In this document: positions 1-64,000 of the stretch, one piece after another
Position numbering within the stretch: position 1 is the stretch's first letter
Layout: every line of letters begins with the position of its first letter
From: Clostridiales bacterium UBA4080
Lineage (GTDB): Bacteria; Bacillota; Clostridia; Lachnospirales; Vallitaleaceae
NCBI GenBank assembly: GCA_002381865.1
Contig: DFYO01000019.1
Span: 76,202-140,201, forward strand
Length of the DNA: 64,000 nucleotides
Reading direction: 5' to 3'
Notes under the pieces: model-generated
Databases searched by the model: none
Told to the model about the DNA's origin: nothing
What the model saw: only the letters and a program-made list of their open reading frames with translations
Position numbers and translations under genes: made by a program

Positions 1-1343
<1,343 letters not shown>

Positions 1344-1468
1344 TTACCCCCATATAATTTTTTTAAATTAGTTGATTGTTTAACTTGTTTTTAACTTAAA
1401 AACTAAACCCCATAACTATCTAACATTTAAAAAACCCAAATATCTAGATGTATTTCTTATAATATTTC

Positions 1469-1810
1469 TTATAAGAAACAAGAAAGAACGAAACCACCAA
1501 AAGTACCACCAAGAATTGCAACGATTAAGTTAACAAATCCTTTTCCGAAATCTGCTTTATCTACTACTACGTTTGCAACGAATAAACCTGAGCCAGCTGC
1601 CCATGCCATATCGATCCAAGCTGAATCTGGCATTTGATAAATCATACCAACACCATGATTAAGTGACCAAGTAGTACCAACGATAAATCCTGCTGCTAAC
1701 CATCCGCCGATAGGTCCAAAAGTATCACAAAGTTTCCCCCAGCCTAGTCGAATGAAAAATGGAAATATAAATCCCCCAAAAAATGTAGCTAATGCTAATT
1801 GTGCAGTCAT
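1469..1810 (-). CDS. small polytopic membrane protein, paralog of 1831..2181; putative glycerol-uptake subunit
   Basis: 113 aa, Gly/aromatic-rich TM segments. The core GGWLAAGFIVGTTWSLNH...IDMAWAAGSG aligns with GGWFAGFAIISGMWFLNH...VDMACGIAVAG of the neighbour. Sits between glpP and glpK. Confidence 0.6.
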   Translation of the reverse strand: MTAQLALATFFGGFIFPFFIRLGWGKLCDTFGPIGGWLAAGFIVGTTWSLNHGVGMIYQMPDSAWIDMAWAAGSGLFVANVVVDKADFGKGFVNLIVAILGGTFGGFVLSCFL

Positions 1811-1830
1811 TTAAGTTTTCCTCCTTTTAA

Positions 1831-2181
1831 TTAGTTTGATTTTGCTAAATGATTTTGAATTAAACCTGCAGTAATACCACCACAGATACCACCAAGAACA
1901 ACTAAGCCTAAAGTTGGAGCTGCGTTTCCTACTTTATCCCATCCGTTCATAAATCCATCACGAGTTGTTCCAGCCACAGCGATACCACAAGCCATGTCTA
2001 CAAATGCTCCATCATTGTTGATAATGCCAATAAAGTGATTTAAGAACCACATACCACTAATAATAGCAAAACCTGCAAACCAACCTCCAGCGATACCATA
2101 CGCGCCAGCAAAAGCTCCCCAAACGCTCATAACAAAAATACCTGCTATTGCTGTTCCTAAAAATGTACCTACATGTTTCAT
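1831..2181 (-). CDS. small polytopic membrane protein, paralog of 1469..1810; putative glycerol-uptake subunit
   Basis: 116 aa, same W-x-LNH / DMA motifs as the neighbour. SD GGGAGG upstream of the ATG. Confidence 0.6.
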   Translation of the reverse strand: MKHVGTFLGTAIAGIFVMSVWGAFAGAYGIAGGWFAGFAIISGMWFLNHFIGIINNDGAFVDMACGIAVAGTTRDGFMNGWDKVGNAAPTLGLVVLGGICGGITAGLIQNHLAKSN

Positions 2182-2747
2182 GAATTTGCCTCCCTTAAAT
2201 TTAATTAATTGTTTTAACGCTTAGTGTTAACGATGACCTTTTTCTTGCGATAGCCAAAAAAAATAAGCTGTATCCATCTTATGGCTAATATTAACTTCTT
2301 GAAAATCTCTATTGCATCTAACTAAGATATCTTCAAGATGTACAATATAGATATATTACAAACACGGCTCTCATCGTCTCTGCCTTACGTTATTTAATTA
2401 TGAACCTATTATACAAAACAAACAACTATTTTGTCAATATGTTTTTTTTTTTAATTCATTTTGCATACCTAATTTTACATTTTCATAGTTTGTTAACATT
2501 TTAACCCTTTATTTTCAATATATTTACTAGGTTTTTTTGTTGCTTTTAACTATATTGTCTAATTCTAATTTATTAATATTTTTTAATAATAATAGTCAAG
2601 TTTACCCCGTATACAATGCCAGTAGCGCAAAAGCCTATGCGAAGCCGGCATTATATACTCATATCGCTTATAAAGCTCTTTATGTAAACACTCTAACCTA
2701 TTAAACGTTTTTTTATCTGTTCTGCCTTGGGCTAAAAGATAATAATG

Positions 2748-3317
2748 CTAGCTGTACCATATTTTTTCGCAGCTGGTAGAAATACAGGTAGCCCCTGCAT
2801 CAAGACTTTCTATTATTTCATTTTTGCTTTCAATTAATCCGCCTGTAATTATTGGCACTTTTACAGTTTTGCTTATTTCTCTAGTAATTTTAGGCACTAC
2901 ACCTGGCATTATCTCAACTGCATCAGGTGTAACCTGATTGATTGAAATAATTCCTGCCTGAATAGATTTTGAGTCCAAAATAAAGAGCCTTTGTACCACA
3001 AAGCAATTAAGCTCTTTTGCTTTCTTAACCAAGCTTGTTTTAGTTGTAACCACTCCGCTGGGTTTAATTTCTTCTTGAATATACTTGAGAGAATATGCAT
3101 CATTTGCAAATCCTTTGATTAGATCAAGGTGCACAAAGACATATTTGTTTTTATCAATAACATCCTGTACGTCCTTTTTAAGATTAAATATATCACCATA
3201 AAGCATAAAAATAACCTCACATGGTGATGCAAGTGCATGGTCCAGCTTTTCTCTATCGCTAACCGCAGCTATGATAGGATTATCTGCAAGAATCTCATAG
3301 ATATCTTTTTTTCTCAT
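2748..3317 (-). CDS. glpP: glycerol-3-phosphate responsive antiterminator GlpP
   Basis: MRKKDIYEILADNPIIAAV...VHLDLIKG...IMPGV.PKI...PIITGGLI matches the G3P_antiterm family. Start moved to the ATG at 3317, preceded by GGAGGCG. Confidence 0.85.
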   Translation of the reverse strand: MRKKDIYEILADNPIIAAVSDREKLDHALASPCEVIFMLYGDIFNLKKDVQDVIDKNKYVFVHLDLIKGFANDAYSLKYIQEEIKPSGVVTTKTSLVKKAKELNCFVVQRLFILDSKSIQAGIISINQVTPDAVEIMPGVVPKITREISKTVKVPIITGGLIESKNEIIESLDAGATCISTSCEKIWYS

Positions 3318-3593
3318 TTTCGCCTCCGAATATCTTGATTCAATAATAATCAAATATGTTTTGCGTCCCCGCATTTTTTAATTGCATTTCAAAATCACCT
3401 TAGCCCAAAAACAAAAAACCGCAAAACCTACTTTATTGTTTATACTAACTTTATGATTATAACATAAATTTTACTAATAATTCGTAGTAATTTTACTATA
3501 TCAACATAACAATGTCAAGGTAAACAATATTATTTTGCACCTAGTATATACCCCAAAATTACTACATCATTCTCAAATATTTCTCAATAATAA

Positions 3594-3621
3594 TGGGCAG
3601 AATTCATAAGAAGTCTGCCCA
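3594..3621 (-). terminator. rho-independent terminator after the MCP gene
   Basis: TGGGCAGA...TCTGCCCA 8-bp stem followed by a T-rich run on the minus strand. Confidence 0.6.
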
Positions 3622-3681
3622 AATAATCCAATAATCTATAAATCTTTAGCATTAATATAAGTGTATATCATAATCCTACTC

Positions 3682-5604
3682 TTACTTATTCAGGTTTCTG
3701 ATAATATCATATTGCTGGTCAGTACTTTCAATAAAGCCCTGTACCTTGGTTTCGATTCCAGCATAATCATTAAACTCTACAAATGCTTTTCTTAATTTTT
3801 CAATAATATCATCAGGAATATCCTTTCTTGCAGCTAGTGCATCCTTAGGAATATCATCTGTCTTTGATATAATGTTTAGTTCATGAACAGGTATTCCATT
3901 CGCTTCGGCCTTTTCAAACGCTTCATTATAGGTAGCTCCAGCGTCTATTTCCCTAGACATAACTGAGTTGATTACATTATCATGGTTTCCTAAGAAGGTA
4001 ACCTTATTAAAGATTGTGTCAGGATTTAAGCCGCTCTTTTTAATGCTGTCTTTTGCATATAGATATCCTGAAGCACTGTTTTCGTCAACATAACCAAAGG
4101 ATTTACCCTTTAGGTCATTCATATTCTTAACTTCACCGTCTTTTCTAGCTATTATATAGCCATTGTAATAGCTCTTTCCACCAACCTTAGGAGTTACTAT
4201 AGGTTTAACACCACACTTTTCATGAGCATTAACATAGGCAAATGGTGAGAACCATCCAATATCAATAATACCCTTTTCAATACCTTCACTTAATGCATCA
4301 TAATTACGAACAATAATTGTTCTTGCCTTGAAGCCTATGCTTGCACATACTCTTTCTAAGATAGGCACATACATCTTCTTAATACTCTGTGGTTCAGCAA
4401 ATGGGTTAACCCCAAATATAATCTCATTGTCTTTTTTGAAATTAACTGCTTCTTTTTGAAGTACCTCAGCCATTTCACTAATCTTATTACAGAAAACAAG
4501 AATTTCTTTGTTTTTCTTGTTTTGCAAATCTACCATTTGAATAGACTTATAGGTTACGTTGTGTGTTTCTTCTACCGCAATAGCTACATCCTCAATTGCT
4601 TTTTCAATTTCCATTGCACTATTTTTTTGAATTGTCGAAAGTCCGCTAAGTGCCGACAAATCAGTCTTAACATCCTTAAGAATTGTGCTGATTTCTCCAA
4701 TAACTGTTGCTGATTCAGTTACAACCACATCAACATCATTCATCTTATCGCCAATTTCGCTCATTGCAATATTAGTTGCATCTATTTTTTCAAGAATGTT
4801 TTTAACTACGCCTTCAATTACAGAAATCGCATCATCGGTCTGTTCAGCAAGCTTTCTAATTTCACTTGCAACTACCGAAAAGCCTCTTCCTGCCTCGCCA
4901 GCTCTTGCCGCTTCAATTGCAGCATTAAGTGCCAGAAGATTTGTCTGACTGGAAATCTTTCTAATATAATCAACAATTTCATTGATTTTCTTAGAGGCGC
5001 TTAAAAGCTGTTCATTATTGTCAGTAGCTGTCAAAATAATATCAGCAAAGCTCTTCATTACTTCACCAATGCTACTGATAGTTGTTTTGTTTTTATCCAG
5101 CATTTGAATGGATGTTTCAGAATGTTGTTCTATTTCCAATACACTTGAATTCAAATTAGTAGATGTATCCACCAGCTCATTGATGCTGGCATTGATTTCC
5201 TGAGAGCTTGCCGCATTCTGTTCACTGAATTTTTCAATCTCATAGGAGATTTTAGCAAGCTTTTCAAAGGTATTTATATTATCTTGTGAGAGCCATAATA
5301 GCTGCTGTGCATCAAATCCCATGTTCTCTGCTATATTAAATAACTGCTCATCCAATCCCGAACCTACAATATTAATTGCTTTAGTCTTTGGAGCGCTTTC
5401 AGGCGCTTTATATTGCTGCGTCTGCTCCTGTGGTCTTGCAGTATCCTGATTTAATGTGTAATCAGTTAATACTACTGCAATAACTCCTCCAATAACCGCC
5501 AGCAACAAATTGGTAATTCCTTGGGTTCCCATAAAATAAAGGACACCCTGTACTACTGTAATTCCAATTCCCGCTGCCAGATAAAACTTAACTTTAGTAT
5601 TCAT
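3682..5604 (-). CDS. methyl-accepting chemotaxis protein with C-terminal PhnD-like substrate-binding domain
   Basis: Two N-terminal TM helices with no periplasmic domain. MCP signalling core [37 protein letters not shown]. The C-terminal 246 aa carry [20 protein letters not shown], a phosphonate-binding-protein-like motif. Start set at MNTKV (5604), which has a GGGTGG SD. Confidence 0.85.
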
Positions 5605-6034
5605 AGTCAAACCACCCCGCAAAATTTTTTAGTATTTCACCACATAGCCTTTAAGTTTTAAAGCTAAACGCATATCGAACTCTCATTTTTAGAATATTAA
5701 TATTCTATGGAATGCCTTTCTTGTATGTCAGGTAAGTTTTGACTTTCTAAATTAAGTCTAGCTTTCCTATTATAGAATCAAAAGCACTTCTCACACTCTT
5801 ATGTATCACATAAATCAATTATATTCTATGCCTAATTCCTTGTCAAGAGCTCTGGGCTTTATTAACTTTGTATATTTAAAGTTTTTTTAAAAGTATTTTT
5901 TTGTATAAATATTACCGAATATACAGTTTTCTATTGTTTGTACCCTCTATTACTATAGCAATTACTTTAATATTTAAAGAGTTTTATTCGTGACAGAATT
6001 AGTCCACACTTTGTTATTGCTGACAATTATTGTT

Positions 6035-6790
6035 TTAGAATCTGTTCAAAAACAATTTTGTTCTCTCGTTTTTTGGATTATTTATAATTTCTTCCGGGCT
6101 TCCTTGTTCAACAATAACTCCCCCATCCATAAATATAATATGGTTTGCAACATCCCTGGCAAAGCTCATTTCATGGGTTACAATAACCATAGTCATATGT
6201 TCTGCCGCCAGGTCTTTTATTACCTTGAGTATTTCTCCTGTAAGCTCTGGATCAAGTGCCGAAGTAGGCTCATCAAAAAACAATACCTTTGGATTAAGCG
6301 CAAGTGCTCTTGCAATAGATACACGCTGCTGCTGTCCTCCCGAAAGATGGCATGGATAAGAATCCTCTTTTTCGGCAAGACCCATTTTAGCCAGCAATTC
6401 TCTTCCTATTTTCATTGCCTCCTCTTTACTTTTACCCTGAACATGCATTGGCGCATCAATTACATTTTTTATTACTGAATAATGCGGAAAAAGATTGAAA
6501 TTTTGAAATACAAGCCCAAAATGATTGTGCATTCTCTTTAGATCTTTATTGCTCACATAAACAGCATTTCCATTTTCATCATTTTTTACCGCATGCTCTC
6601 CAACATAAATAAGTTCTCCTGAATCTATTTTTTCAAGAAAGGTTGCACACCTTAATAGTGTTGACTTACCCGAGCCCGATGGTCCTATTATTGCAAGCAC
6701 CTCTCCTTGCTTTACCTCTAAGGATATATCTTTTATTACCTCAAGGTCACCGAAGCTTTTTTTTAAATTTTTTATTTCCAATAATTTCAT
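6035..6790 (-). CDS. amino-acid ABC transporter ATP-binding protein
   Basis: Walker [10 protein letters not shown], signature [15 protein letters not shown], Walker [12 protein letters not shown]. Confidence 0.9.
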
Positions 6791-6801
6791 AAGATTCGCT
6801 C

Positions 6802-7452
6802 CTATTTATAATAACTCAGTTTTTTCTCAGTTCTTTCCATACCCATTGCAACAACAAAATTAAATATGTAATAAAATACTCCTGCCGCAATATACGGAAT
6901 CATATTTGACAATCTGGATGCATGCGCTCTTGCAATTGTAAACATCTCAGTTTGTCCGATTACGTAAGCCAATGAAGTATCTTTAACTAAGGTAATAACC
7001 TCGTTTGTAACTGAAGGTAAAATTCGCTTAATCACCTGAGGAAATATAATTTTAAAAAAGGTCTGTATTTTACTATAACCTAGTACTTTTGCCGCTTCAT
7101 ATTGTCCAACCGGTATGGACTCAATGCCCCCGCGATAGATTTCCGCGAAATAAGCCGCATAGTTTAATACAAATCCTATAATTACTGCAATGAATCTATA
7201 TTCATTTGTGATTTTGACATCAAAAATAAAATATGGACCATAAAAAACAACCATCAGCTGAAGCATTAATGGCGTTCCTCTCATTATAGAAATATATATT
7301 CTGACTATATTTTTGAGTATTATATTTTTTGACATTCTTCCAAATGCAACAATAAGTCCAAGCGGCAAAGAAAATAGCAGCGTCAGACAAAATATCTTAA
7401 TTGTATCTCCAAACCCTGCCATAAGCTGTAAAATCAAAGCAGATAGTTCCAA
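6802..7452 (-). CDS. amino-acid ABC transporter permease
   Basis: 216 aa, polar amino-acid permease (HisMQ-type) motifs. TTG start with a GGAGG SD 8 nt upstream. Confidence 0.85.
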
Positions 7453-7537
7453 AGCTTTTACCTCCTATAATTATTAATGTGAGTGATTACACAATATATT
7501 TTTATTTAATTCAAACTCAGAATTTTATTTTTGACGG

Positions 7538-7565
7538 TTAAAAGGGCTGTCATCCGACAGCCCTT
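7538..7565 (-). terminator. intra-operon hairpin between binding-protein and permease genes
   Basis: AAGGGCTGTC-ATCC-GACAGCCCTT perfect 10-bp stem followed by TTTTAA on the minus strand. Confidence 0.6.
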
Positions 7566-7585
7566 AACAGAAAAATTCATGCCCT

Positions 7586-8398
7586 TTATTTTCCGATTGT
7601 AGTTACGTCTTTACCAAACCAAGTATTAGAGATTTCAGCAAGCTTTCCATCTTTCGCCATTTCCTCGAGCGTTGCCTGCACCTTATCTCTTAATTCTTCA
7701 TTTCCAAGCAAAAAGCCAACGCCGTATTGCTCTGAAGCAATTGATTCTTCAAGAGCTATAAGGGTATCCCCGCGTTGTTCAATTTGATAATCCGCCACAA
7801 TACTGTCCATTGCAACTGCATCTACTGCTCCAGATTCTAAATCCATTAATGCTGCATTGTAGTCAGCTGAGGTTAGATAATTGCCAAAGGTTGCAACAAG
7901 ATCCGCTTTATCCTTTAGTGCTGATTCTGCACTTGAATCTGCCTGAACAGTTACAGTCTTGCCTTTTAAATCTGCTAATGTTTTAATGTTTGCATCTGCC
8001 TTCACAACAAATACCTGCTCATTTTCCATATATGCAGTTGTCCATGTATATTTGTCTTCACGTCCATTTATTGTAAATCCGTTCCATATACAATCAATAT
8101 TTCCTGCTTTAAGCTCCATGTCCTTAGAATCCCAAGCTATTGGCTGAAGTACTAATTCCATATTCATTCTTTTTGCTGCTTCTTTTGCAAGGTCAAGATC
8201 AAAGCCTGTAAACTCCCCATCTTTTCCTACAAATCCCATTGGCGGGAAATTCTGATCAAAACCTACTATTAGCTTTCCTTCTGTTGTAGGAACATCTTTA
8301 GCTCCCTCATTCTCTTTGTTTTCTTTTGGCGCACATGCCGTCATGCTTATAGCAATTACAAGCATCATTATTATTGCTGCTATTTTTTTCAAAACCAA
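7586..8398 (-). CDS. amino-acid ABC transporter substrate-binding lipoprotein
   Basis: Lipobox ISMTAC, family-3 SBP motifs (GFDLDLAKE, IDCIWNGFTI). The TTG at 8398 has only 2 nt of SD spacing, so the TTG at 8392 may be the true start. Confidence 0.85.
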   Translation of the reverse strand: MVLKKIAAIIMMLVIAISMTACAPKENKENEGAKDVPTTEGKLIVGFDQNFPPMGFVGKDGEFTGFDLDLAKEAAKRMNMELVLQPIAWDSKDMELKAGNIDCIWNGFTINGREDKYTWTTAYMENEQVFVVKADANIKTLADLKGKTVTVQADSSAESALKDKADLVATFGNYLTSADYNAALMDLESGAVDAVAMDSIVADYQIEQRGDTLIALEESIASEQYGVGFLLGNEELRDKVQATLEEMAKDGKLAEISNTWFGKDVTTIGK

Positions 8399-8500
8399 AT
8401 CCTCCTGTGAAATATATTATTTATCGTTTTCCTTGATGCTATATTATCATATTAGCAAAACAGAGTAAATAGGAAAGCAACACTTTCCTTTTTGGCTTTT

Positions 8501-8542
8501 AAAAAAACAGAGCCTATTTTTTTCAAAATCTGCTCTGTTTTT
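8501..8542. terminator. bidirectional-looking terminator
   Basis: ACAGAGC...GCTCTGT stem flanked by an A-run and a T-run. Confidence 0.55.
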
Positions 8543-8583
8543 CACTACTTCTTATGATTCTTTTATACTTTAACTTAATCCTC

Positions 8584-9078
8584 TTATTCCTGTGGTTCTT
8601 CTTTATTATAAGTTATTGAAACATACTCATCTGCTACTGTATAGCTTACCGATACAGTTTCTTTTGTCTCTTCTTTGCTTCCCATAAATGATAATGTGTT
8701 TTCATCCTGCATTGCAAAGGTCTGTTCATATCCCATTCCTTTAAGCTTTTCTACATATTCTGAATAATCATCCCTGTCTACTTCTTTTAGTCCAATTAGT
8801 TGTCCTGTTCCGATATTCATTACTGTTTCTACCCTGCCTTTAAGCTTCGGAAGATCCCCCAAGCCATCTTTTGGCCATTCCAAATCACTTCCAGTTTTTA
8901 AGCTGCTTCCATCATCACCCTTAATCTCTACTTCGCCGTCCTTAACGTCTACATTTGGTCCTAAAATTGTGTCTGCTGCTTTTTCAGCCATCTTATCTTT
9001 GATTTTAGAACATCCGCTAACTGAAAAAACCAAAGCAAGTACTACCACTAAGCTTAAAATCCTTTTCATAACCTTCAC
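8584..9078 (-). CDS. hypothetical lipoprotein
   Basis: Signal peptide plus lipobox VSGCS. No recognisable domain. Confidence 0.6.
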   Translation of the reverse strand: MKVMKRILSLVVVLALVFSVSGCSKIKDKMAEKAADTILGPNVDVKDGEVEIKGDDGSSLKTGSDLEWPKDGLGDLPKLKGRVETVMNIGTGQLIGLKEVDRDDYSEYVEKLKGMGYEQTFAMQDENTLSFMGSKEETKETVSVSYTVADEYVSITYNKEEPQE

Positions 9079-9164
9079 AATTTAAACCTCCATCATTCTT
9101 TTATTTCAATGGCTCGTGCCAATGAATTCACAATATCTGCTTGCAAAATACACTCTAATTAATT

Positions 9165-10532
9165 TTACACGTTTTCTATAATTCTTGCAACATGAATTCC
9201 ACTCGCGGCTGCTTGAGATAATGAATGCGTAACTCCCGAGCAGTCTCCCAAAACGTAGAGTCCTTTCACATTGGTTTCAAGGTTTTCATCTACTTCAATA
9301 TTTGAATTGTAAAATTTAACCTCAACACCATATAATAGTGTATCTTCATTTGCAGTCCCTGGTGCAATTTTATCCAATGCATAAATCATCTCAACAATAT
9401 CATCTAACTGTCTTTTTGGTAAAACCAAGCTCAAATCCCCAGGAGTTGCATTTAACGTTGGATTTAAAAACGACTTTAGCATCCTTCTTTCACTACTTCT
9501 TCTTCCTTTTACAAGATCTCCAAAGCGTTGCATCAAAACTCCGCCTCCTAGCATATTACTTAATCTTGCAATTGATTCGCCATATTCATTGCTGTTTTTA
9601 AAGGGTTCTGTAAATTTACTGGAAACTAGCAAAGCAAAATTTGTATTTTCTGTATGAAGTGCCTCTTCTGAATAGCTATGCCCATTTACCGTTACAATAT
9701 CACCGTAATTCTCAGTTACCACTTCTCCGTAAGGATTCATACAGAAGGTTCTTACTACATCATTATATTTTTTTGTCTTGTAGACAATTTTACTTTCATA
9801 CACATCATCTGTAATGTGTTTGAAAACCAAAGCCGGTAATTCAACTCTTACACCTATGTCTACTCGGTTATTAGTTGTTTTAATATCAAATTTTTCGCAT
9901 ACCTTTCCAATCCATTTTGAACCAGTTCTTCCTGTTGCAACAATTAGCTTTTTTGTTTCAAAGGTTTCTTCCTTTGTAGCTACATAGAAAGTATCCTTTT
10001 GTTTTTCTACATTTGTAACCTCAGTTTCAAATCTTATATCAATTTTATCTTTTATATATTGAAACATATTTTCTGCAATAACAAGATTTCTATCTGTACC
10101 TAGATGTCTTACTTTTGCATCCAACAAATGAAGGTCATGCCTTAATGCTTCTGTTTTCAGCTTACTGTTTTCTGTAGAATAAAGCTTTGCCTCTCTTCCT
10201 CCCATTGCAAGATTAATATCATCAACCTCCCACATCAAGCTAATAGCCTTATCTCTTCCAACAAATTTATACAGTTCTCCTCCAAAATTGTTTGTAATAT
10301 TAAATTTACCATCCGAAAAACCTCCCGCCCCATAGAAGCCTTCCATAATGCTGCAGCTTTTGCATTTACATTCAGTTATTCTTGGATTAATAGTTTTTGG
10401 ACATTTTCTTCTATCTAAAGGATAGCCCTTTTCTAGCATAAGGATTTTTTTATTGGTCCCGCTTTTTACTAACTCATAAGCACAAAATACACCTGCCGCA
10501 CCTGCACCCACTATAATCAAATCATACATCAT
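9165..10532 (-). CDS. FAD-dependent oxidoreductase (COG2509-like)
   Basis: N-terminal dinucleotide fold DLIIVGAGAAGVFCA, C-terminal GLYVLGDCSG. Start placed at the ATG at 10532, 5 nt after GAGG. Confidence 0.7.
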   Translation of the reverse strand: MMYDLIIVGAGAAGVFCAYELVKSGTNKKILMLEKGYPLDRRKCPKTINPRITECKCKSCSIMEGFYGAGGFSDGKFNITNNFGGELYKFVGRDKAISLMWEVDDINLAMGGREAKLYSTENSKLKTEALRHDLHLLDAKVRHLGTDRNLVIAENMFQYIKDKIDIRFETEVTNVEKQKDTFYVATKEETFETKKLIVATGRTGSKWIGKVCEKFDIKTTNNRVDIGVRVELPALVFKHITDDVYESKIVYKTKKYNDVVRTFCMNPYGEVVTENYGDIVTVNGHSYSEEALHTENTNFALLVSSKFTEPFKNSNEYGESIARLSNMLGGGVLMQRFGDLVKGRRSSERRMLKSFLNPTLNATPGDLSLVLPKRQLDDIVEMIYALDKIAPGTANEDTLLYGVEVKFYNSNIEVDENLETNVKGLYVLGDCSGVTHSLSQAAASGIHVARIIENV

Positions 10533-10769
10533 ATACACCTCGATTTCTTGTATTCTTTTATCTATTTGTTTTAATTTTTATTAAAAGCTCCACTGAAAAT
10601 TATATCAAATTATATTAAAATTGTATATCAAAAATAACTGTTTTCTATTTTGTTTGTCAATAATTACATAGTAACAATTTGTATTTTTCTATGACCCTTA
10701 GGGTTTCATTCGCCTTCCCATGCACATCGTGTGCATAAGGGAAGGCGTTATTTGTGACCACAAAGAACC

Positions 10770-10820
10770 AAAAAAGAAAAGAGCCTGCGATAGCTTTGTC
10801 AGCAATATTCGCAAGCTCTT
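10770..10820 (-). terminator. rho-independent terminator of dhaK
   Basis: AAGAGC-TGCGA...TCGCA-GCTCTT two-tier stem followed by TTTTCTTTTTT on the minus strand. Confidence 0.7.
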
Positions 10821-10882
10821 GAATTACCCTGTAAAATATTATAGCCTTATTTTTCTAATAGATATTTTTTATATTCCTTGTA

Positions 10883-11878
10883 TTAGTTTTGTACAAATGC
10901 AGGTGTATCTGCTGGTGCAAATAACAATTCTTTTAATTCTGCATCTAATTTCAATATTGAAATTGAAAATCCTGCCATATCCAATGATGTCATATAGTTT
11001 CCAACAATTGTTTTTGCAACTTTAATTCCTTTTTCAGCTAAAACTTCAGCAACTCTTAGGTTTGCAACGTATAGCTCCATTACAGGAGTTCCGCCTAATC
11101 CATTTACTAATACTGCAACCTCGTCACCGCTTGCAGGTTTTAAATCTTCAAGAATTTTTTCTAACAAATGATCAACTGTTTCATTTGCTGAACGCAATGT
11201 TTCTCTATGTGTTCCTGGCTCACCATGAATTCCCATTCCGATTTCAACTTCATCTTCACCAAGAACGAAGCTTGGTTTTCCAGCTGCTGGAACAGTACAG
11301 GTGGTTAATGCCATACCCATTGATTTAACATTTGTAATAACTTTTTCTGCAACTCTTTTCACTTCATCTAAGTCTGCTCCAGCTTCTGCCTTAGCTCCAG
11401 CAATCTTATGCACTAAAACAGTTCCTGCAATACCTCTTCTGCCTGTAGTCCATGTACTGTCTTCAACTGCAACGTCATCATTTACAACTACGTATTTAAC
11501 ATCAATTCCTTCTTCTGCTGCCATTTCTGCTGCCATTTCAAAGTTCATAATGTCCCCTGTGTAATTCTTAACTACCAATAAAACCCCTTTGCCGCCATCA
11601 ACTGCTTTTACTGCTTCAAATACCTGGTCAGGAGTAGGTGATGTAAATACAGCTCCTGCAACAGCTCCATCGAGCATTCCTTTTCCAACAAAACCTCCAT
11701 GTGAAGGCTCATGTCCACTTCCACCACCACTAACCAATGCAACTTTTGCTTGTGGCGCATTCGCTCTTACAAGCACTTCAAATCCTTCAACTCTCTTTAC
11801 ATAGCTCGGATGTGCTGCCACAATACCTTTAAGCATTTCATCAACTACATTGTCTGGATTGTTAATAATTTTTTTCAT
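10883..11878 (-). CDS. dhaK: dihydroxyacetone kinase subunit DhaK
   Basis: VALVSGGGSGHEPSHGGFVGKGMLDGAVAG is the Dak1 signature. Start at MKKIINN (11878) with an AGGAGG SD. Confidence 0.95.
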   Translation of the reverse strand: MKKIINNPDNVVDEMLKGIVAAHPSYVKRVEGFEVLVRANAPQAKVALVSGGGSGHEPSHGGFVGKGMLDGAVAGAVFTSPTPDQVFEAVKAVDGGKGVLLVVKNYTGDIMNFEMAAEMAAEEGIDVKYVVVNDDVAVEDSTWTTGRRGIAGTVLVHKIAGAKAEAGADLDEVKRVAEKVITNVKSMGMALTTCTVPAAGKPSFVLGEDEVEIGMGIHGEPGTHRETLRSANETVDHLLEKILEDLKPASGDEVAVLVNGLGGTPVMELYVANLRVAEVLAEKGIKVAKTIVGNYMTSLDMAGFSISILKLDAELKELLFAPADTPAFVQN

Positions 11879-11894
11879 TTTGCATCCTCCTGGT

Positions 11895-13616
11895 TTAATT
11901 AATATCATTTATATTACTAGCAACAATCGTGCCAGTTAATAGTTCCTTAATCTTAGAAGCTTGATTATATGACATAATACTTTCTACAAATTGCTTTTCT
12001 GCCTTAGATTCTATTATTTGCTCTTTGATTTTCGGTATTGATGGGGCGCTCATACTTAGCTCATCTATGCCCATTCCAACAAGTAACCTTGTCATAATAG
12101 GGTCTCCAGCCATTTCACCACATATTCCTACCCATTTTCCGTTTTCATGTGCTGCCTCTGAAACCTTTTTAACAAGCCTCAAGATTGCAATATCAAAATG
12201 CGAATATAGCTTGCTGATTTTTTGATTTCCTCTGTCTACAGCTAATGTATATTGAACTAAGTCGTTTGTTCCAATACTGAAAAAGTCAACCTCCTTAGCA
12301 AATACATCCGCCATAATTGCCGCTGCCGGTGTTTCAACCATAATGCCAAGTTGTATATTTTCACCATACTTTACGCCTTCATTATCAAGTTGCTTTTTAG
12401 CTTCTTCAATTATTTCTTTTGCTTTATTTATTTCTTCAAGGCTGATTATCATAGGCAGCATTATAGCTACCCTTCCATAGGCAGAAGCTCTTAATATAGC
12501 TCTTATCTGAGTAATAAAAATATCTGTTCTTTCCAAACTTATTCTAATAGCACGAAATCCTAGAAACGGGTTTTCCTCTTTGCCTATTTCCAAATAAGAT
12601 AGAGGCTTGTCTCCTCCAATATCAAGCGTCCTTATAACGCATAATTCGTCTTTTAGCTTTTGCACTACATATTTATATGCTTCAAACTGTTCTTCCTCTG
12701 TAGGAAGTCTTTTTTTACCCATAAATATAAATTCTGTCCTAAAAAGCCCGACACCCTTACAGCCGTATTTCAAAGCCTCATCAATATCCTCCGGATTACC
12801 TATATTAGCAGCCAGAATTATTTCTCTGTTATCCTTGGTAATTGCCGGTATTTCATTTAAGCTCATATAATATGCCTTCTTCTTTTCCTCTTCCTTAAGC
12901 TGCTTATTATATTTGTCAATGCTATCTTTGTCTGGCTTCAATATAAGACTTCCATTATAACCGTCAATAATTGCAACATCTTCCTTACTATAGTCGCCTA
13001 TTTCTTCTCCAACGCCAACAACTGTTACAATGTTTTTAGATTTGGCAATAATTACCGCATGAGATGTAGTGCTTCCATTCCCCATAACAATTCCTGCAAT
13101 TTTTTCTTGTGGAAGATTTGCTACAACCGAGGGTTCAATTTCTTTGCCGTATAAAATAATATTATCCTGCTCAAAAACATTTTCCTCTATTCCCAAAATA
13201 ATTTTTAATACTCTTTTTGAAATATCCTTAACATCAACAGCTCTTTCTCTTAAATAAGGATCATCAAGGGCTCCCAGCATATCCGATAATTCTTTTGCTA
13301 CATTTATTATAGCTGTCGGAGCGCAGATATCAGCTTCAATTTGCTGTAAAGTCCCATCATAAAACATTGGATCCTTAAGCATAAGCATGTGTGCTTCCAT
13401 AATATCAGCCTGCTCTCTTTCATCCTCTTTTTTAGCTTTAATCAATATCTCGCTGAGTTGTTTTTCAGCTATAGCGATAGCTTGGTTTAATTTTTGTTTC
13501 TCCTGTTCAGAATCACCCTTTTGATAGGTTTTTAGCTCTTCTTCAAAGCTATCCCTTAATATCATAATTCTGCCAATACCAATACCTTCAACCACGCCCT
13601 TGCCTTTGAACTCCAT
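11895..13616 (-). CDS. ptsI: phosphoenolpyruvate-protein phosphotransferase (PTS enzyme I), full length
   Basis: Active-site region GSTTSHAVIIAKS, FFSIGTNDLVQYTLAVDR, GICGEMAGDP. Start at MEFKGKG (13616) after a GAGGTGG SD. Confidence 0.93.
   Translation of the reverse strand: MEFKGKGVVEGIGIGRIMILRDSFEEELKTYQKGDSEQEKQKLNQAIAIAEKQLSEILIKAKKEDEREQADIMEAHMLMLKDPMFYDGTLQQIEADICAPTAIINVAKELSDMLGALDDPYLRERAVDVKDISKRVLKIILGIEENVFEQDNIILYGKEIEPSVVANLPQEKIAGIVMGNGSTTSHAVIIAKSKNIVTVVGVGEEIGDYSKEDVAIIDGYNGSLILKPDKDSIDKYNKQLKEEEKKKAYYMSLNEIPAITKDNREIILAANIGNPEDIDEALKYGCKGVGLFRTEFIFMGKKRLPTEEEQFEAYKYVVQKLKDELCVIRTLDIGGDKPLSYLEIGKEENPFLGFRAIRISLERTDIFITQIRAILRASAYGRVAIMLPMIISLEEINKAKEIIEEAKKQLDNEGVKYGENIQLGIMVETPAAAIMADVFAKEVDFFSIGTNDLVQYTLAVDRGNQKISKLYSHFDIAILRLVKKVSEAAHENGKWVGICGEMAGDPIMTRLLVGMGIDELSMSAPSIPKIKEQIIESKAEKQFVESIMSYNQASKIKELLTGTIVASNINDIN
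11919..11934 (-). promoter_or_regulatory. sigma-54 (-24/-12) promoter in front of dhaK, inside the 3' end of ptsI
   Basis: Minus strand reads TGGCACGATTGTTGCT (TGGCAC-N5-TTGCT). It ends ~40 nt upstream of the dhaK ATG. Confidence 0.7.
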
Positions 13617-13626
13617 AAATCCACCT

Positions 13627-13893
13627 CTAGTCTTCATAAAAATTATTTGTAATCAAGGTATCCAAGGCTTCTATTGCTTTATCTTCATCTGCTCCTTCTA
13701 CTGCTACTGTCAGCTCCTGGCCTGTTTTAATACCCAAAGACATAATCATCAATAAGCTTTTGGCATTTGCTTTTTTATTATTCCCAAGCAAGGTAATATT
13801 GCTTATATATTGAGAAGAAATTTTTGCAATTTCAGCTGCTGGACGAGCATGTATCCCCAGCGAATTAATTATTGTATATTTATTCTGTTTCAT
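13627..13893 (-). CDS. ptsH: HPr phosphocarrier protein
   Basis: GIHARPAAEI (His15 motif) and AKSLLMIMSLG (Ser46-like). Start at MKQNKY (13893) with a GGAGG SD. Confidence 0.9.
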   Translation of the reverse strand: MKQNKYTIINSLGIHARPAAEIAKISSQYISNITLLGNNKKANAKSLLMIMSLGIKTGQELTVAVEGADEDKAIEALDTLITNNFYED

Positions 13894-13935
13894 TATATAG
13901 TCCTCCATAATTCTTTGAGCAAAAACCTCAGAGCG

Positions 13936-14334
13936 TTATTGAAGCTTTAGTACCTCTCTTGCTAGCTCTGCTGCTTCAATTACTTCATCAATATTTCCTC
14001 CGATAAATGCTTGTACAGCTGCACTTATAGAGCCTTCCATAACTGGAGCGTCTGCAATTTTTGCGTCAATTTTTACTCCCGCTTCTTCTAAAAGTTCAAT
14101 AGCCAGATTAGCACTTAATACCGCACTTCCTAAATCTACAAGAATTACAACGCCTTCTCCGGTATCCGCCATTCTTATAGCCTCGCTGATTCTAACAGCA
14201 TCAGTTCCAATTCCTCCATCCTCCATTCCTCCTGCAGAAACTATTTTCTGATTCGGACCTGCCATTTGCATAGAAAGCTCTGCAATTCCTTCTGCAACCT
14301 TTTTACTATGAGACACTATTACGATTCCAACCAC
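13936..14334 (-). CDS. dhaM: dihydroxyacetone kinase phosphotransfer subunit DhaM (EIIA-Man-like domain only)
   Basis: MVGIVIVSHSKKVAEGI, an EIIA-mannose-type His motif. 132 aa, sits between dhaL and ptsH. Confidence 0.85.
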   Translation of the reverse strand: MVGIVIVSHSKKVAEGIAELSMQMAGPNQKIVSAGGMEDGGIGTDAVRISEAIRMADTGEGVVILVDLGSAVLSANLAIELLEEAGVKIDAKIADAPVMEGSISAAVQAFIGGNIDEVIEAAELAREVLKLQ

Positions 14335-14336
14335 AA

Positions 14337-14972
14337 TTAGCCCTCCATTCCATTTGCTTTATAGTAATCCGTTGCAGCCTTGAGCATAATGTAAAAAGAC
14401 GTTGCACCCGGATCCTGATGTCCAATGCTTCTATCTCCCAAATAGCTTGCTCTTCCCTTTGTAGCTCTGATTGTTTTAGTAAATTCAATTCCTTCCTCGG
14501 CAGCCTTTAAAGCTAAGTCCAGACAATCAGCAATACTTTTACCTTGCTCATGAGCACTTTTTAATGCTTCAATTGCTGGTTCAATTGCATCTATCATAGT
14601 CTTCTCACCCTTAACTGCTTTACCTCTGTCTTTTATTCCAGTTAGTGCAGCTGTCAGCATTTTTTCCATAGCTGTCAAGTCAATTGTTTCTTGCCCCACA
14701 GCTTCTGCTCCCGCTTTCATAAATGCAGTTCCGTATAAAGGACCCGAAGCACCTCCAACTGTAGAAATTAAAGTCATACCCACTTTTTTTAATGTAGCGC
14801 CAACATCCTTATCTTCATCAGTAATCTTAGGAACAACCGCATTGAAGCCTCTAGCCATATTAATACCATGGTCAGCATCTCCTATTGCTCCATCAAGCTC
14901 AGTAAGATATTCTTTGTTTTTAGTAATCTCTTCATTCACAGCCTTTAAGTAGCCATTAATATTTGTTGCCAT
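14337..14972 (-). CDS. dhaL: dihydroxyacetone kinase ADP-binding subunit DhaL
   Basis: LDGAIGDADHGINMARGF, GGASGPLYG (Dak2). Start moved to MATNING (14972), preceded by GGAGG. Confidence 0.9.
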   Translation of the reverse strand: MATNINGYLKAVNEEITKNKEYLTELDGAIGDADHGINMARGFNAVVPKITDEDKDVGATLKKVGMTLISTVGGASGPLYGTAFMKAGAEAVGQETIDLTAMEKMLTAALTGIKDRGKAVKGEKTMIDAIEPAIEALKSAHEQGKSIADCLDLALKAAEEGIEFTKTIRATKGRASYLGDRSIGHQDPGATSFYIMLKAATDYYKANGMEG

Positions 14973-15041
14973 CTTTTTTTCCTCCATTTGATCTTGATAA
15001 TAGATTTGGTATATGGCCCCTATTATCTTGCTAATATAATA

Positions 15042-15057
15042 AGCAAGAAGTGTGCCA
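15042..15057 (-). promoter_or_regulatory. sigma-54 (-24/-12) promoter in front of dhaL-dhaM-ptsH-ptsI
   Basis: Minus strand reads TGGCACACTTCTTGCT, starting 1 nt after the stop codon of the EBP gene. Confidence 0.75.
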
Positions 15058-15058
15058 G

Positions 15059-17101
15059 CTATTTGCATAAATTAAATTTCCTAGCCTTTGCTGCAACCGT
15101 ATTATGTGTAAGTCCTAATACCTTTCCCGCAGCATTAAAGCTTTTATATTTTTCAAGAGCCTTTTCAATAACAATTTTTTCATATTCTTCCCAGGAAAGC
15201 ATATCCACCTCTTTTTCCACAATGCACTCAAAATCATCTGTTTCTATTTGCCTTTGGTTGTCTAAAATATACATTGGAATATTTTCTGCCCTTACAACAT
15301 TTCCTTCCATTAAAATCATAGTTCTTTCCATTACATTTTCCAGTTCCCTGATATTGCCTGGCCAAGTATAATTCTTTAGAGCCCTAAGCGCCTCTTTCTC
15401 GAACATAATTTTATCTTTTCCCAAATCTTCAGATATTCTTTCACAAAAATGTTCCGCGAGAATCGGAATATCCTCTCTTCGATCTCTTAAAGGCGGCAGC
15501 CAAATAGGAATAACATTAAGACGATAGTATAAATCTTCTCTAAACTCTCCATTTTTTACCATTTGCTCTAAATCTTGGTTTGTAGCCGCTACAATCCTTA
15601 CATCTACCTTAATATTCTTTTCTCCACCTACCCTTTGAAATTCCTTGCTCTGAACTACACGAAGTAGCTTAACCTGCATACTTTTATCAAGCTCTCCGAT
15701 TTCATCTAAAAATATAGTTCCTTTATCTGCTAGTTCAAATCTTCCCAGCTTTGTTTTATATGCTCCTGTAAATGAGCCTTTTTCATGTCCAAATAATTCA
15801 CTCTCAATCAGTGTAGGAGGGATGGCTCCGCAATTTACTCTAACAAATGGTTCTGAAGCCCTAGAGCTAGAATAGTGAATTGCTTCAGCTATAAGCTCCT
15901 TGCCTGTTCCGCTCTCTCCTCTAATTAAAACAGTATATTTGCTTGTAGCAGCTTTTGCTGCTGTTGTCATGCAATCATAAAGCTTTCCGCTTACTCCCTT
16001 AATATTCTCAAATGCGGGGCCTAGCTTTTTAACTCTGATTAATTCCTCCTGCAAATAGTCAGCCTTCGCTGATGCCTTGCTCAGCTTTTCCATTAATGTC
16101 TGAACCTCAGTAATATCCTTAATTATGGATATTCCTCCCATTATCTGTTCATCTACTATTAACGGATTAACATTGCTTACAACTGTTACTCCATTCTCTT
16201 TTTTGCTGATTCCACCCCTTACCGCTTTGCCATGTTCAAGAACCTTAACCCTGTCTCCTTCTGGTGACAATTCCCTGACATTAACTCCTATCAATTCCTT
16301 GGCTTTTTTGTCAATTATTTTGCAATATGCTGCATTTACATAAGTAATTTCACCATTATTATCAAAAAAACAAATTCCATCTTGCACAGATTCCAATATC
16401 AATTGATATTTTTCCTTAAGCTCTTTTATTTCTTTTAATTGCCAAGAAACATTTGTAAGCATTGAAACATCTTCAAATATACTGACTGCGCCTCTTATCT
16501 GGTTTTCAACCAAAAGCGGTGAGCTATTAGTTACAACTGTATAATCACCAATGTTTTGAGTATAGCCAATCTCAGTTTTTTTAGTTTGAACGATTTCTGG
16601 CAAAATAGAGTCTGGGAATACATCTCTTATATCCCTTCCAGCAATTCTATCTGCCGGTACATCAAATATTCTTTCAGCCTCCTTATTAAAAAAGGTTACA
16701 ATATTATTTTCATTTATTACAATCAATCCATTTGCAATGCTGTCGAAAATATTTTCTGCTGTCAAAATATTATCCTGTAAGATACTATCAATATCTCCTA
16801 CCGCATTTTGGTCCAATTCGAAATCACCACCAAGATATTCCGCCATTAATATTGATGCTTCTTCAGCACCCTCACCTTCTGTAAGCATTTCAAACTCTTC
16901 TTTAGCTTTAATCTTCATTGAAATCAATAGCAGAATGCTATTTAGCGGCACCTCTTTATATGCCCCCTTTTTCACCTTAAATTCTACATTGTATTTTTTT
17001 TGGAGTTCCTCTGCTTTCTGAACTATCATTGCCGCAACTCTTGCGTGCAAGCCCTTAGCATGTTGCATAACAATTTTTTTACTTATACTCTTTTTAGCCA
17101 T
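15059..17101 (-). CDS. sigma-54-dependent transcriptional activator with N-terminal HPr-like domain, two PAS-like regions, AAA+ domain and HTH
   Basis: N-terminus [12 protein letters not shown] (HPr His motif). AAA+ domain: [21 protein letters not shown] (GAFTGA variant), VRIVAATN. C-terminal HTH: [21 protein letters not shown]. Confidence 0.88.
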
Positions 17102-17143
17102 AATATTACCCCTGTTATCAATTAATAGTCACATTATTATAAT

Positions 17144-17159
17144 AGCAAGAATCGTGCCA
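17144..17159 (-). promoter_or_regulatory. sigma-54 (-24/-12) promoter in front of the EBP gene
   Basis: Minus strand reads TGGCACGATTCTTGCT. It ends ~43 nt upstream of the EBP ATG at 17101. Confidence 0.75.
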
Positions 17160-17203
17160 AGTATTATTTGACTTTTTTTCTTGCTATCTGTTAATTATCT
17201 TCT

Positions 17204-17237
17204 TATTTAGATAAAGTTGTCAATAATTATCTAAATA
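17204..17237. promoter_or_regulatory. perfect 11-bp inverted repeat, candidate enhancer (UAS) site
   Basis: TATTTAGATAA-N12-TTATCTAAATA. The centre lies roughly 60 nt upstream of the -24 element at 17154..17159. Overlaps the rpoN stop codon. Confidence 0.4.
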
Positions 17238-18580
17238 TATTCCCTTCTTTTATCTGCTGCCATTATTCCAAGCTGACTTCTGTATTTTGCTACTGTTCTT
17301 CTGGAAATCTTCATGCCTTCTTGCTGAAGCTTCTCAACTATCATCATGTCGCTCAGTGGCTCTCTCTTATTTTCAGCTTTAACAATACTTAATATTGCTT
17401 GCTTTATGCTATCAGAGGAATTATCCTGTTGAATATTTTTCCCAACGTTTTTGCATGAAAAAAAATATTTCAGAGGGTACAATCCCCATTTACACAGGAG
17501 ATATTTATCATTTATTGCTCTGCTAACAGTGGATTCATGCATTTGTGTAATATCTGCAACGTCTTTCAAGTTTAGAGGTCTTAAAAAGCCTTTTCCTTTT
17601 TCAAAAAAATCCTTTTGCTGTTTAGCCAATACCTCTGCAATTTTTTCTAAGGTGTCGTTTCTCTGATTAATGCATTTTAATAGCCAACTTGCATTACTGT
17701 AATTATCACCCAAATACTTTACCAGCTCTTTATCTTGAGTTAATTTCAAATATTTACAGTATTCTGTGTTTATCTTTATATTTGGAATATTTGCTTCATT
17801 TATAGAAATAACCAACCCCATTTCACCTTGTTCAATCACAATATCAGGCTTGATATATTGAGTAATTCCAGAGTAAAATGAAGCTCCTGGCTTAGGATTA
17901 AGCATTTTTATTTCTCGAATAAGCTCCTGTGTCTCAGCTATTTCAATTCCCAGTTCTTCTGCTATATGCTTGATTTTATTATCAGCAATCTTTTCCAAAT
18001 ACTTATCAGCAAGCAGATATGTCAATGTATTCTTTTTCCCCTGATTTTCAAGCTGTATCAGCAAACACTCTCTTAAGCTCCTAGCCCCAACTCCTGAAGG
18101 CTCCATCTTTTGTATTATTACCACAGCCTTCTCTGCTGATTTTTTATCACATCTGAGTTTTTTTGTAATTTCCTCAAGCTCAAAGCTTAAATATCCTTTT
18201 TCATCTAAGCTTTCAACAAGAAATTCTACTATCAATTTAGTTTTTTTATCTAGTTTAAGAAATATTAATTGTTCTTTGAGGAACTCTGATAATGTTTGTT
18301 TAATAAACGATTCATCCTTTATTTCATTTGAAAAATCCTGGTCGTCTTGTCCCTTTTTGTTTTTATGCTTGTAATAATCCGCATCCTCCTGATTCCTTTG
18401 TATTAAAACAGAGCTTTTATCTGATTGTTCGTCATATTCAAGTGCAGGATTACTTAATATTTCTTCATGAATCATTTCTGACAATTCTTCGTTGCCTAGC
18501 TTTAAAATTTTTAATGAATATTCCATTTTTGGCGTCAGTATTAAGTTTTGGGAGTAAATCATATCCATATCAAAATTCAT
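17231..18580 (-). CDS. rpoN: RNA polymerase sigma-54 factor
   Basis: Region I LILTPKMEYSLKILKLGNEELSEMIHEEILSNPALE. C-terminal RpoN box HESTVSRAINDKYL. Confidence 0.93.
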   Translation of the reverse strand: MNFDMDMIYSQNLILTPKMEYSLKILKLGNEELSEMIHEEILSNPALEYDEQSDKSSVLIQRNQEDADYYKHKNKKGQDDQDFSNEIKDESFIKQTLSEFLKEQLIFLKLDKKTKLIVEFLVESLDEKGYLSFELEEITKKLRCDKKSAEKAVVIIQKMEPSGVGARSLRECLLIQLENQGKKNTLTYLLADKYLEKIADNKIKHIAEELGIEIAETQELIREIKMLNPKPGASFYSGITQYIKPDIVIEQGEMGLVISINEANIPNIKINTEYCKYLKLTQDKELVKYLGDNYSNASWLLKCINQRNDTLEKIAEVLAKQQKDFFEKGKGFLRPLNLKDVADITQMHESTVSRAINDKYLLCKWGLYPLKYFFSCKNVGKNIQQDNSSDSIKQAILSIVKAENKREPLSDMMIVEKLQQEGMKISRRTVAKYRSQLGIMAADKRREYI

Positions 18581-18596
18581 TAGCTGTATTCCTTCT

Positions 18597-19790
18597 TTAT
18601 CCCTTTTTAATAGGAAGCCTTATCAAAAAGCTGCTCCCTTGATTTTCTTCACTTTGAGCTTCAATTTCTCCCCCATGCTTATTAACAATAATGTCATAAG
18701 AAATACTTAATCCAAGCCCCGTTCCTCTTTGAGAGGCTTTAGTTGTGTATAGCGGATTGAATATCTTTTCTAGATTTTCGTTATTTATTCCCGGTCCGTT
18801 ATCAGATATTCTAATGCAAACATATTCACTTTCTTTATAGGCATTTATATGTATATGCCCTCGGTCTTCACGATACTGTTTTCTTATTGCTTCAATTCCA
18901 TTAAGCATAACATTCAAGAAAACCTGTCCTAGCTGACTTGAATTTGCCCATATCTCCGGGAGCTTATCTATTTCTTTTGTAATATCAACCGAATCCTTAG
19001 CCTCATTTGCAATAACTATAATTATTTGATTAATAAGACTTTCAATATCGCATATATCATATTCATTTTTAGCCTTTGCCCAAGACAGGTTCAAAAGCGA
19101 TTGAATTATCTGTGAAACCTTTTCTAAAGAGTCCTTTGAGGAATCTATGATCAAACGTACTTCTTCAAAATTCCCCTCTTCAAATTCTCCTTTTTTAACC
19201 TTCTCACAGTAATTTGCCAGCTGTTGAAGATTAAGATACGCTTTTTCAATAGGTTGGTTTATTTCATATCCTATCCCCGCTGCAATCTCTCCAATATTAG
19301 ACATTTTTCTTGATTGCACCAAATGAAACTGTGCATCCTCTAAGAGCTTGTTGGCAATTTTCAGTTCTTCATTTTGACCCTTTACAACCTCCAGCATTTC
19401 TCTAAGCATTCTTGTATTGGCCCTTGTTCTTGCTGCTGCACTAACTCTGGCTTTAAATTCAATTATTTCTATAGGCTTTTGAATATAATCATTTGCTCCG
19501 TATTCAAAGCATGATTTTAAGCTCTCCTTATCATCAAGGGATGTTAACATAATAATCTGAATATCGTTAAATGCATCAATATCACGTACATTTCTAAGAA
19601 CTTCAATTCCGCTCATTTCTGGCATAATAATATCAAGCAAAAGAATATCTATTGCTTCTGTTTCTAATATTCCGATAACATCTTGCGGCCTTTGGCACAA
19701 GATTCCCGTATAATCATTAAAATAGGTTTTCAGATAACCGTCAGCAAACTTTAAATTTAGTTTGTCATCATCTACTACCAGCACTCTCAT
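18597..19790 (-). CDS. REC domain fused to a histidine-kinase-like core whose H-box His is replaced by Tyr
   Basis: REC: VVDDD, LLLDIIMPEMSG, MLTS, IQKPI. H-box position reads AAGIGYEINQPI. The N, G1 and G2 boxes are intact (NVMLNGIEA, DNGPGI, GTGLGLSIS). Confidence 0.8.
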   Translation of the reverse strand: MRVLVVDDDKLNLKFADGYLKTYFNDYTGILCQRPQDVIGILETEAIDILLLDIIMPEMSGIEVLRNVRDIDAFNDIQIIMLTSLDDKESLKSCFEYGANDYIQKPIEIIEFKARVSAAARTRANTRMLREMLEVVKGQNEELKIANKLLEDAQFHLVQSRKMSNIGEIAAGIGYEINQPIEKAYLNLQQLANYCEKVKKGEFEEGNFEEVRLIIDSSKDSLEKVSQIIQSLLNLSWAKAKNEYDICDIESLINQIIIVIANEAKDSVDITKEIDKLPEIWANSSQLGQVFLNVMLNGIEAIRKQYREDRGHIHINAYKESEYVCIRISDNGPGINNENLEKIFNPLYTTKASQRGTGLGLSISYDIIVNKHGGEIEAQSEENQGSSFLIRLPIKKG

Positions 19791-19982
19791 ATTAACACCT
19801 CATTTTAAGCTTAAATTATTATATAAATCTTTGTTATTAGATTATATCCTATATGTTAAATTTTTTCTATTCTTTTTCTAAAAAAGCCTATTTTTTTGTT
19901 AATATGATTATTCTTGCCAAATTGTCAGTATTTAACATGCTATTAATTTTACTTATACTCATTCTCTTATTATTGTCTTTCT

Positions 19983-20065
19983 CAAGAATAGCTTTCGGTG
20001 AACGCGTTTCTTGTATAATAGAAAAGTTTGGTCTCTTGCAAGCAAGACGAACTTTCCTATTATAC
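19983..20065. repeat. structured intergenic repeat, copy 1 (conserved 30-nt head plus long bulged hairpin)
   Basis: Positions 19983..20061 match 55853..55931 at 74 of 79 positions by my alignment. The hairpin spans 20013..20065. Confidence 0.8.
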
Positions 20066-20095
20066 AAAAAAATGACTGGACATAATGTCCAATCA
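20066..20095 (-). terminator. rho-independent terminator of glmS
   Basis: TGATTGGACA-TTA-TGTCCAGTCA followed by T7 on the minus strand. Confidence 0.75.
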
Positions 20096-20125
20096 TTTAT
20101 ATGCTGTAATATTTATTATTTATTT

Positions 20126-21958
20126 TTATTCAACTGTTACACTTTTTGCCAGATTTCTTGGCTTGTCAACATCATGGCCAAGACCGCACGCAATATAATA
20201 CGCAAATAACTGTTGCGGTATGTTTACAAGAATAGATGTAAACATCCAGTGGGTTTTAGGAACATATATTACCTCATCTGCAACCTTTTTGATTTCTTCA
20301 TTTCCTTCAAGTGCAATTGCCAAGACCTTAGCTCCTCTAGCTTTAACTTCTTTGATATTGCTTACAGTTTTTTCATACAATTCCTCTTGTCCAACTAATC
20401 CTATGAGTAATGAACCCTTTTCAATCAATGCTATAGGCCCATGCTTTAGCTCTCCTGCTGCGTAAGGTTCAGCATGAAGATAAGCGATTTCTTTTATTTT
20501 AAGCGCACCTTCCATAGAAACAGCATAATCAAGTCCTCTTCCAATATAGAAAACATTTTTCATGCTAATAAATCTATCGGCAAGCGTTTTAATGTAATCT
20601 GCCTGCTCTAATATAGTCTCAACCTTTCCCGGCAAGCTATAAAGCTCTTCTTTGATTTCAACAAATTCTTCATCTGTAATCTCACCAAGCTCCATTGCAA
20701 TTTTTGTTGATATCAAATACATTGCACATAGCTGTGCAGAATATGCTTTTGTGGAGGCTACCGCTATCTCTGGTCCTGCCCAAGTATATAACACATCAGA
20801 TGCTTCTCTTGCAATTGTTGAACCCACAACATTGACTACGCCTATCACATGTGCTCCAGCTTTTTTGGCCATTCTAAGTGCTGCAACAGTATCAGCAGTC
20901 TCTCCTGACTGAGATACAACAATCATCAATGTGTTTTTATCAATAATAGGTTCTCTATATCTAAACTCAGATGCTGTTTCAGCAACTACGGGTATTCTAG
21001 ATACTCTCTCTATTAAATACTTGCCTACAAATCCGCTATAAAAAGCTGTCCCACAGCCGATAATATATATTTTGTTGATTTTTGAGAGTTCTTTTTTAGT
21101 AAGCTTTATATCGTCTAAAATAATTTCATCCTGATCCAAAGGTATTCTTGGCATCAAGGTATCTCTAATTACCTTTGGCTGTTCAAAAATCTCCTTTGCC
21201 ATAAAATGTTCATATCCACCTTTTTCTGCAGCAGCAATGTCCCAAGTTACCTTAAAAATCTTTTTCTTGATTTCCTGTTTTTTGCTGTCAAAAAGTGTCA
21301 CCCCTTCCTTTTCAACAATTGCAATTTCGCTATCCTCAAGCAAATAAATATCTCTGGTATATTTCAAAATTGCCGGAATATCTGATGCTATAAAGTTTTC
21401 ACCTTTTCCCAAGCCAATAATTAAAGGGCTGTCTTTTCTAGTTGCAATAATCTTGTTTGGATTGTCCTTGTGCATTACCGCAAAAGCATACGAGCCTTCA
21501 ATTCTTTCCGTAGCCATAATTACAGCATCAAAAAGATTCTTAGTAATACTATAGCAATAATCTATAAGCATAACAGCTACTTCTGTATCTGTTTCAGATA
21601 CAAATACATAGCCTTTAGACTCTAGCTCCTCTTTTAAGGTTAAATAGTTTTCAATAATACCATTATGTACTAAGGCGATTGTTTGTTCAGTATTCATGTG
21701 AGGGTGAGAATTAACATCAGAAGGTTCTCCATGTGTAGCCCATCTAGTATGAGCAATTCCCATATTCCCCTTCGCAGTATCCTTTTCTAGCTTTTCCTCC
21801 AAATTAACAAGTCTGCCTTTTGTTTTTACCAGCTTAATATTGCTATTATAAACAGCAACACCAGCTGAATCATAGCCTCTGTATTCTAACGCCTTTAGCC
21901 CGTCTAGCAATATAGGCGTTGCTTGCTGTTCTCCAATATATCCAACAATTCCACACAT
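20126..21958 (-). CDS. glmS: glutamine--fructose-6-phosphate aminotransferase
   Basis: MCGIVGYIG N-terminal nucleophile, tandem SIS domains, C-terminal AKSVTVE. Confidence 0.97.
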   Translation of the reverse strand: MCGIVGYIGEQQATPILLDGLKALEYRGYDSAGVAVYNSNIKLVKTKGRLVNLEEKLEKDTAKGNMGIAHTRWATHGEPSDVNSHPHMNTEQTIALVHNGIIENYLTLKEELESKGYVFVSETDTEVAVMLIDYCYSITKNLFDAVIMATERIEGSYAFAVMHKDNPNKIIATRKDSPLIIGLGKGENFIASDIPAILKYTRDIYLLEDSEIAIVEKEGVTLFDSKKQEIKKKIFKVTWDIAAAEKGGYEHFMAKEIFEQPKVIRDTLMPRIPLDQDEIILDDIKLTKKELSKINKIYIIGCGTAFYSGFVGKYLIERVSRIPVVAETASEFRYREPIIDKNTLMIVVSQSGETADTVAALRMAKKAGAHVIGVVNVVGSTIAREASDVLYTWAGPEIAVASTKAYSAQLCAMYLISTKIAMELGEITDEEFVEIKEELYSLPGKVETILEQADYIKTLADRFISMKNVFYIGRGLDYAVSMEGALKIKEIAYLHAEPYAAGELKHGPIALIEKGSLLIGLVGQEELYEKTVSNIKEVKARGAKVLAIALEGNEEIKKVADEVIYVPKTHWMFTSILVNIPQQLFAYYIACGLGHDVDKPRNLAKSVTVE

Positions 21959-21970
21959 TCTGTTATCCTC

Positions 21971-23320
21971 CTAATTCAGTCTTTCCTCTAATAGTTTTGC
22001 CAGCTTAGTTGCTTCAGTTAATAGCTCTTCTTGATTTTTCCCTTCAATCATAACTCTGACTAAGGGCTCAGTTCCTGAAGGGCGAATCAAAACCCTTCCG
22101 CTTCCAGCAAACTTTTCTTCAAGTACCTTAATTGCTTCTTGAATAATTTTATCATTCATATAGCTTTCTTTATTTTCATTTTTTATCTTTGCATTCACTA
22201 GCACTTGAGGAAGTACCTCCATAACTGATGCTAGCTCTGAAAGCTTTTTACCCGATGCTTTTATTACTTCTAATAAATGAAGTGCTGTAAGTAGTCCGTC
22301 GCCAGTAGTATTCTCATCTAAGAATATAATATGTCCTGACTGTTCTCCACCTAGATTATTACCATCCTCTAACATCTTTTCAAGAACATACCTATCTCCA
22401 ACCTTTGTTTGCTCTATATTAATCTGCTGCTTTGAGCCCATAATAAAAAACCCTAAATTACTCATAATAGTTGCTACAATTGTATTATTCTTAAGTGTCC
22501 CCTGTTGCTTCATATAAAGACCAATTACAGCCATAATCTGATCTCCGTCAACTAGGTTTCCTTTTTCATCAACTGCAAGGCACCTGTCAGCGTCTCCGTC
22601 AAAAGCAAGTCCAAGATCAGCTTCTACCTGCACTACATATTGCTGAAGATCCTTCATGTGAGTGGACCCGCATTTTTTGTTGATATTTGTTCCATCAGGT
22701 TCATTATGTATAATAATTACCTCTGCTCCAAGCTGTCTTAATGCCTCTGGCGCTGAAACATAGGATGCTCCATTTGCACAGTCAATTACAATTTTTATAC
22801 CTTCAAGAGAAGTGTTTATTTGTCTTTTTGCATATCTTATATAATCATAAACACATTCTGTCCTTTCAATGACCCTCCCAATTGCAGTTCCAACCGGAAG
22901 TTCAATATCTTTATTATCATTAGCTAATAATTCTTCGATTTCTTCTTCAATTTTATCAGATAATTTGTAGCCATCCTTATTAAAAAACTTGATTCCATTA
23001 TATTCTACCGGATTGTGTGACGCTGAAATTACTACTCCCGCATCTGCTTCGTACTCTCTTGTTAAATATGATACCGCCGGTGTAGGTAAAATTCCAACCG
23101 ACAACGCATCTGCTCCCACAGAGCATATTCCTGCAATCATTGCAGCAGTAAGCATTTCTCCTGATAATCTTGTATCTCGGCCAATTAAAATAGTTGGCTT
23201 ATGATGATTTTCCTTTGTAAGAACATAAGCTCCTGCTTGTCCAAGTTTATATGCTAAATCAATTGTCAATTCTTTATTTGCTATTCCCCTTACTCCATCA
23301 GTACCAAATAAGTTTCCCAT
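21971..23320 (-). CDS. glmM: phosphoglucosamine mutase
   Basis: [10 protein letters not shown] active-site serine loop, FDGDADR metal loop. Confidence 0.95.
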
Positions 23321-23388
23321 CGTTTTCTCCTTGTTATCATCGTTCTGTTTGCGGATACATTATAACACTTTAAAAAGCTTAGCTTCAA

Positions 23389-23424
23389 TAAAAAAGAAGC
23401 AAAAATATTGCTATTTTTGCTTCT
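23389..23424 (-). terminator. rho-independent terminator of pyrE / the pyr operon
   Basis: AGAAGCAAAAAT...ATTTTTGCTTCT 12-bp stem followed by a T-run on the minus strand. Confidence 0.75.
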
Positions 23425-23452
23425 GGTATATACCAATTATATATTTGGTCTA

Positions 23453-24127
23453 TTATTGTGCTCCGTACTGCTTGTAGTACTCATTTATTCTGCCTTTGAT
23501 TTCATCATTAATATACACAACTCCATCAATCTGACGTCCATACAAATAGCCAATAACCTCTTCCATCGTAACAATGGCGCAGGTTTCAAACCCAAAGGCC
23601 TCCTTAAGCTCTGTAAGTGCGCTTTTCTCGGATTTGCCTTTTTCCATTCTGTCTACTGAAATAATCAAGCCTAAAACATCTACATCTGCATTCGCTTTTA
23701 GTAATGGCATAGTCTCATATATTGAAGTTCCAGCCGTAGTAACATCTTCAATAATAATAACCTTATCCTTATCCTTTAGCTTACTTCCTAAAAGCACTCC
23801 TGTTTCGCCATGATCTTTAGCTTCTTTTCTATTAGAGCAATAAGAAACATCTGCTCCATAGGAATTAGCAAGTGCAATTGTAGTAGCTACGCTTAGAGGT
23901 ATACCTTTATATGCAGGACCATATAATACATTAAAATCAGTCCCAAAGTTCTCTTTGATTGCTTTTGCATAAAAATCACCCAGCTGACTTAACTGTCTTC
24001 CTGTTTTGTAATTGCCCGTATTGATAAAAAATGGTGTCTTTCTTCCGCTCTTTGTTGTAAAATCGCCGAAAGTAAGTACTCCGCATGAAACCATAAACTC
24101 AATGAAATCTTTTTTGTATTGCTCCAT
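23453..24127 (-). CDS. pyrE: orotate phosphoribosyltransferase
   Basis: PRPP-binding loop VIIIEDVTTAGTS. Last gene of the pyr operon. Confidence 0.9.
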   Translation of the reverse strand: MEQYKKDFIEFMVSCGVLTFGDFTTKSGRKTPFFINTGNYKTGRQLSQLGDFYAKAIKENFGTDFNVLYGPAYKGIPLSVATTIALANSYGADVSYCSNRKEAKDHGETGVLLGSKLKDKDKVIIIEDVTTAGTSIYETMPLLKANADVDVLGLIISVDRMEKGKSEKSALTELKEAFGFETCAIVTMEEVIGYLYGRQIDGVVYINDEIKGRINEYYKQYGAQ

Positions 24128-24183
24128 TTATAAAATCCTTTCAAAAATATTTTGCAAACCATTCCCCCGTAAAGCCAAGTTTA

Positions 24184-25086
24184 CTATTCTATTATACCAA
24201 TAATTTCTTTAATGTCACTAATTTTTTTCTCTTTCATAAACATTTCTATTCCTTCAAGAATATCAATAGTTGCTTTCGGATTAAGTAAATTTGCAGTTCC
24301 TACTGAAATACCTGTTGCTCCAGCCATAATAAATTCTATAGCATCTTCGCCTGTCATTATGCCTCCAAGCCCAATTAAAGGAAGCTTCACTGCCTTTGAA
24401 ACCTGGTGAACCATTCTAAGTGCCACTGGTTTTATTGCCGGTCCTGAAAGACCTGCATATTTATTTGCAATAATCGGTTTTCTCTTATTAATATCTATTC
24501 TCATACCAATTAGCGTATTTATAAGTGAAATAGCATCTGCTCCTCCAGCTTCAACAGCCCTTGCAATCTCAGTGATATCAGTTACATTCGGACTTAGCTT
24601 TACAATCAACGGCTGCTTTGCAACTTTTTTAACTTGCCTTGTAATCTCTTCAGCCATTTGCGGATTAATTCCAAACGCAACTCCTCCCTCCTTAACATTT
24701 GGACAAGATATATTTAATTCAAGCATATCAACATCCTCTGTTTGAAGTCTCTCTGCCACCTCGCAATAGTCAGAAATTGTTCTACCTACCACATTTACAA
24801 TAATATTTGTATTGTATTTTCTTAAAAATGGTATATCTTCACGAATAAAAGTCTCAACGCCAGGATTTTGAAGACCTACAGCATTAAGCATTCCTCCATA
24901 GGTTTCTGCAATTCTCGGAGCTGGGTTACCTAGCCATTCCTTGTTGGCAACTCCTTTTACAATAACTCCGCCAAGCCTGCTTAAATCAATATAATCTTCA
25001 AACTCTTTTCCTGAACCAAAGGTTCCAGATGCAGTTGTAACAGGATTTTTGAATTCTACTCCTGCAATATTAACTGATAAATTCAT
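24184..25086 (-). CDS. pyrD: dihydroorotate dehydrogenase B, catalytic subunit
   Basis: MNLSVNIAGVEFKNPV...LNISCPNVK...GGI. The ATG overlaps the pyrK stop (TAATG). Confidence 0.92.
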   Translation of the reverse strand: MNLSVNIAGVEFKNPVTTASGTFGSGKEFEDYIDLSRLGGVIVKGVANKEWLGNPAPRIAETYGGMLNAVGLQNPGVETFIREDIPFLRKYNTNIIVNVVGRTISDYCEVAERLQTEDVDMLELNISCPNVKEGGVAFGINPQMAEEITRQVKKVAKQPLIVKLSPNVTDITEIARAVEAGGADAISLINTLIGMRIDINKRKPIIANKYAGLSGPAIKPVALRMVHQVSKAVKLPLIGLGGIMTGEDAIEFIMAGATGISVGTANLLNPKATIDILEGIEMFMKEKKISDIKEIIGIIE

Positions 25087-25859
25087 TATAATAACACCTC
25101 CGAACCTGGAAATACAGGGCCATCCTTGCATACCTTTTTATAAGTATAGCCTGCTTCATTATCTGCTTTTATCTTGCACACACACCCAACACAGGCTCCG
25201 AAACCACAACCCATTCTCTCTTCTAAGGATATTTGCAGTTCAATATCGTTGTCTGATGCAAATTTTTGAACAGCCTTAAGCATCGGATTAGGTCCACAAG
25301 AATAAATCTGTTCTGCTTTAGCTATATTTTTTTCCATAAGCTCCACTACATTTCCATGGTGCCCATAGCTTCCATCATCTGTAGCTACATAAACCTCACC
25401 ATAAGCTTTAAACTCTTCAACAAGATATGCTTCACTTCTAAAGCCAAGATAAATAGTTTTTTTTCCTTTAATTCTTTTTGCAAGTTCTAATAACGGAGGT
25501 GTTCCAACTCCCCCACCTACCAAAATGCTACTGTCTGCGTCAGCCAAGGTATAGCCATTTCCAAGTGGACCTAGAACCTCTACAAAATCTCCATCTTGAA
25601 TCTTTGAAAAGAGTTTTGTTCCAGCACCGGCAATTGCATATACAAGCTTAATTGTTCCTTTATCCTCATCAGCCTCACAAATACTAATAGGTCTTGGCAA
25701 TAGCATTTCACCGTTACAATATACATTTACGAACTGTCCCGGCTTTGCCTCTGTTGCCATTTTATTATTAGAAAACACAAGCTCATATATATCTTCAGCT
25801 ATTTTTTTATTATATATAACCTGACATTTAACTCTTCCTTGCTTTTTTTCTTCACACAT
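25086..25859 (-). CDS. pyrK: dihydroorotate dehydrogenase B, electron-transfer subunit
   Basis: FAD/NAD-binding fold and a C-terminal 2Fe-2S Cys cluster (CGFGACVGCVC). Start at MCEEKK (25859) after AAGGAG. Confidence 0.88.
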   Translation of the reverse strand: MCEEKKQGRVKCQVIYNKKIAEDIYELVFSNNKMATEAKPGQFVNVYCNGEMLLPRPISICEADEDKGTIKLVYAIAGAGTKLFSKIQDGDFVEVLGPLGNGYTLADADSSILVGGGVGTPPLLELAKRIKGKKTIYLGFRSEAYLVEEFKAYGEVYVATDDGSYGHHGNVVELMEKNIAKAEQIYSCGPNPMLKAVQKFASDNDIELQISLEERMGCGFGACVGCVCKIKADNEAGYTYKKVCKDGPVFPGSEVLL

Positions 25860-25918
25860 AATAGCTCCTTCTGAAGTCACTCTTAAATATTCTTCTAACA
25901 AAACTTTATTATCAGATA

Positions 25919-28900
25919 CTATTCTCCAAGATTATATATATCTGCATCCTCAATTGACATATTTGCAGAAATAATACTAAGCATTCCTTTAGCAGTATCA
26001 AGTGATGTAAGTACTGGAACTGCTGCTTCAATAGCTGCTCTTCTAATCATAAAGCCATCTCTTTTTACATCATTTACCTTTGTTGGCGTATTTATTACCA
26101 TATCAATTAGTCCGCTTCTTATCATATCAATAATATTAGGGACTCCTTCACTTATTTTCTTAACCTGAGTAACCTCTACTCCGTTTTCTCTTAAAACCCT
26201 AGCTGTTCCCTCTGTAGCAACAAATCTAAATCCTAGCTTAGAGAATTCCTTCGCAATCGGAATAAATTCCTGCTGGTCATAGGTCTTAACTGTTGCAAGT
26301 ATAGTTCCACCACCTTTGATAATACCCATCCCTGAGCCAATAAAGCCTTTATATAGAGCTTCCTCAAAGGTTCTTCCTACTCCTAGCACTTCTCCTGTTG
26401 AACGCATTTCAGGTCCAAGGCTTACCTCGACATCCGGAAGCTTTTGTGTTGAAAAAACAGGTACTTTAATTGCAACTAGCTCTGCTTCCTTGTATATTCC
26501 GGTTCCATAAGGCATATCCTTAAGCTTTTCTCCAAGCATTACTCTTGTTGCAAGCTCTATCATCGGAACTCCTGTTACCTTGCTTATATAAGGCACTGTT
26601 CTAGATGAACGAGGATTAACCTCAATTATATAAACATCCCCTTCAAATTCAATATACTGAATGTTTATCATTCCTATTACCTTTAATGCTACTGCTATTT
26701 TTTCAGTTTGAACTAATATCTTATCCTTTATGCTTTGAGAAATATTCTGTGATGGATATATTGATATGCTATCACCTGAGTGAATTCCAGCTCTCTCTAA
26801 ATGCTCCATAATACCCGGTATTAAAATGCTTTCACCATCACAAATTGCATCTACCTCTATTTCTCTTCCCGTAAGGTATCTATCAATTAAAACTGGATTT
26901 TTATGATCACGTTCAAATGCCTGAACCAAGTATCGATTTAACTCAGCTTCATTGTGTGTGATTTCCATGCCTTGTCCACCTAATACATAGGACGGTCTAA
27001 CAAGTACAGGATACCCCAGCTGTTCAGCTTCAACTAAGCCTTCCTCAAGATTCCAGACCGCTTTACCCTTTGGTCTTTTGATATCCAGCTTTTCCATAAG
27101 GTCATCAAACTTTTCTCTGTCCTCCGCCTCATCAATTTGTTCTGGCTTAGTACCTAGAATCGGAACCTTCATTTCACTCAAAAAGCTTGCCAGCTTAATT
27201 GCCGTCTGGCCTCCAAATTGAAGGATTACTCCTGCTGGCTTTTCTTTTTCTATTATATTAAGTACATCCTCTTCGGTAAGAGGCTCAAAATATAGCTTGT
27301 CTGCAATATCAAAATCTGTACTTACCGTTTCAGGATTGTTATTAACAATAATCGTTTCAAGCCCCGCTTTTTTGAGTGCCATTATTCCATGAACAGAGCA
27401 ATAATCAAATTCAATTCCCTGTCCTATTCTGATAGGCCCTGAGCCTAAAACCATAACCTTTTTATTGTTAGTTACCTCAACCTCATCATACTCATCATAG
27501 GTTGAATAATAGTAAGGTGATATAGCCTCAAATTCTCCACCGCAGGTATCTACCATTTTAAATACTGCATTAATCTTATAGGCATGTCTAAGTTCATAAA
27601 CCTCTGTAGGAGGGCATTTTAGAAAATCAGCAATTGCTTTATCAGAAAAGCCTTTTTTCTTCAAGGAATACATCCACTCTCTATCTAAATCCTCAAGATG
27701 TGAGCTTCTAAGCTTTTCCTCTTCATCGACAATTCCTTTTATTTTATTGATAAAAAACGGGTCCATTCCAGTAATCCTGCAAATCTTATCAATTCTGTAG
27801 CCTCTTCTGATAAGCTCTGCAAGGTCAAATAATCTTTCATCATCCGGTACCTGTACTCTTCTTTTCAGCTCATCCATAGTTCTTTGTGCTGCTTTATTGT
27901 GATATAAAGAATACTGTCCTATTTCAAGAGACCTTACCGCCTTTAGTAAGGCTGCTTCAAAGGTGTTGCCGATAGCCATAACCTCACCAGTTGCCATCAT
28001 CTTTGTTCCAAGTGTCTTTTTTGCTCTTCTAAACTTATCAAATGGCCATTTTGGTATTTTTATTACACAATAATCTAGTGTCGGTTCAAAACAAGCCGTT
28101 GTTTTTTTAGTAACTGCATTTTGTATTTCATCTAGTCCATAGCCTAATGCAATTTTTGCTGCAACCTTTGCAATAGGATACCCAGTTGCCTTTGAAGCTA
28201 ATGCTGAGGAACGGCTAACCCTTGGGTTAATTTCGATTACAGCATATTCAAAGGATTGTGGATGAAGTGCAAGCTGCACATTACAGCCGCCTTCTATTTT
28301 AATAGCATTAATTATATCAATGGATGCCTTTCTAAGCATTTGATATTCAACATCTGACAGGGTTTGTGATGGAGTAACAACAATACTGTCTCCTGTATGC
28401 ACACCTACTGGGTCAATGTTTTCCATATTACATACAGTAATACAGTTTCCAAACCCATCCCTCATTACTTCATATTCTATTTCCTTCCAGCCCTTGATGG
28501 ATTTTTCCAATAATACCTGTCCAACACGGCTTAATTGCAGACCTTGAGCTAAAATTTGCTTAAGCTCTTCCTTATCCTCTGCTATTCCTCCGCCTGAGCC
28601 ACCAAGTGTATATGCAGGTCTTACAACAACCGGATATCCAATTTGTGCTGCAAAATCTACTCCGTCCTCCATTGTTGTTACAATCTTACTTTCAATAACC
28701 GGCTGCCCGATTCTTTCCATAAGATTTTTAAAGCCTTCTCTATCTTCGCCTTCTTTTATTGCTTCTATCTGAGTACCAATTACTCTAACTCCGTATTTTT
28801 CTAATATTCCAGCATCATATAGCTCTACTGCCAGATTTAAGCCCGTCTGCCCGCCCATTCCAGCTATCAGACTATCCGGTCTTTCCTTTGCAATTACCTT

Positions 28901-29125
28901 TTCTAAAAATTCTATAGTTAATGGCTCTATATAAATTTTATCAGCAATCTCTTTATCTGTCATAATTGTTGCAGGATTACTGTTTACAAGTACTGTTTCG
29001 ATTCCTTCTTCCTTTAAAGCTTGACAAGCCTGTGTTCCAGAATAGTCAAATTCTGCTGCTTGACCGATTACAATTGGTCCTGAGCCTATAACCATTACCT
29101 TCTTTATCGTTAAATCTTTTGGCAT
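25919..29125 (-). CDS. carB: carbamoyl-phosphate synthase large subunit
   Basis: Duplicated ATP-grasp halves ([18 protein letters not shown] and [16 protein letters not shown]) plus an MGS-like C-terminus. Confidence 0.97.
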
Positions 29126-29156
29126 ACCATTCACCTTTCCTTTCAAAGCATTTTAT

Positions 29157-30212
29157 CTATTTCATTGCCGCTACAAATTCATCAAAAATACCATCAGTAT
29201 CATGGGGTCCCGGACAAGCCTCTGGATGAAATTGAATACTGTATATTTTTTTGTCTTTGTTCCTCATACCTTCTACTGTATTATCATTAAGATTAATATG
29301 TGTAATTTCAACATCCTGTGGCAGCCCCTCTTGCTTAACAACATATCCGTGGTTTTGAGAGGTAATCATAACATGGTTAGCCTGAATATCCTTTACCGGA
29401 TGGTTGGCTCCTCTATGCCCAAATTTAAGCTTTTCTGTATCTCCTCCAAGAGCAAGAGCTAATAGCTGATGCCCAAGACATATTCCAGTAATTGGCTTTT
29501 TACCGATTATTTTTTTAATTTCTTCAACCTCAGGCATCAAATCCTTAGGGTCTCCAGGGCCATTAGAAAGGAATACTCCATCCGGATTAATTTTCAAAAT
29601 TTCTTCTGCCTTTGTATTTGATGGAAAAATAGTCATCTTACATCCTCTTTTTTTGAAGGACCTGATAATATTATTTTTAATTCCATAATCTATTATTGCA
29701 ATATGCTGGCCTTCTCCTTCAATTACTTTAACCTGCGAAGTCGAAACCTCTTTTACCGCATTAGAATTATCAAAGCTGTCCAGCTTGGTTTTTATCTGCT
29801 CTGGGCTCAACTCTGTTGTAGTAATAATACCTCTCATTGTACCGTAATTTCTAATTATTTTAGTAAGCGCTCTTGTATCAATTCCCTCTAAGCCCATAAT
29901 ATTATTTCTGTTAAGATATTCTTCAAGCTCAAATTCACATCTCCAGTTATTTGGAGAATCACATTTTTCTCTTACTATAAATCCTCTTACCTTTGCATTT
30001 ACTGACTCGATATCATCTAAATTTATTCCATAATTTCCGATAAGCGGATAAGTCATTGTTACTATTTGTCCATAATAGGATGGGTCTGTTAAAACCTCTT
30101 GGTAGCCTGTCATTCCCGTATTAAAAACAACCTCTCCTACGGTTTCCTTAAGGCTTCCAAAGGCTTTGCCTTCAAATATTGTTCCATTTTCTAAAATAAG
30201 CTTTGCCTTCAT
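29157..30212 (-). CDS. carA: carbamoyl-phosphate synthase small subunit
   Basis: Glutamine amidotransferase triad context GICLGHQLL and QFHPEA. Confidence 0.95.
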   Translation of the reverse strand: MKAKLILENGTIFEGKAFGSLKETVGEVVFNTGMTGYQEVLTDPSYYGQIVTMTYPLIGNYGINLDDIESVNAKVRGFIVREKCDSPNNWRCEFELEEYLNRNNIMGLEGIDTRALTKIIRNYGTMRGIITTTELSPEQIKTKLDSFDNSNAVKEVSTSQVKVIEGEGQHIAIIDYGIKNNIIRSFKKRGCKMTIFPSNTKAEEILKINPDGVFLSNGPGDPKDLMPEVEEIKKIIGKKPITGICLGHQLLALALGGDTEKLKFGHRGANHPVKDIQANHVMITSQNHGYVVKQEGLPQDVEITHINLNDNTVEGMRNKDKKIYSIQFHPEACPGPHDTDGIFDEFVAAMK

Positions 30213-30226
30213 TTTTCTTCCTCCTT

Positions 30227-31156
30227 CTATAAGCAACTGTTCAAATCTTCTCTCATATCAATTACTGCCTGTCTTGATGCCTGAGCAAATTCCTTTTCTG
30301 TATAATTATCTTTGTACTTATTTAATTTATATGCAGCAATTATTCCTCTGGATGAATTTACAATTGCTCCTAAACCATCTTTATTAAAGCATCCCGCAAG
30401 ATCACTTGCAGTTGCTCCTTGTGCCCCATAGCCCGGAACCAGGAAGTATGTGTTAGGCATTAATGCTCTTAGTCTAATTCCCTGCTCCTTATGAGTTGCT
30501 CCAACTACAGCTCCTATTTTGCTATAGCCTTCTACTCCTATTAATTCTTCTCCCCATTTTGAAACAAGCTTACCCATATATTCATAAAGCTTTTCATCTG
30601 TTCCATTGACTTTGATATCTTGTATTTCTCCACTATTTGGGTTAGAGGTTTTTACAAGTACAAACATTCCCTTATCATAGCTTTTACAATTGCCAACATA
30701 AGGCTCTATAGAATCATATCCCAAATAAGGATTAAGTGTTATAAAATCCTCTTTATATACTTCAAAGCTGTTGCTTTCAACCTTAACTCTTCCAATATGT
30801 CCATCTGAATAAGCTTCTGCTGTAGAGGCAATATCACTTCTTTTTATATCTCCTATAATAACTAGGTCCTTGCTTTTTGCATACGCTATTGTATCAATAT
30901 ATGCCTGCATACCCGCTGAACCATATTGCTCATACATTGCTACCTGAGGCTTAACTGCAGGAATCAAATCATAGGTTGCATCTATTATTTCCTTATTAAA
31001 GGCTAAAAATGCTTTTGCCGCTCCTTCTAAGCCTGCACCATATTTATCAAAGGCTTCTTCTTTAATATGCTTTGGTATATAGTCAAGTCTTGGATCAAGT
31101 CCTACTACTGTCGGATTCTTTGTTACTTTAATTTTTTTTACTAGTATATCAATCAT
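30227..31156 (-). CDS. pyrF: orotidine-5'-phosphate decarboxylase (long, type 2)
   Basis: VVGLDP...IGDIKRSDIASTA... and its operon position. Confidence 0.85.
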   Translation of the reverse strand: MIDILVKKIKVTKNPTVVGLDPRLDYIPKHIKEEAFDKYGAGLEGAAKAFLAFNKEIIDATYDLIPAVKPQVAMYEQYGSAGMQAYIDTIAYAKSKDLVIIGDIKRSDIASTAEAYSDGHIGRVKVESNSFEVYKEDFITLNPYLGYDSIEPYVGNCKSYDKGMFVLVKTSNPNSGEIQDIKVNGTDEKLYEYMGKLVSKWGEELIGVEGYSKIGAVVGATHKEQGIRLRALMPNTYFLVPGYGAQGATASDLAGCFNKDGLGAIVNSSRGIIAAYKLNKYKDNYTEKEFAQASRQAVIDMREDLNSCL

Positions 31157-31173
31157 TGTATTCCTCCTAAGCT

Positions 31174-32445
31174 TTATGCTTTATATTTTATTTCTCCATT
31201 GACAATTGTATATTTAACAAGTCCTTTTACTTTTCTGCCTTGAAAAGGACTGTTTTTGCGTTTTGATACAAAGCTATTTACATCAACGCTATATTCCTTA
31301 TTGGGGTCAATTATTGTAATATCTGCCATCTTTCCTTCTTCAATACTACCTTTATCAATTCCCATTAGCTTTGCTGGATTATAGCTCATTTTTTCAATTA
31401 GCTGCATCGGTGATAAAACACCTGTTTCTACAAGCTCGGTTATTGATAAGCAAAGTGCTGTCTCAAAACCAACAATCCCATTTGCAGCCTTGTCATATTC
31501 ACAATTTTTTTCATCTAAATGGTGTGGCGCATGGTCTGTAGCAATTATATCAATTGTTCCATCCTTTAAAGCCTGCTTCATAGCTTCAACGTCTTTTTGT
31601 GTTCTAAGAGGAGGATTCATTTTTGTATTTGCATCGTGAATCTGAACCGCTTGCTCAGTTAATGCAAAGTGGTGAGGTGTAACCTCCGCCGTTAAACCCA
31701 TTCCTGTTTTCTTTGCCTGTCTGATTATTTCCGCCGAGCCAACAGTACTTACATGGCAAATATGTAGCTTTACTCCTGTTTTTTGTGCAAGTATTATATC
31801 TCTTGCAACAATAAGCTCCTCTGCCTCATCAGGAATTCCCTTCATTCCCAATATTGTAGCCGCATCACCTGCATTCATGCTCCCTCCTGCCAGGCTGTCA
31901 TCCTCACAATGAGATAAAACCGGCAAGTCAAACATTTTCGCATAGGTCATTGCTTTTTTTAATAGGCCGGCATTTAGAACTGAACGTCCGTCCTCACTTA
32001 TAGCACAAATTCCAGCATCTTTCATTTTACCAATATTGGCAAGCTCCTCGCCCTTTTGTCCTTTTGTTATAGCTCCTATCGGAAGCACATGTACTGAGCC
32101 TTCTCTGGATGCTTTTAGCTTAATGTATTCAACTACAATTTCATTATCTGTCACAGGGTTTGTATTTGGCATAGGGCATACAGTTGTAAAGCCTCCCTTT
32201 GCTGCGCTTTTTGTTCCTGTTTCTATTGTTTCCTTATATTCGTATCCCGGTTCTCTAAGATGCACATGTATATCTATTAATCCCGGTACTACCCAACAAT
32301 CCTTTGCATCTATAATTTCATCTGCAGTATCGTTTATTAGACTGTCAATTTTTGTAACTACTCCATCCTCTATTAATATTTCAGCAGCTTGATCCATATT
32401 TGTTGCAGGATTTATTAATCTGCCATTTTTAATTATCGTTTTCAT
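31174..32445 (-). CDS. pyrC: dihydroorotase
   Basis: DIHVHLREPG metal-binding motif and ATDHAPH. Confidence 0.93.
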   Translation of the reverse strand: MKTIIKNGRLINPATNMDQAAEILIEDGVVTKIDSLINDTADEIIDAKDCWVVPGLIDIHVHLREPGYEYKETIETGTKSAAKGGFTTVCPMPNTNPVTDNEIVVEYIKLKASREGSVHVLPIGAITKGQKGEELANIGKMKDAGICAISEDGRSVLNAGLLKKAMTYAKMFDLPVLSHCEDDSLAGGSMNAGDAATILGMKGIPDEAEELIVARDIILAQKTGVKLHICHVSTVGSAEIIRQAKKTGMGLTAEVTPHHFALTEQAVQIHDANTKMNPPLRTQKDVEAMKQALKDGTIDIIATDHAPHHLDEKNCEYDKAANGIVGFETALCLSITELVETGVLSPMQLIEKMSYNPAKLMGIDKGSIEEGKMADITIIDPNKEYSVDVNSFVSKRKNSPFQGRKVKGLVKYTIVNGEIKYKA

Positions 32446-32605
32446 ATTATCTCCTTTACAAATCATCAAAATCTTTTGATTAAATGTTACTCTTGGTTTT
32501 ATATATAGTCAGCAGCCTCTAAAGTGCTGCAAATTTCTAATTTATATGCTCTAATTTTAACTTTATCAATAAAAAGCTTTTTCTGCCATGTCTTTACGGT
32601 GTTCT

Positions 32606-33532
32606 TTAGTTGTTTTTTCTTACCTCATCTAATAGCTTTAACACCGCCATTCTGACTGCAAGACCATTTTTAACCTGTATATTTATTACTGATTGTCTTC
32701 CGTCAATTACCTCTGAAGTTAGCTCAACACCTCTGTTTACAGGGCCTGGATGCATTAATAATGCATCTGGCTTTGCAAGTGCCAGAATTTCCTCGTCCAC
32801 TCCAAAAAGCTGTGAATATTCTCTCAAATCAGGAAACAATCCGCCTTTTTGTCTTTCCAGCTGTACCCTAAGGCCCATAACAACATCTGCATCCTTTACT
32901 GCTTCTCGAACATTATTGGTTACTTCTGCTCCAATAATCTTCATTCCAGAAGATACTAAGGTTGATGGTCCTGAAAGCACAACCTTTGCTCCAAGCTTGG
33001 TAAGCCCGAAAACATTACTTCTGGCTACACGGCTATGCGTTATATCTCCAATAATTGCAACCTTTAAGCCTTCGAAGCTTTTTTTGCTTTCCATAATCGT
33101 AAAAAGATCTAATAAGGCTTGAGTAGGATGCTCATTTACTCCATCACCTCCACTTATTACAGAGGCATTAACATTTTTTGCCAATACATGAGGTGCTCCT
33201 GTCATAGAGTGTCTCATAATAATTACATCTGTTCCAAGCTGATCAAGAGTTACTCCCGTATCAATTAAGCTTTCTCCCTTTGAAACACTGCTAGTGCTTA
33301 CACCAAGATCTGTTACAGTTGCTCCAAGATATTTTCCTGCCAGTGCAAAAGACATTTTTGTTCTTGTAGAATTTTCGTAAAACAAGGTTACTATACTATT
33401 ATCTGCAAGTTCTTTTTTGCTCAAGCTCTTACAATCAATTATAGGCTTCATATCTTTAGCTAATTCCAGTATTTCGATGATTTCTTCCTTTGACAAATCC
33501 TTAAGTCCTAATAAATCCTTACTTTTTAGCAT
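32606..33532 (-). CDS. pyrB: aspartate carbamoyltransferase catalytic subunit
   Basis: FYENSTRTKMSF, HPTQALLD, HPGPVNRG. Confidence 0.95.
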   Translation of the reverse strand: MLKSKDLLGLKDLSKEEIIEILELAKDMKPIIDCKSLSKKELADNSIVTLFYENSTRTKMSFALAGKYLGATVTDLGVSTSSVSKGESLIDTGVTLDQLGTDVIIMRHSMTGAPHVLAKNVNASVISGGDGVNEHPTQALLDLFTIMESKKSFEGLKVAIIGDITHSRVARSNVFGLTKLGAKVVLSGPSTLVSSGMKIIGAEVTNNVREAVKDADVVMGLRVQLERQKGGLFPDLREYSQLFGVDEEILALAKPDALLMHPGPVNRGVELTSEVIDGRQSVINIQVKNGLAVRMAVLKLLDEVRKNN

Positions 33533-33550
33533 CTCTTAGCCTCCTGTTCT

Positions 33551-33710
33551 AAAAAAAAAGCAACAAATACATTAACTAAAAATAATAGTTAAAGTATTTA
33601 TTGCCTTTTTGTCTTTACTGTTTATAGAAATTTTTTTATGATGATATATCGTATCCTTGCTTATCATTTTTCATATCCTCCCTTGCTGGTATCTCTGTAC
33701 CAAATTAAAG
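33551..33710 (-). promoter_or_regulatory. PyrR-type transcription attenuator in the pyrB leader
   Basis: The minus-strand RNA contains CUUUAAUUUGGUACAGAGAUACCAGCAAGGGAGG, which resembles the PyrR binding loop. Downstream is a GCAAUAAAUAC...GUAUUUGUUGC stem followed by U9. Confidence 0.6.
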
Positions 33711-33858
33711 GTAGTTCTGATTTATGGTATCTATTATCTGCTTAAAAACCCCAGATATTCTTGTGCTCAAATTGTAATGATTTTAACATATAAACACCTT
33801 TAGTGTCAAACAAAATACCATCTAAAATTAATCTAAATATTTGATGTTTATTTATGAA

Positions 33859-34287
33859 CTATGCCAATTGTTTTTTTTGAAGTAAATTATTAAAGGTTGC
33901 TACCAATACAATTGCAGCTGCTATGCCACCTGCAATTTGAAGCGTTTCAAAAAGATATTTCATTGAAAGTGAATAATCCTCATTTACAATATAATATAAT
34001 GTTTTATACATTCCAGCTCCAGGCACAATAGGAAACATTCCTGCAATCTGATATATTGTCACTGGGTTTTTTCTTATTTTTGCAAGTATATGAGCTGTTG
34101 TGCTAATTGCAATAGCTGCAAAAAAATTCGAATAAATTATCTCATCCAAATATGTGCTAGAAATAATATAGACCAGCCATCCAATGCATCCCGTCAAGCC
34201 CGAAAAAACAATCTCTTTTTTTGACACGTTTATATAAATGGCAAAGCACATAGTAGTAACATAGGCAGCAAGAATTTTAATTATCAT
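33859..34287 (-). CDS. threonine/serine exporter family protein (small subunit, DUF3815-like)
   Basis: 142 aa, 4-5 TM helices. Overlaps the upstream partner by 4 nt. Confidence 0.75.
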   Translation of the reverse strand: MIIKILAAYVTTMCFAIYINVSKKEIVFSGLTGCIGWLVYIISSTYLDEIIYSNFFAAIAISTTAHILAKIRKNPVTIYQIAGMFPIVPGAGMYKTLYYIVNEDYSLSMKYLFETLQIAGGIAAAIVLVATFNNLLQKKQLA

Positions 34288-35060
34288 ATTTGAATTCCTC
34301 CTATGAAGTAATAAAATATTTTCAAAATACTGCCGACCCCTATCGCCACTGATGCTGCTACTATAAAAGCATCCGCTCCTCTGGATATTCCAGAAACGAA
34401 GTCTCCCTCAATAATATCTCTGATTGCATTTGTTATGGCAACCCCGGGAACCAAAGGCATTATGCTTCCAATCACGATATAGTCAAAATTTGTCCCTATC
34501 TTTAAGAAATGATAAAAAAACAGAGCTAGCGATCCAATAATAGCTCCACACAATATATCCTCAAAAAACTTTGAGGTTTCAAATCTGTCAAAAAACACCT
34601 GTACTAATGCAAAAGCTAAGCCAATTAGCAATGTAACTGTTGAATCTGTAAGACTTCCTCCTAGAAGCATCGTAAATGCTCCTCCTCCTATTCCTTTCGC
34701 AAATACCATAACGGTATTTGAATAGGGTTTTTGCTCTTTAATCCTTTCCAACTCTTCCAAAGCATTCTCAAGCTTAATTCGCCCTTCACAAAATCTTCTA
34801 GATAAATCATTTGCTTGTGCAATTTTATGAAGATGAGCTTCTCTTTTATGAACTCTTTTAATTATACTTATTATTTCAATGGATGGGTCATCTAAGGTAG
34901 CAAAGATACCCGTTGGAGTTACAAAGGATTCTACCGTTTCAAATTCAGAGGTTGCTAGAATTCTGTTAATTGTATCTTCAACTCTAGAGGTTTCTGCTCC
35001 ACTCTTAAGCATTATTTCACCTGTTTGTATTGCATATTTCAATAAATTCTTGTAATCCAT
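34284..35060 (-). CDS. threonine/serine exporter family protein (ThrE/DUF1212-like)
   Basis: GAETSRVEDTINRI motif and a C-terminal TM bundle. Confidence 0.75.
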   Translation of the reverse strand: MDYKNLLKYAIQTGEIMLKSGAETSRVEDTINRILATSEFETVESFVTPTGIFATLDDPSIEIISIIKRVHKREAHLHKIAQANDLSRRFCEGRIKLENALEELERIKEQKPYSNTVMVFAKGIGGGAFTMLLGGSLTDSTVTLLIGLAFALVQVFFDRFETSKFFEDILCGAIIGSLALFFYHFLKIGTNFDYIVIGSIMPLVPGVAITNAIRDIIEGDFVSGISRGADAFIVAASVAIGVGSILKIFYYFIGGIQI

Positions 35061-36244
35061 TATAATATAATTTCCTCCGCTACACTCGGTGTATCACTTG
35101 ATAACTGAAATTTTTTATTTATTAAAGCAAAAATACTCATTATTGCTAGTGAAGCAAAGACTGTTACCATTATTCCTTTTACTCCCGTTTTTTCAGCTGC
35201 TATTCCGCTTACATAAGGAATAAAAACAGAACCAAGTGAACCAGCTGAACCCAGTAACGCTCCTGATAAAGCTGAGCCCCTTATGATTGGATTCGCATTT
35301 GCAACAGTTATCGGATATACTCCCGAAAACATAAGTCCCATTACAATAATAATTGTAATAATCAATTCCTGATATGAGGCGGTAACAAAAAACAGCATCA
35401 TCACCGCAGCCCCAATGCTAGATACAAGCAAAATTGTCTCTTTTAGAACCTTCCTGCTAATAAGACTGTTCAGATATCTTCCAAACATCATAACAACCCA
35501 AAACAAGGATAACATTTGCTGTGAAAATTCTTCTGATAGCTTTACTCCCTCTGTGAGATATGTAACTACCCATCCATTAAAAGCATTTTCTGCTCCCACA
35601 TAAAAAAACAATATCGCCATAAATATATAGAGCCTAATATTCCCAAACGCTTTTCTAGTAATAATTCTTTGATCATCAGGATGCTTATCGTTTTTGGGTA
35701 TTTCCATTTTAATAGTTATAAAAATTGCAATTATTTCTAAAATTGCCATTATAATTAAAACTGATTTCCACCTAAAGCCCCACATCAGCATTTTACTTGA
35801 AATAGCAGGTATTAATAATGCACCAATTCCAAAACACATATGTAGCAAACTCATTATCTTGCCATCACCATGAACAAAGTCATTTACTACAATATTAACA
35901 CTGGTACTTCCTGCTCCAAGTCCTGCTCCAATTAGAAACGTGCCAAGATATAATAACAGAGAACTAGTACTCAAGTAAATAGTAAAAATTCCCATCAAAA
36001 AACAAATATGTGCAAATATAAGCACTTTTTTCATTCCCAGCAAATCTCCTAAAACACCACATAAAAAGCTGAAGGTCAGGCTGCCCGCTGCAAATGTAGA
36101 AAGAATAAGTCCTCCCTGTTCGAAGCTCAGCCCATAATCAAGTCTTATATTGTTCATACTAGTACCAAAAAACAAAGTGAGCATTCCCATTATAATAAAT
36201 GAGTAAAAATTACCCCACAAAATAACATTGTTATTAATCTTCAA
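35060..36244 (-). CDS. MFS transporter
   Basis: 394 aa, about 12 TM helices. TTG start. Confidence 0.8.
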   Translation of the reverse strand: MKINNNVILWGNFYSFIIMGMLTLFFGTSMNNIRLDYGLSFEQGGLILSTFAAGSLTFSFLCGVLGDLLGMKKVLIFAHICFLMGIFTIYLSTSSLLLYLGTFLIGAGLGAGSTSVNIVVNDFVHGDGKIMSLLHMCFGIGALLIPAISSKMLMWGFRWKSVLIIMAILEIIAIFITIKMEIPKNDKHPDDQRIITRKAFGNIRLYIFMAILFFYVGAENAFNGWVVTYLTEGVKLSEEFSQQMLSLFWVVMMFGRYLNSLISRKVLKETILLVSSIGAAVMMLFFVTASYQELIITIIIVMGLMFSGVYPITVANANPIIRGSALSGALLGSAGSLGSVFIPYVSGIAAEKTGVKGIMVTVFASLAIMSIFALINKKFQLSSDTPSVAEEIIL

Positions 36245-36453
36245 TATAAATTCCTTCCTTCTAATAAATATATATTAAGTTAAACTAATATCTATTTTCC
36301 ATGCCCAATAATTATATCATAATTATTGCTATTCGTCTTAGGCATATTTATTGCAATTAGCTAATTTGTTTTATATAATGTAATAGTTCTTTTATTGCTG
36401 TTTTGAAGATTCTTATTAATGTAACACAATTAAGATTGTATAAGGAGTTTCTT

Positions 36454-36645
36454 ATGAGCGAACAATTACCAAAAGATCCATATATTCTGCTTAGTACTAT
36501 CAATATGAAGCTGCGTAATCATTTTTCTTCTCCGCAAAGGTTATGTGCATATTATCATATTGAATTGAATGATTTAGATATAGCTATGCAACAAATAGGC
36601 TATTTCTATGATAAGGAACAAAACCAATATCGAATACTTGATTAG
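36454..36645 (+). CDS. DUF4250-like small protein
   Basis: MSEQLPKDPYILLSTINMKLRN... Start at the ATG at 36454, after AAGGAG. Confidence 0.55.
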   Translation: MSEQLPKDPYILLSTINMKLRNHFSSPQRLCAYYHIELNDLDIAMQQIGYFYDKEQNQYRILD

Positions 36646-36786
36646 CTTTAAACTTTAAAAAACTTACCCTTGTAAAATTTAGGGTGCTTCATTAATATCT
36701 TTAATTAAAGCAAAACAATAGATGTTTTATTCAAATTATTGACAATATTACTAAAATTTAGTTTAATAACTATGTAGCTAAAATAT

Positions 36787-36859
36787 ACAGGAGTGGCTCA
36801 GTTGGTAGAGTACTAGACTGGGGGTCTAGGGGTCGCGGGTTCGAGTCCCGTCTCTTGTG
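36787..36859 (+). tRNA. tRNA-Pro(GGG)-like gene with atypical acceptor end; no encoded CCA
   Basis: Manual cloverleaf: acceptor ACAGGAG/CTCTTGT, D arm GCTC-AGTTGGTA-GAGT, anticodon arm CTAGA-CTGGGGG-TCTAG, variable loop GGGTC, T arm GCGGG-TTCGAGT-CCCGT, discriminator G. Confidence 0.8.
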
Positions 36860-37016
36860 TCCTTAATTACAAACACTTTAGGTGTTTATAATTATAAAAC
36901 AATTTCACTCAAACAAGAAATTACTTAAAAATTGTCCCCCCAAAACCAATTTATAAAGGCAGCATTAAAAACGTCTGCCTTTAATATTTCATAAAGATAA
37001 CCTTAGGAGAGTAGAT

Positions 37017-38090
37017 ATGTCATCAAATGTTACCCCTGTAAATAACTCTAGAAAAAACAGCCTTTTATCCATTGACTTTATGCGTTCAATTTGTTGTATA
37101 CTTGTTGTAATAATTCATGTTACTGCAGCCTTTTGGTATGTGTTTGAGCAAGGCAGCCTTCAATTCAAGACAATAATTTTTTTAAACACCTTATCCAAAT
37201 TTGCAGTACCTGCCTTTATTTTTATTAGTGGCTTTGTACTTTATTATGTTTATTCTTCAAGGGATTTACATTTAATCGATTTTTATAAAAAAAGAATGTT
37301 CAAGGTTATTATTCCATATATAATCTGGAGCACAATATATATTCTAGTAAATTATGCAGCTGTCGGTCAGCCTATTAATCTTAAAAGTCTTACATATTAT
37401 TTTTTTCTTGGCAAGGCTAACTATCATCTTTATTATATAAGCTTAATTTTACAGTTTTACATACTTTTTCCAATTCTCTTGAAAATATACCAGCGTTTTT
37501 CAAACCCAATTATTCCAGTAGGACTATTTACATTACTTAACTTCACTTTTATAAGTTATGTTAAGATAAATTTCAGTGACCGTATTTTTATTTATTATCT
37601 TATGTTCTTTATTCTAGGCTTCCTGCTAGCCGACTTTAAAAAGAAGGAAATAAAACCATCATTATATTTTTTAACTCTTATTACGCTTATCTACTCAATG
37701 GTTGCCACATACTATTTACTTGATACCTATAAGGTTTTAATTAATGCTGATTTAATCTCCAGATATCTTTACAAGCATAGCTGGTGGTACTTTAGTATTG
37801 TATCTATACTTTTTTTATACAGCATTTCAAGCTTTTCCGAAAAAAAGCTTCCAGCTCTGATTAATAATTCTTTTATTACTTCAATCGGAAAACACTCTTT
37901 TACTATATATCTTTGTCATCCTTTAATTATGAAGATATTGCATTTCCTTACTCCTTATAAAAATTTATTAAAAACAAACCCCAGCATCTTAATCATACTG
38001 GAGTTTATAATTGTATTATTATTCTCTTGGCTTTTAAGCTATTTATTATCAGAGCTTAAAGTTCGTCTTAAAGCTTCAAAAATCAACTAG
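37017..38090 (+). CDS. acyltransferase family 3 membrane protein
   Basis: 357 aa, about 10 TM helices. N-terminal motif LLSIDFMRSICCILVVIIHV. Confidence 0.8.
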   Translation: MSSNVTPVNNSRKNSLLSIDFMRSICCILVVIIHVTAAFWYVFEQGSLQFKTIIFLNTLSKFAVPAFIFISGFVLYYVYSSRDLHLIDFYKKRMFKVIIPYIIWSTIYILVNYAAVGQPINLKSLTYYFFLGKANYHLYYISLILQFYILFPILLKIYQRFSNPIIPVGLFTLLNFTFISYVKINFSDRIFIYYLMFFILGFLLADFKKKEIKPSLYFLTLITLIYSMVATYYLLDTYKVLINADLISRYLYKHSWWYFSIVSILFLYSISSFSEKKLPALINNSFITSIGKHSFTIYLCHPLIMKILHFLTPYKNLLKTNPSILIILEFIIVLLFSWLLSYLLSELKVRLKASKIN

Positions 38091-38098
38091 CGAGCTAA

Positions 38099-38875
38099 TT
38101 ACTGCTCTAGCTTTTCAGCTAGAGTCTCTAACCAATCACCCTTAAACAATTCTATAATACCATTGTCGCATACCTTTGAAAGCCCTTCTGCAATAGGTAT
38201 TCTTGCTAAAACCTCAAGTTCTTGTTCTTTAGCATAGCTTTCAAGCTTTGATTCTCCAAAAACGGGAAACTCTGTTTCACAATTTGAGCATTTATAATAT
38301 GACATATTTTCAACTATTCCAATTATTGGTACATTCATTAGCTTAGCCATTTTAACAGCTTTTGTTACTACACTTGAAACCAATTCCTGCGGTGTTGTTA
38401 CTATTATGATGCCATCTAGCTTGATAGATTGAAATGTTGTCAAGGCTACATCTCCAGTCCCTGGCGGCATATCAATAAACATATAATCAATATTGCCCCA
38501 GATAACCTCCTGCCAGTATTTTTTCACCATATCTCCTAAAAGAGGCCCTCTCCAAATTACAGGATCTGTTTCATCCTCCAGCATTAAGTTTACCGACATT
38601 ATAGAAATACCGGATTTGCTTTTTACTGGATATATACCAAATTCGCTTTGATGAGCTTTTTCAGTTAATCCAAAGCTTTTTGGGATTGATGGTCCTGTAA
38701 TATCTGCATCAATAATTCCCACCTTATGATTTCTTCTTTCCATCGACACGGCAAGCATTGAGGTTACAATTGACTTTCCAACCCCACCCTTTCCGCTAAC
38801 AATTCCTATAGTTTTTTTAATATTGCTTAGCTCGTGAGGTTCAACAATTAAGCTTTGTTTTTCTTGTGTACTCAT
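38099..38875 (-). CDS. Mrp/NBP35 family ATP-binding protein
   Basis: Deviant Walker A SGKGGVGKS. CxxC motif (KCSNCE). Confidence 0.88.
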   Translation of the reverse strand: MSTQEKQSLIVEPHELSNIKKTIGIVSGKGGVGKSIVTSMLAVSMERRNHKVGIIDADITGPSIPKSFGLTEKAHQSEFGIYPVKSKSGISIMSVNLMLEDETDPVIWRGPLLGDMVKKYWQEVIWGNIDYMFIDMPPGTGDVALTTFQSIKLDGIIIVTTPQELVSSVVTKAVKMAKLMNVPIIGIVENMSYYKCSNCETEFPVFGESKLESYAKEQELEVLARIPIAEGLSKVCDNGIIELFKGDWLETLAEKLEQ

Positions 38876-38993
38876 TTTGTATTTCTCCTTATAATTATAT
38901 ACATCTTTCCTACAATATAGACTTGGAAAGATTATTTAGCCTTCCTTTTTAAAAATCCAAACTTGTCCATACTAATACAATAAAGGATTACGA

Positions 38994-39842
38994 TTATAGC
39001 ATAGCCTTAGTATTAGTACTAGTATCCAACATCTCACCGGTTCTAATATAAGCTATTTTATTGCCCATACTATTTTTTAGCTCTTCATAAGCTTCTTCTC
39101 CGGTACAATGACAAGTATAATACATTGTATTGTTTTTGGAAAGTGCCTCACTCAATAATTTTAAATGCTCTTTTGATTCAGACTTGTTATTAGCTCTGCT
39201 ATGAAGATGAAAGCCGCCAATCACTAAATCTAATTCTCTTCCTATAATTGATTTTGCTTTATTAATAATATTCACAATGCCATTATGTGCACATCCCGCT
39301 ATTAATATAGCCTTTTCCTTTTCAAGAATTATAAGACTAATTTCATGTGAAAAAGCATCATTTTCAAATTCATTATCCTTCATAGTATATAAATCATCAT
39401 TGCCTCTTGGAAATAAGTATTTTTCATCTGCTCCCACAAAAATTATTAGACCTTCCTTTATATGGGAAGTATCTTCTATAAATACAAATTGCGGATTATT
39501 TTCCATATTTTTATCTAAACCAATATAGGCCTTTTCATCGTCTTCTCTGTTTGAATAATAATCTCCAAAGGCATTTTTGTGTATATAAACGCTAGCCTTT
39601 GAATTAATGCTGAAAAAGGTTTTCAATCCTCCTCCATGATCATAATGTCCGTGAGAAATAATAGCCCTATCTGCTTTTTCAATGCTAACATCCATTTTTT
39701 TTGCATTTTCTGCAAATAAACCGCTTTGTCCTGTATCAAATAATATATTACCACTTTCGCTTTCTATATATAAGCTTAACCCATGCTCTGTTTTATAATT
39801 TTCTTTACACGCTGTATTTTCTACTAGACATTTTATTATCAT
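38994..39842 (-). CDS. MBL-fold metallo-hydrolase
   Basis: ISHGHYDHGGG metal motif. Start at MIIKCLV (39842) after AGGAGGGA. Confidence 0.8.
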   Translation of the reverse strand: MIIKCLVENTACKENYKTEHGLSLYIESESGNILFDTGQSGLFAENAKKMDVSIEKADRAIISHGHYDHGGGLKTFFSINSKASVYIHKNAFGDYYSNREDDEKAYIGLDKNMENNPQFVFIEDTSHIKEGLIIFVGADEKYLFPRGNDDLYTMKDNEFENDAFSHEISLIILEKEKAILIAGCAHNGIVNIINKAKSIIGRELDLVIGGFHLHSRANNKSESKEHLKLLSEALSKNNTMYYTCHCTGEEAYEELKNSMGNKIAYIRTGEMLDTSTNTKAML

Positions 39843-39859
39843 TATGTCCCTCCTAATAA

Positions 39860-40744
39860 TTATCTCAAAGGCTTTTTCCCTTCCATACATACACTATGAA
39901 AAATCGTTCCCTTTGTTATATCAGCAATTACTGAACATTTTATTAAAAACAGAAAAAATAATCCATTCTTCTCTTGATTACGCAAACCTTCAAAATTCCC
40001 TTGTCCTTTTGCAATTACTGTATCTGCTTCATCAAAGCATTTCTGAAATTCTTCAGAGGTTCTTTCCAATATTGTTCCTGGAATACCACTTCCCGAGCTT
40101 ATAATTTCTGATATTTCTTCTAGCTTAATCTGAAAAGCATCTTCTTCAGTGATATCATTCACTATATGCTTACCCCTTACGCCAAAGGTAATTTCAATGT
40201 CAGGAAAATCTTTTTTTATTTGTTCAATAAAAAGTCTATCTAGTACAATTTCGCCACAATTATCCCCTATATACAGAAGCTTTTTTGACCTTTTCAAGCT
40301 TGCATACAATTTTTCAGAATGATCAATGCAAAACTCTCCTTTATTTTCAAAATCTTCAATATCAGATAGCACTTCTGCTCTATTAAAGGAATGGCTTGCT
40401 GCAAAATCAATCTTATTTCCAGCTGCTGCAAGCTTAAGCGCCAAATAAAAGGCGTCTTTTCGTTTATCCAGCTTTTCCTTTAAAACAGGATATAAGCTCA
40501 TTAATTCGCTATTGTAAAACTCTTTGATTTTTTTATAGGGATTGCTTTCATTATAAGCCTCTGTAATTATTTTATAGGTTGTCTGCATTAATTCAGGCTC
40601 TGATTGAGAATAGCTTTCCTTTGACAAGGCTGACAAAACCTCTCTTAATGCTTTTTCCTGTCTTTCCTCTGAAGCTCCAATTAATTCTCCTATTTTTTCA
40701 ACCTGAGCAATATTGCATCCCAAGCATTTAATATTTATTATCAT
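39860..40744 (-). CDS. DUF89 / ARMT1-like damage-control phosphatase family protein
   Basis: LLYIGDNCGEIVLD and KGQGNFEGL motifs, as I recall for DUF89. Confidence 0.7.
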   Translation of the reverse strand: MIINIKCLGCNIAQVEKIGELIGASEERQEKALREVLSALSKESYSQSEPELMQTTYKIITEAYNESNPYKKIKEFYNSELMSLYPVLKEKLDKRKDAFYLALKLAAAGNKIDFAASHSFNRAEVLSDIEDFENKGEFCIDHSEKLYASLKRSKKLLYIGDNCGEIVLDRLFIEQIKKDFPDIEITFGVRGKHIVNDITEEDAFQIKLEEISEIISSGSGIPGTILERTSEEFQKCFDEADTVIAKGQGNFEGLRNQEKNGLFFLFLIKCSVIADITKGTIFHSVCMEGKKPLR

Positions 40745-40881
40745 ATTGTCCTCTCTTAAAAATTCTTTTATTTTAGGTTGCTATTCTATATGTAATATAC
40801 CCTTTATAAAAAATTTTTTCAACGGCTTTTTTCATGTCTAGTTTTTTAATACTCTCATCTACATAATTTTTTGGCCACTAT

Positions 40882-41376
40882 TTACAAAAATGATATCTTT
40901 GAAAAATCGATTGTATTATCCTCGTTCATAATGTTCTCTTTTGCATGAACATATTCAATTTTACCAATAAACATTTCATGCGAACCTGTCTTTATTGAAT
41001 TTACAACCTTACATTCAATATTAACCGGACAATCTGACAGAATCGGAGCATTAACAGTTTTTCCCTCTTCTAATTTGACATTCATTTTCTCAAGCTTATT
41101 TCCATCTCGCTTACTATTACTGCCTAAATAATCAAAAACCTCTTTATAGTCCTTATCAACAAGATTTACAACAAATGTACCCGATTCCTTTATCATCTTA
41201 TAGGAATATCTAGACGGTACAATTCCAACCATAACCATAGGAGGATCGTAGCTACAATTCCCACAGTATCCAACCGCTAAAACATTATCCTCCCCCTCTA
41301 GACTTCTACAAGATACCAATACCTTTGCCACTGGCTGCAATGCAGATTTTTTTGCCGCTTCTTTCTTCAAACTCAT
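40882..41376 (-). CDS. flavin reductase family protein
   Basis: 164 aa, flavin-reductase-like beta-barrel motifs (DPPMVMVGI, GTFVVNL). Confidence 0.7.
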   Translation of the reverse strand: MSLKKEAAKKSALQPVAKVLVSCRSLEGEDNVLAVGYCGNCSYDPPMVMVGIVPSRYSYKMIKESGTFVVNLVDKDYKEVFDYLGSNSKRDGNKLEKMNVKLEEGKTVNAPILSDCPVNIECKVVNSIKTGSHEMFIGKIEYVHAKENIMNEDNTIDFSKISFL

Positions 41377-41452
41377 AATAATCCTCCAAGATATTTATAT
41401 TTTCAACAGCAAAAAGACAGGAAGCATCCCTGCCTATTTGCTTGCTATTGAT

Positions 41453-41788
41453 TTAATTATTACTAAGTGATTCAAGCTGTTTTTTAATAAATGAAAGCTG
41501 AGTTTCTAATAGTGCAGCTTGCTTTTCCAAGCCCTCTTTTTCATTCATCCATGGATTTTTTAAAGCATCGCCACTATAGCTATACTTGAAAAATCTGCCA
41601 AGGCCATTAAAGCAATTAAACCCTCTATTGCCTCGACCTCCAGCTAGTCTTCTTCCAGCTCCAAATCCGAGTCCTCTTCCGAAACCCAAGTTATTAGCTG
41701 TGCTTTCATTGCAAAAGCCTGCACCTCTTCCAGTCATAGCTCCCATTCCAAAAGGTCCTGTTTTATCTCCTCTAGGCACAAATATCAT
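41453..41788 (-). CDS. DUF5320-like protein
   Basis: PRGDKTGPFGMGAMTGRGAGFC N-terminus, Gly/Arg-rich middle, C-terminal coiled coil. Confidence 0.6.
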   Translation of the reverse strand: MIFVPRGDKTGPFGMGAMTGRGAGFCNESTANNLGFGRGLGFGAGRRLAGGRGNRGFNCFNGLGRFFKYSYSGDALKNPWMNEKEGLEKQAALLETQLSFIKKQLESLSNN

Positions 41789-41809
41789 CTCCTTTCATTC
41801 AAGAAATAA

Positions 41810-41863
41810 TTATTGACATATGTCTAATATAATACTACATCCATTTAGAACATATGTCAATAA
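41810..41863. promoter_or_regulatory. paired 14-bp operators flanking the promoter of the DUF5320 operon
   Basis: TTATTGACATATGT (41810..41823) and its exact reverse complement (41850..41863). On the minus strand, TTGACA-17 nt-TAGTAT sits between and over the arms. Confidence 0.55.
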
Positions 41864-41912
41864 TATTTTTTATTTTTTTATTTATCCTCCGAATAATATT
41901 GTAAAATACGTA

Positions 41913-41948
41913 AAAGAAGGAGCTATGCTTCTCGCTTAGCTCCTTCTT
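41913..41948 (-). terminator. hairpin terminator, exact copy of 44243..44278
   Basis: AAGAAGGAGCTA-loop-TAGCTCCTTCTT 12-bp stem followed by TTTTA on the minus strand. Confidence 0.7.
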
Positions 41949-42186
41949 AAAACAGCTTTAACTATCCCCATTCTTTTTTGCCTTGCACAAATATCTTATT
42001 CCTATTTCCGAAAGTAAAATCACGCAATGTTACTATGACAACTATCCTGCCCCCAGAGTTATTGATAGTCTATTAATGTTTTTTATCTTATACCTCAATA
42101 TATCACATTTAATCTTAAATATCTAAGTTCTTATTTCCCGTAAATCATAACACTATTTTACAAGGATTATTCCACACTGTCACAAA

Positions 42187-42549
42187 TTACTTTCTTCTCC
42201 AATCATAAACTCCATTAGGTAAATCTATTGAATTTCCATTGATTATTACTGTGTCATCATCAGCCCATTCGACAATTGCCTCCTCTTCCCTATATCCCCA
42301 ATAGATATTTTTTTTATTTCCATTAACTATTAATTCACCACGAATAGCATTTGCTACTGTAGCGCTTCCTCTACACAAATAAGTTTTTACTGTATATTCA
42401 TTAGAAGGGGATATTGATTCCCCAATCAATTCTCCTTCTGGCAAGCGCTCCATATTATTAAAGAAATACAAAATTAAATATAACATTATACACACTATAA
42501 TAATAAAACTTATTGTTATGCCGAAAAACCATTCCTTTTTATTATTCAT
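42187..42549 (-). CDS. DUF5412-like membrane-anchored protein
   Basis: N-terminal TM helix, then RLPEGELI...SP..EYTVKTY...ATVANAIRGEL...KNIYWGYREEEA.VEW.DDDTVIING. This matches my recollection of DUF5412. Start at MNNKK (42549) after GGGGGAGG. Confidence 0.65.
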   Translation of the reverse strand: MNNKKEWFFGITISFIIIVCIMLYLILYFFNNMERLPEGELIGESISPSNEYTVKTYLCRGSATVANAIRGELIVNGNKKNIYWGYREEEAIVEWADDDTVIINGNSIDLPNGVYDWRRK

Positions 42550-42589
42550 TTTCCTCCCCCTTCTTCTTAAATAAATCAAATATTGCTAA

Positions 42590-43528
42590 TCAAAACCTTG
42601 GGTATACTTTACTAAATCTCCACGCCGTATGGCGCCCTATCCCTTCAATAATGGCATCCTGATCTCTTGGATCATCAAAATATGTACTAAACCAACTAGC
42701 TTGATAAGTTCCTGATACTATTTGATATACACCAGCCGCTGCACATAAAGTTGTTTTAACAAACAATACACTTCCCACAGTACCATAATGCATATTCCCA
42801 ATATCCTCACCCGTTTTAATCGCTTTATATGATTTAAAATCACAATAATACTTGTTTGTCTTGCCTAAAGTTTTCTTGTAATCCCATGCTCCTCCAGTTT
42901 TAACCTTTGATACAAAATATAATGCTGCGTACGTAATGGAATTATTGTGATTATGTCCTGCATTATAGTATGATGTATACACTCCATAAAGTATTGTTGC
43001 ATTTCTTTTTGCTATATCATAGTAAGGATAGTCAAGCATTTTGATTGTTACTGCATCATTATTATTCGACTCTTTTATTTCATTATTTCCAGTAAAGTTT
43101 CTTTCTATTTTATTATTTATTTCATAGAGTTCTTTATCATCTATCAACCCATAATACTTTCCGCCTTTTGTTGTCAATTCATGATAAATTGCATCATAGT
43201 TTTCACACAAAAACTCTACTCCTTCTCTGTCCTCCTTAATCTCCTGATCTAGATAGTTTATTACTGAATAGTCACTGTTAACCTTAATTAAACCTAAGTC
43301 TACCAGAAAATTAATTGATTTAAGAAATTTTTCTTCACCGACTTCTGCTCTTCCTTTTAACCTAATATTACCAACGCAATCAACATCATACTTCCCCTTA
43401 TCTATTATTATTTCTTTCTTGTCTTCAGCCACCGTATCTTTTTCTTTTGCCAAAACCGAAACGTTAATACTACCTACCATCGCTAATACTAAAATCATTG
43501 TAATACATCTTCTAATTAATTTCATCAT
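42590..43528 (-). CDS. secreted protein with C-terminal polymorphic-toxin-like (Ntox44-like) domain
   Basis: Sec signal peptide (MILVLAMVGSINVSVLA). The C-terminus has GGAWDYKK, IGNMHYGTVG and YFDDPRDQDAI, motifs I associate with polymorphic toxin type 44. Confidence 0.5.
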   Translation of the reverse strand: MMKLIRRCITMILVLAMVGSINVSVLAKEKDTVAEDKKEIIIDKGKYDVDCVGNIRLKGRAEVGEEKFLKSINFLVDLGLIKVNSDYSVINYLDQEIKEDREGVEFLCENYDAIYHELTTKGGKYYGLIDDKELYEINNKIERNFTGNNEIKESNNNDAVTIKMLDYPYYDIAKRNATILYGVYTSYYNAGHNHNNSITYAALYFVSKVKTGGAWDYKKTLGKTNKYYCDFKSYKAIKTGEDIGNMHYGTVGSVLFVKTTLCAAAGVYQIVSGTYQASWFSTYFDDPRDQDAIIEGIGRHTAWRFSKVYPRF

Positions 43529-43541
43529 TTTTTCCCCTTTT

Positions 43542-43685
43542 TTAATAGATTTCTTTTCCTACTTCATGTGGCGTCGTTATCGACGTTCCGTCCATCTCTA
43601 CATATCTTCCATCAATCCCTGTAGAGTAAATGTTTACTCCCGGTGCTCCTTTATCAGCTCCCGTGATTGCTAAAAAGTCTGCGAT
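43542..43685 (-). pseudogene. remnant of a subtilisin-like (S8) serine protease
   Basis: The only S8-like part is ...GAPGVNIYSTGIDGRYVEMDGTSITTPH..., the catalytic-Ser box GTS..(A/T)PH. There is no Asp or His box, and the reading frame stops 7 codons later. Confidence 0.6.
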
Positions 43686-44242
43686 TTTCCGTTTTTGTCG
43701 ATTGCTCCCACACTTATTAACTCTAGATAAAAAGTATAGCATACATTTAATGCCTATATTTCTCCCTCTTGCATAACAACACAAATGATTGCTACTTTAG
43801 TATATTAAGTAACCGATTATTATTTTCGCGCGCAAATAATAAATCAATTATTAATACCAGATTAAACTGTTTATAGCTTATTCAATTTTTTCAATAGGGA
43901 AAATTTTAGATATTCCCCGCCTCAGATTTCTTTTTAGATTGGGTTGGTTAATTTTTTCACCAACATGGTATATTATACCCCCCCCCGAAATGTCAAGCAC
44001 TTTTTTTGCCGTAAACTTTTATTGCGTAAACTTTTATTGAAACTTCCCGTTTTTCGGCATTCGGGAAGTTAGTTTGACAATAACTACGAGGGTTTTTCTT
44101 ATATTTTCAATAAATTATACAGCTATTGTAAAAATCAGAAATGACTTCTATATTATAAGACTGCATAAAAGACATCAATAACCTAAAATATAAAAGACGA
44201 GATTTCTCACTTTATAAGCATTAAGATAACTTTTAATATTTT

Positions 44243-44278
44243 AAAGAAGGAGCTATGCTTCTCGCTTAGCTCCTTCTT
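44243..44278 (-). terminator. hsp20 terminator, exact copy of 41913..41948
   Basis: Same 36 nt. Starts 9 nt after the hsp20 stop codon. Confidence 0.75.
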
Positions 44279-44287
44279 TAAGCAACC

Positions 44288-44734
44288 CTATTCAATTTCT
44301 ATTTCTTTAGCTTTAGGCTTTACAGGCTCTTGCTTTGGAAGTGTAAGAGTTAATATTCCATCCTCAAGCTTTGCTGCTATTTCTTCTGATATTACATTTT
44401 CAAGTCTAAAAGACCTTTTCATATTTATTGCCTTACGTTCCTTTCTAATGTAATTATCCTTTTCGTGATTACTTTCTTCTCTTTTCTCGATAGCTATAGT
44501 AAGCAAATCATTTTCAATATTAACCTTAATTTCTTCTTTTTTCAATCCTGGAACCTCAGCAATTATTTGAAATTCATTTTCTTCTTCCTTAATATCAACA
44601 TTCAAACCAGTATAAGCTGTTCCAAATGAAGGAAAAAAGCTATCTTCAAAAAAACTGTCAAACATACTGTCAAAATTCCATAAGCTATTATTTCTTTGTA
44701 CCTCATTTTTTCTGATTGGTGATAATCCAAACAT
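44288..44734 (-). CDS. Hsp20/alpha-crystallin family small heat-shock protein
   Basis: Alpha-crystallin domain (FQIIAEVPGLKKEEIKV...GILTLTLPK). Confidence 0.9.
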   Translation of the reverse strand: MFGLSPIRKNEVQRNNSLWNFDSMFDSFFEDSFFPSFGTAYTGLNVDIKEEENEFQIIAEVPGLKKEEIKVNIENDLLTIAIEKREESNHEKDNYIRKERKAINMKRSFRLENVISEEIAAKLEDGILTLTLPKQEPVKPKAKEIEIE

Positions 44735-44815
44735 AATAACACCTCCAAATAGTAAAATAATTATTGTTTTCTTTATATTATTTTTACCATATTAGAAATA
44801 TTATCTCAAGTTTTA

Positions 44816-44842
44816 TTAGCACTCACTTGGCTCGAGTGCTAA
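44816..44842. promoter_or_regulatory. CIRCE operator (HrcA binding site)
   Basis: TTAGCACTC-N9-GAGTGCTAA, a perfect match to the consensus, 82 nt upstream of the hsp20 ATG. Confidence 0.85.
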
Positions 44843-44941
44843 TAATTATTCTTTTTCAACACTTGTTTATATTTGATTTTCTTAATTTTTCTCGCTTTTT
44901 CTTTGATTTACTATCTTTTTCATATAAACCTTAGCTTTCTT

Positions 44942-45931
44942 TTATCTTTCTTCTCTAAAATAAGGAACACTTAGCCCTTTTGGCGGTGCATTTTCCTTGC
45001 TTTTTTTAACCGAGCCAATAACGAGAATAATTATAGTTACCAGATAAGGCAGCATATCCAAAAGATTTTGTGAAATACTTAAATGCTGAAGCCTGAAGCC
45101 TATAATACTAAGCCCACCGAAAAGATATGCTCCAATTGCTGCTTTATATGGGTTCCATTTGCAGAAAATTACTAATGCAATAGCAATCCATCCTCTTCCT
45201 GCCGTAATATTTTCCTGCCACTGCGGAACCTCAACTACTGAAAGATAAGCTCCTCCAAGTCCACAAAGGGCTCCGCCAATCAAAATATGTGCATACTTAT
45301 ATACGGTTATATTAACCCCCGAAGTATCAGCAGCACCAGGATTTTCTCCAACTGCCCTCAAATTAAGTCCCATTCTTGTATGGTAAAGATATATTCCCAT
45401 AATTATTGCCAATATGTAACCAAGATAAACAAAAATATCTTGAACAAAAAATATTTTCCCTAGTAACGGAATCTTGTCTAATACGGGAATTGCAATTGGC
45501 TCAAAGTAAGAAATAACCTTTTCTGGCATTTTATTCCCAATAAAATTTGTTCCAAGATAGCTTGACATGCCTGTTCCAAAAATAGTAAGCGCAAGTCCTG
45601 ATACTACCTGGTTTGCTCTTAGGGATATAGTCAGAAACCCATATATCATAGCAGCTAAAGCACCTGCAAGTAATGCGCCTAACATAGCCATATAAGGATT
45701 GGCTGTGTAATAACCCGCTCCAAAGCCAGCAACCGCTCCACAAAGCATCATTCCTTCAACACCAAGATTTAAGTTGCCCGCCTTTTCAGTAATCAGCTCT
45801 CCTAAAGTTGCAAACAGCAATGGTGTTCCCGCTATTACAACTGCCACCATAAATGAATTACCCATAAAATATTTTCCGCTAACAATCAATCCTATAACAA
45901 CAATTATAAGTAATATATTATTTTTTTTCAT
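44942..45931 (-). CDS. ABC transporter permease (BMP/nucleoside-type system)
   Basis: 329 aa polytopic protein. Overlaps the upstream permease gene. Confidence 0.8.
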   Translation of the reverse strand: MKKNNILLIIVVIGLIVSGKYFMGNSFMVAVVIAGTPLLFATLGELITEKAGNLNLGVEGMMLCGAVAGFGAGYYTANPYMAMLGALLAGALAAMIYGFLTISLRANQVVSGLALTIFGTGMSSYLGTNFIGNKMPEKVISYFEPIAIPVLDKIPLLGKIFFVQDIFVYLGYILAIIMGIYLYHTRMGLNLRAVGENPGAADTSGVNITVYKYAHILIGGALCGLGGAYLSVVEVPQWQENITAGRGWIAIALVIFCKWNPYKAAIGAYLFGGLSIIGFRLQHLSISQNLLDMLPYLVTIIILVIGSVKKSKENAPPKGLSVPYFREER

Positions 45932-47000
45932 CTATGGCACCTCCTTGCATTTTAGCCTTGTTAAAAACAAGCTTATACTGAACAAAAAACTCACTGCCAA
46001 TTACAAAAAACAGAATAATACTTTGAATTAAGGTTGCTGCCGACTGTGGAATCTGATATGCAGTTTGAATAAATCCTCCACCCTTGATAAGACCAGCAAA
46101 CAAAATTGATACCGGCACAATTATTGCAGCATTTAAACCAGAAAGCCAGGTTGTAATAATAGCCGTATATCCATAGCCCGCTGAGAGCTGTGAGGTAAGC
46201 GTCTGATTTACAGCCGAGGCTTGCATCATTCCAACAATACCACAAATCCCGCCACTAATAATAACCGAGGTAAGAATGATTCTTTTTACATCCATTCCCG
46301 CATATCTAGCTGTATCTATACTTTCTCCAACTACAGAAATCTCATAGCCTCTCTTAGAATTATTCATCAAATATGCTACTGCTACAACAAAAATTAATGC
46401 AATAATCCATCCAATATGAATTCCAAAAAGCTTTGGTAATATAGCACTATCGGTAAAGTTTTTGATTTTTGGAAATCCCATTGAATTTGGATCTCTCCAC
46501 GGCCCATATTGTAAAAATGTAATCCATTTTATAGCAATATAATTCATCATCAGGGTAATAATTGTTTCATTAGCATCAAACTTAACCTTTAATAAAGCAG
46601 GAATACTAGCCCATAAGCCTCCGCCAACAAAGCCTCCTATTAACATTAATAAAAGCAATATGGGTTTAGGCAGTCCGTCAAAATAAAGAGCAAAATAGGT
46701 TGCTGCAAAGGCTCCCATTAATATCTGACCTTCTGCACCAATATTCCAAAATTTCATTTTAAAGGCTATCATTATTCCGATCGACGTTATTACAAGAGGT
46801 ATCGCAATTGTTAGTGTATCCTTTAATCTAAAGCTCGAGCCAAAGGCACCCTTTATCATAGAAACATAAACCTCAACAGGATTATGCTTTAATATCAAAA
46901 TGAATATTCCCGACACGACTAATGCTAATAAAATAGCATAAATTCTAATTAAAGCTGATTGCTTTTGTGTAATATCAGCTCTTTTTATCATTCTTATCAC
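45918..47000 (-). CDS. ABC transporter permease (BMP/nucleoside-type system)
   Basis: 360 aa polytopic protein. 4-nt overlap with the ATPase gene. Confidence 0.8.
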   Translation of the reverse strand: MIRMIKRADITQKQSALIRIYAILLALVVSGIFILILKHNPVEVYVSMIKGAFGSSFRLKDTLTIAIPLVITSIGIMIAFKMKFWNIGAEGQILMGAFAATYFALYFDGLPKPILLLLMLIGGFVGGGLWASIPALLKVKFDANETIITLMMNYIAIKWITFLQYGPWRDPNSMGFPKIKNFTDSAILPKLFGIHIGWIIALIFVVAVAYLMNNSKRGYEISVVGESIDTARYAGMDVKRIILTSVIISGGICGIVGMMQASAVNQTLTSQLSAGYGYTAIITTWLSGLNAAIIVPVSILFAGLIKGGGFIQTAYQIPQSAATLIQSIILFFVIGSEFFVQYKLVFNKAKMQGGAIDEKK

Positions 47001-48520
47001 AGGCTCACCTCCATAGGTCCTTTTTCACCAGCCATCATAAGACCCAGCTGTTCCTTATTGACCTCTTTAGCTGAGACAATTCCTGTTATTTCACCATCGC
47101 AAAGAACCATAATTCTATCGCATAGCTCTAAGAGAACATCTAAATCCTCTCCAATAAACAAGATTGCAACTCCCTTTTTCTTTTGCTCATTTATCAAATC
47201 ATATATCTTATGTGATACTCCAATATCCAGCCCTCTTACAGCATAGGCAGTTATCAAAACATGAGGGTTCATTTCTATTTCTCTTCCGATTAGAACCTTT
47301 TGTATATTCCCTCCTGAAAGCTGTCTTACAGGATGATGAATACCCGGTGTTCTAATATCAAGCTTTTCAATCATTTCCTTGCATTTTTTTGAAACTGGTT
47401 TTCTTTTTAATATTAACCCTTTTTGATTATGATGTTCCTTTAGCAGAAAATTATCTACCATATCCATTGATGCAACAAGACCCATTCCTAATCTGTCTTC
47501 CGGAATAAAGCTCATGCTTATTCCTTTTTTTATAATATCTCTAGGCGTCTTGCCAACAATGTTTTCTCCATCGTATATTATTTCGCCACTATCAACACTA
47601 TATAAGCCCGCAATGCTTTCACACAATTCTTTTTGACCACTGCCAGCAACTCCTGCAACTCCCAGTATTTCTCCTGCATGCAAATCAAAGGTGATATTTT
47701 TCAGCACCTCAACCTTCTCGACATCTGTTGCCTTAAGCGCATTTATTTTTAATATAGCTTCGCCTTTTTCTGTTTCAGGTCTTTCAATTGATAAATTCAC
47801 AGACATACCTACCATCAAATCCGTAAGCGCCTTTGGATTTGTATCTGCTGTGTATAATGTCCCAACTGTTGTACCCTTTCTTAAAACCGTAACTCTGTCC
47901 GATACCTCCATAACCTCATGGAGCTTATGCGTAATAATTATAATTGCACAGCCCTCTTTTGCCATATTTTTCATTATTTTAAATAGCTTTTTAGTTTCTT
48001 GAGGTGTAAGTACTGCTGTCGGCTCATCCATAATCAGGATATCTGCTCCCTGATATAATACCTTTAATATTTCTACTGCTTGTTTTTCTCCAATTGACAT
48101 ATCATAAATCTTTTTATCCGGATCAATTGCAAGCCCAAACTGATTTGAAATTTTATTAATCTGTTCTGTCAGCTTTTTATTGTTCATAAAAAGCTTTCCA
48201 CTTTGACCGATAATAATATTTTCTTTTGCAGTCTGTACCTCCACTAATTTATAGTGCTGATGAATCATACCAATTCCCTTTTGAATGGAATCCTTTGGTG
48301 AATTAATTTTCACTTCATTTCCATGGATATAAATAGAACCGCTGTCAGGTCTGTATATACCTGACAGCATGTTCATAAGTGTGCTTTTACCTGCACCGTT
48401 TTCTCCAAGCAGTGCATGAATTTCACCTTTATTCACTTCAAAATTAATATGATCATTTGCCTTAACCGTTCCAAAGGTTTTTGATATGTTTTTCATCTTA
48501 ACAAAAACATTCTGATTCAT
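46997..48520 (-). CDS. ABC transporter ATP-binding protein, duplicated cassette
   Basis: GENGAGKST Walker A, a second cassette with GVAGSGQKE, and LSGGNIQKV. Confidence 0.9.
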   Translation of the reverse strand: MNQNVFVKMKNISKTFGTVKANDHINFEVNKGEIHALLGENGAGKSTLMNMLSGIYRPDSGSIYIHGNEVKINSPKDSIQKGIGMIHQHYKLVEVQTAKENIIIGQSGKLFMNNKKLTEQINKISNQFGLAIDPDKKIYDMSIGEKQAVEILKVLYQGADILIMDEPTAVLTPQETKKLFKIMKNMAKEGCAIIIITHKLHEVMEVSDRVTVLRKGTTVGTLYTADTNPKALTDLMVGMSVNLSIERPETEKGEAILKINALKATDVEKVEVLKNITFDLHAGEILGVAGVAGSGQKELCESIAGLYSVDSGEIIYDGENIVGKTPRDIIKKGISMSFIPEDRLGMGLVASMDMVDNFLLKEHHNQKGLILKRKPVSKKCKEMIEKLDIRTPGIHHPVRQLSGGNIQKVLIGREIEMNPHVLITAYAVRGLDIGVSHKIYDLINEQKKKGVAILFIGEDLDVLLELCDRIMVLCDGEITGIVSAKEVNKEQLGLMMAGEKGPMEVSL

Positions 48521-48536
48521 GGCAAACTCCTATAAA

Positions 48537-49643
48537 CTATTTTATTGTTCCTTCAACGCCTTTAACGAACCAGTCAAAGCTTAACATTTCCTGGTCAGTC
48601 ATTTTAACGCCTTCAGCTACCTTAACTTCTCCACTTTGATCATAAAGAGGTCCTTCAAAGATATACTCTGAACCGTCTAATATTGTCGCCTTAGCTGCAT
48701 CCACTGCCTCTTGTGCGCCTTCTGGAGCATTTGCTGTAAGTGGTGCAAGTCTAACTACATCTTCCGCCATTCCTTCCCATGAAGAATGTGACTTGAAAGT
48801 TCCATCCATTACCGCTTGTGTTTGCTCAACATAATATGGTCCCCAGTTCCAGATTGGTGCTGTCATATATGCTTTTGGAGCCATCTTACTCATATCAGTA
48901 TTATATCCTATTGAAAAAGCACCTCTTTCTTCAGCTGCCTGCTGTGGTCCTGCTGTATCCTGATGTTGTGCAATAATATCTGCTCCGCCATCTAATAATG
49001 CAATTGCTGCTGATTTTTCTTTTTCTGGGTCATACCAGGTAGATGTCCATGTTACTTTTACCTTTACATCAGGATTAACTGATTGCGCCCCTAATGTAAA
49101 TGCATTGATACCACGTACTACTTCAGGAATAGGAAATGCCGCAACATAACCGATTTGGTTGGATTCAGTTTTTAAGCCTGCTACAATTCCTGATAGGTAT
49201 CTTGCTTGGTATATTCTTCCGAAATAATTAGCCATATTGTCTGTGCTCATATAACCTGAGCAATGGAAAAACTTTACGTCTGGGAATTCCTTGGAAATTT
49301 TTTCTACATATTCCATATATCCAAAGCTTGTTGCAAAAATTGCTTTTGCTCCCTGGTCAATCATATTACGAATTTCCTGCTCTACATCCTGTGTTTCAGG
49401 AACTGATTCTTTATATATAGTTTTTACTCCAAGCTCTTGCTCAAGAAATAATCTTCCTTGATCATGTGCATAAGTATAACCGCCATCTCCGATTGGTCCT
49501 ACATAAATAAATCCAACAATCATGTCTTTTGCGTCAATTTTAGCTGCTTCTTGTTTTTTTGTACCGTCATCAGTTTTTGCTCCACATCCTGCCATTGCAA
49601 AAACGAGGGACAAAACCAATAATAGTGATACGAGTTTTTTCAT
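48537..49643 (-). CDS. BMP-family ABC transporter substrate-binding lipoprotein
   Basis: Lipobox AMAGCG. Med/BMP (PnrA-like) architecture. Confidence 0.8.
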   Translation of the reverse strand: MKKLVSLLLVLSLVFAMAGCGAKTDDGTKKQEAAKIDAKDMIVGFIYVGPIGDGGYTYAHDQGRLFLEQELGVKTIYKESVPETQDVEQEIRNMIDQGAKAIFATSFGYMEYVEKISKEFPDVKFFHCSGYMSTDNMANYFGRIYQARYLSGIVAGLKTESNQIGYVAAFPIPEVVRGINAFTLGAQSVNPDVKVKVTWTSTWYDPEKEKSAAIALLDGGADIIAQHQDTAGPQQAAEERGAFSIGYNTDMSKMAPKAYMTAPIWNWGPYYVEQTQAVMDGTFKSHSSWEGMAEDVVRLAPLTANAPEGAQEAVDAAKATILDGSEYIFEGPLYDQSGEVKVAEGVKMTDQEMLSFDWFVKGVEGTIK

Positions 49644-49704
49644 CTTTTTACCTCCTGAAATTTAATTAATGTGTTTTTTCACTTAATCTGTTGATAGGTT
49701 TTGA

Positions 49705-50277
49705 TTAGTTGATAAAGGTGATTTTGCCGTGTTTAAAACGATCTACAATAACTAAGGATTCCAGGTTAACTCCTGCTTCCCTAAGCTTATTGCCTCCATT
49801 TTGAAAGCCTTTTTCAATGACTATTCCAACACCGCTTACATTAGCTTGTGCCTGCTCTACCAAGTCAATGAGTGCTAAGGCTGCTTTTCCATTTGCTAAA
49901 AAGTCATCTAGTATTAGTACGTTATCTCCCTTATGAATGTATCTTTTAGAGACTTGAATGTCGTAATATTTTTCCTTTGTAAAAGAATACACAACACTTT
50001 TGTACGTTTCTTTGTCAAGATTTCTTGACTCTGTCTTTTTTGCAAATACTACCGGAACCTTGAAATACATTGCAGCAATTGATGCTATAGCAATTCCTGA
50101 AGCTTCTATTGTAAGTATTCTTGTGATATTTTTGTCTTTAAATCTATCATAAAATTCCTTGCCGATATCTTGAAATAATTCTATATCCAGCTGATGATTT
50201 AAAAACGAATCTACCTTTAATACTTCCTCAGAAACAACCCTGCCTTCATCCAATATTCTTTTTTTCAAAGATTCCAT
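49705..50277 (-). CDS. xpt: xanthine phosphoribosyltransferase
   Basis: 190 aa. MESLKKRILDEGRV...LKVDSFLNHQ...VLILDDFLANG PRPP loop. Confidence 0.9.
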   Translation of the reverse strand: MESLKKRILDEGRVVSEEVLKVDSFLNHQLDIELFQDIGKEFYDRFKDKNITRILTIEASGIAIASIAAMYFKVPVVFAKKTESRNLDKETYKSVVYSFTKEKYYDIQVSKRYIHKGDNVLILDDFLANGKAALALIDLVEQAQANVSGVGIVIEKGFQNGGNKLREAGVNLESLVIVDRFKHGKITFIN

Positions 50278-50332
50278 TAGATTTCTCCTGTCTTAATCAT
50301 TTGTCTTCCTATCTAAAAATGAGAATAAAAAT

Positions 50333-50355
50333 AAAAAAACCCTGCTTGCGCAGAG
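50333..50355 (-). terminator. riboswitch expression-platform terminator
   Basis: CUCUGC-GCAA-GCAGGG followed by U7 on the minus strand. Confidence 0.65.
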
Positions 50356-50402
50356 TTCCTACAACCTCAACAGCTTGAAAAGCTTAATTGACATTGTGTG
50401 AA

Positions 50403-50470
50403 CTCGTAGCCTGTAACTATTTACGGTAGTTTGTAGAAACATTTGACCCATATTGTCAAATTTATACGAG
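50403..50470 (-). ncRNA. purine (guanine-class) riboswitch aptamer
   Basis: Minus-strand RNA: CUCGUAUAAAUUUGACAAUAUGGGUCAAAUGUUUCUACAAACUACCGUAAAUAGUUACAGGCUACGAG. P1 is CUCGUA/UACGAG. The UAUAA, AUAUGG, GUUUCUAC and CCGUAAAU cores are conserved, and a C precedes the P1 3' strand. Confidence 0.8.
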
Positions 50471-50752
50471 CTGTAGCATTTAACTGCTACCTTTGAATTT
50501 TAATATAAATTATAAGTAAAATCAAGTTTATTTTTAGAAAATCCTCAACTTATTTTATTACAATAAAGATTAATTATCTTTAAAATCAAATATTTTTTTG
50601 TAAATGCTTTGCTAATTATTAATCAAGTTTTTTGTTAAACTATTATGTAGTTTTTAAAACTATATTTAATAATATGCTTGTTTATTTTTTTAAATTATGA
50701 TATTCTATTAATGTATTACTTTGATTATCAAACTATTGTAAGGAGTATGTAA

Positions 50753-51814
50753 ATGAAAATACCAGAACTTAAAATCGGAGACATCATTCTTAAGGCACCA
50801 ATCATCCAAGGCGGAATGGGCGTAGGCGTTTCCCGTTCTTCACTTGCTGCAGCCGTTGCAGCAGAAGGCGGTCTAGGTGTAATATCCGGAGCGCAAATTG
50901 GCTTTGATGAGCCTGATTTTGAAACAAACACACTAGAAGCTAATATCAGGAGTCTTAAAGCACATATAAAATCTGCCAAGGAAAAAAGCAATAATGGTTT
51001 CATTGGTGTTAACCTAATGGTTGCAATGAAAAACTACGCTGAGCTTGTTAAGGCTTCAGTAGAAGCAAAGGCTGATGTAATAATATCAGGTGCAGGATTG
51101 CCACTTGACCTTCCTAAGTTTGTTGAGAATACTAAGGTTAAAATAATACCAATTGTATCTTCATTAAAAGCTGCACGAATTATCACTACTTCTTGGAAAA
51201 AAACCTATAATCGAGAAGCCGATGCAATTATAATAGAAGGTCCTGAGGCAGGCGGTCATCTTGGTTTTAAATTCAATGACCTTACCGAGCACACTGCTCA
51301 AGATTTAGAAACAATAACTGCCGAAATAATTGAATACTTCAAATCAATAAACTTAAATATACCAATAATAGTTGCAGGCGGAATTTATAACGGTTATGAT
51401 ATTGCAAAATTTTTAAAACTGGGAGCACAAGGAGTACAGATGGCTACACGCTTTGTACCAACCTTTGAGTGCGATGCTAGCGAAGAATACAAATCAACTT
51501 ATATAAAGGCACAAAAAGAGGATATAATCATTACTAAAAGTCCGGTAGGCCTTCCAGGAAGAGCAATTAGAAATGATTTTCTAAAAAATCTTGAGGAAAA
51601 CGGCAAGGAAAATATCACAAAATGCTATCGCTGTTTAAACCATTGTGATCCTGCTGATACTCCCTATTGTATAACAATGGCTTTGATTAATGCAGTTAAG
51701 GGCAATGTTAATGAGGGACTGCTTTTCGTAGGAAGCAATGCGTATCGCTGTGATAAAATTGAATCAGTTAAGGATGTCATGAAATCTTTATTAAAAGAAC
51801 TTCAAGAAGCATAA
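50753..51814 (+). CDS. nitronate monooxygenase / NAD(P)H-dependent flavin oxidoreductase family protein
   Basis: PIIQGGMGVGVS..LAAAVAAEGGLGVI and EGPEAGGHLG motifs. Confidence 0.8.
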   Translation: MKIPELKIGDIILKAPIIQGGMGVGVSRSSLAAAVAAEGGLGVISGAQIGFDEPDFETNTLEANIRSLKAHIKSAKEKSNNGFIGVNLMVAMKNYAELVKASVEAKADVIISGAGLPLDLPKFVENTKVKIIPIVSSLKAARIITTSWKKTYNREADAIIIEGPEAGGHLGFKFNDLTEHTAQDLETITAEIIEYFKSINLNIPIIVAGGIYNGYDIAKFLKLGAQGVQMATRFVPTFECDASEEYKSTYIKAQKEDIIITKSPVGLPGRAIRNDFLKNLEENGKENITKCYRCLNHCDPADTPYCITMALINAVKGNVNEGLLFVGSNAYRCDKIESVKDVMKSLLKELQEA

Positions 51815-51830
51815 ATGCATAAATAAATAG

Positions 51831-51866
51831 AAATGGGGCTGAATCCAAATAGATTCAGCCCCATTT
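51831..51866. terminator. bidirectional terminator between convergent genes
   Basis: AAATGGGGCTGAATC...GATTCAGCCCCATTT. Confidence 0.8.
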
Positions 51867-51903
51867 ATTTCAAAAATTCTGTTTTTAAGAGTAACTCTTC
51901 CTT

Positions 51904-53610
51904 TTATATATTAAATCTCTTAACCTGCTTTTCTAGATTGTTTGCTATTGCTACAAGCTCTCTCATTGAGTTTAAGACCTCTTGAATATTATTTTTCTGG
52001 CTTGCCACACTTTTTTCTATTGAATCTGAGCTTTCATAGGTTGTCATAGCAATGCCATGTATACTATCCATACTTTTTTCAATCTCATTCTTTTTAGTTG
52101 AAAGATCCATTATTTTCTTTTGGCTATCGTCAATCAAGCCATTAATAGCTCCTATAATATTAAATATTTCATCCATTTCTTTGGTGTTTTCTTCAAACAG
52201 ACTAACTGTTGTTCTGTATTCAGAATCCATACTATCCTTTTCATTAATAATATTGTTAATCTCTATTTGTATTTCCGACATTAAATTGCCAATTTTGCCC
52301 GTTGATTGAGCAGATTGTTCTGCCAGCTTTCTTATTTCATCTGCAACAACTGAAAAGCCTTTTCCTGACTCTCCTGCTCTTGCGGCTTCTATTGCTGCAT
52401 TTAATGCCAAAAGATTAGTTTGTTCGGATATCTGCATAACGATTTTTAAAATATCTCCAACATTCCCTGATACATCCATAAGCTTATTAACTGCCAACGA
52501 TGTTTTATCGCTTGCATTGCTAAGTCGGTCAATGCTTTCTCTCTCTGTGTTAAGAATTTTTTTATTATCCTCAATTGTTTCATTAACGGTTGTAAGCTTA
52601 TTTTTAAAATCATCCATCGTTTCAAGAATACTTTTTATAGCCTCGAAAACATATTTGAAGCTTTCAGAGCTGCTATCTATATTTCTTATTGTATTTTCTG
52701 CATCTCTGTCTAAGATATGTGCTTTTTCTAAAAGAACTCTGATATCATCATCAACATTATCAACTTTGTTTTGTATTTTCTCTGTATTCTTTTCAAGAAC
52801 CTTTGTCTGCTCAGCAATGCTTTTAATGACTTTTCTCAAAAATTCCAGCAATGCATTTGTGTTTTGTGCTAACTCTCCTATTTCATCATTTGTTTGAACC
52901 TCAAGCCTCTGGGTTAAGTCTCCATTACTTGTGGATAATTCATATACCTTTCTGTTAATCTGCAAAATAGGTCTTGTTAGCTTATCAAAAACAAATGATA
53001 TAACAAAAAATACTAAAATCAATGTTGCAATTACAAAGATAACAATATTTCTTACTATTGCCTGTAAAGCCGTTTTAATGTATCCAGCCTCAATATCTGC
53101 ACCTAAGGCTCCAACTACTTCACCATTTTTATCAAAAATCGGCGAATAAGCGGATAAAAATACCCCGTATTCATCCTGATAAAGCTCATCTTCCACTCCT
53201 GCCTTGCCTTCCTTAAGTGCTGAAGCTATAGTAGCCGGCAGATTGTCAAAGCTGTCATACTCATCCCCAATTGCAGTATCACTCTCTGCATCTGAATCAA
53301 TTACAAAAAGAACCTTATCTCCCTCTGCTTTTAGGGTATAAATGTATTCAAGCTCATTTTCATTAACTATTTTTGTAAAATAATCAAATAGCTTCTTATA
53401 GCTTGCTCCCTTTTCCTTTTTGTTGTAAATATCTTCGTGAATCTCTCCGTCAACATAATTAGAACCAGCCGATACAACCACCTTCAGTTTTTCCTGCAAC
53501 GAACTCATATATTGTTTTTCTATCAGATTATACACAAAAATTGAGCTCAAAACCATAATAACCAATACAAGAGCTTCTACAACAATAATATTTTTTAATT
53601 TAATACTCAT
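51904..53610 (-). CDS. methyl-accepting chemotaxis protein with extracellular Cache-like sensor and HAMP domain
   Basis: TM helix, ~170-aa sensor, second TM helix, HAMP. Signalling core [37 protein letters not shown]. Confidence 0.9.
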
Positions 53611-53633
53611 TGTCTACCTCCATGAATTTATTT

Positions 53634-54386
53634 TTAGTTTAGGATAAGTCCTACAGGGCAATGATCTGAACCTTCAATCTCGGTATAAATAAGAGCATCT
53701 TTCATTTTATCCTTTAAAGCTTGTGAAACACAAAAATAATCAATACGCCAACCGACATTGTTTTCTCTGGCTTTAAACATATATGACCACCAGGTATAAG
53801 CATCTTCTTTCTCCGGATAAAAATACCTAAAGCTATCAACAAAACCATTATCTAGCAAATAACTCATCTTTTCTCTTTCTTGATCTGAAAATCCTGCATT
53901 TTTTCTATTAGACTCGGGATTTTTTAGATCTATTTCATTATGAGCTACATTTAGATCCCCACAAAAAATTACGGGCTTTTCTTTTTCAATTTCTTTTAGA
54001 TAAGAAAAAAAAGCATCCTCCCAAAGCATCCTATAATCAATTCTTGCCAATCCCCTTTGAGAATTAGGTGTGTACACAGTAATTACGTAATACTCCTCAA
54101 ATTCCAAGGTTATGACCCTTCCTTCATTATCATGCTCCTCTTGTCCAATTCCATACTGAACCTTTAAGGGCTCTTTTTTTGTAAATATTGCCGTTCCAGA
54201 ATACCCCTTCTTTTCTGCATAATTCCAGTACTGATGATAATTCTTTAAGTCAAGCTCAATCTGACCTGCCTGCAGCTTAGTCTCTTGCAGACACATTATA
54301 TCCGGATTTTCTTTTTCAAAAAAATCCATAAAGCCTTTTTTTACACACGCTCTTATCCCATTAACATTCCAAGAAATCAGCTTCAT
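53634..54386 (-). CDS. xth: exodeoxyribonuclease III
   Basis: MKLISWNVNGIRA...CLQETK...GDLNVAH...SDHCP. Confidence 0.93.
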   Translation of the reverse strand: MKLISWNVNGIRACVKKGFMDFFEKENPDIMCLQETKLQAGQIELDLKNYHQYWNYAEKKGYSGTAIFTKKEPLKVQYGIGQEEHDNEGRVITLEFEEYYVITVYTPNSQRGLARIDYRMLWEDAFFSYLKEIEKEKPVIFCGDLNVAHNEIDLKNPESNRKNAGFSDQEREKMSYLLDNGFVDSFRYFYPEKEDAYTWWSYMFKARENNVGWRIDYFCVSQALKDKMKDALIYTEIEGSDHCPVGLILN

Positions 54387-54612
54387 AGTGTCTCCTTTAA
54401 CGTCTTAATTCTAGTTACATTTTTACAAATCATTAAGTTCATGCTTACTAAATATTATAAGGGTTTTTATATATTTCTGCAAATGCTATTCTCAAAATAT
54501 GTTATAATAATTTATATAACAGCATAACTTATACAAGCGGCTTACGACTATCTTCATTTGTTAAATAACTACAAAGGAGGTGCAGCCTTATTGAGAATGA
54601 GGCTAAAAAATT

Positions 54613-55767
54613 ATGGACTTTGAATTTTCTACTTCAAACAGAATTATTTTTAAAACTAAAGGCATTCTAGAACTTGGCAACCATGCTCTTAAATTAGGAA
54701 CTTACCCCTTTATCGTAACTGGAAAAAACAAAAACAGACTTAAACCTTTGCTTGCTGCATTAAAACATGTATCTATGGATTACGTTCTTTTCTCTGTTGA
54801 GGATGAACCTGATATTAATCAAATTCGTGAAGCTGTAAAACTAGCTCTAGACTCCTCATGTAATATGGTTATTGGTTTTGGAGGTGGTAGTGCCTTAGAC
54901 AGTGCAAAAGCAATCGCTATACTAATGAATAATCCTGGTGATATTTTAGACTATCTTGAAATCATTGGCAAAAATCAAGAAATAAAAAGCCCGCATTTAC
55001 CTTTGATTTTAATTCCAACAACCTCTGGAACAGGTTCTGAGGTCACCAAAAACTCAGTACTAACTGACACGAATACTAAAATCAAGGTAAGCCTGAGAAG
55101 TCCAATGATGCTTGCAGATTTAGTTTTTATAGACCCTGCCTTAACCGTATCAATGCCCCCTCAAATAACCTCCAGTACAGGTTTAGATGCTCTTACTCAG
55201 GTTATTGAGCCATTTGTATCTTCTTATGCAAATCCTATCACCGATACATTTTGTCGCGAGGGTATTAAGCGCATATCTAGCTCGCTGAAAAAAGCATATC
55301 AAAACGGTAATGATATTACAGCACGTGAAGATATGGCTTTGGGTAGCTTGTTTGGTGGGCTTGCTCTTGCTAATTCTAAGCTTGGTGCAGTTCATGGCTT
55401 TGCTGGTGTAATTGGCGGTAAATTTGGTGCACCTCACGGATTTATCTGTGCTGCTCTATTGCCTAATGTAATAAAAGTCAATATTAACGCTCTTAAATCA
55501 AGAAACCTTGAAAGCCAAGCTTTATCCCGTTATACAGAATTATCTCAAATCCTTTTAGGTAAAGAAAATGCTTTACCTGAGGATTGTCTTATTTGGCTTG
55601 AAGAATTGTATTCTGCCCTAAAAGTAGAAGGTCTCTCCAAATATGGCATAACTCAAGACTTATTAGATGAAATAATAGAAAAATCAGCTTCCTCAAGTAG
55701 CATGAAGGGAAATCCAATAACACTTACCTATGAAGAAATGAAAGAAATATTAGTTAGCTCTTTATAG
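54613..55767 (+). CDS. iron-containing alcohol dehydrogenase
   Basis: GFGGGSALDSAKA and TTSGTGSE motifs. Confidence 0.85.
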   Translation: MDFEFSTSNRIIFKTKGILELGNHALKLGTYPFIVTGKNKNRLKPLLAALKHVSMDYVLFSVEDEPDINQIREAVKLALDSSCNMVIGFGGGSALDSAKAIAILMNNPGDILDYLEIIGKNQEIKSPHLPLILIPTTSGTGSEVTKNSVLTDTNTKIKVSLRSPMMLADLVFIDPALTVSMPPQITSSTGLDALTQVIEPFVSSYANPITDTFCREGIKRISSSLKKAYQNGNDITAREDMALGSLFGGLALANSKLGAVHGFAGVIGGKFGAPHGFICAALLPNVIKVNINALKSRNLESQALSRYTELSQILLGKENALPEDCLIWLEELYSALKVEGLSKYGITQDLLDEIIEKSASSSSMKGNPITLTYEEMKEILVSSL

Positions 55768-55852
55768 CAATTTTGGAAATACTTAGCATATTATTTTCCA
55801 CTTAATTCTTACTTGGTTATGAACCAAAATCAAATATTTCCATAGATTTCTA

Positions 55853-55934
55853 CAAGAATAGCGTTCGGTGAACGCGTTTCTCTTAGAATAGGAAAGTTTG
55901 GTCTCTTGCAAGCAAGACGAACTTTCCTATTCTA
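55853..55934. repeat. structured intergenic repeat, copy 2
   Basis: See copy 1. The hairpin at 55884..55934 has a perfect 15-bp outer stem. Confidence 0.8.
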
Positions 55935-55936
55935 TT

Positions 55937-55973
55937 AAAAAAGCTCTTAACCAATTTGGCTAAGAGCTTTTAA
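55937..55973. terminator. bidirectional terminator (gap and Fe-ADH)
   Basis: AAGCTCTTAACCA-ATT-TGGCTAAGAGCTT flanked by an A-run and a T-run. Confidence 0.8.
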
Positions 55974-55987
55974 TAATTAACTATTAA

Positions 55988-57025
<1,038 letters not shown>

Positions 57026-57155
57026 TTACTAATTGTGTATTTATTTCAATAAGAAGGCTATGCCCTCTTAAAGCTAAGCTTTCTTTTCTGAACGCCGCTA
57101 CAGTGTTAATTTTATCACAAGAATCTTGTACAGTAAATAGTTTTTCGTTAATTTA

Positions 57156-57902
57156 TTATTGTTTTTTTACTATCCAAAATCTGCATTCATCTGCAAATTC
57201 TTTTACTATATCGTTTTCCTGAACAATTTCATCTCTGAATATATCCTCCAGCAATAAAAGGTTATTTGCAGCTAAGCATTTTAATACTTCTTCTCTATCT
57301 GGAACATGTATAAACATTTCTCTATCGTGAAAGCTATATATTAAATCTCCGAATTCAACAAGTCTTCTATCCTGTCTGTTTTTATTCCAAAGATATTTTT
57401 CCTGTTTCCAATACGATTCATTATCTTTTTCCTTGTCTCTGTCGTGAGTTGTAAAAATAAAAACACCGTCTTTTTTCAAAATTCTAGCTATCTCAGCCAT
57501 AGACTTGAGTCTGTTAGTCTCTCCCGGAATCTGCATAATCCCGTTAAAAGCAAAAATAACAGCGTCAAAAGATTCCTCTTCAAACGCAAGGTCAGTTGCA
57601 TCTCCAGTATAAAACGGTATGTCTATTTGCTTTTGCCTGCAAATTTTTTTTGCTTCAGCAATCATATCTTCACTTAAATCAACACCGGATATATTATTAT
57701 AGCCTTTCTCAACAAGTCCAAAGGCTACTCTTCCTGTTCCACAACCTAAATCCAAAATTTTGTCTGTTGCCTTTAAATATCTTTCAAATACTATTTCCTC
57801 AGATTTCCAGAGGCTTACTGCTCTGGTCGCATCCGAATACTCCTTAACAGAGTCTTCACCTGCATAAGAATGCTTAATAAAAGCTTTGTCCACTATATCC
57901 AT
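57156..57902 (-). CDS. class I SAM-dependent methyltransferase
   Basis: ILDLGCGTGR motif I. Confidence 0.8.
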   Translation of the reverse strand: MDIVDKAFIKHSYAGEDSVKEYSDATRAVSLWKSEEIVFERYLKATDKILDLGCGTGRVAFGLVEKGYNNISGVDLSEDMIAEAKKICRQKQIDIPFYTGDATDLAFEEESFDAVIFAFNGIMQIPGETNRLKSMAEIARILKKDGVFIFTTHDRDKEKDNESYWKQEKYLWNKNRQDRRLVEFGDLIYSFHDREMFIHVPDREEVLKCLAANNLLLLEDIFRDEIVQENDIVKEFADECRFWIVKKQ

Positions 57903-58381
57903 TATTTCTTTTTGTCAGGCTCCTTTATAGCTATATGCAATTCAATTAGATTATCACCCTCATAGGTAATAGGCATACAAATCATCTTGGCATTGCCTAC
58001 ATTCATTGATAATGTGTTACTCACAAATAATGTCGGCGGAGTTATGTCTAGCTTAATCCCCATATTAAAAAAAGCTGTTACAGCATTTCCCATTGTCATG
58101 TTCATAAGCTCTGCAATTGCGCTTCGTGCCATATCGTTAAGCTCTGGCACTGGCATTCCCATCATCATTCTTGACGCAACATCACATGCAACTGATTCTT
58201 TCATGCTTAAGATTACCTGACCATGCAGTTCTCCAGTTATACCAATCATTACTATAAACACTGTTTCCTCATAAGCCATCTGTGTAAGATATGGGCTATC
58301 AGTCTGTATCTCCATTCCACATACTTCTCTTAAAACATAGGTTGCGGCTCCAATTACCGGATTCAAGTACGTTACATTCAT
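57902..58381 (-). CDS. cheX: CheX-like chemotaxis phosphatase
   Basis: CheC/CheX-type fold motifs (AIAELMNMTMGNA). Start at MNVTYLNP (58381). Confidence 0.65.
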   Translation of the reverse strand: MNVTYLNPVIGAATYVLREVCGMEIQTDSPYLTQMAYEETVFIVMIGITGELHGQVILSMKESVACDVASRMMMGMPVPELNDMARSAIAELMNMTMGNAVTAFFNMGIKLDITPPTLFVSNTLSMNVGNAKMICMPITYEGDNLIELHIAIKEPDKKK

Positions 58382-58593
58382 ATTTTCACCCCTGCTTTGT
58401 AAAATTTGTTCTAGCAATTTCTATATTTGCTTGAAATTATATTTCTAATTCATCCTAATAATTATTTTTTATAAAATAGATGTATATTTATAATAACACA
58501 TATATAGAATGGTAGGCAAGATTTTATATTTTCAAACTTTATATCCAGCTTAGTAGTATAAATATATCCAAAAAATTCTTTTATTTATAAATG

Positions 58594-60303
58594 TTATCTC
58601 AAAATTTTCCTTACAAAGGCTACTGTAAAATATGACATCAAGAAAACTCCTGCAAAGCCTTGTACCCCTGATATAATCATCGCCTGGATATTTCCCGGAT
58701 TAATATCGCCATAGCCAATTGTAAACATTGTTGCAAGGCTGTGATATAGTGCATTGATTAGCTTTGAAGCATAAGGAAAAAGCTCTTTATCTATATATTT
58801 TTTATCACCATTTAAAATAACAAAGGGTAATGTATAAAAAAACGCAAAGCCTCCAATTGTCATAATCATAGTTCCTAAAATTCTAAAGGGATTTGTCGCG
58901 TAATGTCCAATAAAATCAAGAAAAAACCACTTAATTAAAAATTCTATTTTTCTCCTTAATAATTTAATATTATTTTTCTTGTGATATGTAATATCTTCAC
59001 CATAATATTCCGAAAGACTCAGGCATCTTCTAAATTCCAGATATGCATAATCTTCGTCATTATATTGTCCTATTTCATGAAAGTTTTCCTTAAGCATACG
59101 AAACTGATTTGCTTTATCTATATAGCTTGTATCATCGCCTTGTGCATATATCATTGTCTTAACATCATTCATTATCCAATCTAAATATATATGCCCAAGG
59201 TTTTTTGTATTTATAAAATTAATACATCCTACATTCTTCTCTTTTTTGTTTGTAGGAATCATATCAAAGGTTTTCTCTACTATACAATTTTCCACCGTTA
59301 GTTTATCACACTTTTCTAATCCCATAACAACATGCTCAACAAACAGGCAATTCAAAAAATTCAAGTTTGAAATCACGCTATCTAAAAAATAAATGCTTCT
59401 ATTTCTAAATCTGACTGACTTAAATAGAATATATCCCTCTTCCATTTTAATATTATTCATATTAAATTTTCCGAGTCCTGTTTTTGCATACTTAAAATGC
59501 ATAGTACAGTTTTTCAGCTGGCAGAAGCTAAAATCTATGTTTCCATTCCCAAAGCTTGTATCGCTAAAGCTAATTTTCCCATCACTGAAGCTAGAGCCAA
59601 AAAATATTACCTCTCCATTGTGAAAATTTGTGTTTCTAAAGGATACTCCTCCTTTCCCAAAATCTGATCCCGAAAAATCAACTCCGCCCACACCAAAAAC
59701 CGTAAAGTCAAACTCAACTATTCCTTCTCCAAAAATTGCTCCGCTAAAATTCAAGTGTGCATTTTCAAAATTGCTGCATTTGAAATTTACATCACCATTG
59801 CCAAAATCAGTGCTAAAAAAATGTACAATCTTACCATGGAACTTTGTAGATGAAAATATTTTTTCTCCTGTACCCATTTTTATTCCGCTAAAATTAACAG
59901 TTTCTGACAAAAAAACTGTTTTGTGAAAGTCTATCTTTCCATTTCCAAAGCTGCAATGTGCAAGACTGAATCCGCCCTCTCCAAACACCATATTATCAAG
60001 GATCAAATCTCCTTGAAAAAAACATTTCTCAATATGAAAGGAACTAATTGTTCTGTAATCCTCCCATTCAAATAAGCTACGATATTCATGAATATTAAAA
60101 TCCTCTAAAAAAAGCTCTTGAAGTATAAATGATGAATCTGTGTTCTTGATATTTATAATATCTTGCTTTTCAAGATATCCATATCTTTTCTCGTCAATTA
60201 TTTTAGAATCCTCATCTAAGTATTTAACAATAACTGTTTTATCAGTATGAACTCCACATTTCAAAGGAAAAGGCTCATCCTCGTAAACAATACGATATCT
60301 CAT
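58594..60303 (-). CDS. two-TM potassium channel with a large N-terminal tandem-repeat (solenoid-like) domain
   Basis: C-terminal pore ATMFTIGYGDINPG flanked by two TM helices. About 20 consecutive ~12-residue repeats of the form (V/I)xFxxxxFxxGx, for example VDFSGSDFGKGG VSFRNTNFHNGE VIFFGSSFSDGK ISFSDTSFGNGN. Confidence 0.8.
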   Translation of the reverse strand: MRYRIVYEDEPFPLKCGVHTDKTVIVKYLDEDSKIIDEKRYGYLEKQDIINIKNTDSSFILQELFLEDFNIHEYRSLFEWEDYRTISSFHIEKCFFQGDLILDNMVFGEGGFSLAHCSFGNGKIDFHKTVFLSETVNFSGIKMGTGEKIFSSTKFHGKIVHFFSTDFGNGDVNFKCSNFENAHLNFSGAIFGEGIVEFDFTVFGVGGVDFSGSDFGKGGVSFRNTNFHNGEVIFFGSSFSDGKISFSDTSFGNGNIDFSFCQLKNCTMHFKYAKTGLGKFNMNNIKMEEGYILFKSVRFRNRSIYFLDSVISNLNFLNCLFVEHVVMGLEKCDKLTVENCIVEKTFDMIPTNKKEKNVGCINFINTKNLGHIYLDWIMNDVKTMIYAQGDDTSYIDKANQFRMLKENFHEIGQYNDEDYAYLEFRRCLSLSEYYGEDITYHKKNNIKLLRRKIEFLIKWFFLDFIGHYATNPFRILGTMIMTIGGFAFFYTLPFVILNGDKKYIDKELFPYASKLINALYHSLATMFTIGYGDINPGNIQAMIISGVQGFAGVFLMSYFTVAFVRKILR

Positions 60304-60319
60304 TTATCCACGCACCTTT

Positions 60320-61525
60320 CTATGCTTTTAACTGCTTAAAATCAAAATATCTGCCGTGTACTTTTCCTTGTCCCGCAACTATAGTTGATTTTCTCGACCA
60401 AACATCCTTTACATACTTATCATTTGAAGAAATTGCAACTGCTGCAGCTGTATAATATAGCTTTTTAGTGTTTATATCCTCTACATTTTTAAGTCTGTTG
60501 TTCAAATCTGTAACTACAGCTCTTTGATTTGCTGTCAGTTCTTTACTTAAAGGATTAGTAAGCTTATTGCTCTCGCCCTTTAAAGCACCCTCAATCAATG
60601 CTTTTGCAGAAGGCTTTACTGAACCATTTTGTACCGCAATATCAAAGGCAAGAGCGTAGCCTTTGTCAGAGTTAACTCCAAAAACACTGTTTTTTGTTAT
60701 TTTTTCAGCTTGATCCATATATGGCTTTGCATATCTGTCTTCAATCTGAATAAAGCTCTTATTTTGAGTTAGCTTAAGAAAAGCAGACTTCCATGGCTCA
60801 GCTATTTGGTTATTTTTATTGTTAATCGATTTTGCAAAGGCCAGCTGCTCTTGTCTACTTCTCGCTAAGACATCCTTAAGTGCTGCTGCCATAGTAGTTT
60901 CTGTTTTTTTACCCTGACTATTTTCATATACAATTGTTCCAGAAAATATTTTTTGAAAATCTGCTGTTGTATTTGAGCCTTGAGCCATTTCCTTTAATAG
61001 TGGCTGCAAGGTTCCCTGTCCAATATTCCATTGCAAATATCCTAAAGATATTCCCTGACCGTCAAAATCCCCCGCAAGCTGACCACCTTCAAATTGGCTG
61101 GTAATTTCTCTGGCAAGAGCTTTTATATCACTTAGTACAGGTACCTTAGAATCTTCAGTATTGTTTTGCGGATATAGCTTAGGTTTAATCGTATTCTCAA
61201 CCTTAATATCTTCAGAAATATTATTCTCTTGATTGTTTAAGGTGCTTTTCAACAGGCTATTATAGGCTGCTGTATTTAATGAATTAATGCTTGAAAAGAG
61301 GATATCCCATTCACTTAAATTATCTGAATCTATCTGCTCATTGTTAGCGTCTTTGCTAATAATTCTATTTGTTTGAAGCTCAATTGCATCCATATACCTC
61401 TTAAATTCAACAGCCTTTTCATTTTGGCCTGCATTAATATTCTTTTGATTTGACGAGGTTCTTCCGTTGCTTTCATTTATATAATTTGCAAATAATTTTT
61501 CATAATCCTTATTAGAAAGCTTCAT
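60320..61525 (-). CDS. GH46 (chitosanase)-like / lysozyme-superfamily domain protein with no signal peptide
   Basis: QFEGGQLAGDFDGQGISLGYLQWNIGQGTLQPLL and ...EDRYAKPYMDQAEK...GYALAFDIAVQNGS resemble the GH46 catalytic core, from memory of Streptomyces CsnA. Confidence 0.45.
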   Translation of the reverse strand: MKLSNKDYEKLFANYINESNGRTSSNQKNINAGQNEKAVEFKRYMDAIELQTNRIISKDANNEQIDSDNLSEWDILFSSINSLNTAAYNSLLKSTLNNQENNISEDIKVENTIKPKLYPQNNTEDSKVPVLSDIKALAREITSQFEGGQLAGDFDGQGISLGYLQWNIGQGTLQPLLKEMAQGSNTTADFQKIFSGTIVYENSQGKKTETTMAAALKDVLARSRQEQLAFAKSINNKNNQIAEPWKSAFLKLTQNKSFIQIEDRYAKPYMDQAEKITKNSVFGVNSDKGYALAFDIAVQNGSVKPSAKALIEGALKGESNKLTNPLSKELTANQRAVVTDLNNRLKNVEDINTKKLYYTAAAVAISSNDKYVKDVWSRKSTIVAGQGKVHGRYFDFKQLKA

Positions 61526-61565
61526 AGTTTACCTCCTTTTTTGTCTTAATAGTACTATGCAATCT

Positions 61566-62288
61566 CTATATTTCTATCCACAAAGCTTCAAAGCTTCTTC
61601 TAACATTTTCAACAATATCGTTCCTGCCTTCAGGAATCTTTATATCTACAGTATAGCTTCCATATCCATAGGGTCTCAAATATAAATAAGTAAAATATAG
61701 CTTTTTATCCTCTCTGCTATATTCAACCTTTTTAATATACGATCCCCAGCCCTTCCAATAATGCAAAAGACCATGAGCAAACACGCCGTTTTTTGCTATA
61801 TATACATAGCTCTTTTTTTCATCCTCTTGCTTAAGCACAACCTCTTTTTCTTTAAAATCATGCTTCAGCAGGACATTAAAAAAGATAATATTAATTACTA
61901 TAAGTACAAGGGTTATAATAATTCCTGCAATTGCATTTTCTGAAGCAAATCCGACTGTCAACGCTACCACCGCAATAACAAAGGAAAAAAAAGGAAAAAT
62001 CAAAACAATCATACCCTTATTTTCTTCCTTTTTTTCAATTATATTACTAAGCGTCTCGTTTTGAGTATATTGCCAAAATACAACCAAATCACTGCCATCT
62101 ATCATTTTTGCCAGGCAACTTGCTCTATTAAAGAACAAGGTCCCTATAACTAACCCTGATATACCAAAGAAACCACTTAATAATACTAAGGGATATACTT
62201 CATTATTCCATGCTACAATTAATGTAAGCCCTGAGGCTATTATTATAGTCATACAGATTGCAGCATATTTGTTCTCGTAATTTTTCAT
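61566..62288 (-). CDS. hypothetical membrane protein (4 TM helices plus C-terminal soluble domain)
   Basis: ORF with good operon packing. No recognisable motif. Confidence 0.55.
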   Translation of the reverse strand: MKNYENKYAAICMTIIIASGLTLIVAWNNEVYPLVLLSGFFGISGLVIGTLFFNRASCLAKMIDGSDLVVFWQYTQNETLSNIIEKKEENKGMIVLIFPFFSFVIAVVALTVGFASENAIAGIIITLVLIVINIIFFNVLLKHDFKEKEVVLKQEDEKKSYVYIAKNGVFAHGLLHYWKGWGSYIKKVEYSREDKKLYFTYLYLRPYGYGSYTVDIKIPEGRNDIVENVRRSFEALWIEI

Positions 62289-62345
62289 ACTATAATTTCC
62301 TCTCTAATGCTTTACTATTTTTCAAATAATAGTGCAGGAGCATTA

Positions 62346-62906
62346 CTATCTTTTAAAGGATACTGTTGGAGCACTTCTTTCACTACTATCAATTTGGAAA
62401 AATGGTAATTCTCTGGAGCCAAGTATTCCTGCAAAAATATTATTTGGGAAGGTAATCACAAATTGATTGTATTTTAATACAGTATCATTGTAAAACTGTC
62501 TATACATTGCAATTTTTTGTTCTAGCTCTCCAAGCTGTGCTTGAAGGTTAACAAAACCTTGATTTGCCTTCAAATCTGGATACTGCTCTGAAACAGCTAA
62601 CAGTCTTCCAAGAACTCCAGTCATTGCATCAGCAGATTTCATTACCTCTTCTTGTGTCTGAGCATTCATATACATATTTCTTGCTTGTGTCACTCTTGCA
62701 AGTGTTTCCTGCTCATGCGCAGCATAAGCCCCTACAGTTTCAACCAGATTAGGAACAAGGTCTGCTCTCATTTTTAGCTGCACATTAATTTGTCCCCAGC
62801 TATTATCCACCTTTGCTTTGTTTTTAATCATTTTATTATAAAACATAATCATGGTAATACCAAAAAACACTAATACCGCTACAATTCCAATCATAAAATA
62901 TTGCAT
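62346..62906 (-). CDS. lemA: LemA family protein
   Basis: N-terminal TM helix, then NSWGQINVQLKMRADLVPNLVETV...YPDLKAN..F..LQ..L...E..I...R..YN. Confidence 0.88.
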   Translation of the reverse strand: MQYFMIGIVAVLVFFGITMIMFYNKMIKNKAKVDNSWGQINVQLKMRADLVPNLVETVGAYAAHEQETLARVTQARNMYMNAQTQEEVMKSADAMTGVLGRLLAVSEQYPDLKANQGFVNLQAQLGELEQKIAMYRQFYNDTVLKYNQFVITFPNNIFAGILGSRELPFFQIDSSERSAPTVSFKR

Positions 62907-62945
62907 ATAATACCTCCATTTTGTTTAATTAATGTCAATTATAAA

Positions 62946-64000
62946 TTAATTCCCAGATCTTCTGAAAACAAAACCATCAATATTAATAGAGTCTCCCGAA
63001 TCTGAAGGAATACCTTTAATCCTAGCGCCCAAGAAATCATATCCATCCTCTTCAAGTCTGTCCTGTGGATATAGCTCTAATGTCTGGGTGCTTTGTGAAA
63101 AGCTATATTCCGTTCTGGTATTAAGTCCGTTCATTGCAAGAGTTGCATAGCTTCCATCTGCAATCTTGATTGTACAGGTAACAGCCTCCTTATCTATTTC
63201 TCCCTTCCATACTCCATTGAAAAAGCTTACATCTATCTGGCTTGTTGCTACTATTTGTTTTTCTATTTCTTCTAAGCCTTCTTCTATATCCTTATTAATC
63301 TTATCCATTTCTTCTCCTAGCTTAGCTTCCTTTTCTTCGTCGCTCATTTTAGGATCCCATAGCCATGGACTTGATGCAAGCTCTGTAACTTTATTATCAA
63401 TATACCCATTTAAAAATTCGTCTATCAGCTTAACTGCTGCATCATCTGAATTATTAACCAATTCTCCTGCATAGGTTTTTATTCCTAACAAGTTTTCCTT
63501 CCAGGTTTTAGTCAAAAATCCTCCTATGTCTTTGGTAAAGGTTTCTGTCAGCTTATTAGCCATATTACCTGCAACATCCTTGGTTTTTTTCAAGATTGCC
63601 ATAGCACCCTTAAGAGTTGTTTCTTTGTATGCTAAAGAGCCAAGCTTAGGTAATCCTGTTTCTTTTAAGGCTTTAATTACTTCTAATACTGCTTTTGTAT
63701 TAACTCTTGGGCTTGCAAGAACCGAGCCCACCTTTTTAATTACCGCTCCTCCTGCCTTTGTTGCAGAAAACACATTGTTAGAGCCTCCTGCCATTGAAAA
63801 ACCAATTTCCAGACATCCTTTTACAATATCTGAATCCTTTGCATTTGGATCAAGAACTCTAGAAATACCTAATCCAAACTGCGTAAAGCTTTCTGCTGCA
63901 AGATTTCCCATTGTACTTGCTACTTGACTTACAGTGTCCTCTGGTATTCCAAGCTCATCCTCAATCATAGCACCTATATTATACCATCCGTCAGCTGCAA
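62946..64000 (-). CDS. C-terminal part of a larger uncharacterised protein (5' end beyond the window)
   Basis: The frame stays open upstream of the listed Met (…AADGWYNIGAMIEDE) up to the window edge. No recognisable domain. Confidence 0.6.
   Translation of the reverse strand, partial: AADGWYNIGAMIEDELGIPEDTVSQVASTMGNLAAESFTQFGLGISRVLDPNAKDSDIVKGCLEIGFSMAGGSNNVFSATKAGGAVIKKVGSVLASPRVNTKAVLEVIKALKETGLPKLGSLAYKETTLKGAMAILKKTKDVAGNMANKLTETFTKDIGGFLTKTWKENLLGIKTYAGELVNNSDDAAVKLIDEFLNGYIDNKVTELASSPWLWDPKMSDEEKEAKLGEEMDKINKDIEEGLEEIEKQIVATSQIDVSFFNGVWKGEIDKEAVTCTIKIADGSYATLAMNGLNTRTEYSFSQSTQTLELYPQDRLEEDGYDFLGARIKGIPSDSGDSINIDGFVFRRSGN

Follow-up and report, generated by a model that had tools for sequence, protein, structure and literature searches.

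An 82-nucleotide repeat found directly behind intrinsic terminators is probably a small mobile DNA element

A non-coding 82-bp sequence that occurs in the 64,000-nucleotide stretch of DNA analysed here (the window) and elsewhere is probably a non-autonomous mobile DNA element, a small dispersed repeat moved in trans by an HUH-type enzyme. Its most informative feature, missed by the earlier note on this DNA, is its placement directly after intrinsic terminators. The novelty lies in this homing to terminators, an unusual target for so small an element, which sets it apart among miniature non-autonomous elements.

The repeat, its copies and an allele without it

Positions 19983-20061 and 55853-55931 are identical at 74 of 79 positions (93.67%) by BLAST and share one orientation, in agreement with the earlier note. 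Comparison with an empty allele, described below, shows that the real unit is 82 nt long (19983-20064 and 55853-55934), with 76 of 82 positions identical. In an ungapped 82-mer scan of both window strands, the background identity had a mean of 22, a standard deviation of 4 and a maximum of 40-41, and the pair scored 76; a third, degenerate copy scored 51. With filters off, a covariance model detected no copies in the window besides these three, designated W1 to W3:

W1: 19983..20064, minus strand; reads TATAATAGG...GCTATTCTTG; 76/82 identical to W2, 86.6 bits with the covariance model
W2: 55853..55934, minus strand; reads TAGAATAGG...GCTATTCTTG; delimited by comparison of the filled and empty sites
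W3, degenerate: 5693..5774, minus strand; 51/82 identity, repeat family D1, oriented as W1 and W2

The ~30-nt head that had been called almost invariant is confined in the window to W1 and W2, and its pattern matched in none of 100 shuffles. Both copies fold into the hairpins that had been described, a short one and a long bulged one, on either strand and with z-scores of -4 to -6 against shuffles, whether folded as RNA or as DNA. The pair T20016:A20062 of W1 corresponds to G55886:C55932 of W2 (pair 3-49 of the alignment) and is a compensatory change, as had also been noted. W3 adjoins an MCP gene (3682-5622), within its leader, and has mostly lost the fold. A consensus sigma-70 promoter, TTGACA-17-TATAAT, lies just upstream of W3 in the same leader (5816-5847, minus strand).

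Exact look-up of the GAPDH protein of the window retrieved contigs from hydrocarbon-degrading methanogenic enrichment metagenomes. One of them (L021) is identical to the window and carries W2, whereas two contigs of a sister strain (L019 and L020) encode the identical GAPDH protein and are without exactly the 82 nt of W2. The empty site reads ...GAGCTTTTTTAA^TAGAAATC..., or equally TTTTTTAA^TAGAAATC (L019, L020), and the filled site ...TTTTTTAA-TAGAATAGG...GCTATTCTTG-TAGAAATC... (window, L021; hyphens mark the ends of the element). A 5-nt TAGAA stands at both junctions, which makes the boundary formally ambiguous at W2 alone; it is fixed because the similarity between copies begins with TA(G/T)AAT and stops with CTTG in the other copies. 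By itself, the empty allele is equally compatible with insertion and with precise deletion. In contigs from the SCADC sample a copy at another locus is present (L034) and W2 is absent (L019). Empty sites were also sought for W1, W3 and both copies on L029 (listed below), and none was found.

The sister strain is 99.6% identical to the window on the gap side of W2 and 97.9% on the ADH side, so that the divergence between strains (window about 52000-60000 against L019 and L020) shifts at the W2 indel. This change suggests a recombination breakpoint at or near the element.

Four further copies were found:

L029a: in a biogas-fermenter MAG labelled Epulopiscium sp. (GCA_012799415.1); well preserved; found by a metagenome scan with a 21-mer of the hairpin
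L030 (the same as L033 and L034): on another contig from the same enrichment metagenomes; 80/82 identical to W2; found by a six-frame peptide search via the ORF P0001
Fifth copy: about 3.65 kb beyond the window start, after an FMN riboswitch; well preserved; found by contig extension, partial in L038 and complete in L053
L029b: L029 1292-1373; degenerate, 82 nt, ends TTTTCTTG; covariance model 25.6 bits, E about 1e-3

Seven copies are therefore seen, five well preserved (W1, W2, L030, the fifth copy and L029a) and two degenerate (W3 and L029b), at unrelated loci and in two unrelated hosts. Fold stability is almost gone in the two degenerate copies (z about -1 to -2). Assembled contigs are interrupted at the element (at the end of L023, the start of L032, in L038 and at the ends of L054 and L055), as expected for a multi-copy repeat. 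The exact 82-nt presence and absence, the dispersed copies, the assembly breaks and the degenerate copies favour the REP/MITE-like element among the options of the earlier note, the others being a family of small RNA genes and a site for protein binding. From these sequence comparisons, the element appears to be a mobile or recently mobile DNA insertion.

Wider searches returned little. The 18-nt head gave 18 matches in 185,579 species genomes (596 Gb), where about 17 are expected by chance for an 18-mer, and all were bare 18-21-nt matches in unrelated, mostly high-GC genomes. Viral contigs scanned with the head and with the hairpin gave nothing real, and blastn against plasmids and phages gave nothing. 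The metagenome scan with the hairpin 21-mer returned the L029a locus only and not the contigs of the window itself. Since the genome and metagenome scans miss the copies of the window, their negative results say little about copy number in the host.

The ORF that led to L030 (L030 4001-4576, protein P0001) has 191 aa and no Pfam domain and reads through the terminator and the whole element, which encodes the last ~35 residues. Either this end of the protein is an artefact of gene calling, or the C terminus was extended recently.

Position behind intrinsic terminators

All five well-preserved copies start 1-2 nt past the T-tract of a stable stem-loop and run in the same direction as the terminator. 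At both W1 and W2 the order on the minus strand is gene, strong stem-loop, T-tract and element. W1 lies downstream of glmS (20126-21958, minus strand) and about 190 nt upstream of a response-regulator/histidine-kinase gene, and W2 lies between the convergent genes gap (55988-56998, minus strand) and Fe-alcohol dehydrogenase (Fe-ADH). The two terminators of the window that carry an element are as follows:

glmS terminator: 20065..20098, minus strand; 13-bp stem, then TTTTTTTG; fold z -5.3; W1 starts at the next base
gap terminator: 55935..55971, minus strand; 15-bp stem, its 3' arm continuing into TTTTTT and on to AA; fold z -6.4; W2 starts at the next base

The left flanks end at the junction with ...CAGTCATTTTTTTG at the glmS copy (W1), ...GAGCTTTTTTAA at the gap copy (W2), ...GGACGCTTTTTTA at the copy behind the P0001 gene (L030), ...CAGGGTTATTTTTG at the copy behind the FMN riboswitch RF00050 (the fifth copy) and ...CCAACTGTTTTTTATTTT at the copy behind the lysine riboswitch RF00168 (L029a). 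The latter two sit in riboswitch leaders, between the terminator of the switch and the regulated gene, which is asd for the lysine switch and ribD for the FMN switch, and the element may affect riboswitch control in these leaders. The riboswitches concerned are:

FMN riboswitch: L038 15667-15779, plus strand, and L053 10876-10956
Lysine riboswitch: L029 1045-1226, minus strand

The probability of landing behind a terminator by chance is at most 0.016 per copy and about 1e-9 for five copies, a generous upper bound that assumes a single terminator for each gene, a landing window of 5 nt and insertion confined to intergenic DNA. A strict terminator count, which missed the gap terminator, was left out of these placement statistics. 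Most terminators of the window are without an element, and the degenerate copies have no clear terminator upstream, L029b having a T-run only and W3 nothing recognisable.

Counted from the end of the terminator stem, the insertion point is 7-9 nt downstream in four of the five copies, and the end of the element itself lies 8 nt past its own stem. The left flanks are T-rich, with variation in the last two nucleotides (AA, TG, TA, TG, TT and TT); their tetranucleotides are TTTG (twice), TTAA, TTTA and TTTT (twice), with T kept at position 2. With this variation, no strict target tetranucleotide stands out.

With respect to replication, the minus strand carries 53 of the 56 long ORFs, and the plus strand has a GC skew of -0.24 (window 1-64000). 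The whole window is on one replichore, with genes co-oriented with replication. GC skew and ORF strand bias together identify the strand on which the element reads as the lagging-strand template, which is the position expected under single-strand transposition.

Several other features of these loci were recorded. W1 is upstream of a minus-strand cluster (15059-19790), and no connection between this cluster and the element was found. The cluster encodes a hybrid of response regulator and histidine kinase, sigma-54 (rpoN) and an activator of sigma-54 that carries PTS-regulation domains, after which come dihydroxyacetone kinase and PTS genes. A purine riboswitch (RF00167, 65.5 bits; window 50387-50489, minus strand) lies upstream of an xpt-like ORF (49705-50277) and an ABC-transporter cluster, and its terminator carries no copy of the element. 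An unrelated palindromic hairpin of 50 nt, AAAGAAGGAGCTA...TAGCTCCTTCTT, is repeated with 90% identity at 41905-41954 and 44235-44284, the second copy directly after an hsp20-like ORF (44288-44734, minus strand); the pair may belong to a further small repeat family or reflect duplication of a terminator. At the FMN riboswitch, one contig (L052 10757-11162; Logan contig SRR636597_938) continues differently from the other three, with the switch falling inside the conserved riboswitch core. It was left out as a probable chimera, formed in assembly at a conserved RNA element.

Anatomy and proposed mode of movement

The element consists of two hairpins joined by an A-rich linker, AGAGAAAC:

Long imperfect hairpin, nt 1-51: 55884..55934 (W2) and 20014-20064 (W1), minus strand; from the folds and the pairing alignment
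3' end module: 55853..55875 (W2) and 19983-20005 (W1), minus strand; flagged as terminator-like on both strands by the scan

In the long hairpin the lower stem has 15 bp and the upper stem 5 bp, the loop has 8 nt, and there are two bulges, of one and of two bases. The 40-nt top of this hairpin in L029a, from the unrelated biogas MAG, is identical to that of the window copies. The 3' module is a GC-rich 6-bp stem-loop (55861-55875) followed by a T-rich 8-nt tail, TATTCTTG (55853-55860), which is the end of the element. In L029a the short hairpin has a different sequence with the same shape in the same place, AAAAGTGC-GTTTT-GCACTTTT. Every copy with a recognisable 3' end terminates in TTCTTG. 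There is no convincing similarity between the long hairpin, with its GTCTTGCTTGCAAGAGAC core, and the short one (GCGTTCACCGAACGC).

Across five copies, 95% of the cells of the pairing alignment are paired and 4 of 20 pairs have changed on both sides; the observed covariation score is reached by none of 500 shuffles, and the signal is gone when the 3' partners are slid, in a comparison of five sequences only whose alignment was fitted to the model. The compensatory changes fit a structure required for mobility as well as they fit an RNA function. Terminal inverted repeats are not conserved: the only candidate is a 7-nt AGAATAG/CTATTCT near the ends, which is offset by one base and absent from L029a. 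No consistent target duplication was found, as W2 has TAGAA and the flanks of W1, L030, L053, L029a and L029b do not match.

Rfam searches of the whole window and both loci, at the gathering threshold and at E up to 10, retrieved the purine riboswitch and one tRNA, besides chance hits to miRNA and other models; the element matches no family even at the permissive threshold, its chance-level hits all scoring far under the gathering cut-offs. A match to sau-19 was rejected, as it covers the gap terminator only. The copies have no promoter in common on either strand; promoter-like sites close to W1 are in the flank or missing from W2, where none was found. An outward sigma-70 promoter in W1 (TTGCAA-16-TATTAT) was discarded because it is not kept in W2 or L029a, and a sigma-54 promoter in the hairpin because, with the right GG/GC spacing, it has a poor context and no gene downstream. 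Also rejected were a Tn7 attTn7 site downstream of glmS (it lacks the end features of Tn7, and copies other than W1 lie away from glmS), a dif/Xer site (no XerD-arm motif) and an integron attC site (wrong order of boxes).

For a mobile element of this kind, the mobilising enzyme would be encoded elsewhere in the genome and act in trans, an HUH-type transposase such as those of IS200/IS605 or IS91 being the best candidate. Such an enzyme would recognise a stem-loop plus T-rich tail on single-stranded DNA and cut about 8 nt past the stem. Terminators would then act as surrogate right ends and so be used as insertion sites; that is, genuine terminators would serve as landing sites because they look like the right end of the element itself. 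Excision would be precise, with the terminator restored.

This reading draws on the lack of inverted repeats and of a duplication, the subterminal hairpins, the strict orientation, the exact empty site and the position on the lagging-strand template. Together these features are the signature of single-strand HUH transposition (IS200/IS605, IS91). Against the reading are the dissimilarity of the two hairpins, the variable flank ends, the small number of copies (seven), the TAGAA repeat at W2 and the degenerate copies, which have no clear terminator before them. Neither the window nor about 100 kb of additional loci yielded a transposase, a reverse transcriptase or a longer element with the same ends. 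A bolder version, in which the element is the first member seen of a new class of DNA transposon that finds its sites by shape, with a right end that mimics a terminator and an enzyme that accepts any genuine terminator, including those of riboswitch platforms, is tentative and on balance doubtful.

Comparison with known families places the element near several of them. Classical MITEs carry inverted repeats at their termini and duplicate a target of fixed length, often TA. Like these and other small repeats (Correia, RUP, ERIC, BOX), the present element is small, non-coding, multi-copy, intergenic and hairpin-forming and varies in presence between strains, but it has no conserved terminal inverted repeat or fixed target duplication and keeps a strict position and orientation relative to terminators. 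The derivatives of IS200/IS605 (PATEs, and REP/REPIN with RAYT) lack terminal inverted repeats and target duplications, have hairpins at their ends, insert orientation-specifically by a T-rich motif and excise precisely. The element shares with them the absence of inverted repeats and duplications, the subterminal hairpins and a fixed orientation beside T-rich sequence. In IS200/IS605, the left and right hairpins are alike and the target is a fixed word of 4-5 nt, whereas the hairpins of the element are unrelated (a 51-nt structure and a 6-bp stem) and its flank ends vary. Neither a Y1 transposase nor a matching full-length insertion sequence was found in the window or the fetched loci. A 2026 survey reported a strong excess of terminator-like sequences directly upstream of insertion sequences, greatest for IS200/IS605 (PMC13548323).

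Members of the IS91 family make no target duplication and have subterminal palindromes and a terminus cut after CTCG or GTTC; they insert by CTTG or GTTC, with T at position 2 (PMC13181058). As in IS91/ISCR and, more distantly, Helitrons, the element is without a target duplication and has imperfect subterminal palindromes at both ends. It ends in CTTG in every copy with an intact 3' end, and its flanks (TTTG, TTAA, TTTA and TTTT) keep T at position 2 but are not the canonical CTTG or GTTC. An HUH Y2 transposase was found neither in the window nor in the fetched loci. We know of no miniature elements derived from IS91 and of no targeting of terminators by IS91. The element was filed under neither IS200/IS605 nor IS91, because at least one defining feature of each was not seen in the loci covered.

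Other explanations and what the element means

The exact junctions could also have been made by a site-specific recombinase (tyrosine or serine type, IS110 type with a bridge RNA, or a hairpin-reading integron-like enzyme) that inserts a circular mini-element at pseudo-sites in terminators. The joined ends TTCTTG/TAGAAT (circle junction ...CTATTCTTG/TAGAATAGG...) resemble the targets TTTTAA/TAGAAA at W2 and TTTTTG/AGAAAG at W1, and the TAGAA identity at both W2 junctions is like a crossover core. The attC core of integrons has the consensus GTTRRRY, to which the joined ends GTAGAAT (W2, L030), GTATAAT (W1) and GTTAATT (L029a) bear a loose likeness. The identity at the junctions is however limited to one site, and the right flanks TTTGTT, TTCAAA and TATTAT share no core with the start of the element; the attC boxes are misarranged, with GTT in the 5' arm of the hairpin and AAC in the 3' arm, no recombinase gene is nearby, and the targets are too varied for a sequence-specific recombinase or a bridge RNA, so that this explanation is unlikely. 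Retro-mobilisation, in which an RNA copy is inserted after terminators by group IIC intron machinery or by T-tract-primed reverse transcription, would account for the placement, as two papers describe group IIC introns as inserting, sense-oriented, directly behind an inverted repeat and T's (PMC1702495, PMC4748821). The niche and the orientation rule are those of all five well-preserved copies, and the opposite strand of the element abuts an A-run, as in retroposons. These introns, however, are at least about 600 nt long, comprise six ribozyme domains and usually contain an ORF for a reverse transcriptase, whereas the element has 82 nt, too few for a group II ribozyme, and no ORF; Rfam gives it no match to a group II intron or other ribozyme, whether at the gathering threshold or with E values as high as 10. 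Moreover, the A/T-run is part of the empty site and not of the insert, all copies have exact ends and none is truncated at its 5' side, and a reverse transcriptase is seen in none of the fetched loci, all of which makes this route highly improbable.

The remaining explanations place the element in the service of the host. A structured small RNA or an RNA that acts in cis, made either from a promoter of its own or by transcription running through the terminator, would agree with the stable folds on both strands, with the compensatory changes in the long stem, with the short hairpin of L029a, which is swapped and yet still paired, and with the two copies in riboswitch 5' leaders, which are necessarily transcribed when the switch is open. 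Against it, Rfam gives no match at the permissive threshold, the sister strain dispenses with the W2 element and the downstream neighbours are unrelated or convergent genes. An independent small RNA gene is unlikely because no promoter is conserved between copies on either strand and, on the plus strand, no T-tract follows the element in L029a. The loss of the fold as old copies decay indicates that the resident sites are not under selection, which argues against an RNA function in the host, and such a function is considered quite improbable. The emphasis of the earlier note on a conserved structured element and its option of a small RNA gene family are not supported, given the lack of an Rfam match, of a conserved promoter or terminator of its own and of a fold in old copies. 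Selection by the host could alternatively have kept the element for better termination, as a back-up terminator, a read-through insulator or a stabiliser of 3' ends; its constant place directly behind a terminator and its short hairpin with a T-rich tail, like a weak terminator, would suit this role. Nevertheless, two copies lie between a riboswitch terminator and asd or ribD, where a constitutive extra terminator would block expression, the sister strain manages without the element and so do most terminators of the window, leaving this role very unlikely indeed.

Small dispersed repeats are widespread, but to our knowledge very few mobile elements home to intrinsic terminators, group IIC introns being the textbook case. 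An 82-bp element that homes to terminators without terminal inverted repeats or target duplications would point to structure-guided targeting, which would be identifiable through the partner enzyme, and the bolder version with site choice by shape, if true, would provide a DNA-level counterpart of a terminator homing known only for group IIC introns. In practical terms, the element breaks metagenome assemblies, makes false ORF extensions, as in P0001, and can pass for a novel structured RNA. For its hosts, the element would be a natural example of a "safe harbour" strategy, that is, of insertion where transcription has already stopped, and within riboswitch leaders it might alter regulation.

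Follow-up and report, generated by a model that had tools for sequence, protein, structure and literature searches.

A toxin-bearing islet between two copies of the hsp20 terminator hairpin in a clostridial genome

How does a small gene cassette enter or leave a bacterial chromosome when it carries neither an integrase nor a transposase? The question is raised by a segment lying between hsp20 and a DUF5320 operon in Clostridiales bacterium UBA4080, within the stretch of 64,000 nucleotides that was analysed here and is referred to as the window. A 36-nt hairpin sequence, AAAGAAGGAGCTATGCTTCTCGCTTAGCTCCTTCTT, occurs there in two direct copies that agree at 36 of 36 positions and enclose an insert of 2,294 bp (Table 1). 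A preliminary description of this DNA took the arrangement for an insertion that had duplicated the hsp20 terminator, and a sister strain with a single hairpin now supports that view, whether the islet was gained here or lost there. The explanation favoured as a whole, which is given a probability of roughly 0.7, is that of a recombinase-less cassette of the ILTD type (insertion with long target duplication) bounded by a duplicated terminator.

A repeated hairpin and its empty site

The identity and direct orientation of the two hairpins, as first described, are confirmed without a mismatch. Zero matches to the repeat were obtained in 100 shuffles of the window, and a search of the whole 2.24-Mb genome allowing up to 3 mismatches (≤3) returned these two copies only; beyond them, blastn-short found no genomic match longer than 19 nt. 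Among exact direct repeats spaced within 30 kb, no other pair anywhere in the genome folds strongly. Two genomic copies do not make a genome-wide terminator repeat, a possibility that the preliminary description had raised against its own reading. When public collections of metagenomes and genomes were searched with a pattern of the stem only, an unrelated Sphingobacterium hairpin with a different loop was all that came back, and an Rfam search with the hairpin and the leader of the islet gave merely sub-threshold L20-leader noise.

The right copy had been called the hsp20 terminator, and its position and fold bear this out: it begins 9 nt past the hsp20 stop codon and folds strongly, with the stem AAGAAGGAGCTA/TAGCTCCTTCTT, a loop of 11 nt, and a T-rich tail. 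The left copy is located 124 nt upstream of where DUF5320 starts, and no other structure resembling a terminator follows the DUF5412 gene. Stems of 12-15 bp, RNA folds of -21.8 to -25.4 kcal/mol (z -4.3 to -7.1), and tails reading TTCTTTT and TTCTTTA give the hairpin the attributes of a predicted intrinsic (Rho-independent) terminator, namely a stable stem-loop followed by a T-run and placed after a stop codon. A simple terminator scanner, which accepts loops of up to 8 nt, missed the hairpin for that reason; within this limit, it found no terminator-like site in the 238-nt tail of the islet.

Table 1. Features of the islet and its flanks (positions in the window)
Feature	Coordinates	Strand	Basis or size
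DUF5320 gene, first of the conserved downstream operon	41453..41788	-	Pfam
Left hairpin copy	41913..41948	-	exact match; -23.4 kcal/mol
Non-coding islet tail, unique sequence	41949..42186	-	238 nt
DUF5412 membrane protein, candidate immunity	42187..42579	-	Pfam DUF5412 7.3e-37
Secreted Ntox44-domain protein, 312 aa	42590..43528	-	Pfam Ntox44 (PF15607) 1e-13
S8 subtilisin-like protease remnant	43542..43784	-	BLASTP against intact C41 paralogue
Multi-copy promoter/leader module	43785..44105	-	paralogous copies across the genome
Unique islet stretch, right hairpin to multi-copy module	44106..44242	-	137 nt
Right hairpin copy, predicted hsp20 intrinsic terminator	44243..44278	-	exact match; -25.4 kcal/mol, z -5.7
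hsp20 small heat-shock gene, conserved flank	44288..44734	-	Pfam HSP20 1.9e-22

An empty site with a lone hairpin had been predicted for related strains, and it is present in a sister strain represented by four independent samples (contigs L024, L030, L031, and L032, from ENA ERZ27315046, JGI 3300002219, JGI 3300000568, and SRR636559). There the order is hsp20, a single hairpin, and DUF5320, which equals the window minus exactly 2,330 bp, the difference between the occupied and the empty site. The sister junction sits precisely where deletion of one repeat together with the islet would place it, and the locus is a genuine gain-or-loss islet that varies between strains. The gene order of the downstream operon directly after hsp20, in which DUF5320 is followed by flavin reductase, ARMT1-like, MBL, and Mrp/ParA genes according to Pfam matches, is also found in the sister strain, and the hsp20 protein of the latter is 97% identical. 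The occupied strain is represented in SRR636597, JGI 3300000032, and JGI 3300002446. The databases hold two lineages only, the outgroups having other neighbours after hsp20. A two-copy arrangement with diverged repeats in all relatives would have spoken against the preliminary reading, yet the sole other strain found has one copy.

The flanks of the sister strain are 92-97% identical overall and 98-100% identical within 500 nt of the junction, which suggests either that the event was recent or that the flanks have been homogenised. Set against the window, the sister strain forms a mosaic of 100% blocks and 91-95% identical blocks, which shows frequent homologous exchange in the population. Although the wider flanks diverge by 3-8%, the sister strain has the hairpin without any change.

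The borders of the islet are sharp. The end of repeat similarity and the hairpin base lie at most 1 nt apart, and a longer, decayed duplication past the 36 nt was rejected as the flank scores are at shuffle level. The 137-nt stretch next to the right hairpin has no second genomic match and nothing alike in the empty-site flank, and the 238-nt tail next to the left hairpin has no genomic match elsewhere and no likeness to the hsp20 3' end. No terminal inverted repeats were found at the islet ends, and none of the three islet ORFs matched a recombinase or transposase domain in Pfam. Foreign composition was rejected, the GC content of the islet (0.317) showing no contrast with that of the genome (0.342), as was a plasmid or phage source of the islet DNA, blastn giving zero matches in either collection. 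A connection with an 82-bp element of this genome that targets terminators was rejected as well, since its sequence is unrelated.

A cassette of a multi-copy family

The preliminary description listed a toxin-like secreted protein, a DUF5412 protein, a protease remnant, and ∼450 nt of non-coding debris inside the islet. The three coding items stand, but the presumed debris is mostly a conserved promoter/leader module.

The toxin-like protein matches Ntox44 at 52 bits against a curated cut-off of 24, and the motifs listed for this domain (Zhang et al., 2012, PMC3482391) are all present, namely DxK (216), GNxxxG (244), and DxxxD (285/286). Its N-terminal signal peptide, MMKLIRRCITMILVLAMVGSINV, is of the Sec type and is conserved in the paralogues on contigs C76 and C40. 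Among 5.8 billion proteins, no homologue of the toxin exceeds 41% identity except the protein itself, and therefore the sister strain is altogether without it. The DUF5412 protein has one N-terminal transmembrane helix; in the database its gene is called from 42549, for a product of 120 aa, and an identical product is called in three metagenome assemblies. As its gene is adjacent to the toxin gene and co-oriented with it, this protein is a candidate immunity partner by position. In the nearest Ntox44 homologues the next gene encodes an unrelated 87-aa protein, not DUF5412. No immunity family is listed for Ntox44 in the survey of these toxins (PMC3482391), and the term DUF5412 is absent from the literature searched.

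The module consists of an upstream hairpin, AACTTCCCG...CGGGAAGTT, a promoter, and a conserved leader of ∼190 nt that corresponds to no Rfam family. Its -35 element TTGACA (43996-43991) and -10 element TATAAT (43977-43972) are separated by a spacer of 13 nt only, which contains a C9/G9 tract (43978-43986). With such a spacer the promoter looks impaired, and present-day expression is doubtful. Copies of the module that are 84-92% identical are found on C76, C40, C12, C6, C67, C59, C41, C42, and C19. Its paralogues at eight or more loci span 75-92% identity, and the module heads at least eight toxin-like cassettes in this genome. Between the module and the toxin gene lies the protease remnant, which aligns by BLASTP at 59% identity (3e-21) to residues 296-356 of an intact 356-aa protein on C41, itself a Pfam Peptidase_S8 match (1.5e-48). 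The remnant comprises ∼61 codons of the C-terminal end, the GTS..PH catalytic-serine motif among them; relative to the paralogue, ∼845 nt are gone.

The genome holds multiple toxin-like cassettes of one family, of which the cargo is a member. Their common parts are the promoter/leader, the S8-protease remnant, and the signal peptide, while the variable end is here formed by Ntox44 and DUF5412. A flanking duplication is not a general trait of the family, since the thrS-infC cassette, the one checked, lacks one; a cassette downstream of hsp20 in the outgroup HGW-Firmicutes-7 has no flanking duplication either.

Routes of gain and loss

Insertions of the ILTD type have been described for restriction-modification genes (Furuta et al., 2010, PMC2853133; also Nobusato et al., 2000). 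They are recognised by an insert of less than 20 kb without mobility genes and by a unique duplication of more than 30 bp that is single-copy in a relative (PMC2853133). The islet resembles them in each of these respects: it carries only the Ntox44 gene, the DUF5412 gene, and the S8 remnant, it is short and free of any mobility gene, its 36/36-nt direct duplication is not multi-copy, and the empty site in all four sister contigs holds a single copy. It departs from the original screens, which looked for restriction-modification cargo, in that its cargo consists of a secreted toxin-like protein and a membrane protein, the latter a candidate immunity factor. The same work offers, as an idea, a break made by the nuclease of the cargo itself (PMC2853133), which is inapplicable to this cargo. 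A further difference from ILTD as described lies in the match between the duplicated unit and a terminator hairpin; the words 'hairpin', 'terminator', and 'palindrom' are nowhere found in the text of PMC2853133. Taken together, an insertion/deletion polymorphism of the ILTD type bounded by a duplicated terminator is very probable.

Other element classes have further signatures. Transposons and insertion sequences would be marked by inverted repeats, a transposase domain, and a duplication of 2-14 bp rather than 36 bp, and none of these was found. An attC-bounded integron gene cassette would have R''/R' core sites and intI nearby, but no GTTRRRY core is readable in the hairpin and no PF00589 tyrosine-recombinase gene is present on the 188-kb contig C53; unlike such promoterless cassettes, moreover, the islet brings its own promoter module. 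A cognate integrase, expected of a site-specific integrative element, is absent among the islet ORFs by Pfam and, for the tyrosine type, across the same contig. An identical core at either end of the islet, with one copy at the empty site, does correspond to attL and attR, but ILTD gives the same pattern, which cannot tell the two apart.

A specific mechanism by staggered cuts at the hairpin base is put forward tentatively. Two strand cuts would fall at both bases of the extruded terminator hairpin or, alternatively, a template switch would take place at a fork stalled by it. A fragment from a paralogous cassette locus, of this or a related strain, would be joined into the break, and fill-in would leave a complete hairpin on either side of the insert. 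Both copies would terminate transcription, so that hsp20 would be kept terminated and the incoming operon would be insulated from the operator-controlled DUF5320 promoter; an operon arriving without a terminator of its own but insulated by the hairpin would therefore be harmless. The 36-bp direct repeats would subsequently allow precise loss via recombination or slippage, and excision of the islet through them is plausible, while homologous recombination in the conserved flanks would allow exchange between strains. Ku-dependent end joining was set aside, as this genome has no Ku homologue, which weakens Ku-dependent fragment capture at least if the event occurred in this lineage.

The polarity of the event could also be reversed. 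The two-copy arrangement may be old, with the sister strain having lost the islet recently by recombination between repeats that selection for termination kept identical. The module is 8-25% off its paralogues and the S8 gene and promoter have decayed, which means that the cassette itself is not young; however, this decay could predate the move and have taken place at the donor locus. Likewise, the intact hairpin of the sister strain amid its diverged wider flanks is what an old arrangement under selection would give, but zero differences over 36 nt are weak evidence in either direction. The near-identity of the flanks on the junction side (98-100%) and the lack of the toxin in all other records searched speak against great age, and an old arrangement with recent loss is possible rather than probable. 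What this alternative changes is the polarity; an earlier origin of the ILTD type would still fit with it.

Site-specific recombination would equally be expected to leave perfect direct repeats and a precise empty site, with the hairpin as the attachment site and the islet either cis-mobilisable or the remnant of a larger element, served by a recombinase encoded elsewhere. The genome has nine tyrosine recombinase genes elsewhere that could act in this way, and the layout of the hairpin, with 12-13-bp inverted arms around an asymmetric centre of 10-11 nt, recalls lox, FRT, and dif. Neither the islet nor its 188-kb contig encodes a tyrosine recombinase, however, and the absence of a third genomic copy of the site implies that there is no partner element. 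The site is also absent from other contexts in the public collections searched, the interior is of a chromosomal cassette type found at no fewer than eight other loci, of which the one checked (thrS-infC) is without such repeats, and the role of hsp20 terminator fully explains the hairpin. Site-specific recombination is accordingly unlikely.

Campbell-type integration, in which a circle bearing the hairpin, perhaps an excised islet from another strain, enters by a RecA-dependent single crossover within the 36 bp, would yield a product identical to that seen, and the identity mosaic between the strains (100% against 91-95%) attests to frequent homologous exchange. Yet RecA-dependent recombination has a lower length limit to which 36 bp is close, and the long, near-identical flanks would offer a far more efficient path of exchange, for which repeats are unnecessary. 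Moreover, the circle would need the terminator of the recipient beforehand, so this route explains spread and not origin, and it is very unlikely as the source of the islet. An assembly mis-join at the repeat, or a common terminator repeat flanking the islet by accident, is refuted, for although four short-read contigs (L021, L022, L028, and L029) end inside the hairpin, and the repeat therefore confuses k-mer assemblers, two independently assembled contigs cross the occupied junctions (L023 from hsp20 into the islet, L027 from the islet into DUF5320), and two genomic copies with no shuffle matches leave no room for chance.

Relation to known systems and significance

The ILTD-type reading can be placed beside several systems with which the islet shares features. 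The minimal mobile elements, or genomic islets, of Neisseria are reportedly defined by their conserved flanking genes, in work attributed to Saunders and Snyder from 2002. Like them, the islet is a variable cassette between conserved genes, present or absent and exchangeable through its flanks, but its borders are marked by a 36-bp exact duplication. The streptococcal cis-mobilisable elements are integrase-less islands bounded by att-type direct repeats. The islet is similarly a recombinase-less segment between direct repeats with a single copy at the empty site; in contrast to these islands, no partner element or cognate integrase was found for it, and its repeat is a whole terminator hairpin instead of the 3' end of a gene. 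In CRISPR repeat duplication by Cas1-Cas2 and in casposon target duplication, staggered border cuts double a partly palindromic unit of ∼30-36 bp. A unit of this kind is likewise doubled around the islet, a resemblance of geometry only, as the insert is 2.3 kb long and there is neither an array nor a cas1 gene nearby.

The cargo has its closest counterpart in the polymorphic toxins, whose cassettes carry an immunity gene next to the toxin gene (Zhang et al., 2012, PMC3482391). With these it shares a C-terminal Ntox44 domain, a Sec-type leader, a small membrane protein encoded downstream, and paralogous cassettes with a constant 5' part and variable 3' ends; it differs from the toxins described there in that its constant part contains an S8 protease remnant and a promoter whose spacer holds a poly-G tract.

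Taken alone, the locus is one further gain-or-loss islet, and it is a member of the ILTD category, a described but mechanistically unexplained kind. It offers a clean case in which a small cassette was gained or lost without an integrase or transposase and in which the 36-bp duplication left behind is a terminator hairpin. Since this toxin cargo has no DNA-cutting enzyme, the case argues for the hairpin as host site, rather than the cargo, as the factor that matters more in ILTD. Through the duplication, hsp20 would stay terminated and the operon next to it would be insulated, which may be why such insertions survive.

The borders of the duplicated unit and of the terminator hairpin agree to within one base, which may point to a hairpin-directed route of gene gain. 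That recombinase-less gain generally proceeds in this manner, with a terminator hairpin or cruciform nicked at its bases or stalling a fork, a fragment joined, and the terminators regenerated, is a doubtful generalisation from this locus. If it were true, the hairpin route would supply the missing mechanism of ILTD, and terminators would be self-insulating landing pads for toxin, defence, and restriction-modification cassettes. Should the coincidence with a hairpin recur in many islets, it would set limits on a mechanism left unexplained for 25 years.

The duplicated hairpin and the empty site

The 36-mer AAAGAAGGAGCTATGCTTCTCGCTTAGCTCCTTCTT occurs on the + strand at both borders of the 2,294-bp islet with 0 mismatches, which bears out the identical direct copies (36/36 at both coordinates) claimed in the preliminary description. 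All genes at the locus lie on the minus strand, where the right copy starts 9 nt past the hsp20 stop codon and a distance of 124 nt separates the left copy from the DUF5320 start further downstream. The unit has a perfect 12-bp stem, 13-15 bp long in the right copy, with an 11-nt loop and a tail rich in T. Its folding energy, -21.8 to -25.4 kcal/mol, is far lower than that of shuffled sequence. That a simple terminator scan passed over the hairpin is due solely to the scan's maximum loop length of 8 nt. Placement behind hsp20, tail and strong fold agree with the earlier assignment of the right copy as the hsp20 terminator, and each copy should, by prediction, terminate transcription. The DUF5320 promoter region contains the inverted operators TTGACATATGT...ACATATGTCAA, and the same contig has a second copy of this region (81% identical) at a distance of ~57 kb.

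The hairpin is not a common genome-wide terminator repeat: the whole 2.24-Mb genome holds 2 copies at up to 3 mismatches, and a blastn-short search of it returned no further match longer than 19 nt. Among exact direct repeats of at least 20 nt within 30 kb, scanned on all contigs, only this pair folds strongly, the others being paralogous genes or an 82-bp element (ACAAGAATAGCGTTCGGTGAACGCGTTTCT...). This element has many copies, forms the commonest short direct repeats on the islet's contig and was rejected as a relative of the hairpin, the sequences being unrelated. A stem-only pattern scan of metagenome and species-genome collections yielded nothing but a Sphingobacterium hairpin with another loop and unrelated flanks.

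An exact look-up of the DUF5320 protein led to L024, a 134-kb ENA contig of a sister strain, in which DUF5320 directly follows hsp20 and the islet is absent. Its alignment contains one hairpin, with the upstream flank of the window's right copy and the downstream flank of the left copy; the locus equals the window minus 2,330 bp. An hsp20 allele 97% identical led to three more contigs (JGI 3300002219, JGI 3300000568, SRR636559), each with a single hairpin and an empty site as in L024. The related strain with a lone hairpin between hsp20 and DUF5320, proposed earlier as a check, is thus found in L024 and these three contigs. The occupied state is present in the window's genome and in 99.97-100% identical contigs from JGI 3300000032, JGI 3300002446 and SRR636597. 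Within 500 nt of the junction the strains are 98-100% identical. Across a wider region the comparison with L024 gives a patchwork in which 250-nt blocks of 100% identity border on blocks at 91-95%, and identity drops to ~81% past the Mrp/ParA gene. This mosaic divergence indicates frequent homologous exchange.

Coordinates of features at the islet locus and of related DNA (C, contigs of the window's genome, C53 carrying the islet; L, DNA pieces fetched for comparison)
Feature	Location	Remark
Left hairpin copy	window 41913-41948	DUF5320 side
Right hairpin copy	window 44243-44278	hsp20 side
Region mosaic against L024	window 36900-50200
DUF5320 promoter region	window 41809-41884
Second copy of that region	C53:174887-174961
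Multi-copy module in islet	window 43435-44105
Islet TTGACA/poly-G/TATAAT promoter	window 43972-43996	one of 8 copies
Other promoter copies	C6:53, C12:4361, C19:39776, C40:26, C41:36, C59:7345, C76:2803	also L042:2673
Tandem 15-mer	window 44003-44032	minus strand
Cassette family members	C76:1-6100 (L015); C40:1-2650 (L016); C41:1-3150 (L017); C12:4290-6300 (L018)
Cassette upstream of infC	L018:4100-6700; L042:1-5000	window strain; sister strain
82-bp element	C53:2514-30730, 65827-96242	also C20, C73, C19
HGW-Firmicutes-7 hsp20 locus	L034:4445-7950

The toxin gene and its cassette family

The islet encodes a 312-aa protein that begins with a Sec-type leader and has an Ntox44 domain at its C-terminal end (Pfam, 1e-13). 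It carries DxK at residue 216, GNxxxG at 244 and DxxxD at 285/286, the motifs that constitute the Ntox44 signature (Zhang et al., 2012; PMC3482391). The gene after it codes for a DUF5412 protein (7e-37) with one N-terminal membrane helix, which by its position is a candidate immunity protein. The toxin homologues nearest in sequence share ~40% identity; as 5.8 billion proteins contain none closer, the toxin is entirely missing from the sister strain. These homologues are carried by 6.6-kb contigs that also encode RepL, a relaxase and MobC (L039-L041) or have a group II intron reverse transcriptase as neighbour (L036). Behind each of them comes an unrelated, conserved 87-aa protein of no known family, a candidate for a different immunity partner.

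What had been described as non-coding debris in the islet is instead mostly a multi-copy module, of which copies at 75-92% identity occur on at least 10 contigs, often at contig ends. It comprises an upstream hairpin, the promoter, a conserved leader (roughly 190 nt, unmatched in Rfam), an S8 protease gene (intact only on C41, 356 aa; the islet keeps the last ~61 codons) and a common signal peptide (MKLIRRCITM...). The C-terminal domains behind the module differ (Ntox44 in the islet, one Peptidase_C39_2, the rest unknown); a small membrane protein or lipoprotein comes after every one of them. Since the module is common to many loci, the islet is one member of a toxin-like cassette family native to the lineage. 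On C76, two cassettes stand in tandem, followed by an orphan Amidase_6-like fragment.

All eight promoter copies head a toxin-like cassette, their tracts of 6-10 G giving spacers of 13-18 nt. The islet spacer measures 13 nt against 16-18 nt in most module copies, and the islet may therefore be poorly expressed. The islet copy also lacks TTGA in the spacer, and the 15-mer CAATAAAAGTTTACG, single in other copies, is tandemly duplicated. The orthologous promoter upstream of infC has G9 and a 17-nt spacer in the window strain versus G11 and 19 nt in the sister strain; the poly-G promoters are candidates for phase variation.

The infC cassette has thrS before it in the window strain but PLD and flavodoxin genes in the sister; this difference marks a rearrangement breakpoint at the promoter module or close to it. 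No duplication flanks the cassette between thrS and infC, so hairpin duplication is not the family's normal way of spread. In Firmicutes bacterium HGW-Firmicutes-7, a distant relative, genes for a Peptidase_C39_2 and a small protein likewise come right after hsp20. Behind them, a pair of 33-nt direct repeats resembling a tRNA 3' end encloses a further segment, which is followed by an integrase fragment; this locus has no duplication of the hsp20 terminator.

Origin and consequences of the duplication

Outside the 36-nt unit, similarity between the flanks of the two copies does not exceed that of shuffled sequence, so the duplicated unit begins with the opening base of the 12-bp stem and extends one base past the stem. 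The islet ends carry no terminal inverted repeats, and Pfam assigned no recombinase or transposase domain to the three islet ORFs. Islet GC is 0.317 versus 0.342 for the genome, and the islet DNA has no match in plasmid and phage records.

The islet fits the definition of insertion with long target duplication (ILTD) given by Furuta et al. (2010; PMC2853133): the duplication exceeds 30 bp, the insert is shorter than 20 kb, mobility genes are absent, and the repeat, found nowhere else in the genome, occurs just once at the empty site. In the published cases the cargo consists of restriction-modification genes, and cargo-made breaks are proposed to be involved, whereas the islet encodes no DNA-cutting enzyme. 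Moreover, the unit duplicated here corresponds to a terminator hairpin, which is not mentioned in the text of that paper. Together, these two differences favour an event driven by the host site. Strands could be cut at both bases of the extruded hairpin, followed by fill-in and joining, or the template could switch at a fork stalled by the hairpin. A Ku gene was not found in the genome, which speaks against an origin by classical end joining within this lineage.

Only two lineages in the databases have this locus, and the next hsp20 relatives (at most 58% identity) have different genes after hsp20, so that gain here and loss in the sister are not distinguishable. The arrangement is possibly old, with a recent loss in the sister, which would change polarity only. 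Campbell integration of a circle would account for spread but does not explain origin. Site-specific recombination at a lox-like site would yield an identical sequence outcome, but there is no recombinase nearby (all 9 tyrosine-recombinase genes of the genome are on other contigs), no partner element and no third site. An assembly artefact is excluded by L023 and L027, contigs of other assemblies that cross the hsp20-to-islet and islet-to-DUF5320 junctions, respectively, and chance pairing of hairpins by the 0 of 100 window shuffles containing a 36-mer match and the mere two genomic copies. Some short-read contigs end inside the hairpin, as expected for a 36-nt repeat at k near 31.

Functionally, the duplication is predicted to act on transcription. 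The terminator scan found no terminator of the islet operon's own; hsp20 would stay terminated after insertion, and the left copy would shield the operator-controlled DUF5320 promoter.
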